Part shown: positions 1-64,000 of the stretch, piece by piece
Layout: every line of letters begins with the position of its first letter
Position numbering within the stretch: position 1 is the first letter of the stretch
Origin: a virus
Length of the DNA: 64,000 bases
Virus record (IMG/VR): IMGVR_UViG_3300046804_003463
Coordinates: 1-64,000 of that record
Strand: one strand, 5' to 3'
Notes under the pieces: generated by a model
What the model was told of the DNA's origin: nothing
Databases searched by the model: none
The model's input: only the letters and a program-made list of their open reading frames with translations
Program-made: the position numbers and the translations under genes

Positions 1-18
1 ACTAAAGACCGAAAAACT

Positions 19-100
19 TGGTGGGTTGAGTAGGGATCGAACCTACTTGCCGAAGCCACGGGTTTACAGCCCGCTGCCCTACCATTAGAGCATTCAACCC
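19..100 (-). tRNA. tRNA-Tyr(GUA)
   Basis: Reverse complement folds as a cloverleaf; anticodon arm GCGGG-CTGTAAA-CCCGT, long variable arm, TTCGA T-loop, encoded CCA. Confidence 0.95.
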
Positions 101-108
101 AATAACAC

Positions 109-184
109 TGGCAGGGAGTATAGGACTCGAACCTATGCATGTCGGAATCAAAATCCGATGCCTTACCAACTTGGCGAACTCCCA
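109..184 (-). tRNA. tRNA-Gln(UUG)
   Basis: Anticodon arm TCGGA-TTTTGAT-TCCGA, GTTCGAGTC T-arm, CCA end; U1:U72 mismatch. Confidence 0.93.
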
Positions 185-192
185 ACAATTAC

Positions 193-267
193 TGGCTGCT
201 CAGGTAGGGATCGAACCTACGACACACGGATTAACAGTCCGCTGATCTACCGCTGATCTACTGAGCA
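193..267 (-). tRNA. tRNA-Asn(GUU)
   Basis: Anticodon arm GCGGA-CTGTTAA-TCCGT, CCA end. Confidence 0.95.
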
Positions 268-274
268 ACAAACT

Positions 275-352
275 TGGCGACATGTACGGGATTCGAACCC
301 GTGGTCTCCGCCGTGACAGGGCGGCGCATTAGGCCAACTATGCTAACATGCC
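275..352 (-). tRNA. tRNA-Asp(GUC)
   Basis: Anticodon arm CCGCC-CTGTCAC-GGCGG, CCA end. Confidence 0.95.
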
Positions 353-427
353 ATATTGAAGCACACTGGGACTCCATTGGAGTTAATTATCTTTGGAACA
401 ACCCTCAGAACCAATGTGCTTCAATAT
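353..427 (-). ncRNA. Putative structured small RNA between tRNA-Lys and tRNA-Asp
   Basis: 17-bp terminal inverted repeat ATATTGAAGCACATTGG / CCAGTGTGCTTCAATAT with internal hairpin ACTCC-AAT-GGAGT; fills the whole inter-tRNA space. Confidence 0.55.
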
Positions 428-503
428 GGTAGGTGCGGTGGGATTCGAACCCACGACTCTCAGATTAAAAGTCTGATACTCTAACCAGCTGAGTTACACA
501 CCC
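427..503 (-). tRNA. tRNA-Lys(UUU)
   Basis: Anticodon arm TCAGA-CTTTTAA-TCTGA, CCA end. Confidence 0.95.
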
Positions 504-513
504 ATAATATAAT

Positions 514-588
514 TGGTACACCCAACCGGATTCGAACCGGTGTTACTGCCGTGAAAGGGCAATGTCCTGACCACTAGACGATGGGTGC
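514..588 (-). tRNA. tRNA-Glu(UUC)
   Basis: Anticodon arm TTGCC-CTTTCAC-GGCAG, CCA end. Confidence 0.95.
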
Positions 589-630
589 ATCTCACAAATT
601 TTTTAAAGATCAATCAACTCAACAAAATCT

Positions 631-659
631 ATTATAGCGAAAATCCAAAATTCTGTCAA
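631..659 (-). promoter_or_regulatory. sigma70 promoter driving the Glu-to-Tyr tRNAs
   Basis: TTGACA-17 bp-TATAAT perfect consensus. Confidence 0.85.
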
Positions 660-695
660 CTACTTTTTTTACTGTTGTTTTTTTACAACACATTC

Positions 696-772
696 TGGTC
701 TGAGTGGAGAGGATCGAACTCCCGACCTCCTGCTCCCAAAGCAGGCATTCTACCAGGCTGAACTACACTCAG
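696..772 (-). tRNA. tRNA-Pro(UGG)
   Basis: Anticodon arm CCTGC-TTTGGGA-GCAGG, CCA end. Confidence 0.95.
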
Positions 773-776
773 ATAT

Positions 777-815
777 AAAACAAAAAACCCCGAAGCCTTT
801 TGGATTTCGGGGTTT
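777..815 (-). terminator. Intrinsic terminator (attenuator) just upstream of tRNA-Pro
   Basis: Stem AAACCCCGAA/UUCGGGGUUU followed by UUUGUUUU. Confidence 0.8.
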
Positions 816-859
816 GTATACAGTTCGAACTAAACTACAATCTATACACAAACCTCCGA
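807..859 (-). promoter_or_regulatory. Antiterminator helix of tRNA-array attenuator
   Basis: UCGGAGGUUUGUGUAUAG (859-842) pairs with CUGUAUACAAACCCCGA (823-807): 17 bp with one bulge, sequestering the terminator 5' arm. Confidence 0.75.
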
Positions 860-937
860 TGCGGGCGCCCATGATCCATTATCGCTAAATGTGCGATACT
901 GTGGGCATTCCTTCGTAATGTGTATTAGTTTGTTCAT
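842..937 (-). CDS. Leader peptide MNKLIHITKECPQYRTFSDNGSWAPASEVCV (31 aa)
   Basis: ATG..TAG ORF not in the track; 31 distinct codons, all 20 amino acids; 3' end forms the antiterminator. Confidence 0.75.
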   Translation of the reverse strand: MNKLIHITKECPQYRTFSDNGSWAPASEVCV

Positions 938-941
938 AACT

Positions 942-1355
942 CTATATATCCCTCTGAACGCCTCTAAAAGTCAATTCACTAATAAAAAGTTTTCGTATGC
1001 GTTCACTAATGTGAATTTGAGTTTCAAGTATAGCCTCAATGTGATCATTTGTCAAGTCTTTGAGTGGTACAAAAGTCAAAGGCTGACGACCACCTTTACC
1101 ACGGGTACCCCATTTGAATACTTCACGAATTAGGGCATACGGTGCATCATCATACACCGACAATTCCTCATACGGTGCATCATCATGTACATTTCGGCGC
1201 AGATAATCTAGACCACCATCGACCATGTATTCTTTGCCATTTGCATCAACATAGGTCACATAGTCGTGGCGATGCCTAGATTCAAGAATCGTACCGTCAG
1301 GTGTACGAATACGATTCGCTACGATTCTTGCTTCACTCATCACTGTATACACCAA
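942..1355 (-). CDS. Conserved phage hypothetical protein
   Basis: SRHRHDY..VDGGLDYLRR motif recurrent in phage proteins; internal DDAPY duplication. Confidence 0.75.
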   Translation of the reverse strand: MVYTVMSEARIVANRIRTPDGTILESRHRHDYVTYVDANGKEYMVDGGLDYLRRNVHDDAPYEELSVYDDAPYALIREVFKWGTRGKGGRQPLTFVPLKDLTNDHIEAILETQIHISERIRKLFISELTFRGVQRDI

Positions 1356-1525
1356 CCTTCATCAATCAAGGCACGTGCGGCACGACCATACGAACCTTGC
1401 AAGTGCCACACCAGACCTGAATCAATCAACTCTTGAAAAAATTCAATTGTTTCATCAAAGTGCAACTCACCTGCTTCATAAGCAATCATTTTATCAATCT
1501 GATCCATATTACGCCTCCAAAGCAT
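1340..1525 (-). CDS. Hypothetical protein (likely start 1507)
   Basis: FQELIDSG..LQGSYGR phage motif; in operon. Confidence 0.7.
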   Translation of the reverse strand: MLWRRNMDQIDKMIAYEAGELHFDETIEFFQELIDSGLVWHLQGSYGRAARALIDEGWCIQ

Positions 1526-1919
1526 AGGGTTTGTTCCACTTACCGATATTTACATCAATGTACCAACCGACATTAAAGTAATCGGTTTGAATATCAGACT
1601 TATCCCAATTACCAGCATTCATTGCTGGAATCACTTCAGAGAGGAAGAAATACGCATCACCATTGAAATGACTTTTGTAGTGATAAGGATTCACCTGAAT
1701 ACCGAACTTCTCAGCATCGGCACGTGTTTCAGGGCTATCGCCATAATCACTGATAAAATCAATTTTACCAGACTTTACATTTAACACCAGTGTAGAATGA
1801 TTGCGAACCGCAAGGCTTGCTTTCACGCCGTACTTTTTGCAAATCGCTTTGATTTTAGGTGCCAACTTAGACTTCAATTCTTGAGATACATAAGCCATCA
1901 CAAACCTCCATGTAATCAA
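1509..1919 (-). CDS. Hypothetical early protein (likely start MAYVSQE)
   Basis: SDIQTDYFNVGWY motif; GGAGG RBS after promoter. Confidence 0.75.
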   Translation of the reverse strand: MITWRFVMAYVSQELKSKLAPKIKAICKKYGVKASLAVRNHSTLVLNVKSGKIDFISDYGDSPETRADAEKFGIQVNPYHYKSHFNGDAYFFLSEVIPAMNAGNWDKSDIQTDYFNVGWYIDVNIGKWNKPYALEA

Positions 1920-1931
1920 TCAACATGTATA

Positions 1932-1960
1932 ATTATAGCGGTGGTACGGTACTTTGTCAA
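1932..1960 (-). promoter_or_regulatory. sigma70 early promoter
   Basis: TTGACA-17-TATAAT. Confidence 0.85.
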
Positions 1961-2196
1961 CCATTTCTTTTTAGCAACTTTTCTATCTCAGTGTTGTCAA
2001 GTTGAAAATGTTGCACAATGTCGTCCCAAAAGTCTATTGCCAAATAATCTTCTGGTGTATTCTCACCCGTTTGATAGATTTGATATATTTCTGACAACAA
2101 TTGGAGTGCGTATCTTTCCTGGTGTGATTTGAAAACATCCACAAAAAATGAACCACCCGTTTGTTTAGCAATTTCAGTCAGCAGTTCTTGATTCAT
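1957..2196 (-). CDS. Hypothetical protein
   Basis: Co-oriented ORF in operon. Confidence 0.6.
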   Translation of the reverse strand: MNQELLTEIAKQTGGSFFVDVFKSHQERYALQLLSEIYQIYQTGENTPEDYLAIDFWDDIVQHFQLDNTEIEKLLKRNG

Positions 2197-2545
2197 AACG
2201 CTCCTTGATTAACTCAATCAATTCTGGATTACGATACTCATAATTATCTGGAATCTGCAAATCAATGATAGGCTTGTCAAGCATCCACTCCATCATCTTG
2301 TTGCGAACCCATAATGCATGTTCAGTGTCAGCACATACGACCTCATCACACCACATCAGCAAATCTTCAGTAACAGGAATCAATGCGTAGCCCGCCGTGC
2401 CTGCCGACCGTGTATTGAAGTTATATGGTTCAGCCGATAACACATGCGCCATTGTAGGCGAACGGAGCATATTGGCAGAACAGACCGTCAATACTTTTTT
2501 ATAGTCGCCTTGAAATCTATTTGAATGTACACCATAACGTACCAT
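2174..2545 (-). CDS. Low-molecular-weight protein tyrosine phosphatase-like protein
   Basis: VCSANMLRSPT (CX5RS) P-loop, SAGT, IPD motif. Confidence 0.85.
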   Translation of the reverse strand: MVRYGVHSNRFQGDYKKVLTVCSANMLRSPTMAHVLSAEPYNFNTRSAGTAGYALIPVTEDLLMWCDEVVCADTEHALWVRNKMMEWMLDKPIIDLQIPDNYEYRNPELIELIKERYESRTAD

Positions 2546-2555
2546 TACTCTTCCT

Positions 2556-2738
2556 TCAAAAAATAGATGACAGTGCAGCAGCACCGTTCATTGCTGAAAT
2601 AATCAGATAGACAAATGCCCAACCAGGTCGCCCTTCATCAGCGGCGACCGTAGACATATTCCAAAAAAGAAATACAAACAAAAATTGTAAAGCAAAAATA
2701 ATGATGCCCATGTCATTCCAATAATGTACGACTTTCAC
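2556..2738 (-). CDS. Small membrane protein
   Basis: Two hydrophobic segments. Confidence 0.55.
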   Translation of the reverse strand: MKVVHYWNDMGIIIFALQFLFVFLFWNMSTVAADEGRPGWAFVYLIISAMNGAAALSSIF

Positions 2739-2958
2739 GATCCCAAAAAAACTGCACTGCCCGTTTAGCGGATTCTAAATTGATATACTGGCCAAGATGC
2801 TTTTCATCCTGAACCGTGAAAGTGTACTCACCTGTATACACCAGACCAATCCAAACTTCCTGGAGTGCAATCTTGCTTACTGTACCGACAATCTTACCAG
2901 TCAAGGTGTCATAATAATAGTATTTCTCAGAATACCGTTCCCAATCATATTCTTTCAT
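2713..2958 (-). CDS. Hypothetical protein
   Basis: Overlapping ORF in operon. Confidence 0.6.
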   Translation of the reverse strand: MKEYDWERYSEKYYYYDTLTGKIVGTVSKIALQEVWIGLVYTGEYTFTVQDEKHLGQYINLESAKRAVQFFWDRESRTLLE

Positions 2959-3137
2959 TGGCGAAACACCAGACTTTGCGTGATGGTATCAGTCACATTA
3001 CAAATGAAATAGGCCACATCTTCTCCATAGAGATTTTCCTCTATATTAACAAACTTCACTTCACTTGTCAAGTGTTCATTCCCACACTCACGACATTTCA
3101 CCACAAACGATTCATTCATTAAGCAATACCTGTCCAT
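2955..3137 (-). CDS. Small Cys-containing protein
   Basis: CxxC motif; ATGA overlap with the next gene. Confidence 0.55.
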   Translation of the reverse strand: MDRYCLMNESFVVKCRECGNEHLTSEVKFVNIEENLYGEDVAYFICNVTDTITQSLVFRQ

Positions 3138-3448
3138 TGTAGGCGATTCAGATAAGTGCCGGCATCATACACATTACCACGCACAAAGTTTTTCGCTGGT
3201 GCTTTCCATGAAGCCGCTTTCCAGATGTTACCCGTTTCTTTCTCTACGAACGAGTGTACCGAGCGGGAGCCACCAGCCGAGATTTTCACGACCTTTACGT
3301 ACTTAGACCCCGGCTCAAACTCAACACCGAACTGTCCGATGTCCGAGATACCGGCATCACCACACCATTTCACATAGTTCGCCACGATATTATCTTTGTA
3401 ACCAATCAGCGCAACAGCCAGATCATCTTTCACCATGTTCTTCTCCAT
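3119..3448 (-). CDS. Conserved phage hypothetical protein
   Basis: KYVKV..SVHSFV..GNIWKAASWKAPAK motif. Confidence 0.75.
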   Translation of the reverse strand: MEKNMVKDDLAVALIGYKDNIVANYVKWCGDAGISDIGQFGVEFEPGSKYVKVVKISAGGSRSVHSFVEKETGNIWKAASWKAPAKNFVRGNVYDAGTYLNRLQWTGIA

Positions 3449-3648
3449 TACAAAACAGTTTCACAGTATTTGTATTTCAACAACTTAGCCGTATCTTTAT
3501 CATACAACCAAGTCAGCGCACACCATACAGAATCCGAAACACTATAATACTCACGATACCGAGTATAAACTTCGGCAAACCAATTTTCATCATTCCGTGC
3601 GGCACAATAGTCTTGTGCCCGTTTCAAATACTCCATTTTGTTCATCAC
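3448..3648 (-). CDS. Hypothetical protein
   Basis: Coupled ORF. Confidence 0.6.
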   Translation of the reverse strand: MMNKMEYLKRAQDYCAARNDENWFAEVYTRYREYYSVSDSVWCALTWLYDKDTAKLLKYKYCETVL

Positions 3649-3965
3649 GCAAACTCCATTTCAAGTTCTTTCGGTGAATAAACAATGCAGCCATCCCACT
3701 CCAGCTGGCTACGCTCATACTCTGTCAGATAGTCATCCTCAACCAACTGTAGATCAACCACAGTCTCACGGAAGTAATCATTTGATACCTCAACTTGAGC
3801 CTTCACCTCTGCCAGAATCCGAGACATTTGCGATTTATCAACATTTCGCACCACGTACTCATCACCACCTTTAGGTTTGAAATATGCATCCTCACCGGTA
3901 CCAATCGTACCGTCCTCACGCCATGCATAATTCTCATAGACCTGTGTAGTAAATATTGCTTTCAT
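3645..3965 (-). CDS. Conserved phage hypothetical protein
   Basis: TQVYENYA..YFKPKGG..TEYERSQLEWDG; first gene after promoter. Confidence 0.75.
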   Translation of the reverse strand: MKAIFTTQVYENYAWREDGTIGTGEDAYFKPKGGDEYVVRNVDKSQMSRILAEVKAQVEVSNDYFRETVVDLQLVEDDYLTEYERSQLEWDGCIVYSPKELEMEFA

Positions 3966-3995
3966 GACAACCTCATCTCAATCTCAACAGAGTCC

Positions 3996-4024
3996 ATTAT
4001 AGCCGAGGCACCCCACTTTGTCAA
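3996..4024 (-). promoter_or_regulatory. sigma70 early promoter
   Basis: TTGACA-17-TATAAT. Confidence 0.85.
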
Positions 4025-4139
4025 CCATTCCTGCGATAATATTCCAGCCATCCATCGTTAGCAGAAAGATAACGGAGTAGCACAGTAATTGCTAGATTGA
4101 CAACCACAAAGATTAACAATATTGTAAGAATAGTGAATG

Positions 4140-4319
4140 TCATTCTTCCTCATCATCATAGTCTTCGCCATCATAAAAGAATTCATTCAACCGTGCCATA
4201 TCCGCTACATCATCTTCGGACATATACTTCAGACAAGCCATGATCACGGTGTCACGATCCAGCAGTCCATCTTCAACCAACTCCAGGACACGATTCGTTG
4301 CTTGACGGGTTTGATACAT
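4140..4319 (-). CDS. Small acidic hypothetical protein (MYQTRQATNRVLELVEDG..)
   Basis: Own translation, 59 aa; GGAGG RBS. Confidence 0.65.
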   Translation of the reverse strand: MYQTRQATNRVLELVEDGLLDRDTVIMACLKYMSEDDVADMARLNEFFYDGEDYDDEEE

Positions 4320-4490
4320 CCTATACCTCCAAAAAAAATTTTTGTGCGATTCAGTGGCGGATTTGCGATTTCACTGGAGTTCGGCGTCAATAAGGTTTGC
4401 TTTGAAATAGCATGTTCCTTTGAGGAGGCTCATTGTCTAGACCGCTTATCGTTTTCACCATACACCACACCACACACTGCCCCCACTGCC

Positions 4491-4637
4491 CTATGCACCC
4501 TCAGGGCGCCCGTACATCTCCAGTATATTGTTCACTGTTAGCACTGCCACGCCCAAGTAATTAGCAATGAAGGGCACACTGCACCCAGCATCACTCATCT
4601 CCAGGATTTCAATTACCAAGTTCTTGTAATAGCCCAT
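4491..4637 (-). CDS. Small HTH-like protein (MGYYKNLVIEILEMSDAGCSVPFIANYLGV..)
   Basis: Own translation, 48 aa; G-x-S-x-x-x-IA-x-x-LGV HTH pattern. Confidence 0.55.
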   Translation of the reverse strand: MGYYKNLVIEILEMSDAGCSVPFIANYLGVAVLTVNNILEMYGRPEGA

Positions 4638-4818
4638 TTATTTCCTCATCCTCATCATAGGGATTAATCTTCGGCGGCTTACGGGTGTTAGGATTTTCTC
4701 CGTACACCTTTACATCACCGTTACGCCCACCTGCCACCACAGTACGGGGTGCCATGTAGACTTCAAACTCCTGCACGGCCTCTGCTACTTCAGCCTCACT
4801 AAACAATGCTTTTTTCAT
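4609..4818 (-). CDS. Hypothetical protein
   Basis: TAATG-coupled; N-terminus paralogous to 4818-4994. Confidence 0.6.
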   Translation of the reverse strand: MKKALFSEAEVAEAVQEFEVYMAPRTVVAGGRNGDVKVYGENPNTRKPPKINPYDEDEEINGLLQELGN

Positions 4819-4994
4819 TATGCAAAGGCCTTCGTTGGGTAGCCAGCAGCAATACCACCAGAGCCCTTCACAAAGCCCTTAGAGGCCTTAGCACGGCATA
4901 CTGGCTTTTTGGCCTTACGGGGCTTACACACAGTGGCACCCATACCCTTGGTGGCCTCTGCTACATCAGCATCAGTGAATAGTGCTTTGATCAT
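4818..4994 (-). CDS. Small basic hypothetical protein (MIKALFTDADVAEATKG..)
   Basis: Own translation, 58 aa; GGAG RBS. Confidence 0.6.
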   Translation of the reverse strand: MIKALFTDADVAEATKGMGATVCKPRKAKKPVCRAKASKGFVKGSGGIAAGYPTKAFA

Positions 4995-5004
4995 ATCATA
5001 CTCC

Positions 5005-5139
5005 TTACAGTTTCCAGGTTTTGATGGCCTCTGCTACATCACCCACGGCAATGTTCAGCAGAGCAGCAATACGCCACACAGGATAGCCAAGGTACTTCAA
5101 GGTGGCTATCTCATTAATCGTTTCACGGCGGATAATCAT
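5005..5139 (-). CDS. Small HTH-like protein (MIIRRETINEIATLKYLGYPVWRIAALLNI..)
   Basis: Own translation, 44 aa; HTH-like pattern. Confidence 0.55.
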   Translation of the reverse strand: MIIRRETINEIATLKYLGYPVWRIAALLNIAVGDVAEAIKTWKL

Positions 5140-5324
5140 AATGTCATTCCCTTTGCAAGATAAGCAATATAACCAGGGTTCTTGTTCAACATCACCACAG
5201 GCTCAATACCCAACACCACACCGGTCTTCACAAAGGCCTTTTCAGCATAGGCCACAGCGGCTCTCAAGGTCTTGAATTTTCTGCCATCACAGGTATACAT
5301 CACAATCTCCTTTTCAATCACCAC
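5136..5324 (-). CDS. Hypothetical early protein (likely start MYTCDG)
   Basis: AAGGAG RBS after promoter. Confidence 0.6.
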   Translation of the reverse strand: MVIEKEIVMYTCDGRKFKTLRAAVAYAEKAFVKTGVVLGIEPVVMLNKNPGYIAYLAKGMTL

Positions 5325-5330
5325 ACAGGC

Positions 5331-5359
5331 ATTATAGCAAGGTGCTGGGATTCTGTCAA
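5331..5359 (-). promoter_or_regulatory. sigma70 early promoter
   Basis: TTGACA-17-TATAAT. Confidence 0.85.
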
Positions 5360-5493
5360 CCAGTTATTCGGCAATTATGCTTTTCTATCCCTCAGTGCAT
5401 CATACAGAATATAGGCCATTGCAAAAGGTGTAATTGTCAGAAAAACAACCACCGCACCATCGGCCACGTACAAAAGCCAGTTCAGAAAATCCA

Positions 5494-5697
5494 TCATGCC
5501 GCATCCTTCATTAGTCGGTAACCTTCGGCCACATTGAACAAATTAGCCCGCTGCCAGTCCCACAAATCAGTTACTTTATTGAAAACTGGACCGAACGGAT
5601 ACGCTTTCTTATCATTAATCAAATAGACCATCGTTTGCCAGCCACCAGGTACGCTTATACAAGTAATTTCCATTTTACTCTCCAAACACCGCACCAA
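5494..5697 (-). CDS. Hypothetical protein
   Basis: Co-oriented ORF with GGAG RBS. Confidence 0.55.
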   Translation of the reverse strand: MVRCLESKMEITCISVPGGWQTMVYLINDKKAYPFGPVFNKVTDLWDWQRANLFNVAEGYRLMKDAA

Positions 5698-5893
5698 TGG
5701 GACGGCTAGTAATTGCTAATTGATAAACACCAGGATTTGCTTTGATTATTCGGAGCATTGCTTTTTTGCTACCCTTTGCAGTTATCAAACCCGTTGCTTT
5801 ACAGTAAACAGAGTAGTAGGTATAGGCCGTTATCATTTTATCAACCCAGAGTAGTAACAGCACCAGGTGCAGCAGCCAGAACACCCCACACAC
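5675..5893 (-). CDS. Hypothetical protein (likely start MITAY)
   Basis: Co-oriented ORF. Confidence 0.5.
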   Translation of the reverse strand: MCGVFWLLHLVLLLLWVDKMITAYTYYSVYCKATGLITAKGSKKAMLRIIKANPGVYQLAITSRPIGAVFGE

Positions 5894-5959
5894 CCACCAG
5901 ACCCGCTATTATCAGAATCGCAATCATCTCAATCTCCACAATCATCTCATCACGGTTAG

Positions 5960-5988
5960 ATTATGGCGGAAGTGCGGTAGATTGTCAA
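5960..5988 (-). promoter_or_regulatory. sigma70 early promoter
   Basis: TTGACA-17-CATAAT. Confidence 0.75.
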
Positions 5989-6012
5989 CCATTTTGTGGT
6001 TTTTTGTGGCTA

Positions 6013-6039
6013 GGGCGGGCGCCAGGGTGGGTGCCAGGG
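6013..6039 (+). repeat. G-tract repeat (GGGYGGGYGCCA)x2 + GGG; G-quadruplex motif
   Basis: Five GGG runs with loops of 1, 5, 1 and 5 nt. Confidence 0.6.
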
Positions 6040-6186
6040 TACGGTGCGGTGTTGTCATTGTGCTACTAGGTGTAGTGTCGTGCAGTGCGAATATCGCAAC
6101 ATTTAGTATGCCGCTGCCGCACACGATTCCAGCACGCCATAAATAGTGCGTTTGCATCCCACTATTCTACACTTTTTCACACCTTT

Positions 6187-6441
6187 TCACACCAACATAT
6201 ACCGTTCCTGCTCTGGTAATGTCAATTGAGTTTGATTATACAATTCTATTTGCTTTTCTCTCAGCCAGTCATCATATACACCATCGTCAAATTCTTCTGG
6301 TGTCATACAATTATCAATTTCCAAATAGTAGATAAAACGGGTAAATGAGCCGGTCATTCCTGTGGGAATATCGTTCGGCTTGGCTACTTTTCGCAGGTCT
6401 TCAATTCTCTTCTCCAACTCAATTATAACTTCCGGTCTCAT
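6187..6441 (-). CDS. Hypothetical protein
   Basis: Coupled ORF. Confidence 0.6.
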   Translation of the reverse strand: MRPEVIIELEKRIEDLRKVAKPNDIPTGMTGSFTRFIYYLEIDNCMTPEEFDDGVYDDWLREKQIELYNQTQLTLPEQERYMLV

Positions 6442-6644
6442 ATAGTCTCCGTTATATCTTTATTCAGCAACTTAGCCCATCGCTTATGGAATTGTGCTAT
6501 ATCCGTCATCACCTTATGGGGGTGCTGTCCGTATATAAACGCTATCATGGCTAGTTCAGCGGCACCGTCACCATCTACTGTTATCATTTTAGCAGCCATC
6601 TCTATGGCGTCCTGATAGGTTTTGGTGCGGAATTTAGGCATCAA
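6438..6644 (-). CDS. Hypothetical protein
   Basis: Coupled ORF. Confidence 0.55.
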   Translation of the reverse strand: MMPKFRTKTYQDAIEMAAKMITVDGDGAAELAMIAFIYGQHPHKVMTDIAQFHKRWAKLLNKDITETI

Positions 6645-6836
6645 TACACCTCACGCTCATATATGTCAAACTCATCTATAGTACCGTCCTCTACTAGTTG
6701 CTCACCGTAGGCTAAGGCATTGTTATAGTCTCCAAATACACGTAGCACGGTATCACCCTCATATGGTATCACTTCAACGACAATAAAAACTTTGTTCATT
6801 TTGATAACTCCTCGTTTTCTCTCTCAGTATGGTGTA

Positions 6837-6865
6837 ATTATAGCCGGAGTGCAGGAGATTGTCAA
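6837..6865 (-). promoter_or_regulatory. sigma70 early promoter
   Basis: TTGACA-17-TATAAT. Confidence 0.85.
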
Positions 6866-6951
6866 CGGTTATTTTGTTGTCAATTTGAGTACAACATAGC
6901 GAATTATCAAACCGATAACAACACCGAAACAAAGGTAAAAAAGATCCATTA

Positions 6952-7200
6952 TCATAATGGTATGTTACTCCAGGTCTTGAGCTTTTGGCGCTTATCTTTG
7001 GAGTGGAGCTGGATTCTTGTCTCATCTACCAGCTGGTGTTCAATGCACAGGTCAATCATACACTGTAGGTCACCTAGTTCTTGTTCTAGTCTTTTGATGT
7101 TATCTGAGTGGTGTCCAAAGCGGTGTATCTTTGAGGCTATCTGAATTACTTCAGCGGCTTCTTCCTGTAGTATCGTCAGAATCTCGGTCGTGGTGTTCAT
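6952..7200 (-). CDS. MazG-like NTP pyrophosphohydrolase domain protein
   Basis: EEAAEV..EQELGDL (EEXXE..EXXD) metal-binding motif. Confidence 0.7.
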   Translation of the reverse strand: MNTTTEILTILQEEAAEVIQIASKIHRFGHHSDNIKRLEQELGDLQCMIDLCIEHQLVDETRIQLHSKDKRQKLKTWSNIPL

Positions 7201-7371
7201 GGGCTATACTTTGCATCGGCAATGATCAATGCACCAAGGATAATCCATAGAATGCCCCATACAGGAAAGCCAAGGGCAAGGTCAGCAAGTCCGTTTAGTA
7301 CATTAATGCTACCGATTGTATAGCCGATAGGTCTACGGTACTTCATTATTTTTTCATACAATGTTTTCATA

Positions 7372-7728
7372 TTATGCTCCGTTGGGTGATCCGAACATCA
7401 TGCTTAGTACACTCGGTTCGGGTGTATTGTTTTGTCCATGCTTTGCTACCATGATGCCAAGGTCGACGACTCGTTGAAACTTGGCTTTGTCTTTACATGC
7501 GACCTGTAGTTGAAATAGTATATCGGCTATATCTGGTCGGTCTTTCCATGTACCAATACAGATACCGTTGGGATTGACTTGACCTTTGAATACATCACAG
7601 TGACCAACCCAACAGAAATTGGTGTCACGGTATCGGTCACTTTCTACACTTTTCAGTACAAAATCGTTAAACTCTTTTTTTGTACCGGCAATGACATATA
7701 ATACTGTCCACACGTAACGATACCTCAT
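7372..7728 (-). CDS. Hypothetical protein, paralog of 10758-11009
   Basis: Shared LYV(I/V)AG..E(F/Y).DFV..G..IG(T/S) pattern. Confidence 0.6.
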   Translation of the reverse strand: MRYRYVWTVLYVIAGTKKEFNDFVLKSVESDRYRDTNFCWVGHCDVFKGQVNPNGICIGTWKDRPDIADILFQLQVACKDKAKFQRVVDLGIMVAKHGQNNTPEPSVLSMMFGSPNGA

Positions 7729-7907
7729 TTCGTTAGATCGTTATACATCCACTCATATTCACGGAGGCGATCAATTTCATTCGCTGCCTCTTCCAGCAGG
7801 TCGGCAATACGGTCGGGTTTGTTTTCTTGTACAGACTTGCGGTCGGGTATCTGGCGGCGTATCTCAGCCCGTTTTCGCAGTCGGTACACCAGGTCTTGGT
7901 CGTTCAT
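7725..7907 (-). CDS. Conserved phage hypothetical protein
   Basis: RLRKRAEIRRQIP..DRIADLLEEAA. Confidence 0.7.
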   Translation of the reverse strand: MNDQDLVYRLRKRAEIRRQIPDRKSVQENKPDRIADLLEEAANEIDRLREYEWMYNDLTK

Positions 7908-8125
7908 TGGTTAACTCCGAAATGTTTTAGAATCTTATCAGCACAATAATGGCCATCCATCCCTTTGTCACCTAGTTCTTCACATATACCTAAGCATTCA
8001 TTGACAATCAACTCGGCGAACTTTTCTGTCCATAGTCGTTGCTTTTCTTCATATGATTCTTTGTAGTGTTCATTGCCCACATAAAAATCACAATGTTCAG
8101 CCAGTTCTCGGATTCGGTCATTCAT
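7904..8125 (-). CDS. Hypothetical protein
   Basis: MNDRIRELA..EKFAELIV.EC..KHFGV phage motif. Confidence 0.7.
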   Translation of the reverse strand: MNDRIRELAEHCDFYVGNEHYKESYEEKQRLWTEKFAELIVNECLGICEELGDKGMDGHYCADKILKHFGVNQ

Positions 8126-8304
8126 TTTATATACTCAGTTCTTATCTACTGGCACACCAATGATTGTACACTGTACATTGCGTGGCAGTGTTTTTTCACA
8201 CTCGGTTAGTGCTTTTCTTTCAGCAGATTTTCCAGTGTCATAGCCCAGAAGACCGCCTATAAACAAAGCAAAAATTACAACAAAAAGTCCAAATACATTT
8301 TCCA

Positions 8305-8610
8305 TCATTCACTCCTTGGTAAATTATATTGTCGGGTATACTGGCTCGTCACTGAGCCGTGGATTGGTGGTGCTTCATATTGTACATTAGATTCTACGGG
8401 CAAATCAAATGCCGCCCGTATGATTTTTTTGTCGGCTTGTGAACCGCATAGTTGGGCGCAGTGTTCAGCCACTCGTTTGACCAGTTCTTCAATTAGCACA
8501 ATTTGCTTGGTGTTGGTCAGGTATGCCATATCAATGCCGACCTCATCACAGTATTTTTGAGTATTCTTATTCATAGCGGTGTCTTGTGAAATAGGTACAG
8601 ACATATGCAA
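8305..8610 (-). CDS. Hypothetical protein
   Basis: Co-oriented ORF. Confidence 0.55.
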   Translation of the reverse strand: MHMSVPISQDTAMNKNTQKYCDEVGIDMAYLTNTKQIVLIEELVKRVAEHCAQLCGSQADKKIIRAAFDLPVESNVQYEAPPIHGSVTSQYTRQYNLPRSE

Positions 8611-8676
8611 ATCGCCAGCATAAAGCCGGCGTACCAGAAGTGGTCAAATTTCATTTTTTGAGCATTTTTGACTGGT

Positions 8677-8871
8677 TTAATTCAATTTCAATGCTCTGGC
8701 AGCAGATTTATTTGCTTCAGAGAATGCATAGTCATTGGACAGGCTATTGTAGCCGTCATAGAATTTCCACTCACCGTTGACCAGTCGTTCTACCTTTACA
8801 TCATACAGTACATCAAACGGACTGCCATCATGCACAATCCGCACGGTACCAAAATCTTTCGCAATATACAT
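8677..8871 (-). CDS. Hypothetical protein
   Basis: TAATG coupling. Confidence 0.6.
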   Translation of the reverse strand: MYIAKDFGTVRIVHDGSPFDVLYDVKVERLVNGEWKFYDGYNSLSNDYAFSEANKSAARALKLN

Positions 8872-9077
8872 TATAAAACCCCCGCTATCTCTTTTGCATC
8901 AAGAATAATTGACTCACGTACCGCACCAAATACTTTGATTGGTCGGCTAAGTGTAACATGATGGGACATACCACCACCGTATTTTACACGACTCAGGTAC
9001 ACAGTGCCCGATACGGGATACTCACCCATATACATACCGACGATACGCTTACCGTCAAGAAAAGATTCACCGATCAT
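8871..9077 (-). CDS. Hypothetical protein
   Basis: G.V..SRVKYGG..H.V.L phage motif. Confidence 0.65.
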   Translation of the reverse strand: MIGESFLDGKRIVGMYMGEYPVSGTVYLSRVKYGGGMSHHVTLSRPIKVFGAVRESIILDAKEIAGVL

Positions 9078-9271
9078 ACAGCCTCCACAGGAGCAAACAT
9101 TTTAGCACCCTCACGCATAAAGTTTTTCAACTCACGGCGCACCTCAGAAGGAAACTCGTCCTCATATTCTAAAATAAAAGCAATTGCCTCAAGGGTTTTG
9201 TACCCACGTGCAATCCGAATAGATTCAACTTCAGCCATTAGATTCTTAAACATTTGACATCTCCAAATCAA
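9074..9271 (-). CDS. Hypothetical early protein
   Basis: GGAG RBS after promoter. Confidence 0.65.
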   Translation of the reverse strand: MIWRCQMFKNLMAEVESIRIARGYKTLEAIAFILEYEDEFPSEVRRELKNFMREGAKMFAPVEAV

Positions 9272-9285
9272 CTCATCACAGTGTT

Positions 9286-9314
9286 ATTATGGCGGAAAGT
9301 CAGGGGTTTGTCAA
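9286..9314 (-). promoter_or_regulatory. sigma70 early promoter
   Basis: TTGACA-17-CATAAT. Confidence 0.75.
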
Positions 9315-9559
9315 GGGCTATTATTTGTTTCTAGATTGATAATTGATTTCTTTTTGATACAGACAAAGGAACCTTGCTTTTCTTGAAACAAGATACCGTT
9401 GCGATTTTGACAAGCCTCTTCGGCAGCCTGGAATTGGCTACGGACTACATTGTAACCCGTAATTGCTACCAGTACACAAAAGGCATAAAAGGAATACAGT
9501 ACGACATATTCCCAATTAATTCTCTGTAATAGGAGGTTGATTCTCGTTTTCATTTCCAC
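9311..9559 (-). CDS. Small membrane protein
   Basis: One TM segment, Cys pair. Confidence 0.55.
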   Translation of the reverse strand: MEMKTRINLLLQRINWEYVVLYSFYAFCVLVAITGYNVVRSQFQAAEEACQNRNGILFQEKQGSFVCIKKKSIINLETNNSP

Positions 9560-9785
9560 TCACGCAAACATCACCAATAAAAATATAAACATTTGAATCT
9601 ATAGACTTTTGTGCATACAATTGATTATTATAGCACAGATATGGATCTTTGTATCGTTGCGCTGCATAGTATACCACATAACCTATGCCAGCTAAAATCA
9701 TCAGTATTGGAATGTACTTGATATACTTGACCAGTTCAGGCATCATGCCTAACAACTTGGGCAGTATTTCCAACAACTGTTTCAC
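9516..9785 (-). CDS. Small membrane protein
   Basis: One TM segment, Cys pair. Confidence 0.6.
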   Translation of the reverse strand: MKQLLEILPKLLGMMPELVKYIKYIPILMILAGIGYVVYYAAQRYKDPYLCYNNQLYAQKSIDSNVYIFIGDVCVSGNENENQPPITEN

Positions 9786-10000
9786 TTCACTTTACCTTTG
9801 TTCTTTACGGCTTCTGATAGCATACCTCTGATTACCAGCAATACACGATTTTTTTCTCTTTCGGTCAAATGTCTAACCAACATAAGTTTATCGTCATAAG
9901 ATTTTGCATTGTCTAGGAATTCTTGTGGTACTGCTAGTTTTTTCTTTTTGGGTTTGAACTTTTTGAGTTTTTCTTTTGGGTCTTCTGTATCGTTAGACAT
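9782..10000 (-). CDS. Hypothetical basic protein
   Basis: Coupled ORF. Confidence 0.6.
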   Translation of the reverse strand: MSNDTEDPKEKLKKFKPKKKKLAVPQEFLDNAKSYDDKLMLVRHLTEREKNRVLLVIRGMLSEAVKNKGKVK

Positions 10001-10039
10001 GATGGCCTTGATTGGATTATCACCGAATCATGCCACTAT

Positions 10040-10327
10040 TTATTCTATACAGTCTTTCATCTCACGCCAATAGTTTCGCTCTGCCCAATGCACAATACAC
10101 CAATCTTCAATGCATTGCTCTGAAGTAAGTTTTTCATCAGGTTGCCCACTGTCAACCATTTTTAAAAACCAGTGGAACCAGTATTGGTCTAGAATCTCTT
10201 TTTCTGATAATGTTTCCCAATGATTATATTCATGACCTGATTCTGTTACATCGGGATAAACGATGGTGTAGTATTTCATCAAATGCTTTCGGGTACAGTA
10301 ACTACAAAACCTGGCTTTGTTACCCAC
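10040..10327 (-). CDS. Hypothetical protein (likely start MKYYTI)
   Basis: CIEDWCIVHWA motif. Confidence 0.65.
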   Translation of the reverse strand: MGNKARFCSYCTRKHLMKYYTIVYPDVTESGHEYNHWETLSEKEILDQYWFHWFLKMVDSGQPDEKLTSEQCIEDWCIVHWAERNYWREMKDCIE

Positions 10328-10509
10328 AGTTTACCATATCTACCACATAATCCATTACGATCAGGACCACCTAGTCGCATACTACGACAGGTTTCCCTTG
10401 AATGCTCACCGTAGATAGGGTCATCATATTTCAAGGCTTCTGGATGTAAGCAAAAAGCCTCTTTGTCAGAGGCTTCTTCAAAAAATTTACAATCTTTACA
10501 TAGTTTCAT
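10279..10509 (-). CDS. Small Cys-rich protein
   Basis: CKDCKF..C.HP..C..MR..CG..G. Confidence 0.65.
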   Translation of the reverse strand: MKLCKDCKFFEEASDKEAFCLHPEALKYDDPIYGEHSRETCRSMRLGGPDRNGLCGRYGKLWVTKPGFVVTVPESI

Positions 10510-10709
10510 TACATTTCGCCATAAGCAATCGCATCAAGGTCATACGAATGAGCCGCATACATCATCGCCTCATGTTCAGCAAATAATGCGTCCAACATAG
10601 CCTCACATTCATCATCAACATAATCAGTCAAAGTAGCCTCAGCAATTTCCATTGCTAATTCGTTAATCATATCTTCATCAACAGCAGGACCAGCCATCAC
10701 AACCTCCAT
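10509..10709 (-). CDS. Small acidic early protein
   Basis: GGAGG RBS after promoter. Confidence 0.6.
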   Translation of the reverse strand: MEVVMAGPAVDEDMINELAMEIAEATLTDYVDDECEAMLDALFAEHEAMMYAAHSYDLDAIAYGEM

Positions 10710-10727
10710 ATCAACTCAAGAAATAAT

Positions 10728-10756
10728 AGTATATCAGCAATTACAAACTTTGTCAA
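10728..10756 (-). promoter_or_regulatory. sigma70 early promoter
   Basis: TTGACA-17-TATACT. Confidence 0.8.
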
Positions 10757-10757
10757 G

Positions 10758-11009
10758 TCAGCCACCTTTGGCTTTTATCGTTTTGATAACGGTATCAATC
10801 TCAGGCCAGTCGTTGCGTTCTTGATAACTACCAATGTAGAACCCACGAATAGCATCCAACCCACGCAAAACATCGGCGCTGACAACATACCGAAAATCAT
10901 AATCATGACCTCTCATTCGTTTACGAATTACAAAATCGTCGTATTCTTCCTGATTGCCCGCCACGACATATAGCGGACCAAGTTTAGTCTTCTGCATCCA
11001 TTTTCTCAA
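10758..11009 (-). CDS. Hypothetical protein, paralog of 7372-7728
   Basis: Shared motifs. Confidence 0.6.
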   Translation of the reverse strand: MRKWMQKTKLGPLYVVAGNQEEYDDFVIRKRMRGHDYDFRYVVSADVLRGLDAIRGFYIGSYQERNDWPEIDTVIKTIKAKGG

Positions 11010-11214
11010 AGATTAACATCTTAGCGATATTGATATATTGACGGGCACGATTTTTGTCGTTAAACTCAATCAATTCTTGTGCATCAGACAAATATGATGC
11101 AATCACCATACCAATGCCAGACATTTTAAATGTAAGCGAATCTTCAATCATTTCAAGAATTTCTGCCTTAGGTGAACCATAGGCTTGCATTTCCCATTCA
11201 AGTTTATTCATCAC
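10984..11214 (-). CDS. Hypothetical protein
   Basis: SYLSDAQE..ARQYINIAK. Confidence 0.65.
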   Translation of the reverse strand: MMNKLEWEMQAYGSPKAEILEMIEDSLTFKMSGIGMVIASYLSDAQELIEFNDKNRARQYINIAKMLIFEKMDAED

Positions 11215-11420
11215 ACACCCTCCAGTGCTTCGTAGACATATTCTTTCACTGCGGTATCAGTCGCTTCACCGAAACCATCTACAGTGGCAATATCAAACAG
11301 AATATCTAAAACTTCATCAAATGACCAACCAAGTTCTTTTGCAGCAATTACAATCCCGTCAATCACACGATTGCCGTTATCTGTAAACATACCATAATGT
11401 TTCATCACAATCTCCATCAT
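11211..11420 (-). CDS. Hypothetical protein
   Basis: YGMFTD.GN..EATDTAV.E motif. Confidence 0.65.
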   Translation of the reverse strand: MMEIVMKHYGMFTDNGNRVIDGIVIAAKELGWSFDEVLDILFDIATVDGFGEATDTAVKEYVYEALEGV

Positions 11421-11701
11421 TTAAAAACAATCAACGCCAACAGTATGCTGTTAAAGAAGAAACCAACAGCGTTACTAATTATGTATAACTTATCGTTCCT
11501 ACCCAATGCACGAACCAGAAACAGAAACAAACCGCCCCAGACCATCAACACCATGCTCAATGGTGGCAACTTATCGCTGTAACCGAGAATCACACCCAAA
11601 CTAGTTGGCAGAGTAGCAGCATGAATCATAACCATACCGACCCAGCCACAAGCCTCACTCAAATCAAACTTAACTGCTTTCTTAACCATTTCGTAACTCA
11701 C
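11417..11701 (-). CDS. Three-TM membrane protein (PQ-loop/SemiSWEET-like)
   Basis: Three hydrophobic helices, YIISN motif. Confidence 0.55.
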   Translation of the reverse strand: MSYEMVKKAVKFDLSEACGWVGMVMIHAATLPTSLGVILGYSDKLPPLSMVLMVWGGLFLFLVRALGRNDKLYIISNAVGFFFNSILLALIVFK

Positions 11702-11718
11702 TTTCTCATCACATGGTT

Positions 11719-11747
11719 AGTATGGCGGAAAGCGGTCAGATTGTCAA
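11719..11747 (-). promoter_or_regulatory. sigma70 early promoter
   Basis: TTGACA-17-CATACT. Confidence 0.7.
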
Positions 11748-11823
11748 GCGTTTTATCTGCTAGGAGCCTGTCTTTTGCGCCAAAGTGATTTCTTTTTGAT
11801 AACTTTTGTGTCAACCGGTGTTG

Positions 11824-12174
11824 TCATCCTTGCATCTTTCTTATCAATTTTACATCGGAATCGGGGGTCACGTAGATTCTTGCACGAATGATAACTTCAT
11901 CTTTCGCATAATCTTGCTGTTTTGTAAACTCTATACACTTGTTGTCCATGATTTCACGTACTATCAATGAAATCAATCGATTTTTCAACTCAAGGTCATC
12001 CATTTGCTCGGCTTCATACGGTGACATTGATAATGAGGCTGTCAGCATTTTGCCTTGAATAATATAATCAATTGAATTTATTGGTGGTATTGTAGTGTTG
12101 GTGCTTATAGGAATACTGGACGGTATTGTTGACATGTTTTGAATAATGCTATCATAACCATGTAATGTACTCAT
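11824..12174 (-). CDS. Hypothetical protein
   Basis: GGAG RBS. Confidence 0.65.
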   Translation of the reverse strand: MSTLHGYDSIIQNMSTIPSSIPISTNTTIPPINSIDYIIQGKMLTASLSMSPYEAEQMDDLELKNRLISLIVREIMDNKCIEFTKQQDYAKDEVIIRARIYVTPDSDVKLIRKMQG

Positions 12175-12193
12175 AATATCTCCATAGTAAATT

Positions 12194-12268
12194 TGGCACG
12201 GCTAGCAGGAATCGAACCCACATTCGTTCTTTAGAAGAGAACTGTATTATCCATTATACGATAGCCGC
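12194..12268 (-). tRNA. tRNA-Arg(UCU)
   Basis: Anticodon arm GTTCT-CTTCTAA-AGAAC, GTTCGATTC, CCA end. Confidence 0.92.
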
Positions 12269-12457
12269 TTAATAATTTTTCAGAAAAACGCACCTTGGGC
12301 TTACACGATAACCATTCATATGCCACTGTTCTTTTACACGGTCACGTTCTTTGTAGCATTGCTCAAGGCTAGATTGTGGTGCCTGTATCACACCTTTGCT
12401 TTGCACCAATGAAGTATTAGGTTGTATCATGTACAGGCTAATAAACAAAATCCACAT
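12269..12457 (-). CDS. Small exported protein, paralog-like to 18711-18896
   Basis: MW-hydrophobic start, EQC..CV. Confidence 0.6.
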   Translation of the reverse strand: MWILFISLYMIQPNTSLVQSKGVIQAPQSSLEQCYKERDRVKEQWHMNGYRVSPRCVFLKNY

Positions 12458-13182
12458 TAGTAACCACCCGATAAATTTTCTGGTCGTGGTTCTGTACGCT
12501 GTGGTGCAGAATCGTCTTGCTCTTTCAAATGTAAGCCAGTCAAACTATGCTCATCACCAACATAACCTTTTAAGAATGTATTGATAGCGATACTTACTCT
12601 GGTATCACTACTCGTTGTTTGTTCTACCATATGTGTCAGATATGATGGAAAGATAACAACATCACCTGTGCCCACAGAAAACCACCATGATGATGAATTA
12701 TATGTGTTGAAGTTTTCTGTAGGCAACTCTATGCGATTATACCCCTCTTTGTAAAATGTGATGCGATCTTTTTCACGCTCTGTGCTAATGTAAATGCATC
12801 CAGATAGCCAACTATTCGGATGTGCATGTCTATGGTGATACTGTCCAGGTTTTGTGTAATTCATCCACGACTGCGTAATATAAGTTTCTACTGGATATTT
12901 TGGTGCATATACTGCTCTCATGAAATAATCCAGATGATACTGGTAGTATTGCTTTATTTCTTTCATTGTCGGATGTTCTAACACATAGCGATCAGAACTC
13001 GTTGTGTTACCAGAGTTTTGTGTCGTAGATTCGGCAGTTTTTTCAAAGAATTTTTTCTCCTCTTTGGTCCATTCACGATGAAACCTTGCAAATAGAATTG
13101 GTGTAGGAAATAACCCTTGAATTGTTGGATCCGGTATAATACTAATTGTGTTATTTTTCTTGCTCATTTTCATCCCTATCAA
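12457..13182 (-). CDS. 2OG-Fe(II) oxygenase (TIGR02466-like)
   Basis: LFPTPI, SWMN, HxH (HAHPNS), FPSYLTHMV, RVSIAIN. Confidence 0.85.
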   Translation of the reverse strand: MIGMKMSKKNNTISIIPDPTIQGLFPTPILFARFHREWTKEEKKFFEKTAESTTQNSGNTTSSDRYVLEHPTMKEIKQYYQYHLDYFMRAVYAPKYPVETYITQSWMNYTKPGQYHHRHAHPNSWLSGCIYISTEREKDRITFYKEGYNRIELPTENFNTYNSSSWWFSVGTGDVVIFPSYLTHMVEQTTSSDTRVSIAINTFLKGYVGDEHSLTGLHLKEQDDSAPQRTEPRPENLSGGY

Positions 13183-13283
13183 TATCTAACCACAAATAAC
13201 GTGCAGTGTCATCAATCACTCGTTGTGACCACATCTCTTCATTTTCTAGTACAGGCACATCATATTCTGGTGCCATCCAAGGC

Positions 13284-13508
13284 TTATTTGTATTTGCTTT
13301 CAAAGTATTCATTTACTTTATATTTTGCTTCTTCCATTGATTCTGCTATAACTTTTACCCATGCTATACCACCGGCAATTTCCATGTCAAATGGCACAGG
13401 ACCATTAAACTCAAACTCTTCGGGTATATTGATTTGTACTTCATATTCTTCAAGATTGCGTATGCGATTCATCACCGCATCAAACTCGGCTCGTCGTGTC
13501 ATAGTCAT
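13284..13508 (-). CDS. Hypothetical protein
   Basis: GGAG RBS. Confidence 0.65.
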   Translation of the reverse strand: MTMTRRAEFDAVMNRIRNLEEYEVQINIPEEFEFNGPVPFDMEIAGGIAWVKVIAESMEEAKYKVNEYFESKYK

Positions 13509-14370
13509 CTCCTATCACTCCATTGTACACGACTCGTTTCACAGTGTCAACTCTGTGAGCAGAATTTCGTGCGCCCATCACAACAATTACCTCATGATAA
13601 TCTTTTTCACCATTAACTTTGTGTACTAATATTGCCACGCAAAAGCCGGCAGGATTTGTGAAGCCTGTTTTACTTATTTGAACACCCTCTACTTGTGACA
13701 ATATAGCGTTGTTTGTATTATGTAGAACTAAAACTCTATTCTTTCTTTTACCTGGCGTTTCAATCGTCGTAATCTTTTTGGTAGAAATGTTTCGTATTTC
13801 TGGATAATTTGCCGCTTCAACAACCATCTGTGTTACATCACTGGCTGTGCTTACATTATATTTACTCAAGCCGGAAGGATCATCAAAACTTGTGTTGTAC
13901 ATGTCTAGCATCAATGCTTTTGAATTCATGTGATCCATAAAACGTCTACGACCACCGGGATAATCTGCCGCTAATGTTTCTGCTGCTGCATTGTCACTCT
14001 TGATTAGTAGCATATGAAACAATTCACCACGGGTATACTCAAGGCGTGGCATTTTACTGCCTGCATTTTTACTGAGTACAAGTTTACGATTCATATCACG
14101 ATCATAGTCTAATGCAACCATAGCAGTCATGAGTTTGGTCATACTTGCCAATGCACGGACTTCATCAATGTTTTGTGCCCTTGTAATTGTGCCCTCAGTA
14201 ATATTTGTGACCATTACCGATACAGTGCTATAAGTTTGCACTGTCTGCTGCTTTGCTTTCTTTTTCTTTTTAACTTTGTGTTTAGACTTGGCATCTGCGG
14301 TTGTTATCGTCAGAAAAAATAAAACAAAAAATGTTACAAGCCACTGTGTGAGTGTAAGTTTCTTATTCAT
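13480..14370 (-). CDS. D-alanyl-D-alanine carboxy/endopeptidase (peptidase S11, PBP7-like)
   Basis: Signal peptide, SMTK (SxxK), SDN (SxN), KTG triad. Confidence 0.9.
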   Translation of the reverse strand: MNKKLTLTQWLVTFFVLFFLTITTADAKSKHKVKKKKKAKQQTVQTYSTVSVMVTNITEGTITRAQNIDEVRALASMTKLMTAMVALDYDRDMNRKLVLSKNAGSKMPRLEYTRGELFHMLLIKSDNAAAETLAADYPGGRRRFMDHMNSKALMLDMYNTSFDDPSGLSKYNVSTASDVTQMVVEAANYPEIRNISTKKITTIETPGKRKNRVLVLHNTNNAILSQVEGVQISKTGFTNPAGFCVAILVHKVNGEKDYHEVIVVMGARNSAHRVDTVKRVVYNGVIGDDYDTTSRV

Positions 14371-14482
14371 TTAGTGATTAGAAAAAAAATAAATGGTGAA
14401 ATCATCACCATAAAGAATACAACGATGTAGAATAGTAGATACCTGAACATTGAGTTCATCGCCCTCTCCTTGGGCGACAAAC

Positions 14483-14725
14483 TTATTTCAGTTTATCACC
14501 CACTTGTTTGATTGTGTTTTCATAGCCTTCACAAAGTTCCATGTAATATTGAACCTCATTCCACGCATGTAACAATTGAAATTTTGCCTCATATAATGTA
14601 TTCGTCAGTGCTTTATATTTGTCTCTAGGACCATTCTCAATAAGTGTTATCAAAATGTCAAGTTTATCGATGATTGTAACATCACCACCAACATCATCAT
14701 CAAAACTATCCGGATCGTCTGTCAT
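14483..14725 (-). CDS. Hypothetical protein
   Basis: Co-oriented ORF. Confidence 0.55.
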   Translation of the reverse strand: MTDDPDSFDDDVGGDVTIIDKLDILITLIENGPRDKYKALTNTLYEAKFQLLHAWNEVQYYMELCEGYENTIKQVGDKLK

Positions 14726-14898
14726 TTTTCGCCTTTTTCAAGCAGATTAATTGCATCTTTTGTAAATCTTATTTCTTTATTAAGTGTATCACGAATTTCA
14801 TACAAATCAAGTAATCTTGCCCGCAAACGATTTAGTTCCACGTTTTCATCCGTGGTCTTTTGTTTGGGTGTAAATGTATATATCTCAGCCATGAAAAG

Positions 14899-14927
14899 AG
14901 TTTATCATCATTGAGAATATTTGTCAA
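14899..14927 (-). promoter_or_regulatory. sigma70-type promoter
   Basis: TTGACA-17-TAAACT. Confidence 0.6.
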
Positions 14928-15064
14928 TCGTTTGCATCATTTTCATCCATCAATGCCCACATGAATAGAAAACCTGCCATCGCTATTAATATGGCAAACA
15001 TATCACCCATTTGCATACCCATTACGATTAAAAACAGAAACAATAAAAATATGAATATTTTCAT

Positions 15065-15379
15065 TTACCACCTCTCTGCACGTTGCCATGTGTCATCGTA
15101 ATCAGCGGCGTAATCGGTGACATCTGGAATGTTGACTGCAAAATCCTCTATGTCAGGCATGTGTATCTCTTCACCTTTTCTGTGTGCCGAAAGATATTTG
15201 CCTGCTTTTGCACGTGTTGCTGCACCTTCAGGTGTTTGATGATACTCTAATAGTTTTTTTGACCGTATCGCCTTGTCTTCTTCAGAATGTACACGAACAT
15301 TACCACAAGACATGGAACAATATGGTCCACGTTTCTTGTGTGTTACTCCACATCTAGGACAGGTTTTTTCGGCGGGCAT
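15065..15379 (-). CDS. Zn-finger hypothetical protein
   Basis: CPRC..KRGPYCSMSC. Confidence 0.7.
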   Translation of the reverse strand: MPAEKTCPRCGVTHKKRGPYCSMSCGNVRVHSEEDKAIRSKKLLEYHQTPEGAATRAKAGKYLSAHRKGEEIHMPDIEDFAVNIPDVTDYAADYDDTWQRAERW

Positions 15380-15977
15380 TTTCTTCTAGTGTTTTCTCTA
15401 TGTATTCACATAGCCAATGACCTAAAATCAAATGACCTTCTTGTATGCGTGGTGTTGACGTTGATGGTATGGCAATGTAATAATCTGAGTAGTCATGCAT
15501 CCATCTTGTTTTCATACCAGTAAATGCAACATTGACTAGACCATTCATGTGGCCAAATTTCATTGCTTCAAGAATGTTTTCTGATAAACCTGAGGTTGAA
15601 AGATAGATTGCTACATCACCAGGATTTGAAAGTGCTTGTAGTTGTCTTGAAAAGATATGCTTGAAACCCAAATCATTACCAATTGCAGTGAGAATTGAGG
15701 TGTCAGTGTTCAAAGCAATAGCGGCATATGCATCACTCTGTAAATTGAAATAAGAAACTAATTCACCAGCAAGATGTTGTGCTTCTGCTGCTGAACCACC
15801 ATTGCCCATGAAAAATATTTTTTTATTGTTCAACAAGGCACTCACACATGCCTGTGCAGCAATTTTAGTTTCTTCTAATGGATTTGGTATTGGATGTGAA
15901 GCAAACTCTAATGGTGCATCCGCCAACAAAGAATCAATCACCGCTCTGGTGTCTTTCAAAGACTCATATATGTTCAT
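15354..15977 (-). CDS. gmhA: Phosphoheptose (sedoheptulose-7-P) isomerase
   Basis: GNGGSAAEAQH, TAIGND, STSG.S.N, RIQEGH. Confidence 0.9.
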   Translation of the reverse strand: MNIYESLKDTRAVIDSLLADAPLEFASHPIPNPLEETKIAAQACVSALLNNKKIFFMGNGGSAAEAQHLAGELVSYFNLQSDAYAAIALNTDTSILTAIGNDLGFKHIFSRQLQALSNPGDVAIYLSTSGLSENILEAMKFGHMNGLVNVAFTGMKTRWMHDYSDYYIAIPSTSTPRIQEGHLILGHWLCEYIEKTLEENARRKNLS

Positions 15978-15985
15978 AACGACCT

Positions 15986-16255
15986 CTATGCTGATTGAAA
16001 AATATCCTGCGCCCTACATGTGGTAATGAAATTGATGAATGCTACTGCTTCACTTTCATCTTCATAATATCGTAGTATTGTTTGACCTGTGTACTTTGAA
16101 ATAATCATGAGTAAGATATAGTGGTCACGGTAGGTGGAAAACTTTATCCACCAACCGTTTCTGACCACTGGTTGCCAAAACTTCGTCTTACCTTCTATAT
16201 CAAGCCTTAGTTTCTTTGATTTCGGATTTGATGATTTTTTTTGCATCTTCTGCAA
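15986..16255 (-). CDS. Hypothetical protein
   Basis: Co-oriented ORF. Confidence 0.6.
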   Translation of the reverse strand: MQKMQKKSSNPKSKKLRLDIEGKTKFWQPVVRNGWWIKFSTYRDHYILLMIISKYTGQTILRYYEDESEAVAFINFITTCRAQDIFQSA

Positions 16256-16451
16256 TGTTCTTATTCAGATTTACTACTTTCTTTGTATATGTAGTAAAAG
16301 TGTTTTCTGTAACACTGTCAAAATAGGCAATGGTGTGATCAACTAAAACTTTGTTGAAATCAATTGTTTTGATTGTTGCTTCTTCAGCCTTGCGCTGAAT
16401 ATCATTCCATGAGTAGAAAGTTGGAAATTGAGGTGCTTGTGTGAAAAACAT
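16200..16451 (-). CDS. Phasin-like amphipathic helical protein
   Basis: Small helical protein with phasin-like composition; upstream TGCACTGCA motif. Confidence 0.4.
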   Translation of the reverse strand: MFFTQAPQFPTFYSWNDIQRKAEEATIKTIDFNKVLVDHTIAYFDSVTENTFTTYTKKVVNLNKNIAEDAKKIIKSEIKETKA

Positions 16452-16500
16452 AATTATCTCCTGTAAAAGTTAGACAGCCCACTTAGGCACTGTCATACCA

Positions 16501-16920
16501 TTATATAGTATTTTTATGATGCAGTGCAATAGATTTCAGGTGATCTTTGCGTATCTTCGCCGTGACCCAATCGTTATAGTAATTCTCACTCAGCAAGGCA
16601 TGGCGTGACATTATCTCATACGTTTCAAAATACGCACATTCAGATTTGCTTTTACACAAATGAAGAATTATTCTTCGGTAGTTACTTTCTCCGGTTGCTG
16701 CAACTTCCCTTTTGAGTGTGTCGTTGGAACCGTAATAGGTTTCCCAATCGGAAGGTTTTCGGATCTTTTTTTTCTTGCCGTTGATTTGTCTTGTGCCAGC
16801 CTGCGTAAAGTATTTGCGTCCAATATATTTTCTTCCTGTAGTGAGATTTTCTATTAGGTACACAAAGCCAAACGATGTGCCGTCATACTCATACGGCACA
16901 CCATCATAATACCATGTCAT
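16501..16920 (-). CDS. GIY-YIG (Seg-like) domain protein
   Basis: GFVYLI..RKYIGRK, YYGS, E..YYN. Confidence 0.8.
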   Translation of the reverse strand: MTWYYDGVPYEYDGTSFGFVYLIENLTTGRKYIGRKYFTQAGTRQINGKKKKIRKPSDWETYYGSNDTLKREVAATGESNYRRIILHLCKSKSECAYFETYEIMSRHALLSENYYNDWVTAKIRKDHLKSIALHHKNTI

Positions 16921-17093
16921 AGTGGTTCTTCATCATCATCGTCATGAAGGTCCTCATCATCAAAACTTTCATCGTCAAGTATTAAATATTCTCCGCAAAA
17001 CGGACAATGTGTTGGGTCTGATTCTGTGTGCATCTCATTGTAAGAGATGGCAAATTCAGAGCCACATGCTGTGCATTCATGTTGTATTCTCAT
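16917..17093 (-). CDS. Small Zn-ribbon protein with acidic tail
   Basis: Own translation, 58 aa: CTAC..CPFC, D/E-rich C-terminus. Confidence 0.7.
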   Translation of the reverse strand: MRIQHECTACGSEFAISYNEMHTESDPTHCPFCGEYLILDDESFDDEDLHDDDDEEPL

Positions 17094-17095
17094 AA

Positions 17096-17530
17096 TTAAT
17101 TACACCAAGATTGTTTTGCCTCACCAAAATATTCACGTGCAAGGCCATTTTGAATTAACATTGAACGAAGACTTTGACCGTCTAGAACGATGTCTCCCAA
17201 TACACGACCACCAAATTTATCCCAGTCATAGAGTATCACTTGACGCTTAGATGATTTAGCAACTGCATTGGTTGTAAATTTTGTTGCCAATTTTCCTCTT
17301 TCATCCTCCTGTGGACATTTAGCACGAAAGCCTTTTTCTGGTGTATCTACACCATAAATGCGAACAGCAAGTTCAGGCTTCAGTGGTGCAGGTAAAAATG
17401 GCGCTGCAATCACTACAGTGTCACCGTCATTTACACGGACAATTTGTGCATCATACATCACGCCTTGTGGTGCTTTTTGTGCCAATGCCAGTGACGGCAA
17501 TAGCATAATCATTAACAGCAATTTTTTCAT
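17096..17530 (-). CDS. Thermonuclease (SNase-like) with signal peptide
   Basis: DGDT, RIYGVDTPE, DKFGGRVL. Confidence 0.9.
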   Translation of the reverse strand: MKKLLLMIMLLPSLALAQKAPQGVMYDAQIVRVNDGDTVVIAAPFLPAPLKPELAVRIYGVDTPEKGFRAKCPQEDERGKLATKFTTNAVAKSSKRQVILYDWDKFGGRVLGDIVLDGQSLRSMLIQNGLAREYFGEAKQSWCN

Positions 17531-17982
17531 ATTGATTCCTTACAAACGAGATTGAGAATATCAAAGCGTGTGGTGTGCGGCACATTCAAACTAACGATGT
17601 TTGAATTGACTTCATATGAGTTGCGAAAAACTACTTTATTATTTGCATCAACATACAAATCCATAAGCATCATGAGTTGTTTTCTACCACAGTGCAATGA
17701 ACCAAATACATACAATGCACTCACAGGAACATCTACGCCATAAAATTCTTGTGGAACATGATATGGCACATATGCGTGAAAACTAACAATTTCTTGTTTA
17801 GCGCCGACTGTGCTTTTCTCAATGTATATATCATAACCATCGGACTGAGTTACAAAATGCCAGTCGTTTTGATTGTGGATGATTTTATCATCGTTTGTGA
17901 AGTTAAGCCGGTATTCCGACTCTTCTGCATTTACCGAAAAGGCTAAAAGTGCTGCAATGACAAAAGAAAATAGGTGCTTCAT
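17527..17982 (-). CDS. Exported hypothetical protein
   Basis: Signal peptide from MKHLFS; late-promoter motif CTAAATA at 18002-18008. Confidence 0.65.
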   Translation of the reverse strand: MKHLFSFVIAALLAFSVNAEESEYRLNFTNDDKIIHNQNDWHFVTQSDGYDIYIEKSTVGAKQEIVSFHAYVPYHVPQEFYGVDVPVSALYVFGSLHCGRKQLMMLMDLYVDANNKVVFRNSYEVNSNIVSLNVPHTTRFDILNLVCKESI

Positions 17983-18016
17983 GGGATCCCCCCGAAACAC
18001 CTATTTAGAACACAAA

Positions 18017-18727
18017 TCAACTCCAGTATTTACTGTTGTCCAATTTATCCCAATACTTTTGATTATTACGATTTATGAAGTTTTTGATCAAATACCAACC
18101 CATACCAAAGTACCCCATTTTCTTGAATCTACGGGAATCTTGACCAAAATAATGATTTAGTATTTTAAACTTTTTAGGTTCATACATTCTTGAAAGGAAA
18201 TAATCTTCAGATGTAGAAAACCTTTCATTGAAGCCCCCAAACGCATCAAACTTACTCTTACGGGTTAGCATGAAGGCACCCACAGCAAACGGAGAAAAAT
18301 GTTTCAAAATTTGATTGATTTTATTGAAAATAAAAAACCCAAGTTCCGCTTTCCAATCATCTTCGTAACATCTAATATTTGCTCCAATCAAATCTAAATC
18401 GTTCTGTTCAATCTCAAAAACAGCATCACGAATCATATAATTATCAAAAAATATCACATCAGCATCTATGAACAAAATATATGGTGTGGTGACTAATTTT
18501 GCGGCATTGTTTCGTGCCACAGCAACAGGACCACCATCAATGATTTCAATATTCAGAAAAGCACGATTGTTTCTAATTACATCTCTGGTGTTGTCAGTTG
18601 AACAGTCAGCAATAATAATTCTAGTGTCACCTATCTTCTGTTGACGTAAAGAATTAAGCAAATGATTTATGTAATTTTCTTCATTTTTGCTTGGAATAAC
18701 AATTGTGATTTTATCGCTTAGTTTCAT
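18017..18727 (-). CDS. Family 2 glycosyltransferase
   Basis: IVIPSKNE, ARNNAA, FIDAD (DxD), GGF.E, SED. Confidence 0.9.
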   Translation of the reverse strand: MKLSDKITIVIPSKNEENYINHLLNSLRQQKIGDTRIIIADCSTDNTRDVIRNNRAFLNIEIIDGGPVAVARNNAAKLVTTPYILFIDADVIFFDNYMIRDAVFEIEQNDLDLIGANIRCYEDDWKAELGFFIFNKINQILKHFSPFAVGAFMLTRKSKFDAFGGFNERFSTSEDYFLSRMYEPKKFKILNHYFGQDSRRFKKMGYFGMGWYLIKNFINRNNQKYWDKLDNSKYWS

Positions 18728-18896
18728 CTTTCCTCACGCACTTTCCCTCAATCTTAAAATTGTCAAACTTTAACCAATACGTCATAGACTGTAAAGTTTG
18801 TTCACATTGTTGTTGTGTATCAAATTGTAGATTTATTCTTCCCGGTATGTCGTTTGAATTGTTCAGATGTACCGCTATCAATATCATCAACCACAT
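18711..18896 (-). CDS. Small exported protein
   Basis: Hydrophobic N-terminus, QQC..CV. Confidence 0.55.
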   Translation of the reverse strand: MWLMILIAVHLNNSNDIPGRINLQFDTQQQCEQTLQSMTYWLKFDNFKIEGKCVRKDETKR

Positions 18897-19647
18897 TATC
18901 GCTCTCCTGTGTCCATGTGATTATTTCCCATCTACCATCATGGTGTTCAACAAGTGCTGTCATTGATTCTACCCAGTCACCGTCATTCATATACATTACA
19001 CCATCAATTTTTTTTATTTCTGCTTGATGTATATGACCACAAATCACACCGTCAAATCCTTTTTTCTTACAATATGCCGCTAAATTACTTTCAAATTGAA
19101 ATATGAAATCAACTGCTTTTTTTACCTTGCGCTTAAGGAAACGACTAAGACTAAAATAACCAACACCCATTCTATGGAGGATCCAATTGAATTTACTATT
19201 GAAAGATAAAATGGTGTCATACGCTTTGTCTCCTAGTATTGCTAGCCACGGAGCAAGTCTAGTAATACCGTCAAAAAAGTCTCCGTGAATAACAAGATAG
19301 TGTTTACCATCAGCACCAATGTGTTCTATTTGATTATGCATTTCAATCATACCAAAATTTAAATTATATTGTAAATATGGTCTAAGAAATTCATCATGAT
19401 TACCTAACACATATACCACTCTTGTATTTCTTTTTGCGTGTCCTAATATACGTCTTACCACATTTGTGTGACTTTGTTTCCAGCGCCATTTATTTTGTTT
19501 TATTTTCCAAGCATCAATTATATCACCAACAAGATAAAGTGTTTCACACGAATTATTTTTGAGAAAATTGTTTAGTGCTTCAGCCTTACAATCTTTCGTT
19601 CCAAGGTGAACGTCTGAAATGAAAATACTACGATATTTTTTGTCCAT
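18820..19647 (-). CDS. PlcP/LpxH2-like metallophosphoesterase (phospholipase C)
   Basis: SDVHLG, GDIID, GNHD, HGD, CGHIH, NDGDWVES. Confidence 0.85.
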   Translation of the reverse strand: MDKKYRSIFISDVHLGTKDCKAEALNNFLKNNSCETLYLVGDIIDAWKIKQNKWRWKQSHTNVVRRILGHAKRNTRVVYVLGNHDEFLRPYLQYNLNFGMIEMHNQIEHIGADGKHYLVIHGDFFDGITRLAPWLAILGDKAYDTILSFNSKFNWILHRMGVGYFSLSRFLKRKVKKAVDFIFQFESNLAAYCKKKGFDGVICGHIHQAEIKKIDGVMYMNDGDWVESMTALVEHHDGRWEIITWTQESDNVVDDIDSGTSEQFKRHTGKNKSTI

Positions 19648-19708
19648 TGAAATACTGGTTACGGGTCCAGTGTCACCTGATAGTTGTGACCGATTTTTTT
19701 ATTTTGTT

Positions 19709-21115
19709 TTAGAAGTTCAACTGGCTTCTGAACATGACTGCTTGATCACCTTTTACACGACTGCCCGATGCACCAACTAATTGATCAAACTTTGTATCAA
19801 CATAATTTACCATAAAACGTAGATTGTCGGTAGCAAACCATGTGATGCCATATGTCATAGCAGTAGCACGATTTGATTTGCCAGCCGCTACTACGATAGG
19901 ACTTGCATCAAACTCACTCATACGTACACCAACTTGCCATGCACCACGGCCACCTTTGTCTAAAGAATTGTTAGGTTTAATTGCACCAAACACACCGTCT
20001 TTATAATTGTATGATTCACCAGTAATATTATAAGTTGCTAAAACATAATACCCTTTAATTTCTTGATTTACACCAACAGCAGGATCATAAACGAATTCAA
20101 ATTGTTCACCTTGTATTTTAAAGGCATTATATGCTATTGCTGCTTCAAGACCTTGGCGTGTTCTAGTTGTCAAACCACTTAGAGCAGGGCCGGTAAACCA
20201 AGCATTTTGAGACCTTGATTCTGTTCTTGCACTTGATGGTGTAACTCCACCTTTAATTTCACCTGTACTATATGCAGCACCCAAATGTGCGACATATGCT
20301 TTGCTGCCAGTGAGTTCAGCAATGTTTGTGGTTACACGACCAATGTAATCAAGACTATCTGCTACGACATCTTTGTTACCACGACCACGACTGACTGCGG
20401 CTGCATAGGTCAATCCTGTTGTCGGCACACCATGAATCATAAAGCCTGTTTCTTTTGCAGGAATAAATTCACCTTCAACTTGACCAATCAGACTACGTTC
20501 CATCATATCAATATTGTTGGAACTTTGTAGTTGCTCTAAACTAAATGGCATTTTGAACAAACCAAACTGAAATTGCATTTCAGGATTGGCTGCATAGTTT
20601 ACCCATCCTACATCTAAATTTGTTGTTGATGATGCTGCGCCAACATCATTACCAAAATTACCCACAAATTCATATTTGAAGTCTTTAGCAAACTGTCCAC
20701 GAACACCAAATCTAGCACGACGAACTTCTGCTAAGTTTTGATACGAATCCGTGGTTTGACCGACAGCATAATTCGGTGAGTAGTGTCGATAGTCCATATG
20801 TAATCGACCTGTAAATTGTGCTGTGTTGTTTCCATCTTTGCTTTTGAGTCCAATTCCATTTTCGGTGACTGAACCATCATTTGCTCTGGCTTGTCTCCAC
20901 TTGTTGTTGTCGCTAACATCTTTGTCAATTCTTTGCTCGGCAAATTTTTTGTTTTCTTCTCTTTCTTCATATGCTTTGAGTTTTGTTTCATATTCTTGTT
21001 GAGTGATTACATTCTTCTCTCTTAGAATGTTCAATGTTTCTTTATACTCATCAGCATATGCAGGAATTGCCGCTGCTAGTGCAATTACGATAGAAAGTTT
21101 TTTAAATAGTTTCAT
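19709..21115 (-). CDS. Phosphate-selective porin (OprO/OprP family)
   Basis: Signal peptide, RRARFG, FKMPFSLEQL.S..ERS, C-terminal Phe; next to pstS. Confidence 0.85.
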   Translation of the reverse strand: MKLFKKLSIVIALAAAIPAYADEYKETLNILREKNVITQQEYETKLKAYEEREENKKFAEQRIDKDVSDNNKWRQARANDGSVTENGIGLKSKDGNNTAQFTGRLHMDYRHYSPNYAVGQTTDSYQNLAEVRRARFGVRGQFAKDFKYEFVGNFGNDVGAASSTTNLDVGWVNYAANPEMQFQFGLFKMPFSLEQLQSSNNIDMMERSLIGQVEGEFIPAKETGFMIHGVPTTGLTYAAAVSRGRGNKDVVADSLDYIGRVTTNIAELTGSKAYVAHLGAAYSTGEIKGGVTPSSARTESRSQNAWFTGPALSGLTTRTRQGLEAAIAYNAFKIQGEQFEFVYDPAVGVNQEIKGYYVLATYNITGESYNYKDGVFGAIKPNNSLDKGGRGAWQVGVRMSEFDASPIVVAAGKSNRATAMTYGITWFATDNLRFMVNYVDTKFDQLVGASGSRVKGDQAVMFRSQLNF

Positions 21116-21124
21116 GATTTATCC

Positions 21125-22147
21125 TTATTTCCAAATTGAGTTACCGTCAGGACCTTTTAGATCCTTGCGCCAGTTGTCTTGTACAAGTTTAACCACATCG
21201 GCAGGCATATGAACATACTCTAATTCTTCACTCATTTTGCCACCGTTTTTGTAAGACCAGTCAAAGAACTTGAGAACTGCACGGCCTGTCAATGCATCTG
21301 CTTGTTGCTTGTGCATCAAAATAAAACTTGCGCCTGTTGCTGGCCATGCATCTTTACCTGTTTGCCATGTCAGCAATAGATACATGCCTGGTGCATTTGC
21401 CCAATCTGCATTTGCTGCCGCTGTTTTGAATGTAGAATCATCAGGTAATACAAAGTTACCATCACGATTCTTTAGTGACGCATAAGGAATCTTATTGCGT
21501 TTTGCATATGCATATTCAACATAACCAAATGCACCTTTCAGTCTTTGTACTTGTGCTGCTACACCCTCATTACCTTTACCACCTACACCTGTTGGCCATT
21601 TTACTGCTGTGCCTTCACCGACTACTTTTGCAAATTCAGGATTTGCTTTACCAAGAAAGTTTGTCCAGATGAATGTGGTGCCTGAACCATCTGCACGATG
21701 AATAACTGTGATTGGTATTGCAGGTAGATTTATACCAGGATTCAAATCGGTGATTGCTTTGTCATTCCACTTTGTAATTTTACCAAGATGAATGTTTGCG
21801 ACTACATCTGGTGTCAGTTTCAGTTTGCCTGACTCAATGCCATCAAGGTTGAATACTGGTACTACACCACCGATGATTGCTGGAAACTGCATTAGACCTT
21901 CTTTGTCTAATTCCTCTTTCTTCAATGGCATATCAGATGCGCCAAAATCAACTGTCTTGGCTTTGATTTGACGAATGCCACCACCCGAACCGATTGATTG
22001 ATAGTTTAGACCAATGCCAGTTTGTGCTTTATATGCTTCAGCCCACTTTGCATAGATTGGAAATGGAAAAGTCGCACCGGCTCCAGTAAATTCTGCTGCT
22101 GATGCGACTCCTGTGAATAGCAATAATGATAGTAAAAACTTCTTCAT
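21125..22147 (-). CDS. pstS: Phosphate ABC transporter substrate-binding protein
   Basis: GAGATFP, GSGGG, DFGASD, RADGSGTT. Confidence 0.95.
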   Translation of the reverse strand: MKKFLLSLLLFTGVASAAEFTGAGATFPFPIYAKWAEAYKAQTGIGLNYQSIGSGGGIRQIKAKTVDFGASDMPLKKEELDKEGLMQFPAIIGGVVPVFNLDGIESGKLKLTPDVVANIHLGKITKWNDKAITDLNPGINLPAIPITVIHRADGSGTTFIWTNFLGKANPEFAKVVGEGTAVKWPTGVGGKGNEGVAAQVQRLKGAFGYVEYAYAKRNKIPYASLKNRDGNFVLPDDSTFKTAAANADWANAPGMYLLLTWQTGKDAWPATGASFILMHKQQADALTGRAVLKFFDWSYKNGGKMSEELEYVHMPADVVKLVQDNWRKDLKGPDGNSIWK

Positions 22148-22221
22148 ATTATCTCCTTTGAGTTAGACTACTAAAATAGTTCTGTGTAACGGATCCGTCA
22201 CAATTTAGAATTTTTTTTAAT

Positions 22222-22258
22222 AGTCTGACCGCCGAAGACAATCAGACTTTATATTTAG
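22222..22258 (-). promoter_or_regulatory. Late-type promoter (CTAAATA) followed by a UUCG hairpin at the 5' end of the pstS transcript
   Basis: TACTAAATA then AGUCUGAUUGUC-UUCG-GCGGUCAGACU. Confidence 0.55.
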
Positions 22259-22260
22259 TA

Positions 22261-23253
22261 TTACGCTGCTTTACCCCAAACAGTTTCCCAATTGCCTGTC
22301 AATGCACCTTTTGAATAATCTGTTGCACGATTCTCAAAAAAGTTTGTGTGTGTTGGTGCATTGATCATCTCTTCAACCCATGGAAGCGGATTCTTTTTAA
22401 CCTTGAATACACCCTTGAGACCCAGACTAATGAGGCGACGATCAGCAATGTAGCGTATGTAAAGTTTAACGTCATCAGCAGATAGACCAGACATGTCACC
22501 CATATTAAAAGCAAGATCAATAAACTTATCTTCAAGTTCAACCATTTTTTCAGCAATAGTATAAATTTTTGATTTAAGGTCGTCATTCCATATCTGCTTA
22601 TTTTCTTCAATATAGGTTCGGAATAATTTAATCATAGACTCAGCGTGTTGTGTTTCATCCACGATTGACCAAGTAATAATCTGACCCATGCCTCTCATTT
22701 TACCTTGGCGTGGGAAGTTAAGTAGCATGATAAAGGAACTGAATAGTTGCATCCCTTCGGTGAAAGCAGAGAATACTGCAATATGAGCAGCAGTAGAAGC
22801 CCTATCGCCATTCTGTGTGCTAATACCAAGAATATAATCGTGTTTTGAACGCATTTCGTCATATTCCATAAACTCCGTGTATGTGGTGTCTGGCATACCA
22901 AGTGTTTCAATTAGATGTGAGTATGCTGCGATGTGTAATGCTTCACGTGCTGCAAAACCTAACAGCATCATTCTTACTTCAGGTTGAGGGAAATAAGGTA
23001 GGTAATTATTAACATAGCCACCCGCAACATCAATGTCACCCTGAGTAAAAAATCTGAATATATGAGTAAGAAAATTCTTTTCGTCTTTCGTAAGTTTATT
23101 CTTCCAATCCTTAACATCTTCAAGCATTGGAACTTCCGTGTGAAGCCAGTGACTCTGTTCATGTTTGAGCCAACTTTCGTATGCCCAAGGATATGCAAAT
23201 GGTTTGAATGATGTTCTTTCGTCTGTTAGTTTTGTATCTTGCTTTTTAATCAT
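22261..23253 (-). CDS. nrdB: Ribonucleotide reductase class I beta subunit
   Basis: EALHIAAY, EGMQLFSSF, DETQH, NFFENR. Confidence 0.95.
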   Translation of the reverse strand: MIKKQDTKLTDERTSFKPFAYPWAYESWLKHEQSHWLHTEVPMLEDVKDWKNKLTKDEKNFLTHIFRFFTQGDIDVAGGYVNNYLPYFPQPEVRMMLLGFAAREALHIAAYSHLIETLGMPDTTYTEFMEYDEMRSKHDYILGISTQNGDRASTAAHIAVFSAFTEGMQLFSSFIMLLNFPRQGKMRGMGQIITWSIVDETQHAESMIKLFRTYIEENKQIWNDDLKSKIYTIAEKMVELEDKFIDLAFNMGDMSGLSADDVKLYIRYIADRRLISLGLKGVFKVKKNPLPWVEEMINAPTHTNFFENRATDYSKGALTGNWETVWGKAA

Positions 23254-23491
23254 TGATGAATGCCTCTAGTTCTTGTTTTGTCTTATTACCTACTAATCTT
23301 TTTGTTGCCATGTTATCTTCCATCATCACCAATGTTGGTACACCACGAATACCAAATTCTGCTGCTATTTCTGGTTGTGCGTCAATGTCAATTACTTCAA
23401 TTGGCACATTTGTTTGTACATCTTCTAGTGTCTTTGCTAACATCTTACATGGACCACACCATGATGCTGTAAATCTAACGACCTTTTTCAT
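23246..23491 (-). CDS. Thioredoxin
   Basis: WCGPC, GVPT. Confidence 0.92.
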   Translation of the reverse strand: MKKVVRFTASWCGPCKMLAKTLEDVQTNVPIEVIDIDAQPEIAAEFGIRGVPTLVMMEDNMATKRLVGNKTKQELEAFIND

Positions 23492-23625
23492 TTGCCTTGA
23501 CCTCTATATTTTTTATGTGAACGCTTTTCATGTTTATTCATTGATGCTGTTTTCTTTTGACCGCCTTGTTTTGTGCGTTTGTGTACTGTTTTGTGTTTGT
23601 TCACGTTAGGTGCTTTAACTGACAT
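23488..23625 (-). CDS. Small basic protein (..SMNKHEKRSHKKYRGQGK)
   Basis: Own translation, 45 aa; AGGAG RBS. Confidence 0.7.
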   Translation of the reverse strand: MSVKAPNVNKHKTVHKRTKQGGQKKTASMNKHEKRSHKKYRGQGK

Positions 23626-23633
23626 AATTTCTC

Positions 23634-24266
23634 CTATTCATACATTACTGTTTCAGTGTCACCCAAAGACCATTTGGGATTTTGTTCTACAACATACTTC
23701 TTGGTACAAACTTTAAAATCTGGAAACTTTAGTTCTTTTGGATTACTTGCTGCGTCTAAAAACAAACAACGATTATTTGGCTGTGCTGCATACTGACCGT
23801 TGTATAATTCAATGAAATTGAAACTCTTATGATCTTCTGGCCATTCAGCATAACTTGTATCTATAATATTTAAATCTGGTGCCGAATGGTCTACAGTAAA
23901 CAAATAGTTGCCTTCGTAGAACTGTTTGTCTTTGGCATAAAACTTGCATGTAAGATTACGCACAAATGCTTTTTGTATCACAGTGAAATCATAACTGAAA
24001 CAATCCCAAATTTGCAATGTGTCTAAAGGTAAAAAAGTTTTTGGGAGATTATCCGTTCTGCTAACAAAAGCATGTAATGGTAGTTTATCGTAAAGTGCGC
24101 CATAGTTTGGTAAATATGCCTCTATTCTGAATGCTTGACTTCTGATGCTTTTGATTGTAACCCAGATACATGGCTCATACTCACCATGACCTTTCTCAAA
24201 ATCATACAGAAACTCCTTGCGTATGTAACAATGTACAGGTGGCAGATTTGCTACTAAATGTGCCAT
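23634..24266 (-). CDS. Conserved phage hypothetical protein
   Basis: LQIWDCFSY, GQYAAQPNNR motifs. Confidence 0.8.
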   Translation of the reverse strand: MAHLVANLPPVHCYIRKEFLYDFEKGHGEYEPCIWVTIKSIRSQAFRIEAYLPNYGALYDKLPLHAFVSRTDNLPKTFLPLDTLQIWDCFSYDFTVIQKAFVRNLTCKFYAKDKQFYEGNYLFTVDHSAPDLNIIDTSYAEWPEDHKSFNFIELYNGQYAAQPNNRCLFLDAASNPKELKFPDFKVCTKKYVVEQNPKWSLGDTETVMYE

Positions 24267-24508
24267 TTTTTCTCATGTAAATGAAATTTCATGCCAACAT
24301 ATGTTCCTGCAAATGCACCAAGAACTGCTGGTATGATCATCATGTTGTCGTTTGTGTAGTTGATGATTGCTACACCACCTAAAAATGTAATTGCTGATGC
24401 CCAAATACTTGATGCCATTGGTCTATCGTTTTGTACTGATTTAAGTAACTGTGTATAAACAATGTCTGTAACAAACATACAAACAAATGTAAAAATATAT
24501 GCCCACAT
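24254..24508 (-). CDS. Small membrane protein
   Basis: Three TM segments, GAFAGTY. Confidence 0.7.
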   Translation of the reverse strand: MWAYIFTFVCMFVTDIVYTQLLKSVQNDRPMASSIWASAITFLGGVAIINYTNDNMMIIPAVLGAFAGTYVGMKFHLHEKKWHI

Positions 24509-24637
24509 TATTTTTTCTCTTCGACTTTCTTTTCTACTGGTGGTGGCTCAGGTGGCCAGATTTGTTCTTTGATATAATTGGCTCCGAACCAGCCCCATGC
24601 TGAAAAGAAACCCCACATCATAATTTCAAGTATCATG

Positions 24638-25279
24638 TTACTTCTCCAATAATCTATTCACAAACTCTCTCAAAAGTTTATGATGTCTCCCTTGATGCCA
24701 ATGTTTATGTAGATATGGTTTACTGTACCAATACTCTTCTGCTTCTAAGTGTGGACCAATTAGTCCTATTTTGTTTTGTATGACTGCTGCTGGATCACCG
24801 TTGCTGTATCTGGCAATTGTTTCGAACTTTGATTCATCTCCGATAAATGCAGGTCCATCGTAAAAGAAGAACCTGTCTGTATTGCCTTGCCAGTCACATT
24901 CAACTGCTTTGGAATAATATCGTTTAGTACAGGTATTTGGTCGTCGTATGTATTGTTTGGCTTCAATGCCATCCACAATGTCCAAAAAATTGTGGTCAGC
25001 CCAATAAGCACCCATGCAAATACCGAGAAATCTACCACCATTCTTAATGTATTGTCTGACACCAGATTCATGATATTTAAACATATGGTCATAGGTGTCA
25101 GCATCGCCAATGCCACCAGGAAAGCAAACAATATCCACATCGTTAAAGTAGTCGTCTTCAATTTCATGTTTGGTAAAAAGTTTGTAGTTATAGTTAGCAC
25201 CTAGTGCTTTGATTACACCATTACATGATTGTACAGAACACCTTGGGTGCTGTACAAAAAGAGCAATTGTACAACTCAT
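24638..25279 (-). CDS. BPL-N / class I glutamine amidotransferase-like protein
   Basis: FPGG, GGRFLGICMGAY, GPHLE. Confidence 0.8.
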   Translation of the reverse strand: MSCTIALFVQHPRCSVQSCNGVIKALGANYNYKLFTKHEIEDDYFNDVDIVCFPGGIGDADTYDHMFKYHESGVRQYIKNGGRFLGICMGAYWADHNFLDIVDGIEAKQYIRRPNTCTKRYYSKAVECDWQGNTDRFFFYDGPAFIGDESKFETIARYSNGDPAAVIQNKIGLIGPHLEAEEYWYSKPYLHKHWHQGRHHKLLREFVNRLLEK

Positions 25280-25398
25280 TTTTCTTCTTTTTTATTCTCC
25301 TGCTCTTTTTTCTTTGGTTGTTGAACAGGAGTTTTTTCCTTGTAAGTTGGCCTTTTTGGATGCGGCTTTTGTTTTTTTGGATTTAGTTCGAATGACAT

Positions 25399-27192
25399 TT
25401 AGCCCTCACATGCTAAACAGACCTCCTCGGTAGCCAGTTGCTTCAAATCAATTTCTTGAATGATTTCTCGTTCAATCTTTTTGGATACTTTGTCAGCCTT
25501 TGCTAGTTTTTCTGAACGACAGTAGTACAATGTTTTAAGTCCTTGCTTCCATGCTTGAAAGTGTACTGCATGAAGGTATTTAACATTTACATCAGGTCTA
25601 AAAAAGAGGTTAATGGATTGCGCCTGGTCAATGTAATGCTGTCTGTCAGCGGCGTGGTCCACAACCCATCTTTGGTCAATTTCCATACCAGTTTTGTAGA
25701 CATCTTTGGTGTAGTCATCCAGGAAATCCAAGTGCTGGACGGAACCGTCGTTTGCAATGATACTTGACCAGATTTCTTGATAATCCAATTTGCTGTCTGC
25801 ATTACATTTCTCCTGAATAATTTTATCTAGAAATTTATTCTTGTTTAGAAAAGCGCCTGAAAGAGTGTCTTGTCTATAAGCATTAGCACGGTAAGGCTCA
25901 ACGGAGGGACTAGTATTGCCCATAATAATGGAAGATGAAGCATTAGGAGCAATGGCAAGCATATGGCTAAACCTTTTACCTGTACCAACAGCATCAGGAG
26001 CCTCACCTCTTTCTTTTCCGAGTTCGTAATTTGCATCATCTAATCTCTCACGAATATGTTTGAATACTTGATTGTTCAGTGACTTTGCTACTGCTGATTC
26101 GAACGCCACATTTTTCTTCTGTAGAAGAGCATGATAGCCAAGAGCCCCCACGCCAATGCTGCGCTCTTGTTGAGCAGAGAACCTGGCTCTGTGTATAGCA
26201 TCAGGAGCATTGTCAATAAAATACTGAAGTACATTATCAAGCATTTCCGCCACGTCCCGCAGAAAAAGTTTATCATTTTTCCAATCATCATAATACTCCA
26301 AGTTTACAGACGAAAGACAGCAAACTGCTGTGCGTTGTTTATCTGTAGGTAAAATAATTTCACTGCAAAGATTTGATTGTTTGATGCTCAGGCCTTTTTC
26401 TTTCTGAAACTCTGGCATCAAACGATTTGATGTGTCAATGAAATGAATGTATGGTTCACCAGTGAGCATACGTGTTTCAAGTATGCGTTGCCACAATTCA
26501 CGTGCCGATATTTTATCTTTGACTTCACCTGAGTGTGGGTCTTTGAGTTCCCATGTATCATCAGCATCATGGTCAAGCATACATTTTTCAATCAGTTGCA
26601 TAAAGTCATCGGTGATGTTGATGCCATGATGCAGATTTAGTGTACGCAGATTAGGATCACCAGTTGGCTTTCTCATCTCTAAGAAATTGATAATATCAGG
26701 ATGAGAAATGTCAAGATAAGCAGCATAAGAGCCACGCCTTGTACGACCTTGTCTATATGCCAATGAAGATGCATCGTAAGTACGTAAGTGAGGCATAATA
26801 CCAACGGACTTATCGTCAGCAGAACGAATTCCCAAGCCGATTCCAACACCACCTCCCAACATTGATAACCAATTTACTTCCGAAAGAGTATTGACCAAAC
26901 CTTCCGCTGAATCATCCAAATAGGGTAGAAAACAACTGATAGGCAGACCACGCTTACTGCGGCCAAAAGATAAGATAGGAGTAGAATAAGAAAGCCAGTG
27001 CTTACTAGAATAATCGTAAAGCCTTTGAGCATGATCAGGATTGGATGCAAAGGCTGCGGATACGAATGCGAATCTTTCTTGTGGGCTTGTTTCGTCCTCA
27101 CGCATGTACGATTCTCTAAGTCTTTTAATTCCGAGTTCATCAAATAAGTTATCCCTTGTATAGTCTATTGTAATGCTGCTCTTATCTACCAT
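25399..27192 (-). CDS. nrdA: Ribonucleotide reductase class I alpha subunit (no ATP cone)
   Basis: ISCF, SNLCSEI, VCCLSS, APNASSS, KTLYY, C-terminal CLACEG. Confidence 0.95.
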   Translation of the reverse strand: MVDKSSITIDYTRDNLFDELGIKRLRESYMREDETSPQERFAFVSAAFASNPDHAQRLYDYSSKHWLSYSTPILSFGRSKRGLPISCFLPYLDDSAEGLVNTLSEVNWLSMLGGGVGIGLGIRSADDKSVGIMPHLRTYDASSLAYRQGRTRRGSYAAYLDISHPDIINFLEMRKPTGDPNLRTLNLHHGINITDDFMQLIEKCMLDHDADDTWELKDPHSGEVKDKISARELWQRILETRMLTGEPYIHFIDTSNRLMPEFQKEKGLSIKQSNLCSEIILPTDKQRTAVCCLSSVNLEYYDDWKNDKLFLRDVAEMLDNVLQYFIDNAPDAIHRARFSAQQERSIGVGALGYHALLQKKNVAFESAVAKSLNNQVFKHIRERLDDANYELGKERGEAPDAVGTGKRFSHMLAIAPNASSSIIMGNTSPSVEPYRANAYRQDTLSGAFLNKNKFLDKIIQEKCNADSKLDYQEIWSSIIANDGSVQHLDFLDDYTKDVYKTGMEIDQRWVVDHAADRQHYIDQAQSINLFFRPDVNVKYLHAVHFQAWKQGLKTLYYCRSEKLAKADKVSKKIEREIIQEIDLKQLATEEVCLACEG

Positions 27193-27205
27193 TTCTTCTC
27201 CATTG

Positions 27206-27871
27206 TTATTTTTCTAGTGCTGCCACTACATTTGGAAATTTATATTCAATAATTTCCCAACATGCTTTTGCTACATTCATATGTTCTTTTTGTGTGCCAT
27301 TTTCCATACGCAACTGACAGTAGTGGATCCAACTACGTAATGTACCATTCATGTACATACGTGACTGTGTGTTGCCTTCTGGTAATACTACACGTGCTTG
27401 TTCTTTTGCAATACCATTTGCTATCGCCCAATCATATGCTGCTTTTGCTTCAGCAATTAGATTGACTTGCTTAACTTTCCATTCCGACTGTAATTCATTA
27501 TCGTCAGTCTCAATAGAGTTTTGACGATTCTTTGTGTCTTGTAATCTTGCTTCACGTAGTTCAAAACCTAAATCTTTTGTTGGATCAGCATATCTTTGGC
27601 TGAACTCTTGAAAAGAAAAACTACGATGTCGCAAGATTTGTCTTGCAATGTCTCTTGTAGTGTTTATTTCCATAACGACATTGACCATTTCAAATGGTGA
27701 CCAATGTTGATTTTTGATAAGATAACGAATCAATTTTGCAGGGTCACTGTTCATTCCCTGATTGCTTGGATTTGATACACGTGCCATATGCACAATCAAA
27801 TCTTCAGCAGAACTGTAACCATTTAATGGTAACGTTATACCAACTAACTTCACATTCATAATTTCTTCCAA
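27206..27871 (-). CDS. thyX: FAD-dependent thymidylate synthase
   Basis: HWSPFE, RHRSFSFQEFSQRY. Confidence 0.95.
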   Translation of the reverse strand: MEEIMNVKLVGITLPLNGYSSAEDLIVHMARVSNPSNQGMNSDPAKLIRYLIKNQHWSPFEMVNVVMEINTTRDIARQILRHRSFSFQEFSQRYADPTKDLGFELREARLQDTKNRQNSIETDDNELQSEWKVKQVNLIAEAKAAYDWAIANGIAKEQARVVLPEGNTQSRMYMNGTLRSWIHYCQLRMENGTQKEHMNVAKACWEIIEYKFPNVVAALEK

Positions 27872-28905
27872 AAAGTAAATTTGGCTATAGCCTCAAGTCC
27901 ATAAAATGTATTACTATCTATGATTTCCTGAATTTCGCCTGTTGAAAAACCGTTCAGCACCATCTCATTTATATCTTTACCTTCAATGTTATCAGGCCAA
28001 ATTACAACATTATGATTTGATTTGATAGCATCCTCAATCAATTTACACACTTCTTTATTTCTTGGTTCATTATCAAATACCAAGGTAATTTTTTCTGCAT
28101 GAATATTTTTCACTGTTAAAGATAAATTAGCATCACCCGATGCTACACAATTATTCAGAAACAAACTATCTAGTGGACCTTCTACAAGATAAACACGTTT
28201 CTTTAAATCAACTCTGTCCATACCAAAGACAAGTTTACTTGTTGATTCATCTGTTCTCAATGTAACATAGCGTAGTGTGCGGTCGCTTGTCTCTAAAGCA
28301 CGACCAGACACAGCAATTAGTTCGTTCTGGTAATTAAAATATGGTATAACTAGCCTAGCGTCTTCAACTAGTTTCTTATCGTGATTTGGTATAAGCGCAT
28401 CACAAAATGCTTTGTAGTTTGAAGTGAACAACAACTTATCATAATGTTCTTCAGGTATTAAACGATTCTCAGCGTATGTTAGACAAAAATGTCCACTTGG
28501 TAAGTTACTGAGCCATTCCCCATGTTCAAATATGCTGCGCTTTTTGATGTGACCAAATTTGGGTGGGTTGGTGACGATTCGTGGTGAAAACTCACTCTTT
28601 CTGTGATACGTGTTGGCAGTTCCGGTTGTGCCCGACTTGTACTTTTCGAGTACATATTCTCCATGTAAGGATGGGTCGATGTGCTTGAGGAAATTGGCGA
28701 CATTTGTTCCTACTCCACAGTTATGACAGCGATAGAATAAATCATTGCCCTTGGCAAAAATATAACCACGGGCTTTGATTTTGTTAGTTTTGGAATCTCC
28801 ACAATACGGGCAAGAGAAGTTCCACAGATTGTCACCCTTCTGCTTGAAATTACGCAAGCGTGAAGAGGTCAATCTCACATATTTTGTATCAATATAAAGA
28901 GCCAT
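27856..28905 (-). CDS. DNA primase (T4 gp61-like)
   Basis: CPYCGDS..CHNC Zn finger, EGPLDS, DNE, KDIN TOPRIM. Confidence 0.95.
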   Translation of the reverse strand: MALYIDTKYVRLTSSRLRNFKQKGDNLWNFSCPYCGDSKTNKIKARGYIFAKGNDLFYRCHNCGVGTNVANFLKHIDPSLHGEYVLEKYKSGTTGTANTYHRKSEFSPRIVTNPPKFGHIKKRSIFEHGEWLSNLPSGHFCLTYAENRLIPEEHYDKLLFTSNYKAFCDALIPNHDKKLVEDARLVIPYFNYQNELIAVSGRALETSDRTLRYVTLRTDESTSKLVFGMDRVDLKKRVYLVEGPLDSLFLNNCVASGDANLSLTVKNIHAEKITLVFDNEPRNKEVCKLIEDAIKSNHNVVIWPDNIEGKDINEMVLNGFSTGEIQEIIDSNTFYGLEAIAKFTFWKKL

Positions 28906-28911
28906 ACATTC

Positions 28912-28940
28912 ATTATAACACTACTGCTCAAGAAAATCAA
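28912..28940 (-). promoter_or_regulatory. sigma70-type promoter for primase
   Basis: TTGATT-17-TATAAT with extended -10 TG. Confidence 0.65.
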
Positions 28941-29369
28941 TCAATTAAAAAACTTTGCCAGGTATTCGAATTTTACGTTAGAAATAATCCATGCGACAAC
29001 CACAACGCCGCCGGCGACCATCCACTTCCACTGCATCAAAGACTTTAGGTCATCGTCTTCTTTTTGATTGTGTTCGGTGATATGGTCACGCAACGATTTG
29101 ATTTCATCCATGATTCTACGTTCTGTCAGTTCAATCTTATCGGATAGATTTCTGTCTGTGGTAGTAATCCTCGAATGAAGTTCCTTAATATCGCTAACGG
29201 TATCTTCTTTGCGTTTGTCCATGTCTTTGTAAATTTGGTTGACCACCGATGAATTGTTATCTGAGAGTTTCTCGATAACACGATCCATCTTTTCACAAAG
29301 GTCAACAAGTGTGTTGACTTTCTCTTTGAGAACGCCAACTTCCACTTTGAGTGCTACATCTCCGTCCAT
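28941..29369 (-). CDS. Coiled-coil protein with C-terminal TM
   Basis: Heptads, WKWMVAGGVVVV anchor. Confidence 0.75.
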   Translation of the reverse strand: MDGDVALKVEVGVLKEKVNTLVDLCEKMDRVIEKLSDNNSSVVNQIYKDMDKRKEDTVSDIKELHSRITTTDRNLSDKIELTERRIMDEIKSLRDHITEHNQKEDDDLKSLMQWKWMVAGGVVVVAWIISNVKFEYLAKFFN

Positions 29370-29372
29370 TGC

Positions 29373-29570
29373 TTACTTCTTATCAGGTATCGCTGTACCT
29401 TCCAGTTTTTTGTGGACTTTGATAGTCTTGCAGACTTCTTTTTCTTTTTTAGTTTTGTTATCAAACTCTTTGACACACACTTTCTTTTCTTCAGCAGCAA
29501 AAGCGCCTTTGCTTAGTGGTACGAAAAGCAGAGCCAAAATCATGGATAAGAATGCAATTTCTTTTTTCAT
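29373..29570 (-). CDS. Small exported protein
   Basis: Signal peptide, Cys pair. Confidence 0.7.
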   Translation of the reverse strand: MKKEIAFLSMILALLFVPLSKGAFAAEEKKVCVKEFDNKTKKEKEVCKTIKVHKKLEGTAIPDKK

Positions 29571-29794
29571 TTTTCTTCCTTCGAAACAAATTTTTCGGTT
29601 GCGGTAAATCCCAATCCACCAAGCACAACATACATTATAACATCAAGTGTCTGAGGATTCAATTTCTTTTCAAAAAACAATTCGGCAATAAAACCAGTAG
29701 CAAGCAAAAGGAACGCCAAAAAGGTAATGAACCTTTTGCTGCTAGGCTGTTGCTCACCTTCAGCGGTGAGCATTTGTATCATAAATTTTTTCAC
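29567..29794 (-). CDS. Holin-like two-TM protein
   Basis: SSKRF, two TM segments, in lysis cluster. Confidence 0.55.
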   Translation of the reverse strand: MKKFMIQMLTAEGEQQPSSKRFITFLAFLLLATGFIAELFFEKKLNPQTLDVIMYVVLGGLGFTATEKFVSKEEK

Positions 29795-30279
29795 AGTTCT
29801 GGATGTGGTGGCTGTGCTGGTGCTTCTTTACCACCAAAACCTGTTGCCACTGTTGGTGCAAATGATGCAAATGCATCAAATCCAGCAGACATACCCATTG
29901 GTGCTGCAAACCCAGCCATGCTCGTTGGTGAACTAAAGCCCACTGAACTTACTGGAGCTGGTGGTGGAGATGGTGGAGGTGGCTTGTTTGCTGCTTCAAG
30001 TGCCTTTGCTCTCAACTCTTTATCATCACCTGCTAACATAATACCCGACAATGTACCAGTCAAGAATGTAGCAATTGGAATAATCAATTCAAAAAACTTA
30101 TTGTCAACAGGACTCATGCCGTTCATTGGCTGAGTAACAAAAATCAAACTATACAGAACAACAAAAACAATACCAAATAGTGTTAGACCTAAAACGATAC
30201 CAATGAAAAACTTCAGTCGTGCGTTTAGTTCTTCAGTGGTGTATCTTTCTCCTGACCATAATTCGTTAATCATTTGCAT
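29791..30279 (-). CDS. Two-TM membrane protein with Pro-rich tail
   Basis: Hydrophobic helices; in lysis cluster. Confidence 0.7.
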   Translation of the reverse strand: MQMINELWSGERYTTEELNARLKFFIGIVLGLTLFGIVFVVLYSLIFVTQPMNGMSPVDNKFFELIIPIATFLTGTLSGIMLAGDDKELRAKALEAANKPPPPSPPPAPVSSVGFSSPTSMAGFAAPMGMSAGFDAFASFAPTVATGFGGKEAPAQPPHPEL

Positions 30280-30494
30280 TCTCCTTTACTTGGAACTTGT
30301 AGCATTGGTTGTGAAGGTTGACCGACTTTATTTTTTTCGTAATGTGTCAAATCTTCTGGACAAGTTCCGTTTGCGCTACAGTATGGTTTTTTACATTGTT
30401 TCTGTTCCCAATTTTCTGGGTCTTGACATGGATAACGATATCTTTCTTCACAAGCAACCAGTAATGGTAACAATAGAAGGACTAGATATTTCAT
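30270..30494 (-). CDS. Small lipoprotein
   Basis: LVAC lipobox, RYPCQDP.NW. Confidence 0.75.
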   Translation of the reverse strand: MKYLVLLLLPLLVACEERYRYPCQDPENWEQKQCKKPYCSANGTCPEDLTHYEKNKVGQPSQPMLQVPSKGECK

Positions 30495-31111
30495 CAGTGT
30501 ACTCCTAGAACATGAAGTGCATGTTCATAATGTTTCTTGCGGTCTTCAAGTCCTATGGTGCCACCATTAATTCTCTTAGTCATGGTCAGAATATCACCTT
30601 TATCTGCCCATTGATTCAGTTTGTTTGTTTCCCAAAACCAACATGCAGATTGTGCAGCGCCTTCAAATGTTTGTGTATATTCTGCTGCTTCTTCAGGAGA
30701 TATTTCTAATGAAGCGGCAAACCAAGTATAGTTTGTTTTGCCAGTCAGTTGAATCAGTCCACGGCCACGGTATTTGTAGCCGTCACCAGATGCTTCGTTG
30801 CCATTACCCATACGGTCGGCGTAAATACGATTAGCAATTTTCTCTGGTTTCTTTTCATATGCTTTTGCAGTTGCCATATCTGGAAAATACTTTCCAAATA
30901 TTTTCATCAGACTTTCTGCTTTGTAGTTCAAGTTCTCTGTGAGAAAAACAAAACCACCAGACTCATGTGAGCATTGTGCAATAAACGATGCAATACGCTG
31001 TGGCGTATTGATTTCATAATCTGGAAGTAATTGGCTTAATGCTTTGTGCCACTGATCAATATATGGGTTTTTTGGTAGTAATTGTTTTAATTGTTCTTTT
31101 GTGAGTTCCAT
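30494..31111 (-). CDS. Endolysin, glycoside hydrolase family 19
   Basis: AQCSHESGG, ENLNY, YRGRGLIQLTG, INGG. Confidence 0.9.
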   Translation of the reverse strand: MELTKEQLKQLLPKNPYIDQWHKALSQLLPDYEINTPQRIASFIAQCSHESGGFVFLTENLNYKAESLMKIFGKYFPDMATAKAYEKKPEKIANRIYADRMGNGNEASGDGYKYRGRGLIQLTGKTNYTWFAASLEISPEEAAEYTQTFEGAAQSACWFWETNKLNQWADKGDILTMTKRINGGTIGLEDRKKHYEHALHVLGVH

Positions 31112-31126
31112 GTGTATCCTCAGGTA

Positions 31127-31387
31127 TTATTTTACGGAATCAAAAATCTCCTTTTGTAATCTATACCATTCTATCCACATGTCAACTTTGTCACTACACT
31201 TATGATACTCCATGTAGTTGTCAGATACGACCGTAATCACATCACTCAGTTTGGTCGTGTCTTCTTTTAGTTGTGTCAGTGGCGGGCAAGGTTTTCCTAG
31301 TGATTCTGGCATTTCAGGAAACTTACGAGCCACTGGCACGGTAGTGCTACAGCCAGACAGCAATAAGACTATAAGTAATTTTTTCAT
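31127..31387 (-). CDS. Outer-membrane spanin (Rz1-like lipoprotein)
   Basis: LSGC lipobox, Pro-rich, next to endolysin. Confidence 0.75.
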   Translation of the reverse strand: MKKLLIVLLLSGCSTTVPVARKFPEMPESLGKPCPPLTQLKEDTTKLSDVITVVSDNYMEYHKCSDKVDMWIEWYRLQKEIFDSVK

Positions 31388-31821
31388 GGCTTCTTGGCTG
31401 CTTCGTTCAAAATACTTACTACGTTGGGATCAAGTTCACACTTCGCATCAATAACTTTTTCCACTTCCTTAATCTTTTGGACAATAATCTCTCGTTTTTC
31501 AACGACTCTCTTTGTTCTCTCTCTGATTTGCGTTTCAATAACAACATTTGTCTGCTGTGATTTCGCTTCTGCATCTTTCACTTTCTCCTCTAGTTCAGCC
31601 ACTCGTTGACGCCATTCTTGCTCTACGCTATAGCCTCCTTTCCAATATATACCGACACAGAGCAGTGCTATGGAAACATATTTGATTATGTTCGCATAGT
31701 TGCTAATGAATAATAGTCTGCTACCTATGAAACCTAAGATGGTGCCTATGACACCACAAACTAAAACTGTATTAATAATGAATAGAAGAAAACCAGAGGG
31801 CAAAAAACTAAGAAGCCACAT
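31384..31821 (-). CDS. Inner-membrane spanin (Rz-like)
   Basis: N-terminal TMs, periplasmic coiled coil. Confidence 0.7.
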   Translation of the reverse strand: MWLLSFLPSGFLLFIINTVLVCGVIGTILGFIGSRLLFISNYANIIKYVSIALLCVGIYWKGGYSVEQEWRQRVAELEEKVKDAEAKSQQTNVVIETQIRERTKRVVEKREIIVQKIKEVEKVIDAKCELDPNVVSILNEAAKKP

Positions 31822-32041
31822 TTGATTTTCTCTTTAGGAATGAAATGAATGTCGCAGTCTTGCGTTTCTTGACACCAGGTTCACCCTGTGGTCCTACACC
31901 AAGTCCGGCAATAGCACCACCGCCGACTGCGTTTGCTGGTGCGCCCATAGCACCAGCATCTTCTTTGAGTGGTTTACAGACTTTATCGGTGCTACACCAA
32001 TAATAACCTGCACCACATTCTTTTTTGAATTCGTTAGACAT
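31808..32041 (-). CDS. Small late protein (MSNEFKKECGAG..)
   Basis: Start right after ATAAATA late promoter at 32047-32053. Confidence 0.65.
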   Translation of the reverse strand: MSNEFKKECGAGYYWCSTDKVCKPLKEDAGAMGAPANAVGGGAIAGLGVGPQGEPGVKKRKTATFISFLKRKSNVAS

Positions 32042-32057
32042 AGTTTTATTTATGTTA

Positions 32058-32774
32058 TTAGTACCCTGTTCCACCAACATTATAGCCAGTATATACAGTC
32101 CAATTTGTGCCTGTGCTATCTCCAACCATAACATAACTTTGATTGGCAGTTACACCACGATTTGATGGTCCCAAATCACCGCCTGTGAGTTTTGCTGTAG
32201 AACTGTACAAACCGGAAATGACACCAACATTATTATTACCTCTTGCTTGTACACCAACCAACAATTCAATCCAAGGACTGCCACCAGTCAGACTTGGGTT
32301 AAAAAATGTTAATTCATACACCATGTTGGGGCTGCCCGGTGTGCCAGTTGTTGATGATGTTCCTTCCCAACGCAACCTCTTATAGTCTGTACCCGAAGTA
32401 AAACTTGAAACTCTTTGCCATGAATTATCTGCGGCGGCAAAAAATATTTTATTGAGAGCAGGTGAAGATGCACTTAGACCATTGAATTGATTTGAGCCTG
32501 AACCGAATGTTACATAGTAATTTGAGTTTGGAAAAAAACTAGTATAACCAGTATTATTGTATGTCCATGTAAATGGTAAAGTCACATTTGTATTTGCATC
32601 ATCACCAGTTGATGAAATGATAGATGTCCAACCAGATGCGGGAAATGGACTTTGTGCGCCAGCACCCAGAACGGGCGCCTTTGTGCCAGTGTTTAATGTA
32701 TAAACACCACTAACTGGTATCTGTGAATCAACGTAGATTCCACCAGTGATTGTGATGCCAGGTCCGATTATCAT
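32058..32774 (-). CDS. Putative virion structural protein
   Basis: G/S/T/N-rich, MIIGPGITITGGI start. Confidence 0.65.
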   Translation of the reverse strand: MIIGPGITITGGIYVDSQIPVSGVYTLNTGTKAPVLGAGAQSPFPASGWTSIISSTGDDANTNVTLPFTWTYNNTGYTSFFPNSNYYVTFGSGSNQFNGLSASSPALNKIFFAAADNSWQRVSSFTSGTDYKRLRWEGTSSTTGTPGSPNMVYELTFFNPSLTGGSPWIELLVGVQARGNNNVGVISGLYSSTAKLTGGDLGPSNRGVTANQSYVMVGDSTGTNWTVYTGYNVGGTGY

Positions 32775-33163
32775 TTTAGATTTCTGAGAACTTCTGCGAC
32801 ATTCATATCAATCGGTATTTCTGATGATATGATGTCTGTGCCGTTGATGCCACGAACTCTTTCGGGCATGAGATTCAAAAATATCAAATATGTTTTGAGA
32901 ATACTATAATCACTTTTGTTGGTGTGATAAAACATTATTCTCGTCGATACTTCAGGACCAAAAATATTGTACAAAACAACAATGTGATTGAGTATCAGTC
33001 GCTCACGCATTTCACCATGTTTAGAGTAACGTCTGAATAATCGTTTGAGATAATTTAATCGCTTCATGTCCTCAGTGAACTCACTCATGATGCAATTAGG
33101 CCTATCATAAGCCTTTGCAGCATATAACATAATATTTTCTTCAGTCAGATTCTCAAACGACAT
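32771..33163 (-). CDS. Conserved T4-like hypothetical protein
   Basis: Y..P.C..EF.ED..R..Y.KRL..RLILNH..L.N.FG. Confidence 0.8.
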   Translation of the reverse strand: MSFENLTEENIMLYAAKAYDRPNCIMSEFTEDMKRLNYLKRLFRRYSKHGEMRERLILNHIVVLYNIFGPEVSTRIMFYHTNKSDYSILKTYLIFLNLMPERVRGINGTDIISSEIPIDMNVAEVLRNLK

Positions 33164-33170
33164 AATAAAT

Positions 33171-33192
33171 GCGGCTGACCGAAGCCAGCCGC
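33171..33192 (-). terminator. Hairpin/terminator
   Basis: GCGGCUGGC-UUCG-GUCAGCCGC followed by AUUUAUU. Confidence 0.6.
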
Positions 33193-33200
33193 CAATTCAA

Positions 33201-33779
33201 TCAAGAGTCAGGTGCAATAGCGTCATCAGATGCGTCACCAGTCATTGAACCCATTGCTACTAGAGTTTCAAATGTGGTGCGACCATTGCGTCCACCCATT
33301 GTAAAGGTGAATGCAGTGTTTCCAAATGTGTTCGCTGTTGGTGTACCAGTATACAGACCAGCATTTGAAACTGAGATGCTAGAAATTCTACCAGTAGCAG
33401 CAGTCGTTACGCTGACTTGTGCAGAGGTGTTATTTGTACCACCACCAGACAATACCAGTGTATATGTGCAGGCCGATGCTGCTGGACCTACAGCGCCAGT
33501 GTTTGCTGTAACTGACACAACAGGACCAGAACCTTTTGTACGAGCTACCCAACCAGCATGTGTTGGTTGACCGTCAGTGATAAGTGGCTCTTCTGTCGTA
33601 TCTATACCGAATACACCAAACTCTACATTTGTGCGGGTTGCACTCATGTATGTGTTACCAAATACTGATGAAGTTTCCGAATTAGCTATACTTTCACCAG
33701 TGGTTGATACATCGTAGCCTGTTAGACCCGAAAAGTTTGGAGCATTGTTAGATGCGTCTACATTTCCCCAAAGTGGCAT
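33201..33779 (-). CDS. Putative virion structural protein
   Basis: MPLWG..HAGWV..GR...ETLVAM; late promoter at 33808-33814. Confidence 0.75.
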   Translation of the reverse strand: MPLWGNVDASNNAPNFSGLTGYDVSTTGESIANSETSSVFGNTYMSATRTNVEFGVFGIDTTEEPLITDGQPTHAGWVARTKGSGPVVSVTANTGAVGPAASACTYTLVLSGGGTNNTSAQVSVTTAATGRISSISVSNAGLYTGTPTANTFGNTAFTFTMGGRNGRTTFETLVAMGSMTGDASDDAIAPDS

Positions 33780-33810
33780 GTTTTTCTCCTATAAATCTTT
33801 GATTGTTTAT

Positions 33811-35301
33811 TTATGTTTTCTGCATATCGCTAGACAATTCGGGGTCTTTTTGAAACTTGTCCGATGCCTCTTCTTGTTCTTGCTTTTTTCCTTTTGCAGC
33901 ATCTCTTACGATTTGTGCTTTACGGGATAGAGTTCTTGCTGCTGCACTTGGCTCGTCAACGGCTTCACTTACAGTCTTCCAGCCACCCCCCTTTGACTTG
34001 TACCACTTTGATGCCCAACCGTTGGCATATGCAGAAGGATACACATCAAACTTTTGTTTTGCTAGTGCTTTTGCTTTAGACCACAATGCAGGATTGGTCG
34101 GAGCATTCTTCTCTTCAAGATACTCAATCTCTTCGTTGACATGACCATACTTCTTTTTGTACCAATCAGGCATGCCATTCTTTTTTCTCCAATGTCTTAC
34201 AGTCGCAGAATCATTTGCTTGGTCACGATACTTGTTTTCTGCTGTTGTGTTATGACTCTTCATTGCTTCTGCTGCTTCATGTGCATCTTTGGCAATGTGA
34301 ACTAACGCTTCATTAGATTTCTTATGATACTCATGACCTTCTAGTGGATGACGCTGTGATGGACGGCCTTCTGTCAGTTCAACTTCTTCTTTGTTGTATT
34401 TCTTTTTCAAATACTTGTCAACCTTGCGTTCATATTCACCTTTTGGTTTCTTTGCAACAGGAGTACCATGTGGAGAAGGAACATATCGCTTAACTTCTTC
34501 TTTCATACCCTTAGGCTTGATACCTTTTTTCTTCATGTTGATAGCAATTGCTGCCTGTTGTGCAGGATTTGCTGCTTCGCTCAATTCACCACGCAGATAG
34601 TTTGCCGCTGTAGAAATATAATCTTCAGCCAATGTAATCTTTGATTGTACCCATTCAGGAAGATTTGTGTTATCATCCATCATGTCAATCAAATCTTGTG
34701 CATTGAACATTAACGAACGAAGTTGTGACATTGCCATATCGCCTTCGTAATCGTATTCACGTGGGTCTTTTGCTTCTTTCATATGTTCCTCGTTTACTCT
34801 AGGTGATGCTTGAGTGAAAGATTGAAATGGTTTTTTTGAAGGTCCAGAAACATGTCTGCCTTTTTTGAACAATTCATATGAAATTCTTCCAGTTTGAATT
34901 TGTTCATTCACTTCTGTCTCTTCAGAAACTCTTGATGCTTTCATGATACCACGAATCAATGGTGCTTTGAGTTGTTTATGTCTTGGCACAGAAATGTTTT
35001 CTTTTGACTTAGGATGGCCGTATACATCATGACCACCAGAAGTTCTCTTCAGTGACCAACCAGATTTTTTCAGATGAGCATGTACATCACGTGTCTTCAT
35101 GCTTGACTCTGGCATCTCATCAAGTTGTTCAACTGATTCAACTTTATATTTCTTTTTGATTTCGGCCTGCTTTGCAAGTCTTTCTCTGTCATCAGAAATG
35201 CTGTAAGAATGACCTAGTTCTTTGTAATAGTCGGGATGTGGTAGTCCCGACTTCTTACGCAGAGCCATTTGTCGTTGATGTAGTTTATCGGCGACTGACA
35301 T
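33811..35301 (-). CDS. Multi-domain putative head-packaged polyprotein containing a HicA-like domain
   Basis: Acidic linkers ESVEQLDE, EETEVNE, EEVELTE, EEIEYLEE separating small domains. Confidence 0.75.
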   Translation of the reverse strand: MSVADKLHQRQMALRKKSGLPHPDYYKELGHSYSISDDRERLAKQAEIKKKYKVESVEQLDEMPESSMKTRDVHAHLKKSGWSLKRTSGGHDVYGHPKSKENISVPRHKQLKAPLIRGIMKASRVSEETEVNEQIQTGRISYELFKKGRHVSGPSKKPFQSFTQASPRVNEEHMKEAKDPREYDYEGDMAMSQLRSLMFNAQDLIDMMDDNTNLPEWVQSKITLAEDYISTAANYLRGELSEAANPAQQAAIAINMKKKGIKPKGMKEEVKRYVPSPHGTPVAKKPKGEYERKVDKYLKKKYNKEEVELTEGRPSQRHPLEGHEYHKKSNEALVHIAKDAHEAAEAMKSHNTTAENKYRDQANDSATVRHWRKKNGMPDWYKKKYGHVNEEIEYLEEKNAPTNPALWSKAKALAKQKFDVYPSAYANGWASKWYKSKGGGWKTVSEAVDEPSAAARTLSRKAQIVRDAAKGKKQEQEEASDKFQKDPELSSDMQKT

Positions 35302-35303
35302 GA

Positions 35304-36326
35304 CTAGTCTTTCTTAGCCATTTTGGTTGCGGTGGCATACATTACCGACTTTGCACGTTCACCGTAACGCTGTTTGAAACCAGAAAGTTTTTTCTTCATA
35401 CCCATTACATAATCTTCTTTCTTCTTTGCTTCACCTTTTGTCAGTTCACGCTCATCAATTTGCTCAACTGATTCTGGCATTGTCTTTACACCGACAGTTT
35501 TACCAGCAGCAATTTTTGGTTGTTTCTTCTTAGCTTCAAAACTTGCTTTTTGGTCTTCATATTCTTTTGTCCACTCGTCATTTGTTGGCTCTTCAACGAT
35601 GGTTTCAACAAAGCCATTTACCTTGTCGGCATCAAGCACTTCAATTTTTGTACCGTCAATGTCCATCTCTTCAGTTTCAATTGGTGCTAGAACTTTCAGA
35701 CCATGCTCATTGTACAGTTCAAGCATTTCTGTAAATGATGCTGACTCATTGACACGTGTTGAACGCTTGTAGTTTTGACGGGCACCATAACCACCTTTTT
35801 TCTTTGGTGTATCATCTTCATCATCGTCATCTTTGTAGTCACGCTTATGTACAAGACCTGTTGCTGTCTTTGTGACTGAACCTGTTGCTGTCTTACCAGC
35901 ATCCATGCGCTTCTTAGCATCTGCTACAGTTGGAAATGCTTCGTTCAGTTGCTCTTGTTCTGATGCTTCAACTTCTTCATTCTTTTTACCATAGTAATCA
36001 TCTTTGTACATGCGTGATGTTGCCTTACGCAGACCTTTTGTGCGGTTTTTTGTCTTGTCTGCAATTGCTTTGCTTACATATGAACCAAGTGCTTTTCTAC
36101 CTGCTGGTGTATCACCAACTTCGTCTAATTGTTCAACTTCTTCTTTCTTCAGCACACCACGACCAACCAACACATCTTTGTGTGTAATCTTATCTTTTGG
36201 ATGTGCTAGTGCTGCCAAAGATTTCTCTTTGTCGGTTTTTGGTGTTGAACCATGACTTGTTTCTGCCATGATTTTTGCTGCTGCTTCTGCGACACCTTTC
36301 AGTGCCTTGTCATGAAAAATTGACAT
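35304..36326 (-). CDS. Putative internal head protein/polyprotein
   Basis: EEVEQLDE, EQEQLNE, ESVEQIDE linkers between basic modules. Confidence 0.7.
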   Translation of the reverse strand: MSIFHDKALKGVAEAAAKIMAETSHGSTPKTDKEKSLAALAHPKDKITHKDVLVGRGVLKKEEVEQLDEVGDTPAGRKALGSYVSKAIADKTKNRTKGLRKATSRMYKDDYYGKKNEEVEASEQEQLNEAFPTVADAKKRMDAGKTATGSVTKTATGLVHKRDYKDDDDEDDTPKKKGGYGARQNYKRSTRVNESASFTEMLELYNEHGLKVLAPIETEEMDIDGTKIEVLDADKVNGFVETIVEEPTNDEWTKEYEDQKASFEAKKKQPKIAAGKTVGVKTMPESVEQIDERELTKGEAKKKEDYVMGMKKKLSGFKQRYGERAKSVMYATATKMAKKD

Positions 36327-36350
36327 TGTAGTTCTCCTGATTTAGTTTTG

Positions 36351-37661
36351 TTATCTTGTAATCTCTTCCCAATCCATTGATGCATAGATGTCTGAACCGT
36401 TTAGGGTAGCAGAAGCACATAATGTTAATTCGTATGGAGTGTTGGTGAAACTGTCTCTTTCTAATTGAAATTTGAATAATGCTTCTTTAAGAATATCAAC
36501 TGGTGCTGCACTAATTGTTGCACCAGTAAAACCTGATGCTAATACACGACCGCCAGTCATTGTACCGCCATCAATTTTGTATTCAACAGAAGAATTATCT
36601 CCCGCACTTACCCAAGTTCCACCTCCAGTGGTGTTGGCGCCTGCTCTTACTTGCCAATTATAAACTGAGTTATTCGTAATACCCAATATTGATAGTGCAG
36701 TAAGAATTACGATTGCATCTAAACGATTTGCTTTTAATCTTAGTGAAATAACTGGATAATATGTTCCAGGCGTTGGTAAATCAATAGGTGATCCAATTGC
36801 TGTTTGAATGGCTTGTTGAGAGCCATACAATTCATACCCACCTTCAGAAATGACTGTCGAACATATTTGCTTCATTGTTGAGTTACTTGCGGTAACTCCA
36901 GTATTCTTGATTTCATATCTTAATGGCAAAGAGGCCGTTGTCATGTAAGGTGTTAAATTTTTATTATCATTATGAAATATATGTGCGATTGTCATTTTAC
37001 CATCAACAACAAAACCACAACGAACATCACCAACACCTAACCATTCAACGTCCATCCAAAGAATGTTTGTTTTACTTACGTCAAGTCCACCAGTGTGTTC
37101 TGCACCACCACTTTGTGATGAATAACCCGTACCGTCAAACTTATCTACATTCCAATCTGATTGTGCAACTCTTGTTTCTGTAACTGTGCTTGATGTGTTT
37201 GTTCTCAATACGAAATAATTTGTTGTACCATCATTCTCAAGATAAATGCCATTACTTTGACCAAAATATCCTACTCTTTGACGAACATTTGCTTTTGGTT
37301 CGTTCATAGCAAATGTTGACATAATCAACAAAGATTTACCTGGTTGATAAGACATAACTTTTGTCGTTTCTCTGGCAACTTCAGCATTTGCGGTTGTGCC
37401 AACAGTCATATTAATTGTACTTTGGTTTTCAACAAAAGTGTATGAACTATTACTTGCTGTGTTTGATGTTACCCACAGTCCATTATCAGAAAAACGATGT
37501 GTGCTTTCAAACAAAGTAACAGGATTTACGATACGCAAACGGCCAAACGCATCTGTCAAAGTGCCAGACGGTGAAAGACGATCAGACATCATATTCACTT
37601 CATAACGAGTGAATACTTGTCCTGAATCTATCTTATGTAAGTCCGTTCTAAATTGTGCCAT
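36351..37661 (-). CDS. Putative virion structural protein
   Basis: DAFGRLR, YQPGKS, WLGVG.VR.G, WEE C-terminus. Confidence 0.75.
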   Translation of the reverse strand: MAQFRTDLHKIDSGQVFTRYEVNMMSDRLSPSGTLTDAFGRLRIVNPVTLFESTHRFSDNGLWVTSNTASNSSYTFVENQSTINMTVGTTANAEVARETTKVMSYQPGKSLLIMSTFAMNEPKANVRQRVGYFGQSNGIYLENDGTTNYFVLRTNTSSTVTETRVAQSDWNVDKFDGTGYSSQSGGAEHTGGLDVSKTNILWMDVEWLGVGDVRCGFVVDGKMTIAHIFHNDNKNLTPYMTTASLPLRYEIKNTGVTASNSTMKQICSTVISEGGYELYGSQQAIQTAIGSPIDLPTPGTYYPVISLRLKANRLDAIVILTALSILGITNNSVYNWQVRAGANTTGGGTWVSAGDNSSVEYKIDGGTMTGGRVLASGFTGATISAAPVDILKEALFKFQLERDSFTNTPYELTLCASATLNGSDIYASMDWEEITR

Positions 37662-37664
37662 AAA

Positions 37665-37926
37665 TTAGCAGTTCCACTTTCTTATTTTGGCTTTAACTCC
37701 GGATATTTTTTATGCATTTCTTCCCTTGATAGTTCATGCATATCTTTCCACATTTTTGCTTCTTTTTTAGTTTTTGTGGTTCTAATATGACGGCCATTTT
37801 CATCATGCACATTATATTCAACATCGGCTGTTGTTCTGCCACGATAACTTTCTTTCTTAGTTATTGTTGCTTTCTTTTCTTCAACTATGAAAGACTTAAA
37901 TGTTTTCATTAGCAATTCCACTTTCT
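37665..37926. repeat. 18-bp direct repeat flanking a small cargo gene
   Basis: ttagcagttccactttct (37665-37682) vs ttagcaattccactttct (37909-37926); both encode RKWNC*. Confidence 0.8.
37682..37909 (-). CDS. Small internal-protein-like ORF with capsid-targeting sequence
   Basis: MKTFKSFIVEE, similar to T4 CTS MKTYQEFIAE. Confidence 0.7.
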   Translation of the reverse strand: MKTFKSFIVEEKKATITKKESYRGRTTADVEYNVHDENGRHIRTTKTKKEAKMWKDMHELSREEMHKKYPELKPK

Positions 37927-38625
37927 CAGTGCTTTATTAATACGTGAATCTGGATCACGTGCTGTCTTTGCTGATGTCAGTCTACGCTTCATGCCGCCCA
38001 TTCTTGCACAGAATGATTTGCGACGATTTGCTGCTTTAGAACCAGGTTTCAGTTTGCTTGGCTTTGTTGTCACAGCCATTGACAGTTTTGAACCTGGATT
38101 CTCACGACGATATGATTCAATACCTTTACGATTCAAACCACCAGACTCAGACTTACCTTCTTTACGCTGCCATGCTGCAACTTCTTCTAACTGTTCTAAT
38201 TGTTCATCTGTCAGCGGACCATCGTCTGCTTCATAGTTCTCTTTTTTCACTTTCATCATCTTTGGCTTTGTGAACACAGGATTATCCGCACCACCAGCAT
38301 CACCTTCTCTCTCCTCTACAAATTTTTTCAGCTTTTTATAATAATCTGATTTTTCACCGATATGCTTCAATGCAATTTTTCTAGCAACATGTTTTTCATC
38401 AGTATGTTCCATTTCAACTTTAGTGCCATGTGCTACCAAATCTTGAATATCTGAAATAGACATTTTATATTTTTTTGCTAAATCATCTTCAGAAGGAACT
38501 GATTTATCAAGTTCAACTTCTTCTTTTACACATGAGCCTGGTGAATATGGTTTTTTACCAGGTACTGGTCTATGACCTGGCCAACAACGACCAGCTTCAT
38601 CTAAGAATGCGCTAAACGATTTCAT
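37909..38625 (-). CDS. CTS-bearing multi-domain protein
   Basis: MKSFSAFLDE; linkers EEVELD, EQLEQLEE; VEMEHT module and AWQRKEGK..RKWNC module. Confidence 0.75.
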   Translation of the reverse strand: MKSFSAFLDEAGRCWPGHRPVPGKKPYSPGSCVKEEVELDKSVPSEDDLAKKYKMSISDIQDLVAHGTKVEMEHTDEKHVARKIALKHIGEKSDYYKKLKKFVEEREGDAGGADNPVFTKPKMMKVKKENYEADDGPLTDEQLEQLEEVAAWQRKEGKSESGGLNRKGIESYRRENPGSKLSMAVTTKPSKLKPGSKAANRRKSFCARMGGMKRRLTSAKTARDPDSRINKALRKWNC

Positions 38626-41147
38626 ATGTAATTTCTCTTTTTAAATGTTGTAAGTGAGATACCTTTTTTCTTCAGTTCGTCTTCTTTTTGATCACCAATT
38701 GATGCTGTAGTCGTGTCGCCTGTAAGTTCATTGATATTTTTAGGCACAACTTGTGTTGCTTTACCTTTTTTGCTTAATTTTTCACCCATGTCTCTAGCAG
38801 GAGATTCACCAGCACCCGCCATTGAAATGCCTGGCTCTATACCTTTGTCTATTGACTCTTGAATTTTTTTCTGCCAATTTTCTTTGATGGTTGAGATGGT
38901 GATGGTTCTTCTATCTTCACTTCTTCCTTCGGCAACGGGCTTGTCAAGGGCTGGTCGTTCTTTTCTTCCAACACTGGCTCTAACTTTTCCAAGTTCTTTG
39001 GCTGTTGGGGTGAAACTATTTTGTCCATAAACTGCTTCAATCGCAGAATTATCAGGTGAATGTACTTCATACAAATCCTCTTTTAGTTTTACAACATATC
39101 TCTTGCCTACTTTTGCTACTGTGCCACCTTTTTGGTGTGCTTCTTTTGCTGCTGAACCACGAATAAAAAACAATCGTGTCTTGCCATTCTTGTCTGTCAA
39201 TAGTTTTTGTTTCTTCGTTTCTTCACTAATCTTGCCTTTGCCAAAATTTGATACATTGATTGGATCACCTTTACGTTCTGGGTTAGGATCGTGTTTTCTT
39301 TTTGCACGAACAGCAGCAGCACGTTCTTTCTTTGACAACGCTGCACGTTTTTCATTTGACATGCATTTTGGTTTTGGTTCACCTGGCTCTCTTGCACAAG
39401 GACCAATTGCTTCACCCTTACTATTGATGCGTTTCCAACCACCTTCGGGATCAGTTTTGCTGAACCATTTACGCAGGTCTTCTTTAATCATGCCTCTTCC
39501 TAGTGTAAGTAGATTAAATGCACCAGGATCAGACATCGTATTCACTTCCTCTTCTTCTACCATGTCTTCTTCATCTGACTTGAGCAAACGAAGTGTGCGT
39601 GTGACTTCTTCTACAGTATCTCCTGTTACTGATACTGTGACTGCTTCATTCATCTTAGCCATTTTGCTTTGATGTGTTTCAACAGTCTTTGCAATCTTTT
39701 CTACTGGCACTAGACTACCATGCACTGAACGATGTGTGACTTTACCATCTTTACCATAACGACCAAAGCCATAATACTCAAGACCCATTGTGTTCATATC
39801 ATCATGTGTGCCGGCATCTTTATGTGGTTTCGTGTCGGTACGAATTGGTGCTGTATCTTTTTTACCTAACTCTGTAGCAATCCAACCTTTTGCTGAATCA
39901 TTCTTTGGTGGTTTACCAACAAACTTTTGTATGTTCTTGAAAATGCCGTCTAGTTCTTTTGTCTTTGCTTCTACAACTTCTGGTGGTGCAGAACGCAAAT
40001 CTTCTGAGTTATCAAACTCAACATAATTGTCACGGAATAGTTTACCAAACATTGGTCGTGCCGCTTGTACAGAATCCCATTTTTCTTTACGAATGTCTTC
40101 TGGTACTGTACGACCACCACGTTGACCACGTTCAATATTTCTCTCTTTTGATACTTCGTCGGCTGTGTTGACCATAATCATGGATGTTTCATATCCTAAC
40201 TTCTCAAGCATGTCTTTGATTTTGGCATACTTTTCTGGGTCATCACCTGTACCATTGATGATAAGACCATTACGACCATGAAGTGCAAGACGTTGACGCA
40301 ACTCTGTAACATTCTTTGCACGTTTGCGAACTGCATTTCTTTGCGCTTCTTCATTGTCTGGCATTTTCTTATCAAGACCTTCTTTGTCCATCAGATACTC
40401 AAGTGCTTTGTCTGAATTGATTTCAGTCAGACCATGACCATCAAGTGTCTTACTCAACACATAATCTTTACCTGAGCCAGGACCACCACCAAGAAACACT
40501 GCTTTGAAAATACCTTTGTCGTGAACACCTTCACGAATGATTTCTTCGTGCAATCTCATACCTTTACGTACATCATTGAACATTTGTTTGACATGTGCAT
40601 GAGACATTGATGATGGTGCGCCCTTCTTGAATGAATCAAGGTCACCACTCTTTGCATGTTCACGCATCTTTGAAGCAGAAATGCCAGTTACACCTTCAGC
40701 ATCAGGATCACGTTCACCCGCTGAGTGTACTTTGATTGATTTGAAATTGAAACGGGCACCTTCATGTGTGCCATTATACTTGTGAAGCAATCTGTGATAT
40801 TCTTCTGTACGATCAGAGCCACCAACCATGTGTAGATGAGTTACACCTTTCTTATGCAATGCTTCTGCATGGTCAAAGAATGTTGGCTTGTCTTTAGATG
40901 CTGCTGTGAAGTTCGTGCCAGGAAATGCACGTTTAGCATGTTTGACTTTTTGATCTGCTGTAAGGGGATTTTTCTTAGAGTCCTGTGAATGTGACAAGAC
41001 GATGTGATGAGAACCGCCGACAGAATCGGCAATATCTTTGACTTTGTTGACTAGTTTTTCGTGACCGTTTGTGATAGGATTCATGCGACCAAATGCTAGG
41101 ACGGCATGTTTCTCTTTCTGTTCACGTAGAAAATCTCTAAATTTCAT
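38622..41147 (-). CDS. CTS-bearing cytidylyltransferase-like + P-loop kinase (zeta/AAA_33-like) multi-domain protein
   Basis: MKFRDFLRE; FGRMNPITNGH and SASKMR (HIGH-type NTase); GGPGSGK Walker A. Confidence 0.8.
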   Translation of the reverse strand: MKFRDFLREQKEKHAVLAFGRMNPITNGHEKLVNKVKDIADSVGGSHHIVLSHSQDSKKNPLTADQKVKHAKRAFPGTNFTAASKDKPTFFDHAEALHKKGVTHLHMVGGSDRTEEYHRLLHKYNGTHEGARFNFKSIKVHSAGERDPDAEGVTGISASKMREHAKSGDLDSFKKGAPSSMSHAHVKQMFNDVRKGMRLHEEIIREGVHDKGIFKAVFLGGGPGSGKDYVLSKTLDGHGLTEINSDKALEYLMDKEGLDKKMPDNEEAQRNAVRKRAKNVTELRQRLALHGRNGLIINGTGDDPEKYAKIKDMLEKLGYETSMIMVNTADEVSKERNIERGQRGGRTVPEDIRKEKWDSVQAARPMFGKLFRDNYVEFDNSEDLRSAPPEVVEAKTKELDGIFKNIQKFVGKPPKNDSAKGWIATELGKKDTAPIRTDTKPHKDAGTHDDMNTMGLEYYGFGRYGKDGKVTHRSVHGSLVPVEKIAKTVETHQSKMAKMNEAVTVSVTGDTVEEVTRTLRLLKSDEEDMVEEEEVNTMSDPGAFNLLTLGRGMIKEDLRKWFSKTDPEGGWKRINSKGEAIGPCAREPGEPKPKCMSNEKRAALSKKERAAAVRAKRKHDPNPERKGDPINVSNFGKGKISEETKKQKLLTDKNGKTRLFFIRGSAAKEAHQKGGTVAKVGKRYVVKLKEDLYEVHSPDNSAIEAVYGQNSFTPTAKELGKVRASVGRKERPALDKPVAEGRSEDRRTITISTIKENWQKKIQESIDKGIEPGISMAGAGESPARDMGEKLSKKGKATQVVPKNINELTGDTTTASIGDQKEDELKKKGISLTTFKKRNYI

Positions 41148-41178
41148 ATCCCCCTACCTCTGCGGCAGTTGTTTACAT

Positions 41179-41192
41179 TATTTAGTATTTAG
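41179..41192 (-). promoter_or_regulatory. Tandem late-type promoter motifs
   Basis: CTAAATA twice upstream of the head-cargo operon. Confidence 0.6.
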
Positions 41193-41896
41193 TAGATTTC
41201 CGTTGCTCCTGTGCTGGCCATGACACCTTGACAGTGTATTTTATCTAGTTCCACAAGACGGTCAGGTTCAATGTTGAAGAAATGTGCATGTTCTGTGTCA
41301 ACACCGGCATCTTGAACTACACCAATGTTTCTTCTACAGACGATAGAGTAATCATCAATAAGACTTGGGCAAAATGAGAATAAACGAGTAATCAACAAAT
41401 CAGTAAATGTTTCTGCAACTTCACCTCTCATCCAAGTTGGCATTCTTTTCTTAAACACATACCTACCAAAGTGGTCATGCTCTGCTATGTCAAATTCATC
41501 ATGAAGTATGGTTCTTGCAGAAAACTTGTACACTCTACGAACAGAATGCATCAGACGTTTCATCTCAGGTGCTTGTTTCAGAAGCATCATCATTTTTAGC
41601 ATCAACACATTTTCTGCTTCACTTTTGCGGGCAACAGCAGCAAACTGTGCTATGTCTTTATCACCAGAAAAGTCAGCAATCAAATCAACAAGACCACTCA
41701 TGCTGTCATACTTTTCTTTTTCTACTGCCTCTGGTGAACCATCTGCTAAAATAACAATCGCATCAGGACATTTCTTTCTGAGTGATACAAGACCTTCAAT
41801 CGTTTGTTGTAATCTATCTTCACGACTGAGTACACCCATGTTTGGATTAAGAGCAGATGTTACAATGAATAGCTGAAGTGAAGGAATCAATGACAT
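41189..41896 (-). CDS. Hypothetical glycosyltransferase-like protein
   Basis: FIVTSA..R..QT..S..ADGS..KFSAR. Confidence 0.6.
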   Translation of the reverse strand: MSLIPSLQLFIVTSALNPNMGVLSREDRLQQTIEGLVSLRKKCPDAIVILADGSPEAVEKEKYDSMSGLVDLIADFSGDKDIAQFAAVARKSEAENVLMLKMMMLLKQAPEMKRLMHSVRRVYKFSARTILHDEFDIAEHDHFGRYVFKKRMPTWMRGEVAETFTDLLITRLFSFCPSLIDDYSIVCRRNIGVVQDAGVDTEHAHFFNIEPDRLVELDKIHCQGVMASTGATEIY

Positions 41897-42561
41897 TCGT
41901 ACTCCGAAAATAATTTAATTGTTTTATATGTCGCTTTTGATTTCAATACATGAAGAATCGTGTCAGTAATTTCTTTTGTATCTAACAACTTGTCTTTATT
42001 CGGATGACCATCTTGCATCGGTGTATTAATGCCACCAGGATGAATACTTGTCACACGAATTTCATCCATTTGTGTATAAATCTCTTTACCAAGAACATCA
42101 GCAAAAGCAGTAATAGCGTGTTTAGACGCTGAATAAACTGCTTCCCATTCCAGTGGCATAAGACCTGATACAGAATTGATGAAGAAAATATCACTATGTT
42201 TATTCATCCACTTGTATGCTTCTTTTGTTACATACATCGTGCCTTTGACATTCAAATCAATGATTCTGTCTATTGACTCAAATGAAAAATCATCTCTGAA
42301 TAAACCCCATTGATATACGCCAGCATTGTTTACAAGAACATCAATGTGTGTACCAATTCTTTTGAATGCTTCTTCAACTTGTTTTGATTTCGTGATGTCA
42401 CATTCTATCCATTGAAATGTGTCGGGAAAGGCAAAAAGGTTGATAGATGGCTTTGTGCGTGAAAGACCATATACAAAGTAACCTTCATCAATCAGTCTGT
42501 CTGCTATATCATAACCAAGACCATAACTACAACCTGTCACCACAGCCACTTTACGCATCAT
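41887..42561 (-). CDS. Short-chain dehydrogenase/reductase
   Basis: TGCSYGLG, NNAG, YSASK, HPG. Confidence 0.92.
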   Translation of the reverse strand: MMRKVAVVTGCSYGLGYDIADRLIDEGYFVYGLSRTKPSINLFAFPDTFQWIECDITKSKQVEEAFKRIGTHIDVLVNNAGVYQWGLFRDDFSFESIDRIIDLNVKGTMYVTKEAYKWMNKHSDIFFINSVSGLMPLEWEAVYSASKHAITAFADVLGKEIYTQMDEIRVTSIHPGGINTPMQDGHPNKDKLLDTKEITDTILHVLKSKATYKTIKLFSEYECH

Positions 42562-43694
42562 ATCTCCTCAAAAACATCAATCGCTAATTTCATTTCATCT
42601 TCTGTAATGTCATTTACAATCTTATAGTTGCCAATAGCAATAGGTAATGGCGCATACTGATTACCATTACGATGCTTTGTTGCATCACGTAGGCTCTCTA
42701 ACAATAACTTCATGTTGGTAAAGTCTTTGTGAAATGTTTTGAGTTTTAGTCTCTTTGCGACACCAAATATTCGTTTGAGTTGAACAGTATCAATGTAGCC
42801 ACGAATGAATGAAATACATGAACTGTATAAACAATCCAATGCTACTGCTTCACCATGTAGCAATTCAGGTATATTAGTCATTTCAATGACAGGACTGAAT
42901 GTGTGTCCAAAATCTACACACCGATCTAATCGTTTTTCCCACAGATTAGGTCCAAGTTCTGCAATCATGTCTGTGATAGCAAGATTGATGACACGAACTG
43001 GTACGGCACCATACTGAAACTTTTCATCAATCAGTATTTCTGCATTCTCTTCTAGTAGATGAAAGAGTTCTGGTGATTTGATGACAGCAAGTTTGAATAT
43101 CTCTGCAATGCCATTGATGATTTCTCGTTCACTCTGTGTACGAATAAATTTCTTGTCAATGTATGTCGCAAGTGGTGGGTAGTACGCACCAATACGATTG
43201 CGTCTGCCTAGATGATTGACACCAACTTTAGAACCTACAGAAGCGTCAACGATGGCAAGAAGTGTTGTGGGAATTTTAACGTATGGAATTCCACGGCGGT
43301 ATATGCTACAAGCAAAGCCAACAATATCCAGCAGAACACCTCCGCCAATAGCGATAATCGGTTCACGGCGTAACACTCCATTCTGTTCAAAAAAGTCTAA
43401 GATACGATCTACATTCTTCCAGTTTTTATTTTCTTCTTTGCAGTCTACACAAAGTATTTTGCAACTCAACTTGACCGCACCAAAGTATGTTGCAATGTTA
43501 TCTTTGTACAAATCATGTACTTCAGAATCAATAACAATGATTCTGCGATCACTATTCGTAATGTTTACAATGTCTTGATTACTTGGGCTGAAGATGTCAG
43601 CAGAGTATGTAAGTTTGAATTCTACTGGTAGTTCTGTTTTGACTGACCAAGTTCGTTTGAACTTGTCATAATCCATCATAAAGTCTAAACTCAT
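42558..43694 (-). CDS. Sedoheptulose-7-phosphate cyclase (2-epi-5-epi-valiolone synthase-like)
   Basis: GGGVLLD, YRRG, PTTL, MIAELGPNLWE..R.VDFGHTFSP, HGEAV. Confidence 0.85.
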   Translation of the reverse strand: MSLDFMMDYDKFKRTWSVKTELPVEFKLTYSADIFSPSNQDIVNITNSDRRIIVIDSEVHDLYKDNIATYFGAVKLSCKILCVDCKEENKNWKNVDRILDFFEQNGVLRREPIIAIGGGVLLDIVGFACSIYRRGIPYVKIPTTLLAIVDASVGSKVGVNHLGRRNRIGAYYPPLATYIDKKFIRTQSEREIINGIAEIFKLAVIKSPELFHLLEENAEILIDEKFQYGAVPVRVINLAITDMIAELGPNLWEKRLDRCVDFGHTFSPVIEMTNIPELLHGEAVALDCLYSSCISFIRGYIDTVQLKRIFGVAKRLKLKTFHKDFTNMKLLLESLRDATKHRNGNQYAPLPIAIGNYKIVNDITEDEMKLAIDVFEEI

Positions 43695-44644
43695 TTCATC
43701 GCCTTACTAAACAATTTACATGCATGAACATAAAAATATTTTGCTTTGTCAATATCACCTGCCAGCAATTTGAAGGGCAGCATACGAATGAACTGTGATG
43801 CTTCAAGTATATCTATGAGTTTCATTTTATCTTCTGGTAACTCAGAGATGAAGTGTTTGTTGAATGTATCAAAGTTATTCGTGTCATCGTTTGGATTAGA
43901 TAAATTAATTCCTTTCACATGAACATTGTGGTCATTGATAAGACCATAATAACTGCGTGAACACTGAAGCACTTGTGCGTAGTCAAGGTATTTGGTATTC
44001 CACATACTCTCTTCATACACATCAATGAAAACTACACGGTCTTCTTCAAATGAGTACATGATATTCTCAAGTGTTGGATTACCATGTATATTACACTCAT
44101 CATCGTTCTTTAATTCGGAAAAGTATTCTTTCAGAACATGAAGATAACCACCCACACCTGTAACAACTTCACCATTGAAATGATATGTGCCATAATAAAA
44201 GAAATCTTCAAACTCTTTTATCTTGATAGCATCTTCAATTTTCTGTTGTATTTCTTCAATAAAATAAAGTTTTGGTGCGCCAGCAATAGGTTCTTTTCTG
44301 ATTGAGTGAAGTGTATTCAGTCCTTTCCAGACTGCTTGACTTATTTTGAAGATTTGTTCTTCACTTAGTATGTCTTTGCTAAGAATGCTTTTGATGTCAT
44401 GAAAGCCCTCTAGATATTCTAAATCAAACCATGCTTCAACGCTAGTAGAATCAACATTTACAACTTTGGGAAATAGATTAGGATATAGTGTATTGTATTG
44501 CTGTAGTTTCATTAACTGAGAATACCAACGCATGAAACCATATTCACGATTTCCTACACGTGAAATTTCCTTGCGTACAATTTTCTCATCTGGTAACCAA
44601 TAAGTTCTACTTAATGAGCCACCCTTCAATGATATAGTTTTCAT
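43691..44644 (-). CDS. APH/choline-kinase-fold phosphotransferase-like protein
   Basis: GGS loop, HGNPTLENI (catalytic Asp replaced by Asn), FID. Confidence 0.65.
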   Translation of the reverse strand: MKTISLKGGSLSRTYWLPDEKIVRKEISRVGNREYGFMRWYSQLMKLQQYNTLYPNLFPKVVNVDSTSVEAWFDLEYLEGFHDIKSILSKDILSEEQIFKISQAVWKGLNTLHSIRKEPIAGAPKLYFIEEIQQKIEDAIKIKEFEDFFYYGTYHFNGEVVTGVGGYLHVLKEYFSELKNDDECNIHGNPTLENIMYSFEEDRVVFIDVYEESMWNTKYLDYAQVLQCSRSYYGLINDHNVHVKGINLSNPNDDTNNFDTFNKHFISELPEDKMKLIDILEASQFIRMLPFKLLAGDIDKAKYFYVHACKLFSKAMK

Positions 44645-45372
44645 TTTGCACCTAGTGTTTGCCTTGCTATCTCAATGCCGTATTCTTGTGGACTACCTAG
44701 CACAATTGTCTCTTGACTACCACCAAGAGGATTCATGAATACTTGTTTATTGGATTGTATCATACTTTGTATCACATCTGCAATATACAATTCACCATCT
44801 TTTTCGGCTAACTTGTTGTAATATTCTAAGTAAAGGTGTCCAGTTAGAAAACCATAGAAGCCTGATGACGCATACGGTGAGATTTGTTTCTTTTCTACGA
44901 TTTCAATTACCGTGTTTTCATATGCACGAACATAAGAATACTTTGGTGAATTACCCACGAACACATCAATGTACGCATCATGCTTTGCGGTCAAGTCATC
45001 AGCAATAAAATCTATACGACGACCTTTGATGATCGTATCTGCGTTATGTACAAATGTTGGTAAATGTTTGTTGTTTAGTTGTTCAATACCAATTGCCGCT
45101 GTGTGTGCTTGACCTTTTGTATCACCAATATACAAAATATTGCTGTCGTTCCAACCTAGTGGCTTGATTGCTTCAACAAGTTGTTCTTTGAAATAGATGT
45201 CTCTTTTGTTGGCGACAAGAATAAGTTGATTGACCCAACCAATGTTTTTCAAAATGTCATATATGATTGTCTTATCATTCCAAGGCAAAAGATATTTTGG
45301 TATGTCAAAGCCGACATCATGAAAACGGGTGTTATAACCCGCCATACAGATTATCAGATTCATTTCAGCCAT
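44641..45372 (-). CDS. Sugar-phosphate nucleotidyltransferase
   Basis: MAG..TRF..PKYL, TKGQAHT, NAD, EKKQIS, GELYI. Confidence 0.8.
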   Translation of the reverse strand: MAEMNLIICMAGYNTRFHDVGFDIPKYLLPWNDKTIIYDILKNIGWVNQLILVANKRDIYFKEQLVEAIKPLGWNDSNILYIGDTKGQAHTAAIGIEQLNNKHLPTFVHNADTIIKGRRIDFIADDLTAKHDAYIDVFVGNSPKYSYVRAYENTVIEIVEKKQISPYASSGFYGFLTGHLYLEYYNKLAEKDGELYIADVIQSMIQSNKQVFMNPLGGSQETIVLGSPQEYGIEIARQTLGAK

Positions 45373-46073
45373 TCTTCCATATCATTTCGTAGCAGTGAAT
45401 GCCATGTGCTGTTGTACTCACCTGGTGAAAACGGATGATTGACATCACAATACACAAGATTCTCACCAACAAGATTGTTTCTCTTCCAGTTGGCACTCAT
45501 AAAATCTTCCATCATGTATTGTACACCAGAATTGTAGAACTCATCAATGTGATTGTAAGCATCAGCATACTTGTCCATGTTTTCGGATGATGAGAACGCA
45601 AACTGATCGTTGCCAAAGTCACGTTCTGGTGTCATGCGACAGTTTGGTATATACAACTTACTGTTGTCTAGTTCTTCAAATGGTATGCGAACATTAATAG
45701 CAAAGTCAAATCGTGAACGAATGACCCAATCAAACTTTGTTTCAAAGTATTTTTCATACTCATACTTTGTTTTCATACACTCTCTGATTGCATACAACTG
45801 AGCATATGTTGACATGCGACCATCTTTAACTTTCCAGTTTGGTGATGGTGGTGGAGTATTCGTGTACTTTGACAAATCAACTGTGGGATTTGGTGATGTC
45901 TTAAAGCTGTATGCATTGTATGTTGAAGAAATCTTTTGCATTTGTTCAGCAGGCATTTCCCAAGAATGCAGAAATACAGTAACATCATTACCTTTGATGA
46001 TGTTCTCGTAATGATATGCATAGCCTTTTTCCCACATTCTTGGTTGGCCAGAAATACATAGTGCTATTCTCAT
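45360..46073 (-). CDS. Putative glycosyltransferase-like protein
   Basis: IALCISGQPR, FLHSW, DWVIRSRFD, NDQFA. Confidence 0.65.
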   Translation of the reverse strand: MRIALCISGQPRMWEKGYAYHYENIIKGNDVTVFLHSWEMPAEQMQKISSTYNAYSFKTSPNPTVDLSKYTNTPPPSPNWKVKDGRMSTYAQLYAIRECMKTKYEYEKYFETKFDWVIRSRFDFAINVRIPFEELDNSKLYIPNCRMTPERDFGNDQFAFSSSENMDKYADAYNHIDEFYNSGVQYMMEDFMSANWKRNNLVGENLVYCDVNHPFSPGEYNSTWHSLLRNDMEEWLK

Positions 46074-46750
46074 AGTTCTCTTCCTACATTTGCTTTGTTG
46101 TCTGTGATGCCAAATGGCTTTAGTTGTTCCTTTTCCATCACAACCATACTATTGTAAAATGAAACAGAATACAGATTGTGATATACATCTAATGCTTCTT
46201 GTGAAATTGGTGAACCTTGAAAGTGTTGCTGATTGACAATATCAGTTGCTCGTTTACAATGTTCTGTGAATGTACCAGCACCACGAAACACACCACCCCA
46301 TGGCTGTGGCCAATAACTTGTGTGAGTGTCTTCACAAATGTAAACACCACCTTCTTTGATATGTGGAAAAACTTTATTGAGTGTGGTGATTTGATGATTC
46401 ATTACATGTGAACCATCGTCAATTACAATGTCAAACTTGTCTTGTGTTTTGAGAAATTCATCCCAAAACTCTGGATCACTTTGGTCACCCATCACAATAT
46501 TGACATCACCATCATACTCATACTTCAAACATTCTTCATTGATGTCAATAGCAACAACTGATGTATCAGAACCAAAGTATTTCAACCACATCTCAATTGA
46601 GCCACCACCCAACACACCAATTTCAAGTATGCGTGGTGCTTTGTGAGTAAATTTACTCAGATGTCTTTCATATACATCAAAATAACCTGACCATTTGGTA
46701 GAACCTTTTTCAAGTTCCCAAAATAATTCTTTGATTCTATTTGTCGTCAT
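46070..46750 (-). CDS. Class I SAM-dependent methyltransferase
   Basis: LEIGVLGGGS, GDQS, DIVIDDGSH, GGVYICED. Confidence 0.88.
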   Translation of the reverse strand: MTTNRIKELFWELEKGSTKWSGYFDVYERHLSKFTHKAPRILEIGVLGGGSIEMWLKYFGSDTSVVAIDINEECLKYEYDGDVNIVMGDQSDPEFWDEFLKTQDKFDIVIDDGSHVMNHQITTLNKVFPHIKEGGVYICEDTHTSYWPQPWGGVFRGAGTFTEHCKRATDIVNQQHFQGSPISQEALDVYHNLYSVSFYNSMVVMEKEQLKPFGITDNKANVGREL

Positions 46751-47579
46751 ATTTCGCCTCAATCACTTTACGCCATTCTGGCACACGATCATACTGATGT
46801 ACAATAGTATACTCTATTCCTGTTGAAGTTACAACCTTGTCACCTTCTAGTTTCGGTGATGGTTCTAATAGATGTGGTCTAAACTGTTCAATCTTACTTG
46901 GATCAGCAGTTGTACCTAATTGACATGCCCAACCTTCTTCTGATTTCATGTACATTGATGTTTTCACATATGGATGTCTAGAAACCATCACATTGAATAC
47001 CGCTTGATCAACAATTGGTATTGGGCGATTGATACAGTTCAAAAATAATTGCAATGTTAAATCTCTCATTGCATGTCCACGGCCGGCAAGAACACCTACA
47101 TTGAAAATTGTATTGTTCTTGAAATCATCATAGATGCCTTGACCATAACATTGTGTAATATTTTCACGACCCCATGGCTCATCTTTATATTTCATACTTT
47201 CAGAAGAAAACACTAAGTCTTCTTGTGCAGAAAGATTCTCTTCTAACCATGTAACAGGATTTTTTTGAAAGATAACATCTCGTACATCAGTGGTAATCAC
47301 ATAACGATAGTCGTTGCTTTTGAGCAGTTTGTAAATATGAACAAATCGTTCAACATGCACCATCAGTTGTGATTGATAAGTTAGATTACCTTCACCGTCT
47401 TGATTGAATGCAATGATTGAGAAACCTGCTTCAGTTACCTTTTTTACGGTATCTTTGTCGCAGTTCATGAGAATCAGAACTTTGTCACCCTCAAAGCCTG
47501 ATTGATTGATTGAATTAATCCAATACTTTAGTTTTGCCCAATCATAATTTGTTGAGCAACCCACGATCAAATCCTTCAT
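46737..47579 (-). CDS. GT-A fold glycosyltransferase-like protein
   Basis: TDVRDV (DxD), NVG, DQAVFN, HQYDR. Confidence 0.75.
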   Translation of the reverse strand: MKDLIVGCSTNYDWAKLKYWINSINQSGFEGDKVLILMNCDKDTVKKVTEAGFSIIAFNQDGEGNLTYQSQLMVHVERFVHIYKLLKSNDYRYVITTDVRDVIFQKNPVTWLEENLSAQEDLVFSSESMKYKDEPWGRENITQCYGQGIYDDFKNNTIFNVGVLAGRGHAMRDLTLQLFLNCINRPIPIVDQAVFNVMVSRHPYVKTSMYMKSEEGWACQLGTTADPSKIEQFRPHLLEPSPKLEGDKVVTSTGIEYTIVHQYDRVPEWRKVIEAKYDDK

Positions 47580-47594
47580 AATATCTCCAATAAT

Positions 47595-47780
47595 TTATTT
47601 TATGTCTGTTGTTGCCCAGTTCGTTGTGTATTTTTTGTATTGTTGTTGACTCTGACCAGGCGTGTCATCAAGATATTTAGCAGTGAGTTCTGGTCTGCCC
47701 CACTCACCACCACCTGCTTTAGACACAAACTCTTGTCTGCTATCTTTATTTGCCTTGAGATAATCTTTGAATGTTTTCAT
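47595..47780 (-). CDS. Small CTS-like protein
   Basis: MKTFKDYLK; GEWG..Y..DTPGQ. Confidence 0.65.
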
Positions 47781-48100
47781 ATCGTGAATGAAGAACCGCA
47801 ACCACAAGTAGCAGTTACGTTTGGATTTTTGATTGTAAATGAAGCGCCCATCAAATCTTCTTTATAATCAATCTCGGCTTCATTCATATATTGTAAACTT
47901 ATAGTATCTATGACAACGCCAACACCATCTCTTTCGAATGTCATATCATCTTCATTTGGTGGGTATTCTTCTAACGTAAACCCATATTGAAAACCCGAAC
48001 ACCCACCACCTTGTACAAACACACGAAGTTTCAATGAAGGATCTTCTTCAGCAATAATTGTCTTGATTTTTCTCACAGCAGAATCAGATATAGTTATCAT
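47777..48100 (-). CDS. erpA: Fe-S cluster insertion protein (ErpA/IscA family)
   Basis: [16 protein letters not shown]. Confidence 0.9.
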
Positions 48101-48222
48101 TCAGATTTATTCCCTTTAACAATACCCATTACTTTTGCTTGTAAATTTTTTGCAAACTGTGGTTGTGGAAAATTCCAACCAATAAATGCACCCAATAACA
48201 ACCAGAAAAGTGTTTCTAACAT
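48097..48222 (-). CDS. Small membrane protein ([21 protein letters not shown]..)
   Basis: Own translation, 41 aa; AAGGAG RBS. Confidence 0.6.
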
Positions 48223-48232
48223 ATGAGTCTCC

Positions 48233-48517
48233 TTATCCTCTTGTGAGTGTCAGTATTTTTTGCATTTGTTTCTCAATGATAGGACCACGATTAGGCCAAT
48301 GAATGTATGGCTGACTTGCGGTCTTGTATAGATTCGTCAGAAATGGCATGATAATCTTTTCCACTTGTTGAAGTCTTGCTTTATACTCTTCAACGGTTTC
48401 ATCTTTCTCAGCAATGACTGCTTGGTACTCAACTTCATCTACTGTGCTGAAGCCAAAATCATCATCTGCATACTCTGCTAAAATTTTATTGATATCGTAT
48501 TCCATTACTTGTCCCAT
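48233..48517 (-). CDS. Conserved hypothetical protein
   Basis: DDFGFS..I.P.L.NL..YI.WPNR. Confidence 0.75.
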   Translation of the reverse strand: MGQVMEYDINKILAEYADDDFGFSTVDEVEYQAVIAEKDETVEEYKARLQQVEKIIMPFLTNLYKTASQPYIHWPNRGPIIEKQMQKILTLTRG

Positions 48518-49728
48518 GCTTTCTGTGCGTTAAAGTTTTGTCTGCTGAACTCTAGTCTGTCTACTAGTTTCAATGCTTTACCAACATGATCTACAGCAAC
48601 AAAACCCTCTGGTGCTGTGATACGAAAACCATCATCAGTGCGAACAAATGTACCAATGCTCTTGATAGTTTCCAACTTACGAATAATCATCAACTTGGCA
48701 TCAACAATCAAATTCATCAAGTCAAATATTGATTTTAGTTGAATGGCATTTGAACGATAGAAACGCATCACTTCATTCTTTTCTTTGATACGTTTTTGTT
48801 TTGTATCTTCTTTCTTTGCTGCAAGAATTTCTTTGTTCAATTTTGCTTCAACATAATTCATCAATTCTTGTGTATGAATTCTTGTGTCTGCAATCTTTTT
48901 ACCTTCACGAACTTTTGTATTGTTGAATGTTTTGATTTGTGTAAGAAAAACATCCGATGCAGCAATACGATTCAATGTCAATGCGGGTATTGAATTGAAA
49001 ACTCTGCCTGCATTTGAAAGAATAGATGTAATTGCTGCCGTTTCTTCTTCAGTAAATGTAACTGAACCTGACGCATCAGTAAACGAAGCATCACGAAACC
49101 AAACATCTTTTGTTGGCTTCAAATGTCCAATGTCAATGTTGTATGATGCTTTCATTGTCTCTAATGTTTTACCAGAGTATGATGTATGAAACACAACACC
49201 AATCTGTGCAGCCATCATTGTCTGTGCTAACTTTGATTTTGTTGGCACAGCATATACGATTGTGTTTGGTTGAAATATAATGTATTCTTCACCATCAATA
49301 GTTTCTTTTTTGATGTCGCCCTTACTGAACATCATATCACCTTGCAGTACACCTTTGATACCCAATTTAGGTAAGAATGCAAGTGCAAGTTTTAGTTTCT
49401 GATTCAGTCCACCACCAGGATGATTTGCATCAATATCTTCATCAGTATAATTCAATTTTGCATTTTTTGCAAACACTGATTTAGTGCCAACGAAAAAATT
49501 ACCGTTCTCTGGATTTGTACCAGCAAAGATAGCAGGTGCGCCATCCCATTTTGTGGTTACATTTATTTTTGAACCTGTATGACCGGCAAGCATATTACGC
49601 AATGAACGAAGAAAATCTATTGCTTCACGTGCGCCTGATACACCACCGTTTAGTACGTTGTCTTCAAGATGCTCAAGATGAACATTCTTGCCTTCTTTAC
49701 TTTCTTTGAGATATTCCATGAATTTCAT
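48505..49728 (-). CDS. Conserved T4-like CTS-bearing protein (ligase/NTase-like KWDG motif)
   Basis: MKFMEYLKE; HLEHLED, KWDGAP, QGD, EGFV, KLVDR. Confidence 0.75.
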   Translation of the reverse strand: MKFMEYLKESKEGKNVHLEHLEDNVLNGGVSGAREAIDFLRSLRNMLAGHTGSKINVTTKWDGAPAIFAGTNPENGNFFVGTKSVFAKNAKLNYTDEDIDANHPGGGLNQKLKLALAFLPKLGIKGVLQGDMMFSKGDIKKETIDGEEYIIFQPNTIVYAVPTKSKLAQTMMAAQIGVVFHTSYSGKTLETMKASYNIDIGHLKPTKDVWFRDASFTDASGSVTFTEEETAAITSILSNAGRVFNSIPALTLNRIAASDVFLTQIKTFNNTKVREGKKIADTRIHTQELMNYVEAKLNKEILAAKKEDTKQKRIKEKNEVMRFYRSNAIQLKSIFDLMNLIVDAKLMIIRKLETIKSIGTFVRTDDGFRITAPEGFVAVDHVGKALKLVDRLEFSRQNFNAQKAWDK

Positions 49729-50453
49729 TTTGACATACTTAGAAATGGGTTTTCTTTTTTTGTTCCTGGTGCCACAGAAAATTTACTATTAGGCATTTTT
49801 TTGATTTTTATTTCCGCTTGTACTTCATAAAATTCTGAACGGGTAGCAACACGAACTTTGAAATCACCTGATCCACTCAAAACTGGAATGCCTTTTATTT
49901 TGAGTGGATTCTTTTTTGATATCATATAAAAATCATCACCTGCCTGCATGTAGTAAGCCGGCTCCGCTTTACCAATTGTATAGTGTTCTGTTACGACATC
50001 ACCAAGATTATAATTTTCTTCATTAGCAATATAACGATTGACACTTGGTTGATCAAAAAATGCTTTCATTACACTCAAAGGCACTGCACCTTCCTCTTTG
50101 AGTCCACTTTTTGTAGTTGGTATCTTGATTACTTTTTCGGGTATGCCAGAAAACTTTGCAATATCCTTGATAAACTTTTTGGCTTGTGCAGACTTATTCA
50201 AAATATCTACGGTGTGTTTGGCAGCAGGAGTTTTATAAGTCGTATGCCACTTACCTTTCTCATAATAAACACGTGGATTGGAAAGATTATCTGTGTGAGA
50301 CATTTTTACCTCTATCCACACTTTCATGCGATTGTACTCCATCAATACATCAGAATACTCTGTGCTAACTTTCGGCCTTTTTGCTGTAACTCCAGGAATC
50401 TTATTGATATTTTTGGCGACATCATTTTCAAATTTGTCGGAGGCTGCACTCAT
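49725..50453 (-). CDS. Hypothetical PD-(D/E)xK-like protein
   Basis: SD..IEVK motif; TATAAATA late promoter upstream. Confidence 0.6.
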   Translation of the reverse strand: MSAASDKFENDVAKNINKIPGVTAKRPKVSTEYSDVLMEYNRMKVWIEVKMSHTDNLSNPRVYYEKGKWHTTYKTPAAKHTVDILNKSAQAKKFIKDIAKFSGIPEKVIKIPTTKSGLKEEGAVPLSVMKAFFDQPSVNRYIANEENYNLGDVVTEHYTIGKAEPAYYMQAGDDFYMISKKNPLKIKGIPVLSGSGDFKVRVATRSEFYEVQAEIKIKKMPNSKFSVAPGTKKENPFLSMSK

Positions 50454-50480
50454 TAAACATCCTTTCAGTTGTTATTAGAG

Positions 50481-50488
50481 TATTTATA
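50481..50488 (-). promoter_or_regulatory. T4 late promoter
   Basis: Exact TATAAATA. Confidence 0.75.
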
Positions 50489-51890
50489 CCTTGAAGCCTC
50501 CGAACTTATTCTTCATTCCTGACTGTCTTTCACGGTCACCGAAACTATTCAGAGGTTTGTCATCAACTTGACCAGAATCAACAAGGTCTTCTTGTGCTGA
50601 CTGTTCTACATCATACAGTTTCATTTTGGCTCTGTCAATACCAATAACAAACCTTTTGAAATAACCAGGATCATTGTAACGATTCTTTAGTTGCTTAATT
50701 AATATCTGATTCAATTGTTGCAACTCTTCGGTACTTATCAAAGCGAACATAAAGTCAGCGGTCGCTGGTAGGCCAAAGGACTCTGAAGTGTCCTCAAGAC
50801 CAGGATCGCTGGAGGTGAAGCCAGAACGAGTTGTCTGCGTAGCCGATACTATTGGAACATCAAACTCAACCGCTAGACCTCTAAGCTCTTCCGCAATAGC
50901 CTTAACATAAGAATAACTATTTACATTAGCACCAGGTTTGATTCTGGCACTTGCACAAATGTTAAGATAGTCAATGAAGATGATGTCAGGTTTGAAACTT
51001 TTCTTTAGTTGCAATTCATTTAACAAAGCACGGAAGTGCAATGCTGATGCTGCTGCTGTTGGATACTCTTTGATGATAAGTTTGCCTTGTGTCTTGACTT
51101 TGAGTGCAGAAAACTTACGATCATAATCTTGCTTTGAAATAGAATTTAAGTCTGCAATATCAATATTCAATAGATTCGCATCAATACGTTCAGCAATTCT
51201 TTCTTCGGCCATTTCCATTGTGATATACAACACATTCAGGCCTTGTGATAAACATGAACCAGCCACATGACACATGAACAATGATTTACCAACGCCTGTG
51301 CCAGCAAGTGCAATGTTCAGTGTTTTCTTTGGCAGACCACCTTTGGTAATTTTATTGAACAAATCAAGGTCAAATGGTATTTTTGTTTCATGACGATGAT
51401 AGAACTCAAAACGGTTGTCGGAATCATCAATATAGTCGTGACCAACGGACCTGTCAAATGATACACCAAGTGCATCACTTAACAACTTTGGTATCATGCC
51501 TTTATCTTCTTTGTTAGCCTTATCATCAAGAATATTAACAGACTTCATGATGGCATTGTAGATTGCTTTATCTTGACAAAACTTCTCTGTTTGTTTGATT
51601 AGCCATTCTGTATCTGTTGGGTCATCTTTATCTGCATTTATTTCACGAATCATCTCAACTGATTTTCTGACCTGATCTTCAGTTAGTTTGCGTGATTCAG
51701 TGAAATTAATTACAAGAGATTCGTAGGTAGGAAGATGTTTAAATTGGTGAATGTGTTCATCAATTTCGTTGAACACAATTTTTTCGGTGCTGTCAGTGAA
51801 GTATTCTGTTTTTATGAAAGGTAAAATCTTTCTTGCATAATCTTCATTGTAAATTAAGTTCTTCAGTATCGTAGTTTCTAGTCTTTTCAT
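50484..51890 (-). CDS. Replicative DNA helicase (T4 gp41)
   Basis: AGTGVGKS, IDYLNI, SESFGLPATAD, KNRY. Confidence 0.95.
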   Translation of the reverse strand: MKRLETTILKNLIYNEDYARKILPFIKTEYFTDSTEKIVFNEIDEHIHQFKHLPTYESLVINFTESRKLTEDQVRKSVEMIREINADKDDPTDTEWLIKQTEKFCQDKAIYNAIMKSVNILDDKANKEDKGMIPKLLSDALGVSFDRSVGHDYIDDSDNRFEFYHRHETKIPFDLDLFNKITKGGLPKKTLNIALAGTGVGKSLFMCHVAGSCLSQGLNVLYITMEMAEERIAERIDANLLNIDIADLNSISKQDYDRKFSALKVKTQGKLIIKEYPTAAASALHFRALLNELQLKKSFKPDIIFIDYLNICASARIKPGANVNSYSYVKAIAEELRGLAVEFDVPIVSATQTTRSGFTSSDPGLEDTSESFGLPATADFMFALISTEELQQLNQILIKQLKNRYNDPGYFKRFVIGIDRAKMKLYDVEQSAQEDLVDSGQVDDKPLNSFGDRERQSGMKNKFGGFKV

Positions 51891-52215
51891 TCGGTTTTTC
51901 CAAAAGTATTTCTGTGAGTATATCACCAATCATTGTAACAAACTCTTCATCATTTTGCAAGTCATTCATATCAAATGATGAGGAGTTGATGATTGTGTAA
52001 TCAAACGAAAGTCGGGCAAAGTCGCCTTCTTCTACAATCTTTGCTTTGCCATATTGATAAACAACACCAGCATACTTACCTTTGAGTATGCCGATGTTTG
52101 TTATGACATCATCTTCTTCAGATGATAGAAAATGGAAGTCTTCGTCAATCTGATACTTCGGCTTCTTCTTCCAAGGATACAGTTTCGCCCATAATGCTAC
52201 TATAAGTGATTTCAT
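51844..52215 (-). CDS. Hypothetical protein at the gp40 position
   Basis: Synteny between uvsX and gp41. Confidence 0.55.
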   Translation of the reverse strand: MKSLIVALWAKLYPWKKKPKYQIDEDFHFLSSEEDDVITNIGILKGKYAGVVYQYGKAKIVEEGDFARLSFDYTIINSSSFDMNDLQNDEEFVTMIGDILTEILLEKPNEKTRNYDTEELNLQ

Positions 52216-53206
52216 ATTTCTTCCTTACAAACTCCTTGAACCTTTCATCAGCAAGAATATCCTTCCAAAATTCTTCTGTTTGTGTTTCTGCAAATCTCTT
52301 TTTGTCTAACACTTCACCAGTTTCTTGGTCAACTTTGGCATACCAGCCATTACTTGGCTTCACAACGAAATTACCTTCGATAGCGATATCCAATAAGCCA
52401 GACCACTTGTTAATACCACCATCAAAAGATACAGTAACAGGTATTTTAGATTTTTCACGGACATATCTACTTTTCTCTACGTTGATGATGAAGTTGTAGC
52501 CAACGATTTCTGAACCATCTTTGTCTTGTTGACGACCAAGAATCCAAATTGTATCGGCTGAGTAATAAGAGCCTGTGCCACCACCAACGATGTCTTTCGG
52601 AAACATACCAATCTCTTTGTATGTGTGATTAACAACGACCATTGGTATATCTTTGATCGTTAGATGTGGTGTGACCATACGAAACAAAGACTTCATCTGC
52701 TTTGCTCGGCTCATGTCAGCAACAGATTTACCTTCAATTGAATCTTCAACTTCTTTCTTTGATGCCAAATTACCAATTGAATCTAACACAATAATTACTT
52801 TGTCAGTCTTCTCAATGTTTTGTAGTTGATTCATGATGTCATGTTTCAACTGTTCAACATCAGTAATTGGTGTGTGCAACACACGTTCAGTATCTATACC
52901 AAAGGCATCAAAGTAACTTTGTGGTGTGCCAAATTCTGAATCATAAAATAATACAACGGCATCATCATATTTGTTCATGTAAGATTTTGCCATGAGTAAA
53001 GCAAATGCCGTCTTGAAGTGTTTTGATGGACCGGCAAACATCGTAAGACCAGGTGTCAAGCCACCATCTAAATCACCCGAAAGTGCCACATTGACAATAG
53101 GCACATCAGTTTGAATCATGTCTTTTTCCGTAAAGAACTTTGATTTAGAAAGCACCGATGTCTCTTTGATCGTTGATGATTTCTTTAGTTTGTCAAGTAC
53201 GCTCAT
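52145..53206 (-). CDS. uvsX: RecA-like recombinase
   Basis: GPSKHFKT, YDSEFG, DSIGNLAS. Confidence 0.95.
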   Translation of the reverse strand: MSVLDKLKKSSTIKETSVLSKSKFFTEKDMIQTDVPIVNVALSGDLDGGLTPGLTMFAGPSKHFKTAFALLMAKSYMNKYDDAVVLFYDSEFGTPQSYFDAFGIDTERVLHTPITDVEQLKHDIMNQLQNIEKTDKVIIVLDSIGNLASKKEVEDSIEGKSVADMSRAKQMKSLFRMVTPHLTIKDIPMVVVNHTYKEIGMFPKDIVGGGTGSYYSADTIWILGRQQDKDGSEIVGYNFIINVEKSRYVREKSKIPVTVSFDGGINKWSGLLDIAIEGNFVVKPSNGWYAKVDQETGEVLDKKRFAETQTEEFWKDILADERFKEFVRKKYEITYSSIMGETVSLEEEAEVSD

Positions 53207-54104
53207 TCATATCTCCAATGTCTGCAATTTTATCTTTTGGTATCACCGTATGTTTATCATCTACAAAGAATGATTCTAATGTACGTGATGGTGTGCTGTC
53301 AAGTTTTTTCTTCTTTACAACCTTTTTGATTGGCTCTATTTCACCTTTATCTTCTCTGATTCTACGATATGTTTGATTTGCCGCTATCAATAATAGCACA
53401 GCAAGTGGGTCAAACACAATGATAATGACAAAGATAACTAGGCGAACTGCTTTGTCAATCAAGTCCCTATCTTGTGTGCCATAAACTACTTCGGCAACAT
53501 ATTTTATAGGCCCCAAATCCGATTCAGCCTTTTTAACTTCCAAGGATAAAGGGAGCTTTTCCTCTGTGAGTGTCTGTATCTCTTTTTGAAGCCTCTTAGT
53601 CTCAGCAATGATTCTCTCACGGTCTTTCTGTTGGGCTTTGCGGATCTGGTTCGCCCGTTCGGCACCCTTTTCGTCTTTTGACCTGCCCATAACTTGATCG
53701 ACAGCCTCATCATACTGACTAAGGTTCTTGTTGTTCCTCTCAATCTGCGATTGAATAACTTTGATCTTTTCATCATAGATTTCTACCTTTGCTGCTTGTG
53801 GTGCTATTGTGCTTGAATGTTCAATGTGTGCTTTTGACAAATAACCAAAAATACCCATTGATGTAATACCCATCAACAACACAACTGCAATGAGAAAATA
53901 AAGTTTGAGTGCAGAGAATGTTGTTTTCCAATGATTATATACCCACGATACAGTTACCAGTTTTGCTGCTTCAAGCACAGAACCCATGAGAATAATAGGC
54001 CAGTATGAACCTGGAAATATCTGTGCAAGTCCAATCACCGAGTAATATGCAGCAATACCCGATAAGGCAATAGCAGTCAAAAATGGCAGTATTACATGTA
54101 TCAC
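53193..54104 (-). CDS. Membrane coiled-coil protein
   Basis: TMs at both ends, GPIKY, FDPLAV. Confidence 0.75.
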   Translation of the reverse strand: MIHVILPFLTAIALSGIAAYYSVIGLAQIFPGSYWPIILMGSVLEAAKLVTVSWVYNHWKTTFSALKLYFLIAVVLLMGITSMGIFGYLSKAHIEHSSTIAPQAAKVEIYDEKIKVIQSQIERNNKNLSQYDEAVDQVMGRSKDEKGAERANQIRKAQQKDRERIIAETKRLQKEIQTLTEEKLPLSLEVKKAESDLGPIKYVAEVVYGTQDRDLIDKAVRLVIFVIIIVFDPLAVLLLIAANQTYRRIREDKGEIEPIKKVVKKKKLDSTPSRTLESFFVDDKHTVIPKDKIADIGDMNERT

Positions 54105-56629
54105 GTGAAGAAACTTTCAAGTGTGTATCGCTTCTCTGTCTTCCAACCAATACAATCAAGAATCAATTTGATCGGTTCAAGAAAAGTTTTTTCAAACTGT
54201 GTTTCATAATCAATATATTCTTGCAGACCAAACTCTTTTGGTAGTCTTGTTGGAAAAGAAACAACTGTATCTCTAAACGGGTTTGGTGTTTTAAGATAGG
54301 TGAATTTCAACTTTTCACCTTCTTGTATCAAAGGATACTTAGTCAACAAGTTGTGCTGTTTAAGGAAATGATTATACAGTATTGCACCCTTCACATGTAT
54401 TGGAGTGCCTTTCTTGTATATTGTAGTAGAATCAGCATACTCTTTCAAGCCATTACAACCACGTGGAAAAGAAATATCTTCAACAGGTAACTTACGAAAC
54501 TCTTCTCTAAAGTCGGCAATGAATTGATGCACCGTTTCTTCGTCGGTGTTTACGACCAAATCAACCAGCTTGTACATCTTGGCTCTTACGGCGGTAGGTG
54601 TTGATGACTTGACCATCTCAAGACCCATAACTTTGAGTTTGGGTTTTGCATATTGTACACCTTCGTTATTGTACACATTCAGAATATAACGTTTCTTTGC
54701 TGTCCAAATACCTTTGTCGGACAAGCCTTCACGTTTCATTTGCATTTTCTGGTCGTATGCGTGAACATATTCAGCAAGACTCTGATAACTTTCATCAATA
54801 TATGGTTGAATCTTCTCTTCACAGATTTTGTCCATGAAGGTGATAACTTTCTCAGCCGATGACTTCTGTTTATAGACAGAATCAACCAATGGACCAAGAT
54901 TGAGATAGATCGAATCTGTATCTGAAGCAATAACATAGTCTTTATCAGTTTTTAATAATTTGTTTAGATATTCGTTGAGTTTGTTTTCAATCCAACGAAT
55001 TGACAATTGACCTGCTTGTGTAACAGCAAGTGCTTGCCTCAAATCATAGAACCGAAAATACTGTGAACCCATCGCACCATAAGCAGAGTTCAAAGAGACT
55101 TTCTTAGCCAACTGTAGATTGTTATATCTTGCAATTAACTTTTCAATTTCTTTTTTCTTTGCTGCATCTTTTTCATCTTCATAATCTTGTTGCTGCTTCA
55201 ACATCAACTTCTTGAATTTCTTGCGGTCTTCATACATCTCAATCATCATTGCTGGCAGAAAGCCTTGTTTGTCTGTACGAAAGAATTGACCGTTAGGTGT
55301 GATAGTTACATTGCTCATCACACTTGTGTCAATTTCTCTCTCAAGCAAACTTTCTACTGATGCCTGTGTTGAAAGACGGCGCATGTCATCTGTATAATCT
55401 TCTTTCTCAACCAAAGTTTCGGGTGAGATATTGTATTGCATAATCAAATGCGGATACAGACTGTTCAAGTCAAACGATGCAACCCAATTGTGTAAGCCAA
55501 TTTGTGGTTCTTTGACATATGCACCTTCAAATGCTTCACTCTTCTTTGCAACACGGCGTGGTGGCACAACAATCTTTTTTTCTAGTAGATAGTTGTAGAT
55601 TAGTGCATCCCACATTCTTGTTTGTGCAAACACATCATCATAGTTACACTTTGTGTCATATGCCAGAGTAAGTGCAAGTTCAATTAGTTTTAGTTTGTCT
55701 TCTAACTTCAGAATCAGGTGTACATCTTTGATGTTATACTCAATAAACTTCTGATGGTCAAGTTTATAAAGTTGATGTAGATTATCATATTCATCATACG
55801 ATAGTTTGCTTTCACCAAGTTCTACACTTGCAATTGTATCAAGACGATAGTTCTCGGCGTTTTTACCACCTGGCGCATACCATTGATACAGTTCAAGATA
55901 GTCAAGAACAGAAATGCCAATCAAATCATAAACAGTTTGTTCTTTGCCTTTGAACATGGTCTTTCTTTCTGAATAGACTGACCATGGCGACAACTTATTT
56001 ACTGCATCATCCCCAAATAAACGTTTAAACCGATTGACAAGGTAAGGAACATCAAAGAACTTGATATTCCAACCAGTAACAACGTCAGGCCAATTACTTG
56101 ACCAGTCAGCAATAAACCGTTCACACAGATCGATTTCATCTTCACAACGAATGTATGTTTCTTCACCTTTTACCTCATAATCACCACAACCATAAACTGT
56201 AGTACCGCCGTTCAATTGATGAATAGCGATTGCTGTAATAGGCTCAGTGGCCTTGTATGGATCGGGAAATCCATTTTCTGAACCGACCTCAATGTCTATG
56301 AATACGACAGAGAGATGAGAAATATCCCAATCAATAATGCCTCTAAAATTGTCAGCAATGAAGGCGTATTCATAGCGTGTATTGCCGTAGATTTTAAAGT
56401 TTGCAATGTCTTCATAACGTTTGACAAAATCACGTGCCTCCCGAATGGTATCAAAAGTCATAGGTTCCAATGGCTCATTGAACAATGAACGCCACTGAGA
56501 TGGTTTGTTAGATTGCACAAACAAAGACGGAGAGTATTTGACTTTGCTCTTTACTCTCCGCCCATTGTTTACTCCACGAAAAAGAATGTTATTGCCGTGG
56601 ACACAAACATTTGTATAATATTTTGACAT
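54101..56629 (-). CDS. Family B DNA polymerase (T4 gp43)
   Basis: DIE exonuclease motif, DLNSLYP, K..LNSAYG, DTDS. Confidence 0.97.
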   Translation of the reverse strand: MSKYYTNVCVHGNNILFRGVNNGRRVKSKVKYSPSLFVQSNKPSQWRSLFNEPLEPMTFDTIREARDFVKRYEDIANFKIYGNTRYEYAFIADNFRGIIDWDISHLSVVFIDIEVGSENGFPDPYKATEPITAIAIHQLNGGTTVYGCGDYEVKGEETYIRCEDEIDLCERFIADWSSNWPDVVTGWNIKFFDVPYLVNRFKRLFGDDAVNKLSPWSVYSERKTMFKGKEQTVYDLIGISVLDYLELYQWYAPGGKNAENYRLDTIASVELGESKLSYDEYDNLHQLYKLDHQKFIEYNIKDVHLILKLEDKLKLIELALTLAYDTKCNYDDVFAQTRMWDALIYNYLLEKKIVVPPRRVAKKSEAFEGAYVKEPQIGLHNWVASFDLNSLYPHLIMQYNISPETLVEKEDYTDDMRRLSTQASVESLLEREIDTSVMSNVTITPNGQFFRTDKQGFLPAMMIEMYEDRKKFKKLMLKQQQDYEDEKDAAKKKEIEKLIARYNNLQLAKKVSLNSAYGAMGSQYFRFYDLRQALAVTQAGQLSIRWIENKLNEYLNKLLKTDKDYVIASDTDSIYLNLGPLVDSVYKQKSSAEKVITFMDKICEEKIQPYIDESYQSLAEYVHAYDQKMQMKREGLSDKGIWTAKKRYILNVYNNEGVQYAKPKLKVMGLEMVKSSTPTAVRAKMYKLVDLVVNTDEETVHQFIADFREEFRKLPVEDISFPRGCNGLKEYADSTTIYKKGTPIHVKGAILYNHFLKQHNLLTKYPLIQEGEKLKFTYLKTPNPFRDTVVSFPTRLPKEFGLQEYIDYETQFEKTFLEPIKLILDCIGWKTEKRYTLESFFT

Positions 56630-56934
56630 TAAAGTTTAAGACCTGGTGGCGCTATCTCAATGCGACTGAACATTTTTCTGTATTGAGATAGTAAATCGGT
56701 CACAGGCGTATTGACTGTTAAAATATCATCATACTTGAATTTGATGCCTTTGTCAAACTCTTCAACATAAGCAAGATATGGTGCAAAACCAACACCACCA
56801 GGATCATTTGCAGCACGTGGTGGCACAGCAATGACTTGCATAGGATTTTTTACTACAATATCGTCACCTTGTTCAGTGACTTCACCAATAATTGTTTGAT
56901 GTGTTTTAAATGTAATACAAACTATTTCACTCAT
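56629..56934 (-). CDS. Conserved T4-like Sm-like hypothetical protein
   Basis: IIGEV..KNP..APY. Confidence 0.65.
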   Translation of the reverse strand: MSEIVCITFKTHQTIIGEVTEQGDDIVVKNPMQVIAVPPRAANDPGGVGFAPYLAYVEEFDKGIKFKYDDILTVNTPVTDLLSQYRKMFSRIEIAPPGLKL

Positions 56935-57161
56935 ACTGTTACCTTTGTAGATGGTTCATAAACATCAAGTGTTACCCACTTTTTTGGAAATAACATTTCA
57001 CGGCCAACAAAGTCGGCAATGTCATATGTTGGGTCATCAACAAGACCAATTAATTCAACCTTGTCATCAAACTCACGCATTACAAGATCATACTTGTATG
57101 CTTTAGGAAGTTTAGTGTTTGTTTCAGCCAGTTGTTTAGCCACTTTTGTAATATTACTCAT
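56931..57161 (-). CDS. Hypothetical protein
   Basis: AAGGAG RBS. Confidence 0.65.
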   Translation of the reverse strand: MSNITKVAKQLAETNTKLPKAYKYDLVMREFDDKVELIGLVDDPTYDIADFVGREMLFPKKWVTLDVYEPSTKVTV

Positions 57162-57164
57162 AAC

Positions 57165-57659
57165 TTACTCCTTACATTGAATAACTTTAACATCACATTT
57201 TTTCAAAAATTCAATACCCGATTCACTTCTGTAGGTTTCTTTGAAATAGACCTCCTTGATTCCTGACTGATATATCATTTTAGCACATTCCAAGCACGGT
57301 GCGTGGGTAATAAACATTGTTGCCCCTTCACTTGAGTTTGTTGACCGAGAAACTTTCGCAAGACAGTTTGATTCGGCATGAAGCACTTCTGGCTTAGAGT
57401 GCAATTTTGACCATCCATGTGCAGTTTCAGTATAACCATTATGCAACATGAATTTGTCACTTTGCTGACATTCGGATTTTAACACATATTCAAGTTCTTC
57501 ACAATTGTTGTCCCAACCAGATGGCATACCATTGTAACCAATACCAATAATAGTATTGTCTTTGACGATTACACAACCTACCTGTAATCTTTTTGCTGTA
57601 GAAAGTTCAGCATAAACACTTGCCGCTTTCATATGGGCTTTTATGTATTTTTCTTTCAT
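57165..57659 (-). CDS. dCMP deaminase
   Basis: GYNG, HAE, PCLEC. Confidence 0.92.
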   Translation of the reverse strand: MKEKYIKAHMKAASVYAELSTAKRLQVGCVIVKDNTIIGIGYNGMPSGWDNNCEELEYVLKSECQQSDKFMLHNGYTETAHGWSKLHSKPEVLHAESNCLAKVSRSTNSSEGATMFITHAPCLECAKMIYQSGIKEVYFKETYRSESGIEFLKKCDVKVIQCKE

Positions 57660-57711
57660 AATAAGTAAGCACTCACTTGCATACAAGGGCACTACGAAAA
57701 AATCATCCTGG

Positions 57712-58527
57712 TTATTCCAGAATGATAAGTGGTACCCTAGCTACGTTTACGCCGTTAGCGTGTAAAAAGAATGGAAGAAATCTTTCGCCTAAAAATCCTG
57801 GATAACGCCAAGGTAAAGGCTCAGATGTTGTCTGTTGTGTTGGATATACAGCGATTGTATTTTGCCACACGTATTCTAATAATTCGAATAACTCAGATGC
57901 GTACTTTCTGAATAATTGTTTACGCATGACATAGCATGTCTCAAAACTTGCACCATGCTCATCCCACCACTGCATACTGTCTCTGTAGTCTGGCAATAAT
58001 TTTTCAATACCCTCTAAAAACAGATTCAGGTATTCCGGTGGTTGTGAATGTAAGTATTGTGTACGAACAGAATAAGGCAGTGGCGTAATTGGATTTGTGA
58101 TTGCATCATGTGTTTCAAGCAGTTTCAGTGCTGCTGCTTTCTGTTCGTCAGAAGCCATGTAATCAGCACTTTCTTTTGTTGGTGGCATTGCTGCTTTTAG
58201 CACATTTCTGTCTAAGTCACCTTTAAAGTCAAGATAGCGACGATATGTTGTACAACCGATGAAGTCAGCACGTGCGTGTTTCCACAAGTAATATTCAGAT
58301 GCTTGTTGACCTAACGCACGAAGAAAATCATCTTCACTGCGTGTGCCATAATAATGACGATACTCATACACACTCTTATGATGAGATGTGTTTATCCAAT
58401 TACCTGGTCCCGGTGGATGCCAACCATATGGTGCATGACTACCAGCATACGCAGCCTTCAACCAAGACGATTCGTGATTAAAAGGAAAGTCCTTATGAAA
58501 ATGACTTACCATTAGTAGATCAGTCAT
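57712..58527 (-). CDS. DUF4422-like glycosyltransferase-associated protein
   Basis: SEYYLWK..G..YRRY, R..GFLGER. Confidence 0.7.
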   Translation of the reverse strand: MTDLLMVSHFHKDFPFNHESSWLKAAYAGSHAPYGWHPPGPGNWINTSHHKSVYEYRHYYGTRSEDDFLRALGQQASEYYLWKHARADFIGCTTYRRYLDFKGDLDRNVLKAAMPPTKESADYMASDEQKAAALKLLETHDAITNPITPLPYSVRTQYLHSQPPEYLNLFLEGIEKLLPDYRDSMQWWDEHGASFETCYVMRKQLFRKYASELFELLEYVWQNTIAVYPTQQTTSEPLPWRYPGFLGERFLPFFLHANGVNVARVPLIILE

Positions 58528-58684
58528 CTTGTGTCTCTTCTTTTCTCTTCTTCTTGAACTCAATACGTGGTGCAATGATTGCTTGAATCATCTCACGTTT
58601 GTAGTCAAATTTATGTTCACCTTTAAGACTTGACAGTAAAATCTTCAAGTCTTTTTTCATTTTAAAATTTTGATTGGGTTTCAT
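58520..58684 (-). CDS. Small basic hypothetical protein
   Basis: Own translation, 54 aa (MKPNQNFKMKK..). Confidence 0.55.
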   Translation of the reverse strand: MKPNQNFKMKKDLKILLSSLKGEHKFDYKREMIQAIIAPRIEFKKKRKEETQDD

Positions 58685-59262
58685 TACCATGTCCAAGAAA
58701 CGTATGAGTATCGTGTGCCTTTCGTCACTAAGTCAACTCTGTGTGGATAAAGAAAGTTTGATGGGAAAATCATAATCTCACCTGCCTTCAAAGTTATGGG
58801 TGTATCTTGCCAAAACACCAGATCACCACCCTCATAGCCACCATTTAAACCACCAAGAATAGTGAGTGTTGGTATACCTTTGCGCTGACCATCAAACATT
58901 GAATGAATGTGATCGCAATGAAGTTTCATGTTTGTGTTTTCACGATATCGATTAAAACGAACTTCTGTGTAACCTTGCCAAGTGGCATACCAATCGCAAC
59001 CCCATTCCGCAAGTTCTTGGTGATATCTTTGTAGACCATCCCAAATTCTTTGCATAATGTATTCTTTGTGTTTTACATTTGACCATGTAACGGCAAGTTC
59101 GTGTTCATACGAATGATTGGAATTGTTATGATAATCATAAAATTGATGTGTTTGAAACTGACCCTCTACTAGTTCTAGTTCGTCAACAGTCTCTTGGCAC
59201 ACTTCTGGTGTGAGCCAATCGGAATAGATTTTGAGGTATGATCGTAAGTCTTTGTTCATCAT
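58684..59262 (-). CDS. 2OG-Fe(II) oxygenase (prolyl-4-hydroxylase-like)
   Basis: HCD, YEGG, FPSNFLYPH.V..GTRYS. Confidence 0.88.
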   Translation of the reverse strand: MMNKDLRSYLKIYSDWLTPEVCQETVDELELVEGQFQTHQFYDYHNNSNHSYEHELAVTWSNVKHKEYIMQRIWDGLQRYHQELAEWGCDWYATWQGYTEVRFNRYRENTNMKLHCDHIHSMFDGQRKGIPTLTILGGLNGGYEGGDLVFWQDTPITLKAGEIMIFPSNFLYPHRVDLVTKGTRYSYVSWTW

Positions 59263-59271
59263 GTATCCTTC

Positions 59272-59294
59272 AAAGTGGGGCTTGCGCCCCACTC
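59272..59294 (-). terminator. Terminator after hsp20
   Basis: AGUGGGGC-GCAA-GCCCCACU followed by UU. Confidence 0.65.
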
Positions 59295-59295
59295 A

Positions 59296-59775
59296 TTACG
59301 CAGCCTTCTTTTCTTCTTGTAGAAGTTGAGGCTGGAATGTTTTGAGTTCATTACCAATCTCAATCTTACGTGGTTTCTTATGCTCTGGAATGATGTTCTC
59401 AAGTCCAATGCGTAGAATGCCATCTTTGTATTCTGCACCTTTTACTTCAATGGTGTCAGCAATAGTGATTGACTTAGTGAAAGAACGTGTACCAATACCA
59501 CGATGTAGATATTCCAAGTTTGGTGTTCCTTCAACCTTTTCACCTTTGATAGTCAATGTATTTTCTTGTACCTGAATATCAATTTCATCTTTACTGAAAC
59601 CAGCAACAGCAAGTTCTACCGCATACTTATTATCATCTATTTTGATGATGTTATGTGGCGGAAAGTTATTTACTGGTTTAGTTTCATTCAGAATTGATTC
59701 TACATCACGAATAAAGTTTTCAAAGCCAAGTGTCTGATGAAACAATGGTCCAAAAGCAATACGTCCTACTGTCAT
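59296..59775 (-). CDS. Small heat shock protein Hsp20 (IbpA-like)
   Basis: FPPHNI, LAVAGF, YLHRGI, DGIL, PRKIEI; start MTVG after AAGGAG. Confidence 0.93.
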   Translation of the reverse strand: MTVGRIAFGPLFHQTLGFENFIRDVESILNETKPVNNFPPHNIIKIDDNKYAVELAVAGFSKDEIDIQVQENTLTIKGEKVEGTPNLEYLHRGIGTRSFTKSITIADTIEVKGAEYKDGILRIGLENIIPEHKKPRKIEIGNELKTFQPQLLQEEKKAA

Positions 59776-59781
59776 AGTTTT

Positions 59782-59826
59782 CTCCTTTTTAAGCAAGTTA
59801 AATTACGTGACCCCGAAGGCATCACG
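59782..59826 (-). promoter_or_regulatory. ROSE-like RNA thermometer in hsp20 5' UTR
   Basis: UUCG hairpin followed by CUUGCUU-AAA-AAGGAG, with UUGCU opposite the SD. Confidence 0.55.
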
Positions 59827-60010
59827 ACTTACTTGCAACCACAAATGCTGTGCGGTTGACAAGATAAGTTCTTTGTGGATTACTTTGACTAAAGACTTTA
59901 ATAAACTCGTTACTACCTTCTTTAATCACGTTGTCGTAATCCCTAGTATACACTTCTTCTTTAGTGTATTTATTTATTAGTTTGATCGGATTGTTTTTCA
60001 CTTTGCTCAT
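59822..60010 (-). CDS. Hypothetical protein
   Basis: Co-oriented ORF. Confidence 0.65.
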   Translation of the reverse strand: MSKVKNNPIKLINKYTKEEVYTRDYDNVIKEGSNEFIKVFSQSNPQRTYLVNRTAFVVASKS

Positions 60011-60023
60011 GATGACTCACCAT

Positions 60024-60425
60024 TTATTCTTTCTTCTTTTTACCGATATTATATTTGGCAACTAATTCCCAGTCATCTTTCTCTTTGAAAGATATAATTT
60101 TAATTTGATGAATTGGTGCCATGTTGTTTTCAATTATATCATAGTTCACAACTTTAATCAAGCCCCACTCTTCAAGTAAATTGGCAATAGCGTTACGTCT
60201 TTGTATATCGTTTTCGGTAATCGTTGATGGTTTACCGTCTAATGCAAATAACTCTTTGAAATGTACAATGTAATATTTGCCTTGCTTGTGCAATATGTGG
60301 CAAGACTGATACAATACTCTTTCTTTTCTTGATGATACACCAATCCTTGTTAGTGTCTCTCGTACTTTTAGAAAGTCATCCTCTTCTACAAGAACAACTT
60401 CAACAAACTTAGATATATCCACCAT
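60024..60425 (-). CDS. regA: Translational repressor
   Basis: DFLKVRETLTRIG, YQSCHILHKQG.YYIVHFKE. Confidence 0.95.
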   Translation of the reverse strand: MVDISKFVEVVLVEEDDFLKVRETLTRIGVSSRKERVLYQSCHILHKQGKYYIVHFKELFALDGKPSTITENDIQRRNAIANLLEEWGLIKVVNYDIIENNMAPIHQIKIISFKEKDDWELVAKYNIGKKKKE

Positions 60426-60426
60426 G

Positions 60427-60813
60427 TCATTTCCTTAACCCACCCGTTAGGGTTTCTTCTTTTAGTTTTTGGATTTGTTCTTTGCTTAGTATTCGCAAAG
60501 CCTCACGTGCTTTGGAATCGGACAGGCCATAGACCAGTTTGACACATTCCAAATCATCGTTTTTTTCAGACTTAGCCCACTTCGCAAATGGTCTTTTCAT
60601 AGACCTGACAGTATTTAGTAAATAGTCAAATTGTAGCTTCTTTTCAAGGTAGTGCCTACTATTCATCTCGTTTGCAAAGGCTAGACAGTCTTTGTGCTGA
60701 GACAAGGCTCGGTTGACCAGAAAAGGATTGTAGTCCTTCTCAGTCAGGTCATCTACAATAAGTTGTTTCTTGGTTTGTAGAATAGCTGTGGCGTAGTCAA
60801 ATGGATTGCTCAT
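60427..60813 (-). CDS. Clamp loader small subunit (gp62)
   Basis: Y.PF.VNR.LS, ANEMN; synteny. Confidence 0.9.
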   Translation of the reverse strand: MSNPFDYATAILQTKKQLIVDDLTEKDYNPFLVNRALSQHKDCLAFANEMNSRHYLEKKLQFDYLLNTVRSMKRPFAKWAKSEKNDDLECVKLVYGLSDSKAREALRILSKEQIQKLKEETLTGGLRK

Positions 60814-61274
60814 TTTTTATAACTTGAATCTGCATATTTCATAAGTTCGTGAATTTCTTCCTGAGTCAACTTCTTGACCGCTATCAATGATTCTTGCTCA
60901 ATTGGAATCACTACCATCTTATGACCGAACTTCGTTGTGTATCTTTCACTCTCAACGAATGTTTTAGGATTAGCACTGAAAATCCAACCACCCCATTTGT
61001 ATTTTGGATTTATCAAAGGGGGTATAGAAACAAAATACAGTTCATCAACATTACGACATTTTCTCAACTGTGTTTCTCTAAAAGTGAAAGCATTTTTTAC
61101 CACAAAAGGTTGTTCTGTTTTAACCTCTATATGTTTACCATCAACAATCATATCTTTTGTGTGATCGAAATGATCAATAGATTCCTGAACTTTGTGTCCT
61201 AAACTATTTAAATAGTTCACAACAATCTTTTCACCTATTCTACCTAATATGTCAATTCGTTGTTCGTGTTTCAT
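60810..61274 (-). CDS. PD-(D/E)xK-like hypothetical protein
   Basis: G.IGE..D..IEVKT. Confidence 0.6.
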   Translation of the reverse strand: MKHEQRIDILGRIGEKIVVNYLNSLGHKVQESIDHFDHTKDMIVDGKHIEVKTEQPFVVKNAFTFRETQLRKCRNVDELYFVSIPPLINPKYKWGGWIFSANPKTFVESERYTTKFGHKMVVIPIEQESLIAVKKLTQEEIHELMKYADSSYKK

Positions 61275-61671
61275 GTTTTTCCAAATATTTCACAAGTTTC
61301 ATAACACCATCCAGATTATCTCCGGCTCTTGCTAAAGCAGAATTACAGTCGTGACAAATCCAACCCCTAAACTGACCAGTTTTGTGATCATGATCCAAAA
61401 AGAGTCCTATTGGTTTTCTATTTTTAGTTTGTTCAAGTGTGCATTTACCACAACACTCACAAACATTTGGTCTTGCTCTAACGTATTTTTTTAAATTGGC
61501 TCTAACTTTTATTTGTTTACTAACACAAACTTTGCAACGATTATCACGCTTATCATAATTTGTTAACAATGATGCAAATTCAATTAAAGGTTTTTCAACT
61601 TTGCAGTATATACATGGTTTAGTTTCAACCAATTGAGGCTGTTCACCTAAAAACTGAGATAAATTACCCAT
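61252..61671 (-). CDS. Endonuclease VII-family (HNH-like) homing endonuclease
   Basis: CECCG, LDHDHKTGQFRGWICHDCN, N-terminal CxxC pairs. Confidence 0.8.
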   Translation of the reverse strand: MGNLSQFLGEQPQLVETKPCIYCKVEKPLIEFASLLTNYDKRDNRCKVCVSKQIKVRANLKKYVRARPNVCECCGKCTLEQTKNRKPIGLFLDHDHKTGQFRGWICHDCNSALARAGDNLDGVMKLVKYLEKHETRTTN

Positions 61672-61672
61672 A

Positions 61673-62602
61673 TCATTTGAATTCCACGTTGGCCATAATT
61701 TCTGTCAGACAAGCAACAAGATTGATTTCATGATCAGCAACGAATGCCTGCTTATACTGATAGTCAGCAAGAATTAGCACTGCCTGTGGTATACTCTGAG
61801 GCTTTGCAATGTCATACAAAGCATCATAGAGTTTGCGAAAGAATGTCGTGTTATCAATTTCCGACGTTGCTGCCCATTTACGGACGGATGTAAAGTCTTT
61901 TTCTTTCAGATGTTTGACAATCTGTGTTAGAGAAATATCACCAATCTGAGAGAGTATGCCTACATCAATCTTGCCGAGTTTGGAATAGCGTTGAAGTTCA
62001 TTAATAACACGACGAAAATCTGGAAAGTGTTTCTTGACTACTTCAGCGATTACCTTTTCATCAAATTCAACTTTCTCTGTGTCTAGTATGTGTGTGATGC
62101 GTTTGAAGAAGGCAGAAGCCATCTTTTGTTTTTCACCATTCTTCAAACCAAATTCAATCACCGCACAACGACTGTGTAGTGGGTCAATGATTTTGTTTTT
62201 GTAGTTACAAGTGAAAATGAAAGAACAGTTTGCAGCAAACTCTTCAATAGCGTTACGCAGAATTGCTTGTGCGTTTGGTGTTAGATAGTCTGCTTCATCT
62301 AGAATGACGACCTTTCGGCCGCCAGATAGAGAAATAGATGATGCATAGTTTTTAATTTTGACACGAATCGTATCAACACCGTTCTCATCAGAACCATTGA
62401 TTATCATGTAGTCGCAACCGATTTCGTTGCACATGGCCTTGGCGATTGTAGTCTTGCCCACGCCCGCTCCACCAGCCAGAAGGAGATTTGGTATCTCCTT
62501 CTGATTCACGTATTCTTGAAATGTTGCCTTCAAGCGTTCTGGTAAAATACAATCTTCCACTGTTCGTGGCCGATACTTTTCTGTCCACAGAAGATGTTCC
62601 AT
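61673..62602 (-). CDS. Clamp loader large subunit (gp44)
   Basis: WTEKYRP, GVGKTT, DEAD, SRC. Confidence 0.95.
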   Translation of the reverse strand: MEHLLWTEKYRPRTVEDCILPERLKATFQEYVNQKEIPNLLLAGGAGVGKTTIAKAMCNEIGCDYMIINGSDENGVDTIRVKIKNYASSISLSGGRKVVILDEADYLTPNAQAILRNAIEEFAANCSFIFTCNYKNKIIDPLHSRCAVIEFGLKNGEKQKMASAFFKRITHILDTEKVEFDEKVIAEVVKKHFPDFRRVINELQRYSKLGKIDVGILSQIGDISLTQIVKHLKEKDFTSVRKWAATSEIDNTTFFRKLYDALYDIAKPQSIPQAVLILADYQYKQAFVADHEINLVACLTEIMANVEFK

Positions 62603-62641
62603 GGTAACCTTTCACAAAAATCATAATGTAGTAATATTATA

Positions 62642-62851
62642 TCAGTCAGCGTTCAATGCTGCAAGAACTTCCAGATAATTTTCTTTTACATGCCAATCAA
62701 TGCCGTTGATACCATAGATAACAGTTTTGCCTTCCTGTTCTGGAATAGTTTTTACTGGCTCAAACACGGATGCAATTGCCTCTTTATTAATGGCGATAGA
62801 TTCACCATCAAAAGCAGGTGATGCATTCGTAAAAACAACGAACTTACCCAT
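62642..62851 (-). CDS. Hypothetical protein
   Basis: Co-oriented ORF. Confidence 0.65.
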   Translation of the reverse strand: MGKFVVFTNASPAFDGESIAINKEAIASVFEPVKTIPEQEGKTVIYGINGIDWHVKENYLEVLAALNAD

Positions 62852-62853
62852 GA

Positions 62854-63534
62854 TTAACCTTTCTCATATTTTGAACCAGCTTCAGTTGCAATCCAATACT
62901 GAATGTTCATTGATTTGTGTTTGAAATGTGCAATACCTTTTGAAGATATTGTAACTGCATAAGCACCAGAAAGCATCTTCAAGTTTTCGGTTTTGAAGAG
63001 CATTTTGTATTTGTTACCATTACTCTTTGAAACTTCCAAAGACTCGGTGTGTGCTGCATCATTCTGTGAATCAAATGCAGTCACAGAGATTTTACTTCCA
63101 TCAGATTCAACGGCAATGTGTGGTGAAGACAGAACATTGGCTGCACGTAGAATCCAATCAAAGTCTTCAGCACTCAAATCAAACTTGATTTCTGGATTGT
63201 CCAGTTCCAGATTTTTGTCTGGTGCTGCAACAATCATGCTAGTGGCACAAAAACGATATTTGATTTTGCTACGACCTTGCAAACCAGAGATGAGTACATT
63301 TGCCTCATCAAAGTCAATGACCGGCTCTTCTTTGTGAAGAGAAAGAACGGACAAAAAGTTGTTTAGATCATATACACCAAACTCTTTTGGAATCTCTTCA
63401 GAGACAACAGCCTCGGCAAGAATATTCTTGTGTGTAGAGATGGTACGAATTGTTTTACCTGGTTTGAAAACAATGCCTTGATTGATACTAGCAAAGTTTT
63501 TCAACACAGACAAAGTTTCATTTGAAAGTTTCAT
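62854..63534 (-). CDS. Sliding clamp (gp45)
   Basis: MKLS.ETL.VLKNFASIN, YDLN.FL. Confidence 0.93.
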   Translation of the reverse strand: MKLSNETLSVLKNFASINQGIVFKPGKTIRTISTHKNILAEAVVSEEIPKEFGVYDLNNFLSVLSLHKEEPVIDFDEANVLISGLQGRSKIKYRFCATSMIVAAPDKNLELDNPEIKFDLSAEDFDWILRAANVLSSPHIAVESDGSKISVTAFDSQNDAAHTESLEVSKSNGNKYKMLFKTENLKMLSGAYAVTISSKGIAHFKHKSMNIQYWIATEAGSKYEKG

Positions 63535-63537
63535 AAT

Positions 63538-63807
63538 TTATTTCCTCGTCAAATCATGGTTGTGTAAGGCCATTATAGCATAATGTACAACTTTCATCAA
63601 GTCATCACGATTGTAGCCGTTCTTTTTGCCGTATCGTTGTGCGTATTTGATGATGTTACCAATAAAGAATCCTTCACCATGCCCACAATCAATGATGAAT
63701 TCTGAAGTTTGGAATTTGTTTAGTGAGTAGTGTTGACCGTATGTCTTATCAACGTATTCTTTTATGTCTTTAAGAATACGGTCTTCACTGTACTTGTAAT
63801 CTATCAC
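63538..63807 (-). CDS. DUF3310-like protein
   Basis: HY..GF..GNIIKY.QRYGKK..DL.K..HY. Confidence 0.75.
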   Translation of the reverse strand: MIDYKYSEDRILKDIKEYVDKTYGQHYSLNKFQTSEFIIDCGHGEGFFIGNIIKYAQRYGKKNGYNRDDLMKVVHYAIMALHNHDLTRK

Positions 63808-64000
63808 AGTCTACCAGTATACTGAGCAACGGCGGGCATGTTGCCAGTAAATGCGTATGTACCAATATGCTGTGTCTTCATCCAAGGACATAACCAAACT
63901 TGTCCACCAATCTTGCGCCACATCTGACAGAACATGTAATCTTCTGATAGATAACGTTCAGAGCCTCCACCAACACAAGAATCGGCTGTGTCAATCACCG
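63804..64000 (-). CDS. C-terminus of glycosyltransferase-like protein (truncated by window edge)
   Basis: YLSEDYMFCQ.WR..GG..W..P....H.G. Confidence 0.65.
   Translation of the reverse strand, partial: VIDTADSCVGGGSERYLSEDYMFCQMWRKIGGQVWLCPWMKTQHIGTYAFTGNMPAVAQYTGRL

Follow-up and report, generated by a model that had tools for sequence, protein, structure and literature searches.

Why should a phage set a miniature open reading frame (ORF) that never repeats a codon just upstream of its tRNA genes? The question is raised by an uncultured T4-like phage from lake water, of which we analysed one stretch of 64,000 nt (IMG/VR record IMGVR_UViG_3300046804_003463; hereafter the window). The tRNA arrays of phages have been attributed to compensation for codon usage and, in newer work, to evasion of defences that cleave tRNAs. 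An earlier note on this DNA had read the locus as an attenuator whose leader peptide samples the codons. We consider it probable, judging from sequence comparisons, that the element (Table 1) is a translation-coupled, leader-peptide-type transcription attenuator heading the phage tRNA array. The factual statements of that note all held, and the geometry it proposed proved to be real, conserved and partly covarying; what did not stand is the idea that codon non-redundancy is maintained.

Table 1. Positions of the leader element and the neighbouring tRNA genes in the window
Feature	Position	Strand	Description
Sigma70-type promoter, TTGACA-17-TATACT	1027..1055	-	11/12 consensus match; inside 3′ part of DUF7695 gene
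ATATATA motif	943..949	-	Ends 5 nt ahead of ATG
Leader ORF	842..937	-	MNKLIHITKECPQYRTFSDNGSWAPASEVCV; 31 codons and TAG, 20 amino-acid types, 31 distinct codons
Segment 1 (codons 2-6)	919..933	-	Pairs with segment 2 (helix 1:2)
Central hairpin, UAUCGC-ACAUUUA-GCGAUA (codons 14-20, within ORF)	880..898	-	99.5% of cells paired
Segment 2 (last five codons, stop codon, 5-7 nt beyond)	837..859	-	Pivot: pairs with segment 1 or 3
Segment 3 (putative antiterminator 3′ strand, overlaps terminator 5′ arm)	806..823	-	Pairs with segment 2
Intrinsic terminator	777..815	-	Stem 815-806/794-785, 10 bp, G+C-rich; 11-nt loop; U-tract 787-777
tRNA-Pro(UGG)	696..772	-	5 nt past U-tract; without own promoter
Second sigma70-type promoter	631..659	-	12/12 consensus match; drives rest of array independently
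tRNAs Glu, Lys, Asp, Asn, Gln, Tyr	19..588	-	Array cut by contig end

Coding signature of the leader ORF

How unusual is this ORF? A recount returned 31/31 distinct codons and 20 amino-acid types, as had been claimed, and the hand estimate of ~1e-4 for the absence of any codon repeat lies close to the value computed for uniform codons (8.6e-5). With the phage's own codon usage, this probability falls to ~5e-7, and that of finding 20 amino-acid types in 31 codons is 3.6e-4. Among 14,093 stretches of 31 codons in the real genes of the window, the maximum number of distinct codons is 29, and the second-longest ORF in the window in which all codons differ has 20 codons. Because very many windows were scanned, the codon statistic is not decisive by itself, and the weight rests on comparative evidence. 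The first 23 codons, when reread, do cover 18 amino-acid types and contain a codon for each of the seven tRNAs, as the earlier note had stated. The leader contains no codon runs of the kind that mark regulatory codons, no amino acid occurs more than three times, and all 31 codons are different. On inspection, the order of the tRNAs in the array is not matched by the order of amino acids in the leader.

In related loci, the ORF is intact in 43/43 cases, with 29-31 codons. The indels among these loci are 3 or 6 nt long, with a single 7-nt exception that still terminates within segment 2; the ATG is invariant, and the stop codon (TAG or TAA) lies at a constant site, always in the putative antiterminator strand. 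The pN/pS ratio is 0.27-0.45 in the ORF frame, the lowest of the three frames, compared with 1.6-10.9 (9 sequences) and 0.74-2.5 (33 sequences) in the other two; the coding signature is confined to the ORF frame. Third codon positions are the most variable (14/16/20 variable columns by codon position; entropy 10.1/10.1/14.3). At both ends of the ORF, pN/pS is ~0.5, and the peptide itself is therefore weakly constrained. Compared with the neighbouring gene, the leader shows roughly half the synonymous divergence and a higher nucleotide conservation; the halved synonymous divergence points to an additional constraint at the RNA level. Taken on these comparisons, the ORF appears to behave as a translated leader in which length and stop position matter more than the peptide.

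The same observations bear on a different explanation, in which the locus is a non-coding structured RNA, either a small RNA with its own promoter that ends at the terminator or an element for the processing or stability of the tRNA precursor, and the open frame is a by-product. Such an RNA would suit the strong fold (z = -3.85), the promoter-like motif 5 nt ahead of an ATG that lacks a Shine-Dalgarno sequence, and the nucleotide conservation above that of the neighbouring gene; moreover, the T4 tRNA region yields stable small RNAs. However, a by-product would not be expected to remain open at each of the 43 loci as well as in the three divergent lineages, to accept indels in threes, to vary most at third positions or to show its lowest pN/pS in the ORF frame. 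In addition, a search of Rfam 15 found tRNAs as the only matches in positions 1-2000 and none at 777-960 even at E <= 1. We regard this explanation as quite improbable.

Is the absence of codon repeats itself conserved? The earlier note had predicted short ORFs with conserved codon non-redundancy despite peptide divergence. Short-ORF homologs with divergent peptides do exist, but only 3/33 distinct homologs are fully non-redundant, and the number of distinct codons per homologous leader ranges from 22 to 31. Derived codons collide with other codons of the leader 38 times, against an expectation of 35.3; since this is the chance rate, we rejected codon non-redundancy as a selected trait. The amino-acid repertoire is broader than chance would give: 33 family members encode 17-20 amino-acid types, and 19 of them encode all 20, whereas the chance mean is ~15. 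Within the main family, amino-acid types are retained to a degree that looks significant by permutation (P = 0.009); we attach little weight to this value, because a handful of shared events underlie it and phylogeny is not corrected for.

Alternative structures of the leader RNA

The earlier note had also proposed that the 3′ end of the ORF can pair with the 5′ arm of a terminator. The helix 859-842/823-807 comprises 17 bp, two of them G-U, and a single bulge; its energy is -24.1 kcal/mol, and its pairing is better than that of 2000/2000 shuffles of its 5′ strand. Segment 2 is the best stretch of the ORF for pairing with segment 3 in 33/34 family members, and the 2:3 duplex reaches -15.5 to -24.1 kcal/mol in 33/34 members, across four sequence forms of segment 3; the exception is the frameshifted leader of L109, whose best stretch gives -16.8 kcal/mol. 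In all members, and in the three divergent lineages described below, one strand of the putative antiterminator is shared with the terminator, and the other, which includes the stop codon, lies within a ribosome footprint of the ORF end. The terminator itself is present where it had been described, a few nt before tRNA-Pro, which starts at 772. It is paired in 100% of cells, contains two compensated pairs (G:C to C:G, A:U or U:A) and belongs to the minimum-free-energy fold.

A second helix, absent from the earlier note, joins codons 2-6 with the 3′ end of the ORF and covaries. This helix 1:2 consists of 14 pairs, three of which have changes on both sides (88.9% of cells paired), and the compensations include A:U to G:C in L121/L122 and C:G to U:A alongside a change of the stop codon from TAG to TAA in L099/L100. 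For alignment column p108, in segment 2, the partners in both conformers covary with it (A/U/A, G/U/A, A/U/G and G/C/G). The covariation score of helix 1:2, the inner hairpins and the terminator together beats 500/500 shuffles, with five pairs changed on both sides. For helix 2:3 alone, there are two covarying pairs and 17/500 shuffles reach the score, a modest result. Of the antiterminator and terminator helices that the earlier note had proposed to check for covariation, the terminator helix 3:4 covaries, as does helix 1:2, and helix 2:3 is kept through sequence turnover with modest covariation. L007/L103 carry an altered segment 3 that segment 4 has followed and segment 2 has not, which speaks against the attenuator. 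Applied to the family alignment, RNAalifold recovered the terminator, the hairpin in the middle of the ORF and one weak local hairpin only, and not the two mutually exclusive long helices. The central hairpin has a constant stem and a variable loop, and it might serve as a pause hairpin for RNA polymerase.

When the two alternatives suggested by the earlier note were folded, the full RNA proved near-isoenergetic, with -48.3 kcal/mol for the terminator conformer and -47.4 kcal/mol for the antiterminator conformer. In the nascent RNA without the 3′ arm, the antiterminator reaches -41.3 kcal/mol against -30.6 kcal/mol for helix 1:2. When a ribosome footprint was masked in equilibrium folds, mid-ORF stalls gave mixed outcomes.

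Helix 1:2 also invites the thought that the helix switch acts not on termination but on how the leader RNA is translated or degraded, for example by closing the 5′ end beside the AUG. It begins 4 nt past the AUG and covaries, and the full-length minimum-free-energy fold combines it with the terminator, all as this idea would have it. Against it, every lineage uses segment 3 also as the terminator's 5′ arm, a sharing that is the hallmark of control by termination, and tRNA-Pro has no other promoter. Furthermore, because the peptide is poorly conserved across lineages, self-regulated synthesis of the leader would have no obvious purpose. To control of leader translation or decay we assign a distinctly low probability.

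Divergent leaders, promoters and tRNA genes

Can the arrangement be found where the peptide has changed? Three types of much more divergent leader (L247, G001 and the L169 type) have ORFs of 31-32 codons that share 9-12 residues with the window leader. In each, the 3′ end of the ORF pairs with the 5′ arm of the terminator, a pairing that beats shuffles (P <= 0.0055 each) and is present in each nascent fold, and the altered forms of segment 3 (CCCUA in L247, GGACCUC in L169) are matched by changes in segments 2 and 4. Their 31-32 residues represent 19 amino-acid types in L247, 20 in G001 and 19-20 in the L169 type; with the shared residues fixed, the probability of such a repertoire is 0.018, 2.6e-4 and 0.06/0.006, respectively. 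L247 keeps the central hairpin, with an extended stem, a new loop and changed loop-encoded residues. The pattern TTGTRTAG...TAYACAAAMCCC retrieved L247 and G001 plus unrelated coding matches, and degenerate searches for further leaders of the G001 and L169 types returned the same records or identical copies only. Among GenBank phages, a DNA search gave tRNA-Pro look-alikes only, and tblastn with the window and G001 leaders gave nothing credible; no cultured relative came to light.

These divergent leaders also bear on a further explanation, namely that the ORF is an ordinary small phage gene for a 31-residue protein followed by an operon-end terminator, with a hairpin that stabilises the mRNA or is incidental, and with statistics that are due to chance. 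The ORF is indeed conserved with a coding signature, the core YRTFSDNGSW is invariant in the main family, terminators ahead of tRNA genes are common, and most of the tRNAs can do without regulated read-through because of the promoter downstream. However, the invariant core coincides with the hairpin stem, and the loop-encoded residues differ in L247; the peptides of L247, G001 and L169 are nearly unrelated, yet these leaders preserve the length of the ORF, the place of its stop codon and the three-way complementarity. An ordinary gene also would not account for the covariation of helix 1:2, the TAG-to-TAA change included, or for the isoenergetic conformers, and the peptide matches no Pfam or PHROG family. 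We consider this explanation rather unlikely.

From where would the leader be transcribed? The gene upstream, which matches PF24749, contains the first promoter in Table 1, ~85 nt ahead of the leader ATG; this promoter, too, was absent from the earlier note. Of 28 relatives that have the upstream gene, 24 keep the two hexamers fixed at synonymous sites, and in L009 and L098-L100 they are lost through synonymous changes while the protein (A-I-L) is retained. The predicted promoter is conserved and, from its position, feeds the leader. The TATATA late-like motif described earlier at 943-949 is present as ATATATA and is conserved, being (near-)invariant in alignment A3 regardless of the position of the upstream stop codon. 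In the window, the arrangement is GATATATA + 5 nt + ATG, and in L118-L122, L139 and G001 it is TATAAATA + 5 nt + ATG. T4-type late promoters have TATAAATA centred near -10, with the start ~6 nt downstream; the motif recurring elsewhere in the window is CTAAATA, found six times and on the - strand each time. In leaders of the L169 type, the TATAAA of this motif forms the -10 hexamer of a sigma70-type promoter (TTGACA-17). ATATATA could be either a late promoter of the T4 type, from which a nearly leaderless RNA would start, or an A/U-rich enhancer of translation. No Shine-Dalgarno sequence is conserved among the leaders, and initiation must therefore be leaderless, coupled or A/U-dependent.

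Because tRNA-Pro has no promoter of its own, it should depend on read-through. RNA-library contigs from two studies span the terminator into tRNA-Pro (X6, 696-885; X7, 655-860), a weak hint of read-through because DNA carry-over is possible; stretches that no RNA contig covers, like runs of low share, are uninformative. The sigma70 promoter that had been placed ahead of the six other tRNAs matches the consensus at every position, and in the L006/L009 type a strong promoter directly follows the terminator. In either position, the promoter expresses most of the tRNAs regardless of attenuation, which counts against the attenuator. The arrays of relatives extend to 20-23 tRNAs, with up to 23 covering 20 amino acids in close relatives, and G001, a more distant complete phage, has 25 tRNAs behind the leader, also covering 20 amino acids. 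In all lineages that possess it, the leader element heads a tRNA array. Conversely, arrays without any leader occur in G002 (promoter only), G008, G013 and G007, the leader is absent from 13 contigs with an identical tRNA-Pro, and it is likewise missing at the second tRNA site of the window (tRNA-Arg, 12194-12268). The leaderless arrays of other phages indicate that the design is lineage-restricted.

A candidate attenuator of tRNA genes

How might such an attenuator work? We infer that the ORF is translated and that timing, default state and the cause of stalling would combine as follows. The RNA would start at the conserved promoter within the upstream gene, possibly also at a late-type promoter before the ATG, and would include the 31-codon ORF. 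Segment 2, containing the last codons and the stop codon, could pair with segment 3, itself the 5′ arm of terminator 3:4. If a ribosome were at the end of the ORF while the polymerase made segments 3-4, segment 2 would be covered and the terminator would form, stopping transcription 5 nt ahead of tRNA-Pro. If translation were absent, late or stalled within about the first 22 codons, segment 2 would be free to capture segment 3, and the polymerase would continue into the tRNA genes. Since the mini-gene encodes 20 amino acids and ends inside a hairpin that competes with the terminator, slow translation would probably increase tRNA transcription, and termination would presumably respond to tRNA shortage or cleavage. 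Because there is no run of a single codon and nearly every amino acid occurs once, the sensed signal is most likely general decoding speed or the loss of any one tRNA, and not a single amino acid.

Several known systems invite comparison. Leader-peptide attenuators control enterobacterial amino-acid operons (trpL, hisL, leuL and pheL, and the multivalent thrL, ilvGMEDA and ilvBN). The window element resembles these leaders in its short, putatively translated ORF, in the exclusive pairings 1:2, 2:3 and 3:4 among four segments, in an intrinsic terminator formed by 3:4, in a dedicated upstream promoter and in the proposed masking of segment 2 by a ribosome at the ORF end. In contrast to them, its leader has no regulatory-codon run and uses nearly every amino acid once or twice, which is the chief departure from the classical family; it would control phage tRNA genes and not biosynthetic genes, and its ORF encloses extra conserved hairpins and lacks a Shine-Dalgarno sequence. 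Its helix 2:3 is also much stronger than helix 1:2 (-24.7 against -9.7 kcal/mol), so the absence of translation would probably mean read-through and not super-attenuation. A leader of single codons would be less sensitive than classical attenuators with their codons in tandem, which counts against an attenuator.

In attenuation of the pyrBI/pyrE type, whether transcription terminates is set by how the leading ribosome is coupled to RNA polymerase. The output of the window element would likewise depend on the closeness of ribosome and polymerase and not on one amino acid; however, a close ribosome blocks the terminator in pyrBI and gives read-through, whereas here it would mask the antiterminator and give termination, and the window leader bears no sign of nucleotide sensing. 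T-box riboswitches work without an ORF, by direct binding of uncharged tRNA, and their targets are synthetase or amino-acid genes. They share with our proposal a choice between terminator and antiterminator that is made by tRNA charging, whereas the window element has an ORF, heads tRNA genes and matches no Rfam family.

A further comparison is the trn operon of Anabaena sp. PCC 7120, a long tRNA array that translational stress induces (PMC8421152) and that is under repression by TrcR, an RHH protein (PMC10272220). It, too, is a supplementary array for most amino acids that is switched on when translation is impaired, but its control lies in a DNA-binding repressor and the array is cellular and plasmid-borne, not phage-borne; the text of PMC8421152 mentions no attenuation, leader or terminator. 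Phage tRNAs have been described as a counter-defence against tRNA-cleaving systems (PMC10264068, PMC11555353), which supplies a rationale for a phage to make its own tRNAs as needed once those of the host are being cut. PMC10264068 mentions no attenuator, leader, terminator or promoter, and the control of phage tRNA transcription is not addressed there.

In the literature, we found attenuation published for amino-acid genes and none for tRNA genes. A ribosome-read attenuator before a complete array, if confirmed, would therefore amount to feedback control of tRNA genes by decoding speed, and trp/his attenuation, the oldest paradigm of RNA-based regulation, would gain a new target and a new sensing logic, in which a single use of every amino acid replaces the repeated use of one. 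A further gain would be a compact natural sensor of general translation capacity, ~160 nt in length, that might be useful for synthetic biology, and a long-standing question about phage tRNAs becomes directly testable by simple reporter and in vitro work. We further speculate that the repertoire itself is selected, such that any tRNA that is uncharged, depleted or cut by an anticodon nuclease of the host would stall the ribosome and cause the full replacement set to be transcribed. Selection on the repertoire would explain its recurrence in leaders that have diverged beyond recognition, and we hold this tentative extension to be possible rather than probable. If it is true, phage counter-defence and tRNA homeostasis would be coupled to one sensor read by the ribosome.

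Layout and codon content of the leader

The features around the leader, a short ORF ahead of the tRNA array, are collected in the table. The genes there all lie on the minus strand. The window covers the first 64 kb of an IMG/VR virus contig 77 kb long, and the array is therefore truncated.

Features of the leader region (window coordinates)
Feature	Position	Strand	Remark
DUF7695 gene, 137 residues	1355..942	-	ends 4 nt ahead of leader ORF
sigma70-type promoter TTGACA-17-TATACT	1055-1027	-	inside upstream gene 942-1355
Leader ORF, unannotated	937..842	-	31 codons
Segment 1	933-919	-	codons 2-6
Segment 2	859-837	-	last five codons, stop and 5-7 nt beyond
Segment 3	823-806	-	overlaps terminator 5' arm
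Terminator stem	815-806/794-785	-	between leader ORF and tRNA-Pro
Segment 4	794-785	-	terminator 3' arm
Terminator U-tract	787-777	-	3' of stem
tRNA-Pro(UGG)	772-696	-	after U-tract
sigma70-type promoter, perfect match	659-631	-	after tRNA-Pro
Six further tRNAs	19-588	-	after promoter 659-631, up to contig end

The earlier note had described 31 codons that are all different and encode all 20 amino acids, and the count bears this out. If codons were uniform, all 31 would differ with a probability of 8.6e-5; under the codon usage of the phage itself the value falls to ~5e-7. The maximum in 14,093 31-codon stretches of window genes was 29 distinct codons. Unconditioned, the probability of at least 19 amino-acid types is ~0.006 and that of 20 types about 4e-4 (3.6e-4 for this leader). 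Because very many windows were scanned, the codon statistic alone is possibly a look-elsewhere effect, and we therefore relied on comparative evidence. The proposed helix of 859-842 with 823-807 was confirmed (17 bp, -24.1 kcal/mol, above 2000/2000 shuffles), and the note's remaining factual statements also hold.

The leader frame and its alternative helices

Eight IMG/VR contigs with the leader ORF were reached via the upstream gene, and a peptide-profile scan of metagenomes added 35 loci, for a total of 43; freshwater samples are the source of the metagenome contigs among them, and no cultured relative was found in the collections searched. The ORF is open in 43/43 loci, with 29-31 codons and indels of 3 or 6 nt. 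The sole frameshifting indel is a 7-nt deletion in locus L109 (L109:973-1068), where the frame remains open up to the following TAG, 9 nt further on and likewise inside segment 2. In the family alignment, the start ATG is invariant and the stop, TAG or TAA, keeps a constant position. With 9 sequences, pN/pS is 0.27 in the leader frame against 1.6-10.9 in the other two frames; with 33 sequences, the values are 0.45 and 0.74-2.5. We read the frame as probably translated. By region, pN/pS is 0.15 in the core and ~0.5 at both ends, and synonymous divergence is about half that in the neighbouring gene; in our reading, the peptide would be weakly constrained and the leader RNA under additional constraints. 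Residues 10-13 (window 910-899) vary across the alignment as ECPQ, QCPE, PCQE, QAPE, QSPE and DCQE, Gln being retained in every variant at position 10, 12 or 13, and this swap was unexplained by any RNA pairing tested.

Pairing of segments 2 and 3 (the antiterminator) is mutually exclusive with the 1:2 helix and with the 3:4 intrinsic terminator. Compensatory changes mark three pairs of the 1:2 helix, which is absent from the earlier note: A:U became G:C in two loci (L121/L122), C:G became U:A in two others (L099/L100), where a synonymous Leu change is matched by TAG to TAA, and an A.A mismatch was removed in L006 by a change in one strand and in L009 and its kin by a change in the opposite strand. 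Two pairs of the terminator covary and its pairing is 100%, and the covariation score of the structure comprising 1:2, the inner hairpins and 3:4 exceeded 500/500 shuffles. Helix 2:3 is found in 33/34 distinct sequences (-15.5 to -24.1 kcal/mol), the exception being the frameshifted L109, with a best stretch of -16.8 kcal/mol; segment 3 takes four different sequence forms in the family, and the intervening loop is not homologous. Two of its pairs covary, modestly above shuffles (17/500 reach the score; the MAFFT alignment mis-registers one subgroup). One segment 2 column has a covarying partner in both conformers (A/U/A, G/U/A, A/U/G, G/C/G), with no mismatches.

The complete RNA is bistable (terminator -48.3 vs antiterminator -47.4 kcal/mol), and in the nascent RNA lacking the terminator 3' arm the antiterminator reaches -41.3 against -30.6 kcal/mol for the 1:2 fold; the isolated helices have energies of -9.7 (1:2), -24.7 (2:3) and -15.2 kcal/mol (3:4). 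From these energetics, the antiterminator should win when segment 2 is free of the ribosome, a ribosome positioned anywhere from codon 25 to the stop would leave the terminator, and the default state of the switch is likely read-through. Mid-ORF ribosome positions gave mixed outcomes in equilibrium folds with a masked footprint.

Amino-acid repertoire and divergent leaders

The strict claim that the leader samples codons was unsupported. Non-redundancy is not conserved as such (22-31 distinct codons per member; fully non-redundant in 3/33), and among 71 derived codons there are 38 collisions with codons elsewhere in the leader, about the number expected (35.3), which speaks against codon non-redundancy as a separate trait. 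High codon diversity instead looks like a consequence of a wide range of amino acids combined with unbiased codon choice. In the main family, the repertoire is retained better than permutation predicts, at P = 0.009; this value depends on a small number of events, including the E/C/P/Q permutations of residues 10-13, and carries no correction for phylogeny.

A search for divergent leaders before tRNA arrays, as the earlier note had proposed, recovered three-way complementarity and a broad repertoire. The complete G001 (170 kb) has 25 tRNAs in an array that serves 20 amino acids. Ahead of this array stand TATAAATA, 5 nt and an ATG, which opens a 32-codon ORF with 20 types and 29 distinct codons, whose end, GGGUUUUGUAUAG, is the perfect complement of CUAUACAAAACCC, overlapping the terminator 5' arm. 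The leader of locus L247 (31 codons, 19 types) retains the central hairpin with a new loop; its segment 3 is CCCUAG, and segments 2 (UAGGG) and 4 (CUAGGG) have both changed to match. In the G+C-rich type (L169, L256, L265), TTGACA-17-TATAAA is followed by an ATG located where transcription is expected to start. The ORF has 31 codons and 19 or 20 types, the three-way complementarity recurs (UGAGGUCC / GGACCUCA / UGGGGUCC), and 3' of the leader lie, in this order, a small ORF, a promoter and the tRNAs. In L255 (G009:1-2300) and L265, the leader terminator and the array promoter are separated by a 67-residue ORF that has a Shine-Dalgarno of its own. In this phage type, the switch would gate a protein gene first.

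The antiterminator exceeds shuffles in 4/4 lineages (P <= 0.0055) and forms in the nascent fold of each. The divergent leaders have 9-12 residues in common with the window leader; with these fixed and the rest random, the probability of as many types is 0.018 for L247, 2.6e-4 for G001 and 0.06/0.006 for L169/L265. Among eight short ORFs (at least 25 codons) behind the same start pattern, 19-20 types occur only in three leaders of 31-32 codons, the others having 14-15.

Promoters, tRNA arrays and known attenuators

The leader element heads the tRNA array in every related locus, and close relatives (L088, L005) have arrays of up to 23 tRNAs that serve all 20 amino acids; many phage tRNA arrays inspected have no leader of such design. 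The U-tract is followed directly by tRNA-Pro in most loci and by a sigma70-type promoter in the L006/L009 type. After tRNA-Pro, arrays start with Glu, Lys, Asp, Asn, Gln and Tyr (window 19-588, minus strand; L088, L005, L283), the wobble-modified classes targeted by known anticodon nucleases and tRNA-cleaving toxins; housekeeping-type tRNAs stand later. The tRNA-Lys/tRNA-Asp spacer (353-427, minus strand) is long and hairpin-closed, and against Rfam it gave one chance-level microRNA match (E 0.76).

The TTGACA and TATACT hexamers inside the upstream gene are fixed at synonymous positions in 24/28 relatives, with variation at the adjoining synonymous position, and in L009 and L098-L100 they are destroyed via synonymous changes only, the protein being kept. 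Judged by this sequence pattern, 1055-1027 is a selected promoter feeding the leader. In the subgroup without it, a promoter directly follows the terminator instead. Directly ahead of the leader ATG, at a constant 5-nt spacer, stands ATATATA, replaced by TATAAATA in L118-L122, L139 and G001; this motif may be a T4-type late promoter yielding a near-leaderless RNA, or it may be an A/U-rich initiation enhancer. CTAAATA, probably the phage's usual late-promoter core, differs from it by one or two bases and occurs six times in the window, on the coding strand only (18002-18008, 22252-22258, 41179-41192, 47674-47680, 60612-60618 (-)). RNA-library contigs of low depth, taken from two metatranscriptome studies, extend across the terminator and tRNA-Pro (696-885, 655-860), which fits read-through transcripts; DNA carry-over is another possible source.

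Ribosome-mediated attenuation of trp, his and similar operons is a textbook design, and the ORF, terminator, antiterminator and segment 1 are all present here. Unlike in those attenuators, the leader is without regulatory codon runs and the element would control tRNA genes; unlike in trp, the default is probably read-through on the modelled energies. We found no attenuator of tRNA genes in the literature searched. The nearest published parallel, a likeness of function, is the Anabaena trn array: translational stress induces it (PMC8421152), with the repressor TrcR (PMC10272220) as mediator.

On computational grounds, the conserved ORF, covarying helices, energetics and divergent lineages give good support to the attenuator interpretation proposed in the earlier note, and the leader element is rather probably a ribosome-mediated attenuator. 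That it senses the supply of all amino acids is a plausible, more tentative reading, to which the divergent leaders lend real support.

Follow-up and report, generated by a model that had tools for sequence, protein, structure and literature searches.

Leader-tagged, modular proteins as probable virion cargo of an uncultured T4-like aquatic phage

Mullaney and Black reportedly described in 1996 that the internal proteins of phage T4 carry a capsid targeting sequence and undergo processing by gp21, and Iyer et al. are said to have described polyvalent proteins of phages and conjugative elements in 2017. The T4 targeting sequence is MKTYQEFIAE (PMC8442874). Residues 4 and 7 of this leader serve targeting and residues 8 and 10 processing, and even between T-even phages the internal proteins are hypervariable (PMC9026906). 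Here, we analysed a window of 64,000 nt (the whole stretch of DNA under study) from a 77-kb contig that is 45% complete. The source of the genes is an uncultured T4-like water phage, and the leader-tagged modular proteins encoded in this window are probably virion cargo that is delivered with the DNA.

The run of interest (33811-41147) comprises six genes, all on the minus strand, as are all genes, modules and joints described below. The sole late-promoter-like motif preceding it is a pair of CTAAATA elements (41179-41192, minus strand), a weak match to the consensus located 32-45 nt upstream of the first gene, which encodes a protein of 841 aa. The downstream genes adjoin or overlap in an operon-like manner. 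For the canonical T4 late promoter TATAAATA the window shows no enrichment, with one match (50481-50488) against 3.45 expected. The original prediction that these genes are driven by late promoters is only partly borne out, by a single CTAAATA pair and the operon-like arrangement. Five of the six genes are cargo candidates. The remaining one encodes a 436-aa conserved virion structural protein (36351-37661; phrog_1645, E 1.7e-128) that carries neither leader nor linkers and, though inside the operon, is not a polyprotein; in cyanomyoviruses the phrog_1645 gene sits between terS and terL. A Pfam scan found no MuF, portal or peptidase domain in the proteins of the run (75-841 aa).

Peptides resembling the capsid targeting sequence had been predicted at the N-termini of several products, and each was found there: MKFRDFLRE starts the 841-aa ORF (38622-41147), MKSFSAFLDE the 238-aa ORF (37909-38625) and MKTFKSFIVEE the 75-aa ORF (37682-37909), while MKTFKDYLK (at 47780) and MKFMEYLKE (at 49728) start a 61-aa (47595-47780) and a 407-aa protein (48505-49728) outside the run. 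As a property of the run, however, the leader is restricted to three of the six genes, and is missing from the structural protein as well as from the 340-aa and 496-aa candidates, which hold most of the linkers. The leaders agree with that of T4 at the four functional positions (4, 7, 8 and 10). The 238-aa and 75-aa proteins have an aromatic or hydrophobic residue at positions 4 and 7, a hydrophobic one at position 8 and Glu at position 10, and the 841-aa and 407-aa proteins show the same pattern when a one-residue deletion is allowed. This 9-residue form was represented by 17 distinct leaders in related loci. The 61-aa protein has no Glu10, and the 340-aa and 496-aa proteins do not show the pattern. 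Among 80 related IMG/VR loci, the pattern starts at 89 of 2760 first ATGs versus 6 of 10075 internal ATGs, a 54-fold enrichment. In the AlphaFold2 model of the 841-aa protein the leader (residues 1-9) has a pLDDT below 50. A signal peptide was also considered and was ruled out by the shortness of the leader, its lack of a hydrophobic core and its acidic end residue.

The shared N-terminus might instead reflect a constraint on translation start or expression, or a recombination cassette, on cytoplasmic late or accessory proteins that are not packaged at all and reach virion preparations as contaminants. The locus indeed lies in a region of replication and auxiliary genes, outside the head gene cluster; on the T4 map, the genes for internal proteins are scattered outside that cluster too. 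Against such a constraint, the leader is conserved as amino acids, including the unconstrained positions 3, 5 and 6, although its codons vary, and its conserved positions are those defined by T4 genetics. Proteomic data from cultured relatives bear on the same point. The virion proteome of S-CREM2 comprises 52 detected proteins of about 221, and all four leader-bearing genes of this phage (ORFs 6, 13, 14 and 154) are among them, which would happen by chance with a probability of about 0.003. Homologues of the first, NMNAT-like module of the 841-aa protein, in the same gene neighbourhood, were found in purified virions, including those of S-CREM2 and S-SCSM1 (PMC10665884, PMC9602691). The S-SCSM1 annotation lists ORFs 89-93, 95 and 97, which form part of the syntenic cluster, as virion proteins, and does not flag one leader-bearing gene, ORF30, as such. 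The S-CREM2 authors raised contamination themselves and warn of abundant co-purifying proteins. Detection in virions would also fit a position on the particle other than the head interior. The predicted presence in virions is thus borne out by mass spectrometry for homologous or leader-bearing proteins of these two relatives, and we consider it very improbable that the proteins are unpackaged.

The 841-aa protein is assigned by Pfam (CTP_transf_like, Zeta_toxin, AAA_33), PHROG (cytidyltransferase families), AlphaFold2 and Foldseek to a leader, a nucleotidyltransferase, a kinase, further modules and a basic tail. Its leader (41121-41147) ends in L-R-E and is followed by an NMNAT/NadD-like module (residues 10-206, 40530-41120; Pfam, PHROG and fold), which itself ends at the joint I-R-E206. 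The next module, a P-loop kinase of the adenylate-kinase or polynucleotide-kinase type (residues 207 to about 430, 39858-40529; Pfam and Foldseek), is a gene of its own in Pelagibacter phage HTVC008M, and the joint ahead of it reads (L/I/V/M)-x-E in 19 of 30 contexts. Further on, a basic two-cysteine module (residues 557-642, 39222-39479; phrog_727, phrog_12753) follows I-K-E556. It recurs in other architectures (S-BM3 T4-GC_119 and S-CREM2 ORF160), with a site at 25 of 32 junctions. AlphaFold2 folded the NMNAT-like and kinase domains confidently, and confidence was low only at the leader, the joint at 200-210 and two short loops. The low pTM values (0.50 and 0.31) suggest that the modelled modules have no fixed mutual arrangement. 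By Foldseek, the model matches NadR (E 1.4e-6 to 1e-4), with similar scores for ATP sulfurylase/APS kinase, adenylate kinases and polynucleotide kinase. Searches of PDB sequences with the 841-, 407- and 496-aa proteins gave weak adenylate-kinase matches or none.

In the 238-aa protein, the leader precedes a 25-aa two-cysteine mini-module, DUF5661, an acidic disordered stretch, the linker EQLEQLEE and DUF6321 (residues 149-238, 37912-38181; Pfam E 6.9e-17). DUF6321 is the commonest module of the system, found in at least 580 IMG/VR stretches and at least 525 phage records, and a site precedes it at 56 of 62 junctions. A look-up in the ESM Atlas returned DUF6321 clusters only, and Foldseek gave no significant match for the 238-aa model, DUF5661 and DUF6321 included. 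The 75-aa gene, whose start overlaps the stop codon of the gene for the 238-aa protein, encodes the leader (MKTFKSFIVE) and a 65-aa basic module. Outside the run, the 407-aa protein belongs to DUF6267 (Pfam E 6.3e-115), the homologues of which begin with a leader in related loci; it also contains a K-x-D-G-like motif, which made us suspect, though not propose, a ligase-like nucleotidyltransferase. Likewise outside, a Gly-rich module with a basic tail (31811-31960) follows L-K-E. Elsewhere this module occurs as a leader-tagged protein of 59-64 aa and as the virion protein ORF97 of S-SCSM1.

The two leaderless candidates are multi-module proteins. The 340-aa protein (35304-36326) contains the joints EEVEQLDE (36120-36143), L-N-E129 and ESVEQIDE (35451-35474), and the junction before its C-terminal module has a site in 22 of 22 cases. 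The 496-aa protein (33811-35301) contains ESVEQLDE (35116-35139), EEVELTE (34369-34389) and EEIEYLEE (34111-34134), so that all acidic linkers named in the original prediction are accounted for in these two and the 238-aa protein. Between L-D-E62 and V-S-E127 of the 496-aa protein lies a HicA-type RNase module (residues 63-127, 34921-35115; Pfam HicA_toxin, E 9.5e-10). It retains the Gly and the catalytic His, its G-G-H aligning to G22-S23-H24 of B. pseudomallei HicA (PDB 4C26), where mutagenesis showed G22 and H24 to be required for toxicity (PMC3969222). This HicA unit is an internal module, and no match to HicB (PF15919) was found on the contig. A 49-aa basic module (residues 398-446, 33964-34110) follows L-E-E397, with (L/I)-x-E at 31 of 31 junction contexts. 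In locus L014 it precedes an acidic helical module, the reverse of the order in the 496-aa protein.

We infer from the sequence that the proteins are cleaved at these internal joints. With modules cut by coordinates and their starts set from the window's own candidate sites, the end of an (L/I/V/M)-x-E motif lay no more than two residues from where the module begins in 260 of 311 distinct junctions (84%, chance 10.4%). The junction contexts are related by descent, so that P-values are inflated. The rate dropped to 0-2% when the position was shifted 8-20 residues into the module. In addition, the L-x-E of the leader and that of the linker take up equivalent places ahead of one and the same module, and in related loci modules are inserted, swapped and reordered precisely at the joints. 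An invariant module order had been named as evidence against a polyprotein; compared among homologues, the order varies.

Peptidase_S77, the prohead protease family, was not found on this 77-kb, 45%-complete contig. It is encoded in four of five related contigs, among them G004, which is syntenic, and G001, which is complete, as well as in S-SCSM1 and S-CREM2. Relatives show L-N-E and L-T-E as counterparts of the T4 gp23 cut site FLTE (Glu65). In four podophages that lack Peptidase_S77, these modules are encoded by separate genes that have neither leader nor linker. Leader and linkers thus co-vary with the protease among these phages.

The T4 internal proteins themselves are cut only once, beside the targeting sequence (PMC8442874), which leaves room for proteins that are packaged but cut at most at the leader. 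The acidic stretches would then be flexible spacers or helix caps in virion proteins that stay whole and have several domains, much like polyvalent proteins that are not cleaved, and might just keep the basic modules soluble. A mere spacer would hardly need, at 84% of junctions, a hydrophobic P3 and a Glu at P1 immediately before the module, with a sharp fall-off on both sides, nor would it be interchangeable in position with the end at which the leader is cleaved and missing along with the protease. We therefore regard a single cut as unlikely.

Another possibility is that the products are loaded and cut but serve a structural or counter-ion role, neutralising or organising DNA or acting as scaffold, with some fragments expelled and nothing functional delivered. 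The modules had been described as mostly basic, which holds for the majority of the predicted ones, although several are acidic. Many are strongly basic (net charge +19 for DUF6321 and +5 to +10 for others), and podophages encode the same tiny basic proteins beside capsid and scaffold genes. The T4 core proteins gp22, gp67 and gp68 are moreover cut to fragments that leave the head (PMC5694885). Apparently intact enzymes, namely HicA with its catalytic His and the confidently folded NMNAT-like and kinase domains, do not fit such a role, and the leader-bearing set of S-CREM2 includes a SAM hydrolase and a kinase, enzymes without obvious use inside a capsid. A purely structural function thus appears rather improbable.

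We favour, with somewhat better than even confidence, a T4 internal-protein system in expanded, modular form, in which leader-loaded and protease-jointed cargo leaves with the DNA. Against it stand the lack of a leader in the 340-aa and 496-aa proteins, the protease missing from this partial contig and the unflagged ORF30 of S-SCSM1. Late in infection, the operon from 41147 to 33811 would be expressed together with at least two genes further upstream. The leader of 9-10 residues (M-K-T/S-F-K-x-F/Y-L/I/V-x-E) would bind the scaffolding core, and the shell would assemble around the products. The Peptidase_S77 prohead protease, a gp21 homologue, would then remove the leader after its Glu, and the same protease would most likely cut the acidic joints (E-E-V/E-E-x-L/I-D/E-E) before nearly every module. 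These cuts would free separate enzymes and small, mostly basic peptides that remain in the head and exit with the DNA. The predicted cargo includes the NMNAT-like nucleotidyltransferase, the P-loop kinase, the HicA RNase, DUF5661 and DUF6321, among others. Binding of the leader to the core, the location inside the head, ejection and a host role for each module are steps that we infer. Because each module would bring its own cut site, modules could be gained, lost or moved by recombination without harm to their neighbours.

More tentatively, and as a possibility that we hold to be somewhat less than even, aquatic T4-like phages in general may have such plug-and-play cargo in common, across hundreds of genomes both cultured and uncultured. 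A leader or joints would turn any small protein or enzyme into head cargo, and the joints would be both processing sites and safe recombination points. The payload delivered with the DNA would consist of enzymes latent until cut (HicA without antitoxin) and counter-defence functions (the NAD-salvage-like NMNAT and kinase, or the SAM hydrolase of S-CREM2). If true, this would account for the metabolic and regulatory enzymes that recur in cyanophage virion proteomes and are suspected contaminants there. T4 capsid targeting, instead of concerning a few coliphage proteins, would become a delivery format that is widespread and evolvable among the phages of oceans and lakes. Leader and joints would also give a simple sequence rule predicting the injected proteins of uncultured phages, and these proteins would be among the first to consider for early counter-defence and for host takeover. 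The T4 protein-packaging toolbox could be broadened with natural leaders and joints.

Among the papers searched, on capsid targeting in cyanophages, capsid-targeted polyproteins and DUF6321, none describes this system, and internal proteins, gp21 and targeting go unmentioned in two genomic studies of T4-like cyanophages (PMC3037559, PMC2984593). The virion NMNAT-like, cytidylyltransferase and kinase proteins of the cyanomyoviruses S-CBWM1, S-SZBM1, S-SCSM1 and S-CREM2 include relatives of the module that comes first in the 841-aa protein; the papers on them (PMC10665884, PMC9602691) mention no leader or joints, leave the packaging unexplained and deem contamination possible. A NadR-like bifunctional enzyme (NMNAT plus ribosylnicotinamide kinase) is one candidate for the nucleotidyltransferase and P-loop kinase of the 841-aa protein, alongside the other enzymes that score similarly by Foldseek. 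HicAB systems share the HicA fold with Gly and catalytic His, whereas an adjacent HicB gene was not found on the contig. Polyvalent proteins, as far as the account in PMC9503650 goes, share the idea of virion-embedded fusions of several effector domains that are injected with the DNA; there they are very large, usually have a MuF, portal or peptidase domain and are predicted mainly from fusions to head proteins such as MuF or portal, whereas we propose a T4-type leader and protease joints with mostly tiny modules. The T4 core proteins gp22, gp67 and gp68 and the ejection or inner-body proteins of phiKZ, 201phi2-1 and SPN3US are likewise head-internal and cut at several x-x-Glu sites (PMC5694885). 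Those cuts, however, remove propeptides or destroy scaffold rather than setting free folded, independent modules known from other architectures, and the jumbo-phage motif is A/S/G-x-Glu in contrast to L/I-x-Glu here.

The closest likeness is to IPI, IPII, IPIII and Alt of T4, which likewise have a leader of 9-10 residues with the same key positions and an (L/I)-x-Glu end (PMC9026906, PMC3012670). Also alike are the basic, fast-evolving mature parts, the late and scattered genes, the Peptidase_S77 lineage and the expected delivery with the DNA. The mature parts have no Pfam or PHROG match to these four proteins, as expected from the hypervariability of internal proteins. The T4 proteins, however, are single modules with one cut. 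In the present system as many as about eight unrelated modules, every one with its own acidic joint, stand behind a single leader or behind none, and they are shuffled among genes and phages, as known from sequence.

The window, the first 64 kb of a 77-kb IMG/VR contig with a completeness rating of 45%, covers replication and auxiliary genes of a T4-like (Kyanoviridae-like) myophage. Among these are genes for DNA polymerase, UvsX, gp41 helicase, gp61 primase, a thymidylate synthase that we read as thyX-type, NrdA and endolysin. The closest DNA matches are cyanomyoviruses and the Pelagibacter myophage HTVC008M. All six genes of the putative cargo locus (33811-41147) lie on the minus strand, adjoin or overlap each other and encode, in order, proteins of 841, 238, 75, 436, 340 and 496 aa. 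The 436-aa gene encodes a conserved virion structural protein (phrog_1645, E 1.7e-128), whose cyanomyovirus counterpart is located between terS and terL. A late-promoter-like CTAAATA pair was found in one copy, ahead of the first (841-aa) gene, and the case for a late promoter is thin.

Several further reading frames were found around the locus. The 192-aa protein (33201-33779, minus strand) is similar to S-SCSM1 ORF95, annotated as tail fibre and virion protein. Its gene is followed by that of a DUF7207 protein (32771-33163, minus strand), and the pair is kept beside cargo genes in S-WAM2, S-CREM2, S-SCSM1 and the related contig G001. For a 108-aa ORF (31808-32134, minus strand), the probable start is an internal Met, residue 32. 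Its product combines a mini-module rich in Cys, an L-K-E joint and a basic-tailed Gly-rich module, and the ORF overlaps with the end of the 238-aa gene that precedes it (32058-32774). Two ORFs between primase and endolysin (28941-29369 and 29791-30279, minus strand) had no more than weak PHROG matches, and these were to families without a known function. Inside the 841-aa gene, a 73-aa alternative-frame ORF (38849-39070, minus strand) is open too in three related loci (L008:7520-7741, L007:7568-7789 and L014:7574-7780). An overlapping gene is one possible explanation, and a side effect of the Lys/Glu-rich coding sequence another.

The leader peptides and linkers quoted in the original prediction were all found at their positions. 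Within the locus, the leader starts three of the six genes and is missing from those of 436, 340 and 496 aa, although the 340-aa and 496-aa proteins are both rich in joints. Two genes farther upstream, encoding 407 aa (DUF6267) and 61 aa, also start with it. The 407-aa protein (48505-49728, minus strand) contains, near residue 60, a K-W-D-G stretch that is also seen in homologues and is similar to motif I of nucleotidyltransferases of the ligase or capping type.

The T4 capsid targeting sequence is MKTYQEFIAE (PMC8442874), in which residues 4 and 7 act in targeting and residues 8 and 10 in processing, as shown by T4 genetics (PMC9026906). MKTFKSFIVE and MKSFSAFLDE agree with it at all four key positions, and MKFRDFLRE and MKFMEYLKE fit if one residue is deleted. 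In 80 related IMG/VR loci and this contig, a loose leader pattern was matched at 89 of 2760 first ATGs, compared to 6 of 10075 internal ATGs. In a set of 77 distinct leader DNAs, conservation extended to positions that the pattern had left free (T/S at 3, K at 5, Q/E at 6), and the codons were variable throughout; the leader is therefore under selection as a peptide. Position 4 was Phe in 55 of 60. Leader-bearing families in the related loci include NMNAT-like plus kinase fusions, DUF6267, HAD-like phosphatases, small acidic proteins, Gly-rich mini-proteins and many DUF6321 architectures.

To locate the joints relative to the modules, 15 modules, each beginning directly after a candidate Glu, were taken from the window proteins by coordinates and searched against every open frame in the related loci, which gave 311 distinct junction contexts. 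In 260 of these (84%; 10.4% by chance), an (L/I/V/M)-x-Glu ended at most two residues from the predicted module start, and the strict (L/I)-x-Glu was found there in 212 (5.9% by chance). When the test point was moved 8-20 residues into the module, the (L/I/V/M)-x-Glu rate fell to 0-2%; 8, 12 and 16 residues upstream it was 25%, 13% and 6%. The joint logo reads E-E-V/E-E-Q/E/Y-L/I-D/E-E. Where a module is the first in its protein, the leader L-x-E adjoins it at the place taken by the linker L-x-E when the same module is internal. As the 311 contexts are related by descent and not independent, P-values are not to be taken literally, and the weight of the case for these putative cleavage joints rests on the effect size and the sharp peak.

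An invariant module order would have spoken against the original prediction; instead, modules are replaced, lost and reordered among relatives. In L008, the closest relative (97% identity across the enzyme part), the counterpart of the 496-aa protein carries a different module between two joints, and that of the 238-aa protein lacks DUF5661, the break falling precisely at a joint. In the related locus L014 the order is reversed, a 49-aa basic module preceding the acidic helical one. The single 337-aa protein T4-GC_119 of S-BM3 joins modules spread here over three proteins. DUF6321 stands behind zero to several other modules, and also alone with only a leader.

No Peptidase_S77 was found on this 77-kb contig (45% complete). 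Four of five related contigs encode the family, among them the syntenic G004 and G001 (complete, 160.7 kb), as do S-SCSM1 and S-CREM2. T4 gp23 is cut after F-L-T-E65, releasing a propeptide of 65 residues (PMC5694885). The gp23 proteins of G001 and S-CREM2 have L-N-E and L-T-E at an equivalent distance ahead of the conserved core, and their gp21 homologues retain an I-x-E near the N-terminus, comparable to LIE-9 of T4. From the gp23 and gp21 motifs together we infer a specificity of the prohead protease that is probably conserved in these relatives.

DUF6321 occurs in 525 phage records, mostly of T4-like cyanophages and also of podophages. In a small sample of four complete podophage genomes (Lederberg, P-SCSP1d, HTVC023P and HTVC168P), it is a stand-alone small gene in all four, as is a second shared module in P-SCSP1d and HTVC168P. 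These genes adjoin capsid or scaffold genes in three of the four genomes. They have ordinary N-termini with no leader or acidic joint, and none of the four genomes encodes Peptidase_S77. In this small sample, leader and joints would therefore belong to the T4-type assembly system and not to the module folds. In T7-like podophages of Prochlorococcus and Pelagibacter, two or three genes for tiny and highly basic proteins, DUF6321 among them, lie amid capsid, scaffold and tail-tube genes (L103:1459-1877 and L105:1236-1737); the products may be internal virion proteins of Autographiviridae that have gone unrecognised.

Virion proteomics of four cyanomyoviruses has detected NMNAT-like or cytidylyltransferase proteins (PMC10665884, PMC9602691). 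A leader is mentioned in neither paper, and one cautions about possible contamination. Our whole-genome leader scan of S-CREM2 matched ORF6 (SAM hydrolase), ORF13 and ORF154 (cytidylyltransferase); a fourth, ORF14, an APH/ChoK-like kinase whose gene starts with GTG, was identified by eye. All four leader-bearing proteins are within the 52 detected in virions, from about 221 features (hypergeometric probability about 0.003). In S-SCSM1, ORFs 89-93, 95 and 97 of the syntenic cluster upstream of primase are annotated as virion proteins, and ORF91 (NMNAT) starts with a leader. Another gene with a leader, ORF30, is located next to terL and flanked by two virion proteins, and is not itself flagged as a virion protein. 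Detection in virions is not equivalent to a location inside the head. A second cluster of 'non-structural' proteins detected in virions consists of ORFs 6 and 12-15 of S-CREM2 (OR473000; L118-L126, 3837-13331); of these, ORF6, ORF13 and ORF14 have the leader at their N-terminus. The assigned start of ORF12, a gene annotated as encoding a Cas9-like nuclease, may be wrong, as residues 18-25 read R-F-A-S-F-M-A-E and resemble the leader.

Residues 1-430 of the 841-aa protein were modelled with AlphaFold2 from 16 input sequences, which gave two confident domains (mean pLDDT 79.9). The pLDDT was below 50 only at residues 1-9 (the leader), at 200-210 (a joint with I-R-E206) and in two short loops. 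Foldseek matched both domains to NadR, which the enzyme pair may resemble in domain order, and to ATP sulfurylase/APS kinase; single-domain matches were adenylate kinases, polynucleotide kinase and NaMN adenylyltransferases. In the model of the 238-aa protein (pLDDT 71.5, pTM 0.31), several segments folded separately without a fixed mutual arrangement, and the stretch 110-138 was disordered. The HicA module of the 496-aa protein retains, by sequence alignment, the Gly and His needed for toxicity, and no HicB was found on the contig. The small modules are mainly strongly basic, with some acidic exceptions; DNA charge neutralisation and a role as delivered effectors are both possible.

In the literature searched, we found no aquatic T4-like phage described as having both a T4-type leader and, between shuffled modules, standard protease joints. 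The mechanism proposed for the cargo locus is the same as that of T4 IPI-III and Alt. Multi-site cutting, here read from motifs, is reminiscent of the T4 core proteins and of jumbo-phage ejection proteins, and the idea of multi-domain injected cargo is shared with the polyvalent proteins (PMC9503650).

Follow-up and report, generated by a model that had tools for sequence, protein, structure and literature searches.

What does a phage make with a putative sedoheptulose 7-phosphate cyclase? C7 cyclitols are familiar from antibiotics (validamycin, acarbose) and sunscreens (gadusol, mycosporines). The question is raised by a stretch of 64,000 nucleotides (the window; positions 1 to 64,000 of IMG/VR record IMGVR_UViG_3300046804_003463) from an uncultured T4-like lake phage that carries eight tightly packed genes, here called A to H. 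The original prediction, made from this DNA alone, was that these genes encode a pathway to a nucleotide-activated C7 carbasugar for the decoration of virion proteins, host surface glycans or DNA, or else to a UV protectant.

An overlapping operon and its frame genes

All eight predicted open reading frames were found in place at 41189-47579 on the minus strand, with overlaps of 4 to 26 bases at each junction. Their order was kept in 39 IMG/VR contigs at protein identities of 54-100%, B being the sole gene that was ever absent (4 of the 39: L023, L029, L030, and L039). The overlaps and the conserved order show that A to H are real genes rather than chance open reading frames and that they are coupled as one operon, as had been proposed. 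Replication genes, namely uvsX and a DnaB-like gp41-type helicase, are found in the vicinity of the island.

The gene labels of the original prediction held overall, with qualifications for the three genes described there as glycosyltransferase-like. Gene A (46737..47579, 280 amino acids), part of the conserved frame around a slot occupied here by D to G, matched the glycosyltransferase family phrog_1579 (E 4.7e-6), and 5 of 13 members of its family matched GT_PLOD (best E 4.7e-4); a TDVKDV stretch resembles a DxD motif. The family comprises 4224 metagenome proteins at E <= 0.001, and A had no sequence match in the PDB. On these weak matches, A is probably a glycosyltransferase-like protein of the GT-A type. 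Gene C (45360..46073, 237 amino acids), directly upstream of the slot, appears to be a distant, transferase-like member of DUF7796. This placement comes from the family profile, as PF25072 was matched by all 13 family members (best E 6.8e-9), with the window's copy below the cut-off; the protein-atlas neighbors of C are viral DUF7796 clusters, and a search of the PDB gave no sequence match. Gene B (46070..46762, 230 amino acids) encodes a class I SAM-dependent methyltransferase (Methyltransf_24, E 1.9e-6; phrog_21658, E 2e-23), which is placed after H in other slot types and is accessory and dispensable, given its absence from four loci.

Gene H (41189..41896, 235 amino acids), directly downstream of the slot, is now described by its GT-A-type fold, that of the nucleotide-diphospho-sugar transferase superfamily. 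The AlphaFold2 model (pLDDT 96.6) predicts a GT-A Rossmann-like fold, and the best Foldseek matches were GT6 alpha-1,3-GalT and GT8 glycogenin (probability 1.00, TM about 0.5). The metal-independent BoGT6a gave a VIA Z of 13.2 and IspD-type nucleotidyltransferases nearly the same value (Z 12.5); this near-equality of glycosyltransferases and nucleotidyltransferases is a point against the carbasugar pathway as proposed. A deep family alignment revealed invariant S14, R28, R128, and E202 and no invariant Asp pair or DxD motif; metal-independent GT6 enzymes exist. The H family contains 794 clusters at 50% identity and has no Pfam model. GT-A-type transferases and sugar-nucleotide enzymes of a virus's own are also found in chlorovirus PBCV-1, with its capsid glycosyltransferase A64R, and in the virion glycosylation of mycobacteriophages, but these systems use ordinary sugars, and the match of H to the PBCV-1 capsid glycosyltransferase 2P6W (VIA Z 12.0) was no better than that to many other GT-A proteins. 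In profile searches, none of the eight proteins matched a GT20 or GT-B family. By these profile searches and the GT-A fold predicted for H, a pseudoglycosyltransferase of the ValL/VldE/AcbS type was not recognized in the operon.

The cyclase F and its partners D, E, and G

Gene F (42558..43694, 378 amino acids) contains the cyclase motif quoted in the original prediction. Its best solved relative was ValA (PDB 4P53; E 2.8e-83, 283 bits), compared to 1e-64 and 222 bits for DDGS (5TPR), 1e-40 or weaker and 142 bits or less for DHQS, and 94 bits for DOIS. Against the aroB equivalog TIGR01357, F scored 216 bits, which is under the cut-off of 305, and where AroB has the active-site motif LNxGHTxGHAxE, F reads VDFGHTFSPVIE. 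With this score, a differing motif, and ValA far closer, a function as DHQ synthase was ruled out. Two sites at which EEVS and DDGS differ have been described (PMC4426668). In a comparison covering these two of a 14-residue set plus three metal ligands, all 13 phage copies of F and all 4 copies from cellular cassettes show D, H, E, H, H, in agreement with 83 of 84 EEVS-like proteins of cells; the corresponding residues of a Nostoc DDGS are A, T, E, H, H. We take the two sites to be Asp281 and His360 of ValA, with Ala and Thr in DDGS, for which Kean 2014 is reportedly the source. The EEVS residues at both sites and the weaker score of 5TPR ruled out DDGS.

The phylogeny of sugar phosphate cyclases that had been suggested as a check placed F inside the EEVS-like group: in a tree built without biochemically characterized EEVS and without EVS, F was nested among actinobacterial EEVS-like proteins, with DDGS as the outgroup. 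The cassette cyclases formed one clade (support 100/100), which points to one origin of the cassette, and the phage copies were monophyletic (86/91). Likeness to ValA, the diagnostic sites, and the tree agree in predicting that F is an EEVS-type sedoheptulose-7-phosphate cyclase, as originally proposed. The stem of the cassette clade is long (1.16 changes per site), so that the product of F could differ from that of ValA; this stem, too, speaks against the pathway as proposed.

Gene D (44641..45372, 243 amino acids), the first of the four core genes, is predicted to encode a small sugar-1-phosphate nucleotidyltransferase. It matched PF00483 at E 1.7e-11 (44.6 bits against a cut-off of 21.2), contains the motifs G-x-x-T-R (MAGYNTRF) and PK, and had the nucleoside-diphosphate-sugar pyrophosphorylase 4EVW as its best PDB match (E 6e-18). 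NCBIfam searches gave RmlA- and GlmU-type matches, with all equivalogs so far under their cut-offs that no specificity can be assigned to D. Gene G (41887..42561, 224 amino acids), the last core gene, matched adh_short at E 1.5e-40; with its TGxxxGxG, NNAG, and YxxxK motifs all present, it is by sequence an intact classical SDR oxidoreductase, and its PDB neighbors are generic keto-reductases.

Gene E (43691..44644, 317 amino acids) is predicted to have the bilobal APH/choline-kinase fold (PF01636 clan). The best Foldseek matches of its AlphaFold2 model (pLDDT 88.3) were APH(2'') enzymes and MTR kinase, and VIA Z values were 18.8 for APH(4)-Ia (rmsd 3.1 over 261 residues), 16.1 for LicA, and 14.8 for NahK. 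By the profiles, folds, and PDB matches of D and E, the parts for the predicted activation by a kinase and a nucleotidyltransferase are present. All copies of E keep the ATP-site Lys (K25), the Mg-binding N194, and the FID-motif Asp (D208). The catalytic loop reads G-N-P-T-L-E-N, with an Asn (N189) for the catalytic Asp in 13 of 13 phage and 3 of 3 cellular copies (16 in total). HGN is a loop of the pseudokinase type, and the JAK2 JH2 pseudokinase gave weak HMM matches spanning the catalytic loop. E is homologous to kinases of alternative cassettes (hhalign E 1.9e-4) in which the loop, H-G-D-F-T-L-E-N, keeps the Asp. HGN for HGD had been noted as a caveat in the original prediction, and this caveat proved graver than stated, as the change sets the cyclitol cassette apart from the others. 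The lack of the catalytic Asp in all copies of E, whereas the sister kinases have it, weighs against cyclitol activation as proposed. We describe E by its kinase fold and stop short of calling it a proven kinase. A search of 151 Micromonosporaceae genomes returned no E-like protein.

A portable core in phages and cells

The four overlapping genes D-E-F-G (nucleotidyltransferase, kinase-like protein, cyclase, and SDR) occur in identical order in three cellular records: a Candidatus Actinomarina single-cell genome (core genes at 54, 47, 62, and 45% identity), a Gammaproteobacteria MAG (262-kb contig), and a Lake Mendota MAG (4-kb contig). The core thus appears to move as a block. The cellular cassettes adjoin GT2 and GT4 genes, which suggests a role in glycan synthesis, and also lie beside housekeeping genes for citrate synthase, an amino-acid permease, and an HhH-GPD repair enzyme. 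No T4 capsid gene was found in the Candidatus Actinomarina single-cell genome, and no homologues of A, C, or H were found beside the cellular cassettes.

In related T4-like contigs, A, C, and H stay put and the slot is filled by one of two other cassettes. One comprises an APH kinase, a protein whose N-terminal part is NT-like and whose C-terminal part is HAD, and an NDP-sugar 4,6-dehydratase/epimerase; the other comprises an APH/RIO-like kinase and an IspD-like cytidylyltransferase. That the slot otherwise holds ordinary kinase and nucleotidyltransferase cassettes independently supports a product activated by a nucleotide. Neither A nor H varies along with the slot content, H being 57% identical to the window's H regardless of the cassette, at about 79% backbone identity. 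This indifference, and the absence of A, C, and H homologues next to the cellular cassettes, are further points against the pathway as proposed. An APH/choline-kinase-fold gene adjoining an NTP_transferase-family gene is also the arrangement of AmgK/MurU, LicA/LicC, and NahK-type anomeric kinases, and the alternative slot cassettes use exactly such a pair; however, AmgK, LicA, and NahK retain the catalytic Asp, and the phage substrate would be a carbocycle made in place by the cyclase and SDR.

Candidate products and their use

On balance, we lean toward the view that the four-gene core converts sedoheptulose 7-phosphate to a nucleotide-activated C7 carbasugar for a glycoconjugate made during infection. 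F would form 2-epi-5-epi-valiolone from sedoheptulose 7-phosphate with loss of the phosphate, a step well supported at the sequence level. G may reduce the ring ketone or adjust the oxidation state in another way, and E could add a ring phosphate, probably at the pseudo-anomeric C1 hydroxyl, a step weakened by the Asp-to-Asn change. D would then join the cyclitol phosphate and a nucleotide to an NDP-C7-cyclitol. In this scheme D-E-F-G would fill a swappable slot inside a conserved phage frame of A, C, H, and the methyltransferase B, and the activated cyclitol, possibly O-methylated, would most likely enter a glycoconjugate, with the host envelope or the virion as a possible site. A link to GmhA, which uses the same substrate, had also been drawn, but found no support, as the GmhA-like gene is separated from the operon by 26 kb and the complete relative lacks a counterpart of it.

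A saturated NDP-carbasugar would make a poor glycosyl donor, and an epimerase or dehydratase able to form a C5-C6 double bond is not recognizable in the operon, which again speaks against this pathway. In known pathways, the C5-C6 double bond makes GDP-valienol a workable donor; GDP-valienol is made via the cyclitol 1-kinase AcbU and the cyclitol-1-phosphate nucleotidyltransferase AcbR/VldB, in a branch of the acarbose and validamycin pathways comprising AcbC/ValA, AcbM/ValC, AcbO, AcbL, AcbN, AcbU, AcbJ, AcbR/VldB, and AcbS/ValL (PMC9200736). The phage cassette would start in the same way, sedoheptulose 7-phosphate being cyclized by an EEVS-type enzyme, and would likewise lead through reduction, phosphorylation, and nucleotidyl transfer to an NDP-cyclitol for a transferase. 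It differs in having four genes where the branch needs about eight and in lacking the ROK 7-kinase, epimerase, dehydratase, HAD phosphatase, and GT-B (trehalose-phosphate-synthase-like) pseudoglycosyltransferase. Moreover, E combines an APH fold with an Asn in place of the catalytic Asp, D is small and 4EVW-type instead of GlgC-like, and the setting is phages and glycan loci of planktonic bacteria instead of actinomycete secondary metabolism.

Alternatively, the end product might be a soluble small molecule (a gadusol-like UV absorber, a glycosidase inhibitor, or a compatible solute), with the cyclitol as acceptor of ordinary sugars activated by E and D. We consider this unlikely, even if glucosylation of cyclitols by GT-A enzymes has a precedent in ValG of known pathways and the missing co-variation of A and H with the slot would fit. 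Vertebrates make gadusol by EEVS, methyltransferase, and oxidoreductase activities, and the phage operon likewise has an EEVS-type cyclase, with the residues of the vertebrate and algal enzymes at the two discriminating sites, and methyltransferase and SDR genes close to it (PMC4426668). However, the fused, bifunctional MT-Ox of vertebrates is absent here, 4 of 39 loci manage without the methyltransferase, and the kinase-like protein and nucleotidyltransferase, neither of which gadusol requires, are fixed partners of the cyclase and travel with it and the SDR in phages and cells. The UV protectant of the original prediction is unlikely for the same reasons, as it leaves the conserved kinase and nucleotidyltransferase unexplained. 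Profile searches of the operon also revealed no aminotransferase for C-N products of the validamycin or acarbose type.

Transfer of cyclitol phosphate from the NDP-cyclitol, as from CDP-ribitol, CDP-glycerol, or CDP-inositol, would give a phosphodiester-linked cyclitol on a glycan and would not require NDP to leave a saturated ring carbon, which is chemically problematic. The reductase and nucleotidyltransferase parallel the TarJ/TarI pair, and the alternative cassette of a kinase and an IspD-like cytidylyltransferase follows CDP-alcohol logic. Nevertheless, this route is rather unlikely: profile searches found no LicD, TagF, or CDP-alcohol phosphatidyltransferase family in the operon, and D is closer to sugar-1-phosphate nucleotidyltransferases (RmlA/GlmU type, 4EVW) than to IspD/TarI. 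The Asn in all 16 copies and the JAK2 JH2 matches would also fit a catalytically dead pseudokinase E, in which case the cassette never phosphorylates the cyclitol and D activates another sugar phosphate. This is improbable in view of the invariant Lys, Asn, and Asp of the ATP, Mg, and FID positions and the strong conservation of E, always between D and F; moreover, EEVS releases an unphosphorylated product and the cassette has no other kinase. T4-like phages are known to glycosylate DNA, and the proximity to uvsX and the helicase might suggest that the carbasugar decorates phage DNA, analogous to glucosyl- or arabinosyl-hydroxymethylcytosine. DNA, named as a target in the original prediction, is nevertheless a highly improbable one, as four relatives, one of them a complete genome of 172 kb, yielded no gene of the thymidylate synthase/dCMP hydroxymethylase family, and the cellular cassette homologues reside in glycan loci.

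A 2026 review of the C7 cyclitol field mentions no virus, and our search for literature linking valiolone or sedoheptulose 7-phosphate cyclases with phages or auxiliary metabolic genes returned nothing relevant. New here are the presence of the core also in bacterial genomes, the slot swap, and the invariant Asn in E. A broader proposal, which we put forward tentatively and with some doubt, is that planktonic bacteria and their T4-like phages build a C7 carbasugar into ordinary glycoconjugates of the surface or the virion. A minimal four-gene cassette, mobile between cells and phages and possibly interchangeable with ordinary sugar-nucleotide cassettes, would then provide a glycosidase-resistant or receptor-masking decoration, and the kinase with Asn for Asp would be a new cyclitol-phosphorylating type. 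If the activated-carbasugar reading is true, a common freshwater and marine lineage of T4-like phages channels an intermediate of the pentose phosphate pathway into a pseudo-sugar activated by a nucleotide, and abundant planktonic bacteria use the same cassette in glycan loci. The core would offer a compact four-enzyme NDP-carbasugar route for glycoengineering, and the swappable slot a natural experiment in phage glycan variation. Carbasugars, so far a matter of secondary metabolism, would then become part of the biology of cell surfaces and viruses.

Operon layout and phage setting

The minus strand of the window is filled between positions 41189 and 47579 by eight ORFs, which we termed A to H in transcription order and which overlap their neighbours by 4 to 26 bases at each junction. 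They encode A (46737-47579, 280 aa), the class I SAM methyltransferase B (46070-46762, 230 aa), the distant DUF7796 member C (45360-46073, 237 aa), the small NTP_transferase D (44641-45372, 243 aa), the kinase-like protein E (43691-44644, 317 aa) with a predicted APH/choline-kinase fold, the cyclase F (42558-43694, 378 aa) of the EEVS type, a class of enzymes forming 2-epi-5-epi-valiolone from sedoheptulose 7-phosphate (S7P), the classical SDR G (41887-42561, 224 aa), and H (41189-41896, 235 aa) with a predicted GT-A-type fold. The overlapping eight-gene operon described in the original prediction is present, and the order of all eight genes was constant in 39 IMG/VR contigs at protein identities of 54-100%. 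F was the most conserved of the eight proteins across these contigs (72-99% identity), and B was the only gene that was sometimes absent.

The source record, from an uncultured phage, is a fragment of 77 kb. A major capsid gene of the T4 type (E about 1e-143) is present in related contigs, among them a complete genome of 172 kb with terminal repeats. Upstream of the island are genes for a UvsX-like recombinase, a DnaB-like helicase, which is gp41-like judged from its position next to uvsX, a DUF6267 protein, and an IscA-like protein. The DUF6267 protein (407 aa, 48505-49728 (-), E 6e-115, phrog_455) adjoins the island in all relatives. Directly upstream of the island, the IscA/HesB-type Fe-S cluster assembly protein (47777-48100 (-), PF01521, E 2.6e-21) ends in a C-terminal CGCGSSF motif; its gene is a possible auxiliary metabolic gene. 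Far from the island, the window encodes a D-Ala-D-Ala carboxypeptidase (13480-14370 (-), Peptidase_S11, E 1.2e-35) and a 2OG-Fe(II) oxygenase (PF13759, 12457-13182 (-)).

Sigma-70-like and terminator-like sites occurred with a frequency no different from chance. The sequence TATAAATA was found a single time in the window, at 50481-50488 (-), far upstream of the operon and 28 bases before an ORF starting at 50453. CTAAATA was found six times in the window, always on the coding strand, compared to 9.9 expected occurrences and hence not above chance. A tandem of this motif at 41179-41192 (-) overlaps the H stop codon and precedes the next gene. The CTAAATA copy 95 bases ahead of A sits within a small ORF and is missing from divergent loci.

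Class of the cyclase F

Both DHQ-synthase Pfam domains are present in F, which reached 216 bits against the aroB equivalog (cut-off 305) and has the sequence VDFGHTFSP in place of the DHQS motif LNxGHTxGH. Bacterial EEVS and DDGS enzymes can be told apart by two active-site positions (PMC4426668). Among solved structures, the top match of F was ValA, the EEVS of validamycin biosynthesis (E 2.8e-83), compared to 1e-64 for Anabaena DDGS, 1e-40 or weaker for DHQ synthases, and 6e-26 for DOIS. The two discriminating sites, which we take to be Asp281 and His360 of ValA and Ala and Thr in DDGS, agree in numbering with the alignments of F to the sequences of solved structures. Together with the three metal ligands they read D, H, E, H, H in all 13 phage copies and in 83 of 84 cellular EEVS-like proteins; the Nostoc DDGS of a mycosporine cluster has A, T, E, H, H at the same five sites.

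In maximum-likelihood trees of sugar-phosphate cyclases, which contained no biochemically characterised sequence and had DDGS as the outgroup, the phage cyclases were nested within an actinobacterial EEVS-like group, with the cassette cyclases on a long stem. The best structure match, the score below the aroB cut-off, the five sites, and this tree placement all argue for the originally proposed assignment of F as an EEVS-like enzyme rather than a DHQS or DDGS. An assignment as EVS was not supported: a published tree places EVS enzymes near DHQS and not EEVS (PMC5133447), and F is distant from DHQS. Some metagenome proteins of the same kind are already labelled EEVS by JGI.

The kinase-like protein E and an exchangeable gene slot

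A Pfam scan of E gave no match. Its structure model (pLDDT 88) is predicted to have an APH/choline-kinase fold, with VIA Z scores of 18.8 for APH(4)-Ia, 17.9 for MTR kinase, 16.1 for LicA, and 14.8 for the anomeric kinase NahK. The original prediction had cautioned that E carries HGN instead of HGD, and this holds throughout: the position of the catalytic Asp is Asn (G-N-P-T-L-E-N) in 13 of 13 phage and 3 of 3 cellular copies. The loop at residues 186-195 of E (43691-44644 (-)), I-H-G-N-P-T-L-E-N-I, is similar to its HGN counterpart in the JAK2 JH2 pseudokinase and gave weak profile matches to JH2 entries (E about 0.5). No E-like protein was found when AcbU-like kin were sought in 151 Micromonosporaceae genomes, possibly none of which contains the acb cluster.

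A scan for relatives of H added further T4-like contigs sharing the same backbone. In many of these, A, C, and H are in place, D-E-F-G is absent, and another cassette occupies the slot between C and H (loci L140, L147, L150, L165, L167, L169, L171, L191, and L194). One alternative cassette encodes an APH-family kinase (248 aa), a ~340-aa protein that is D-like at its N-terminus and HAD-like at its C-terminus, and an NDP-sugar 4,6-dehydratase/epimerase; the other pairs an APH/RIO-like kinase with an IspD-like cytidylyltransferase. In these phages a methyltransferase gene is placed after H. By hhalign, their slot kinases are homologues of E (E 1.9e-4, 208 columns), and they retain H-G-D-F-T-L-E-N. 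The Asp-to-Asn change tracks the cyclitol cassette and is under selection; E may be a slow kinase, act on a substrate that does not need the base, or catalyse a different reaction.

In both alternative cassettes one can recognise a route leading to a sugar or alcohol activated by a nucleotide, which makes the cyclitol cassette one of three or more "kinase plus nucleotidyltransferase" modules that can replace each other. This exchange is the best support, of an indirect kind, for a nucleotide-activated product of the cyclitol cassette. Some observations do not fit this reading. Known pseudoglycosyl donors are allylic, e.g. GDP-valienol (PMC9200736), and transfer from a saturated NDP-carbasugar would be difficult; no epimerase or dehydratase was recognisable in the operon. 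As an alternative, the cyclitol phosphate rather than the cyclitol could be transferred, which is chemically easier. A further point that does not fit is that the divergence of A and H follows the phage backbone and not the slot content, so that their donor may not be the product of the slot, or both may tolerate different donors.

The "GT-like" labels originally given to A, C, and H hold in part. The H model (pLDDT 96.6) has a GT-A-type fold closest to GT6 and GT8 enzymes, with nearly equal scores for IspD-type nucleotidyltransferases; the family alignment contains no invariant DxD, and the deep H family matched no Pfam or PHROGs family. A is a plausible glycosyltransferase by weak matches, and its homologue search returned close relatives without names and nothing further. 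For C, the distant DUF7796 member, the label is tentative. No PDB sequence was matched significantly in profile searches with A, C, E, or H, and hhalign comparisons of A, C, and H gave no sign of paralogy. G has the TGxxxGxG, NNAG, and YxxxK motifs of an intact classical SDR, and the only sequence-level solved relative of D is the Vibrio nucleoside-diphosphate-sugar pyrophosphorylase 4EVW.

Cellular copies and proposed functions

The D-E-F-G core behaves as a mobile cassette: an alignment-based genome scan revealed the four genes in identical order in three cellular records; a single-protein scan with F gave nothing. In a Candidatus Actinomarina single-cell genome, in which no T4 capsid gene was found, the cassette is surrounded by three GT2 genes, one GT4 gene, a methyltransferase gene, and an HhH-GPD repair gene. 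On a 262-kb contig of a Gammaproteobacteria MAG it adjoins genes for a GT2, a citrate synthase, and an amino-acid permease, and an ORF of >2100 aa (L127, 1-6591 (+)) two genes upstream. This ORF, which had no Pfam match within the 1197 residues tested, could encode a giant surface protein and possible acceptor. The third copy is on a Lake Mendota MAG contig of only 4 kb, and its cellular origin is therefore uncertain. No homologues of A, C, or H were found near the cellular cassettes, and in actinomycetes ordinary EEVS genes have a ROK kinase as their partner. All cassette cyclases fall into a single clade (support 100/100), in which the phage copies are monophyletic (86/91) and sister to the Actinomarina copy (99/94); this topology is consistent with the phage lineage having acquired the cassette once.

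Among the originally proposed uses of the product, decoration of DNA is unlikely, as four relatives, one of them complete, contain no gene of the thymidylate-synthase/hydroxymethylase family. A UV protectant would leave D and E unexplained, and B is dispensable. The suggested link to GmhA was not supported either: the SIS_2 (GmhA-like) gene was confirmed at 15354-15977 (-), 26 kb from the island, and neither the complete relative nor the phages with another slot cassette have one. A link of the cassette to transaldolase or further supply genes was likewise unsupported, with no TAL_FSA gene in four relatives.

A nucleotide search with the operon gave no match in isolated phages, and protein searches with F, A, and H in 50,697 phage records revealed neither the cyclase nor the A-C-H frame in any isolated phage, merely contaminating bacterial DHQS or distant matches of 25-26% identity (Virus Rctr41k, Synechococcus phage S-SRM01). 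In our literature search no paper connected phages with valiolone or with S7P cyclases, and viruses are not mentioned in a 2026 cyclitol review. The chemistry of the cassette has clear precedent; what is new is the minimal cassette, the Asn-type kinase-like protein E, and the occurrence in a virus and in glycan loci of planktonic bacteria.
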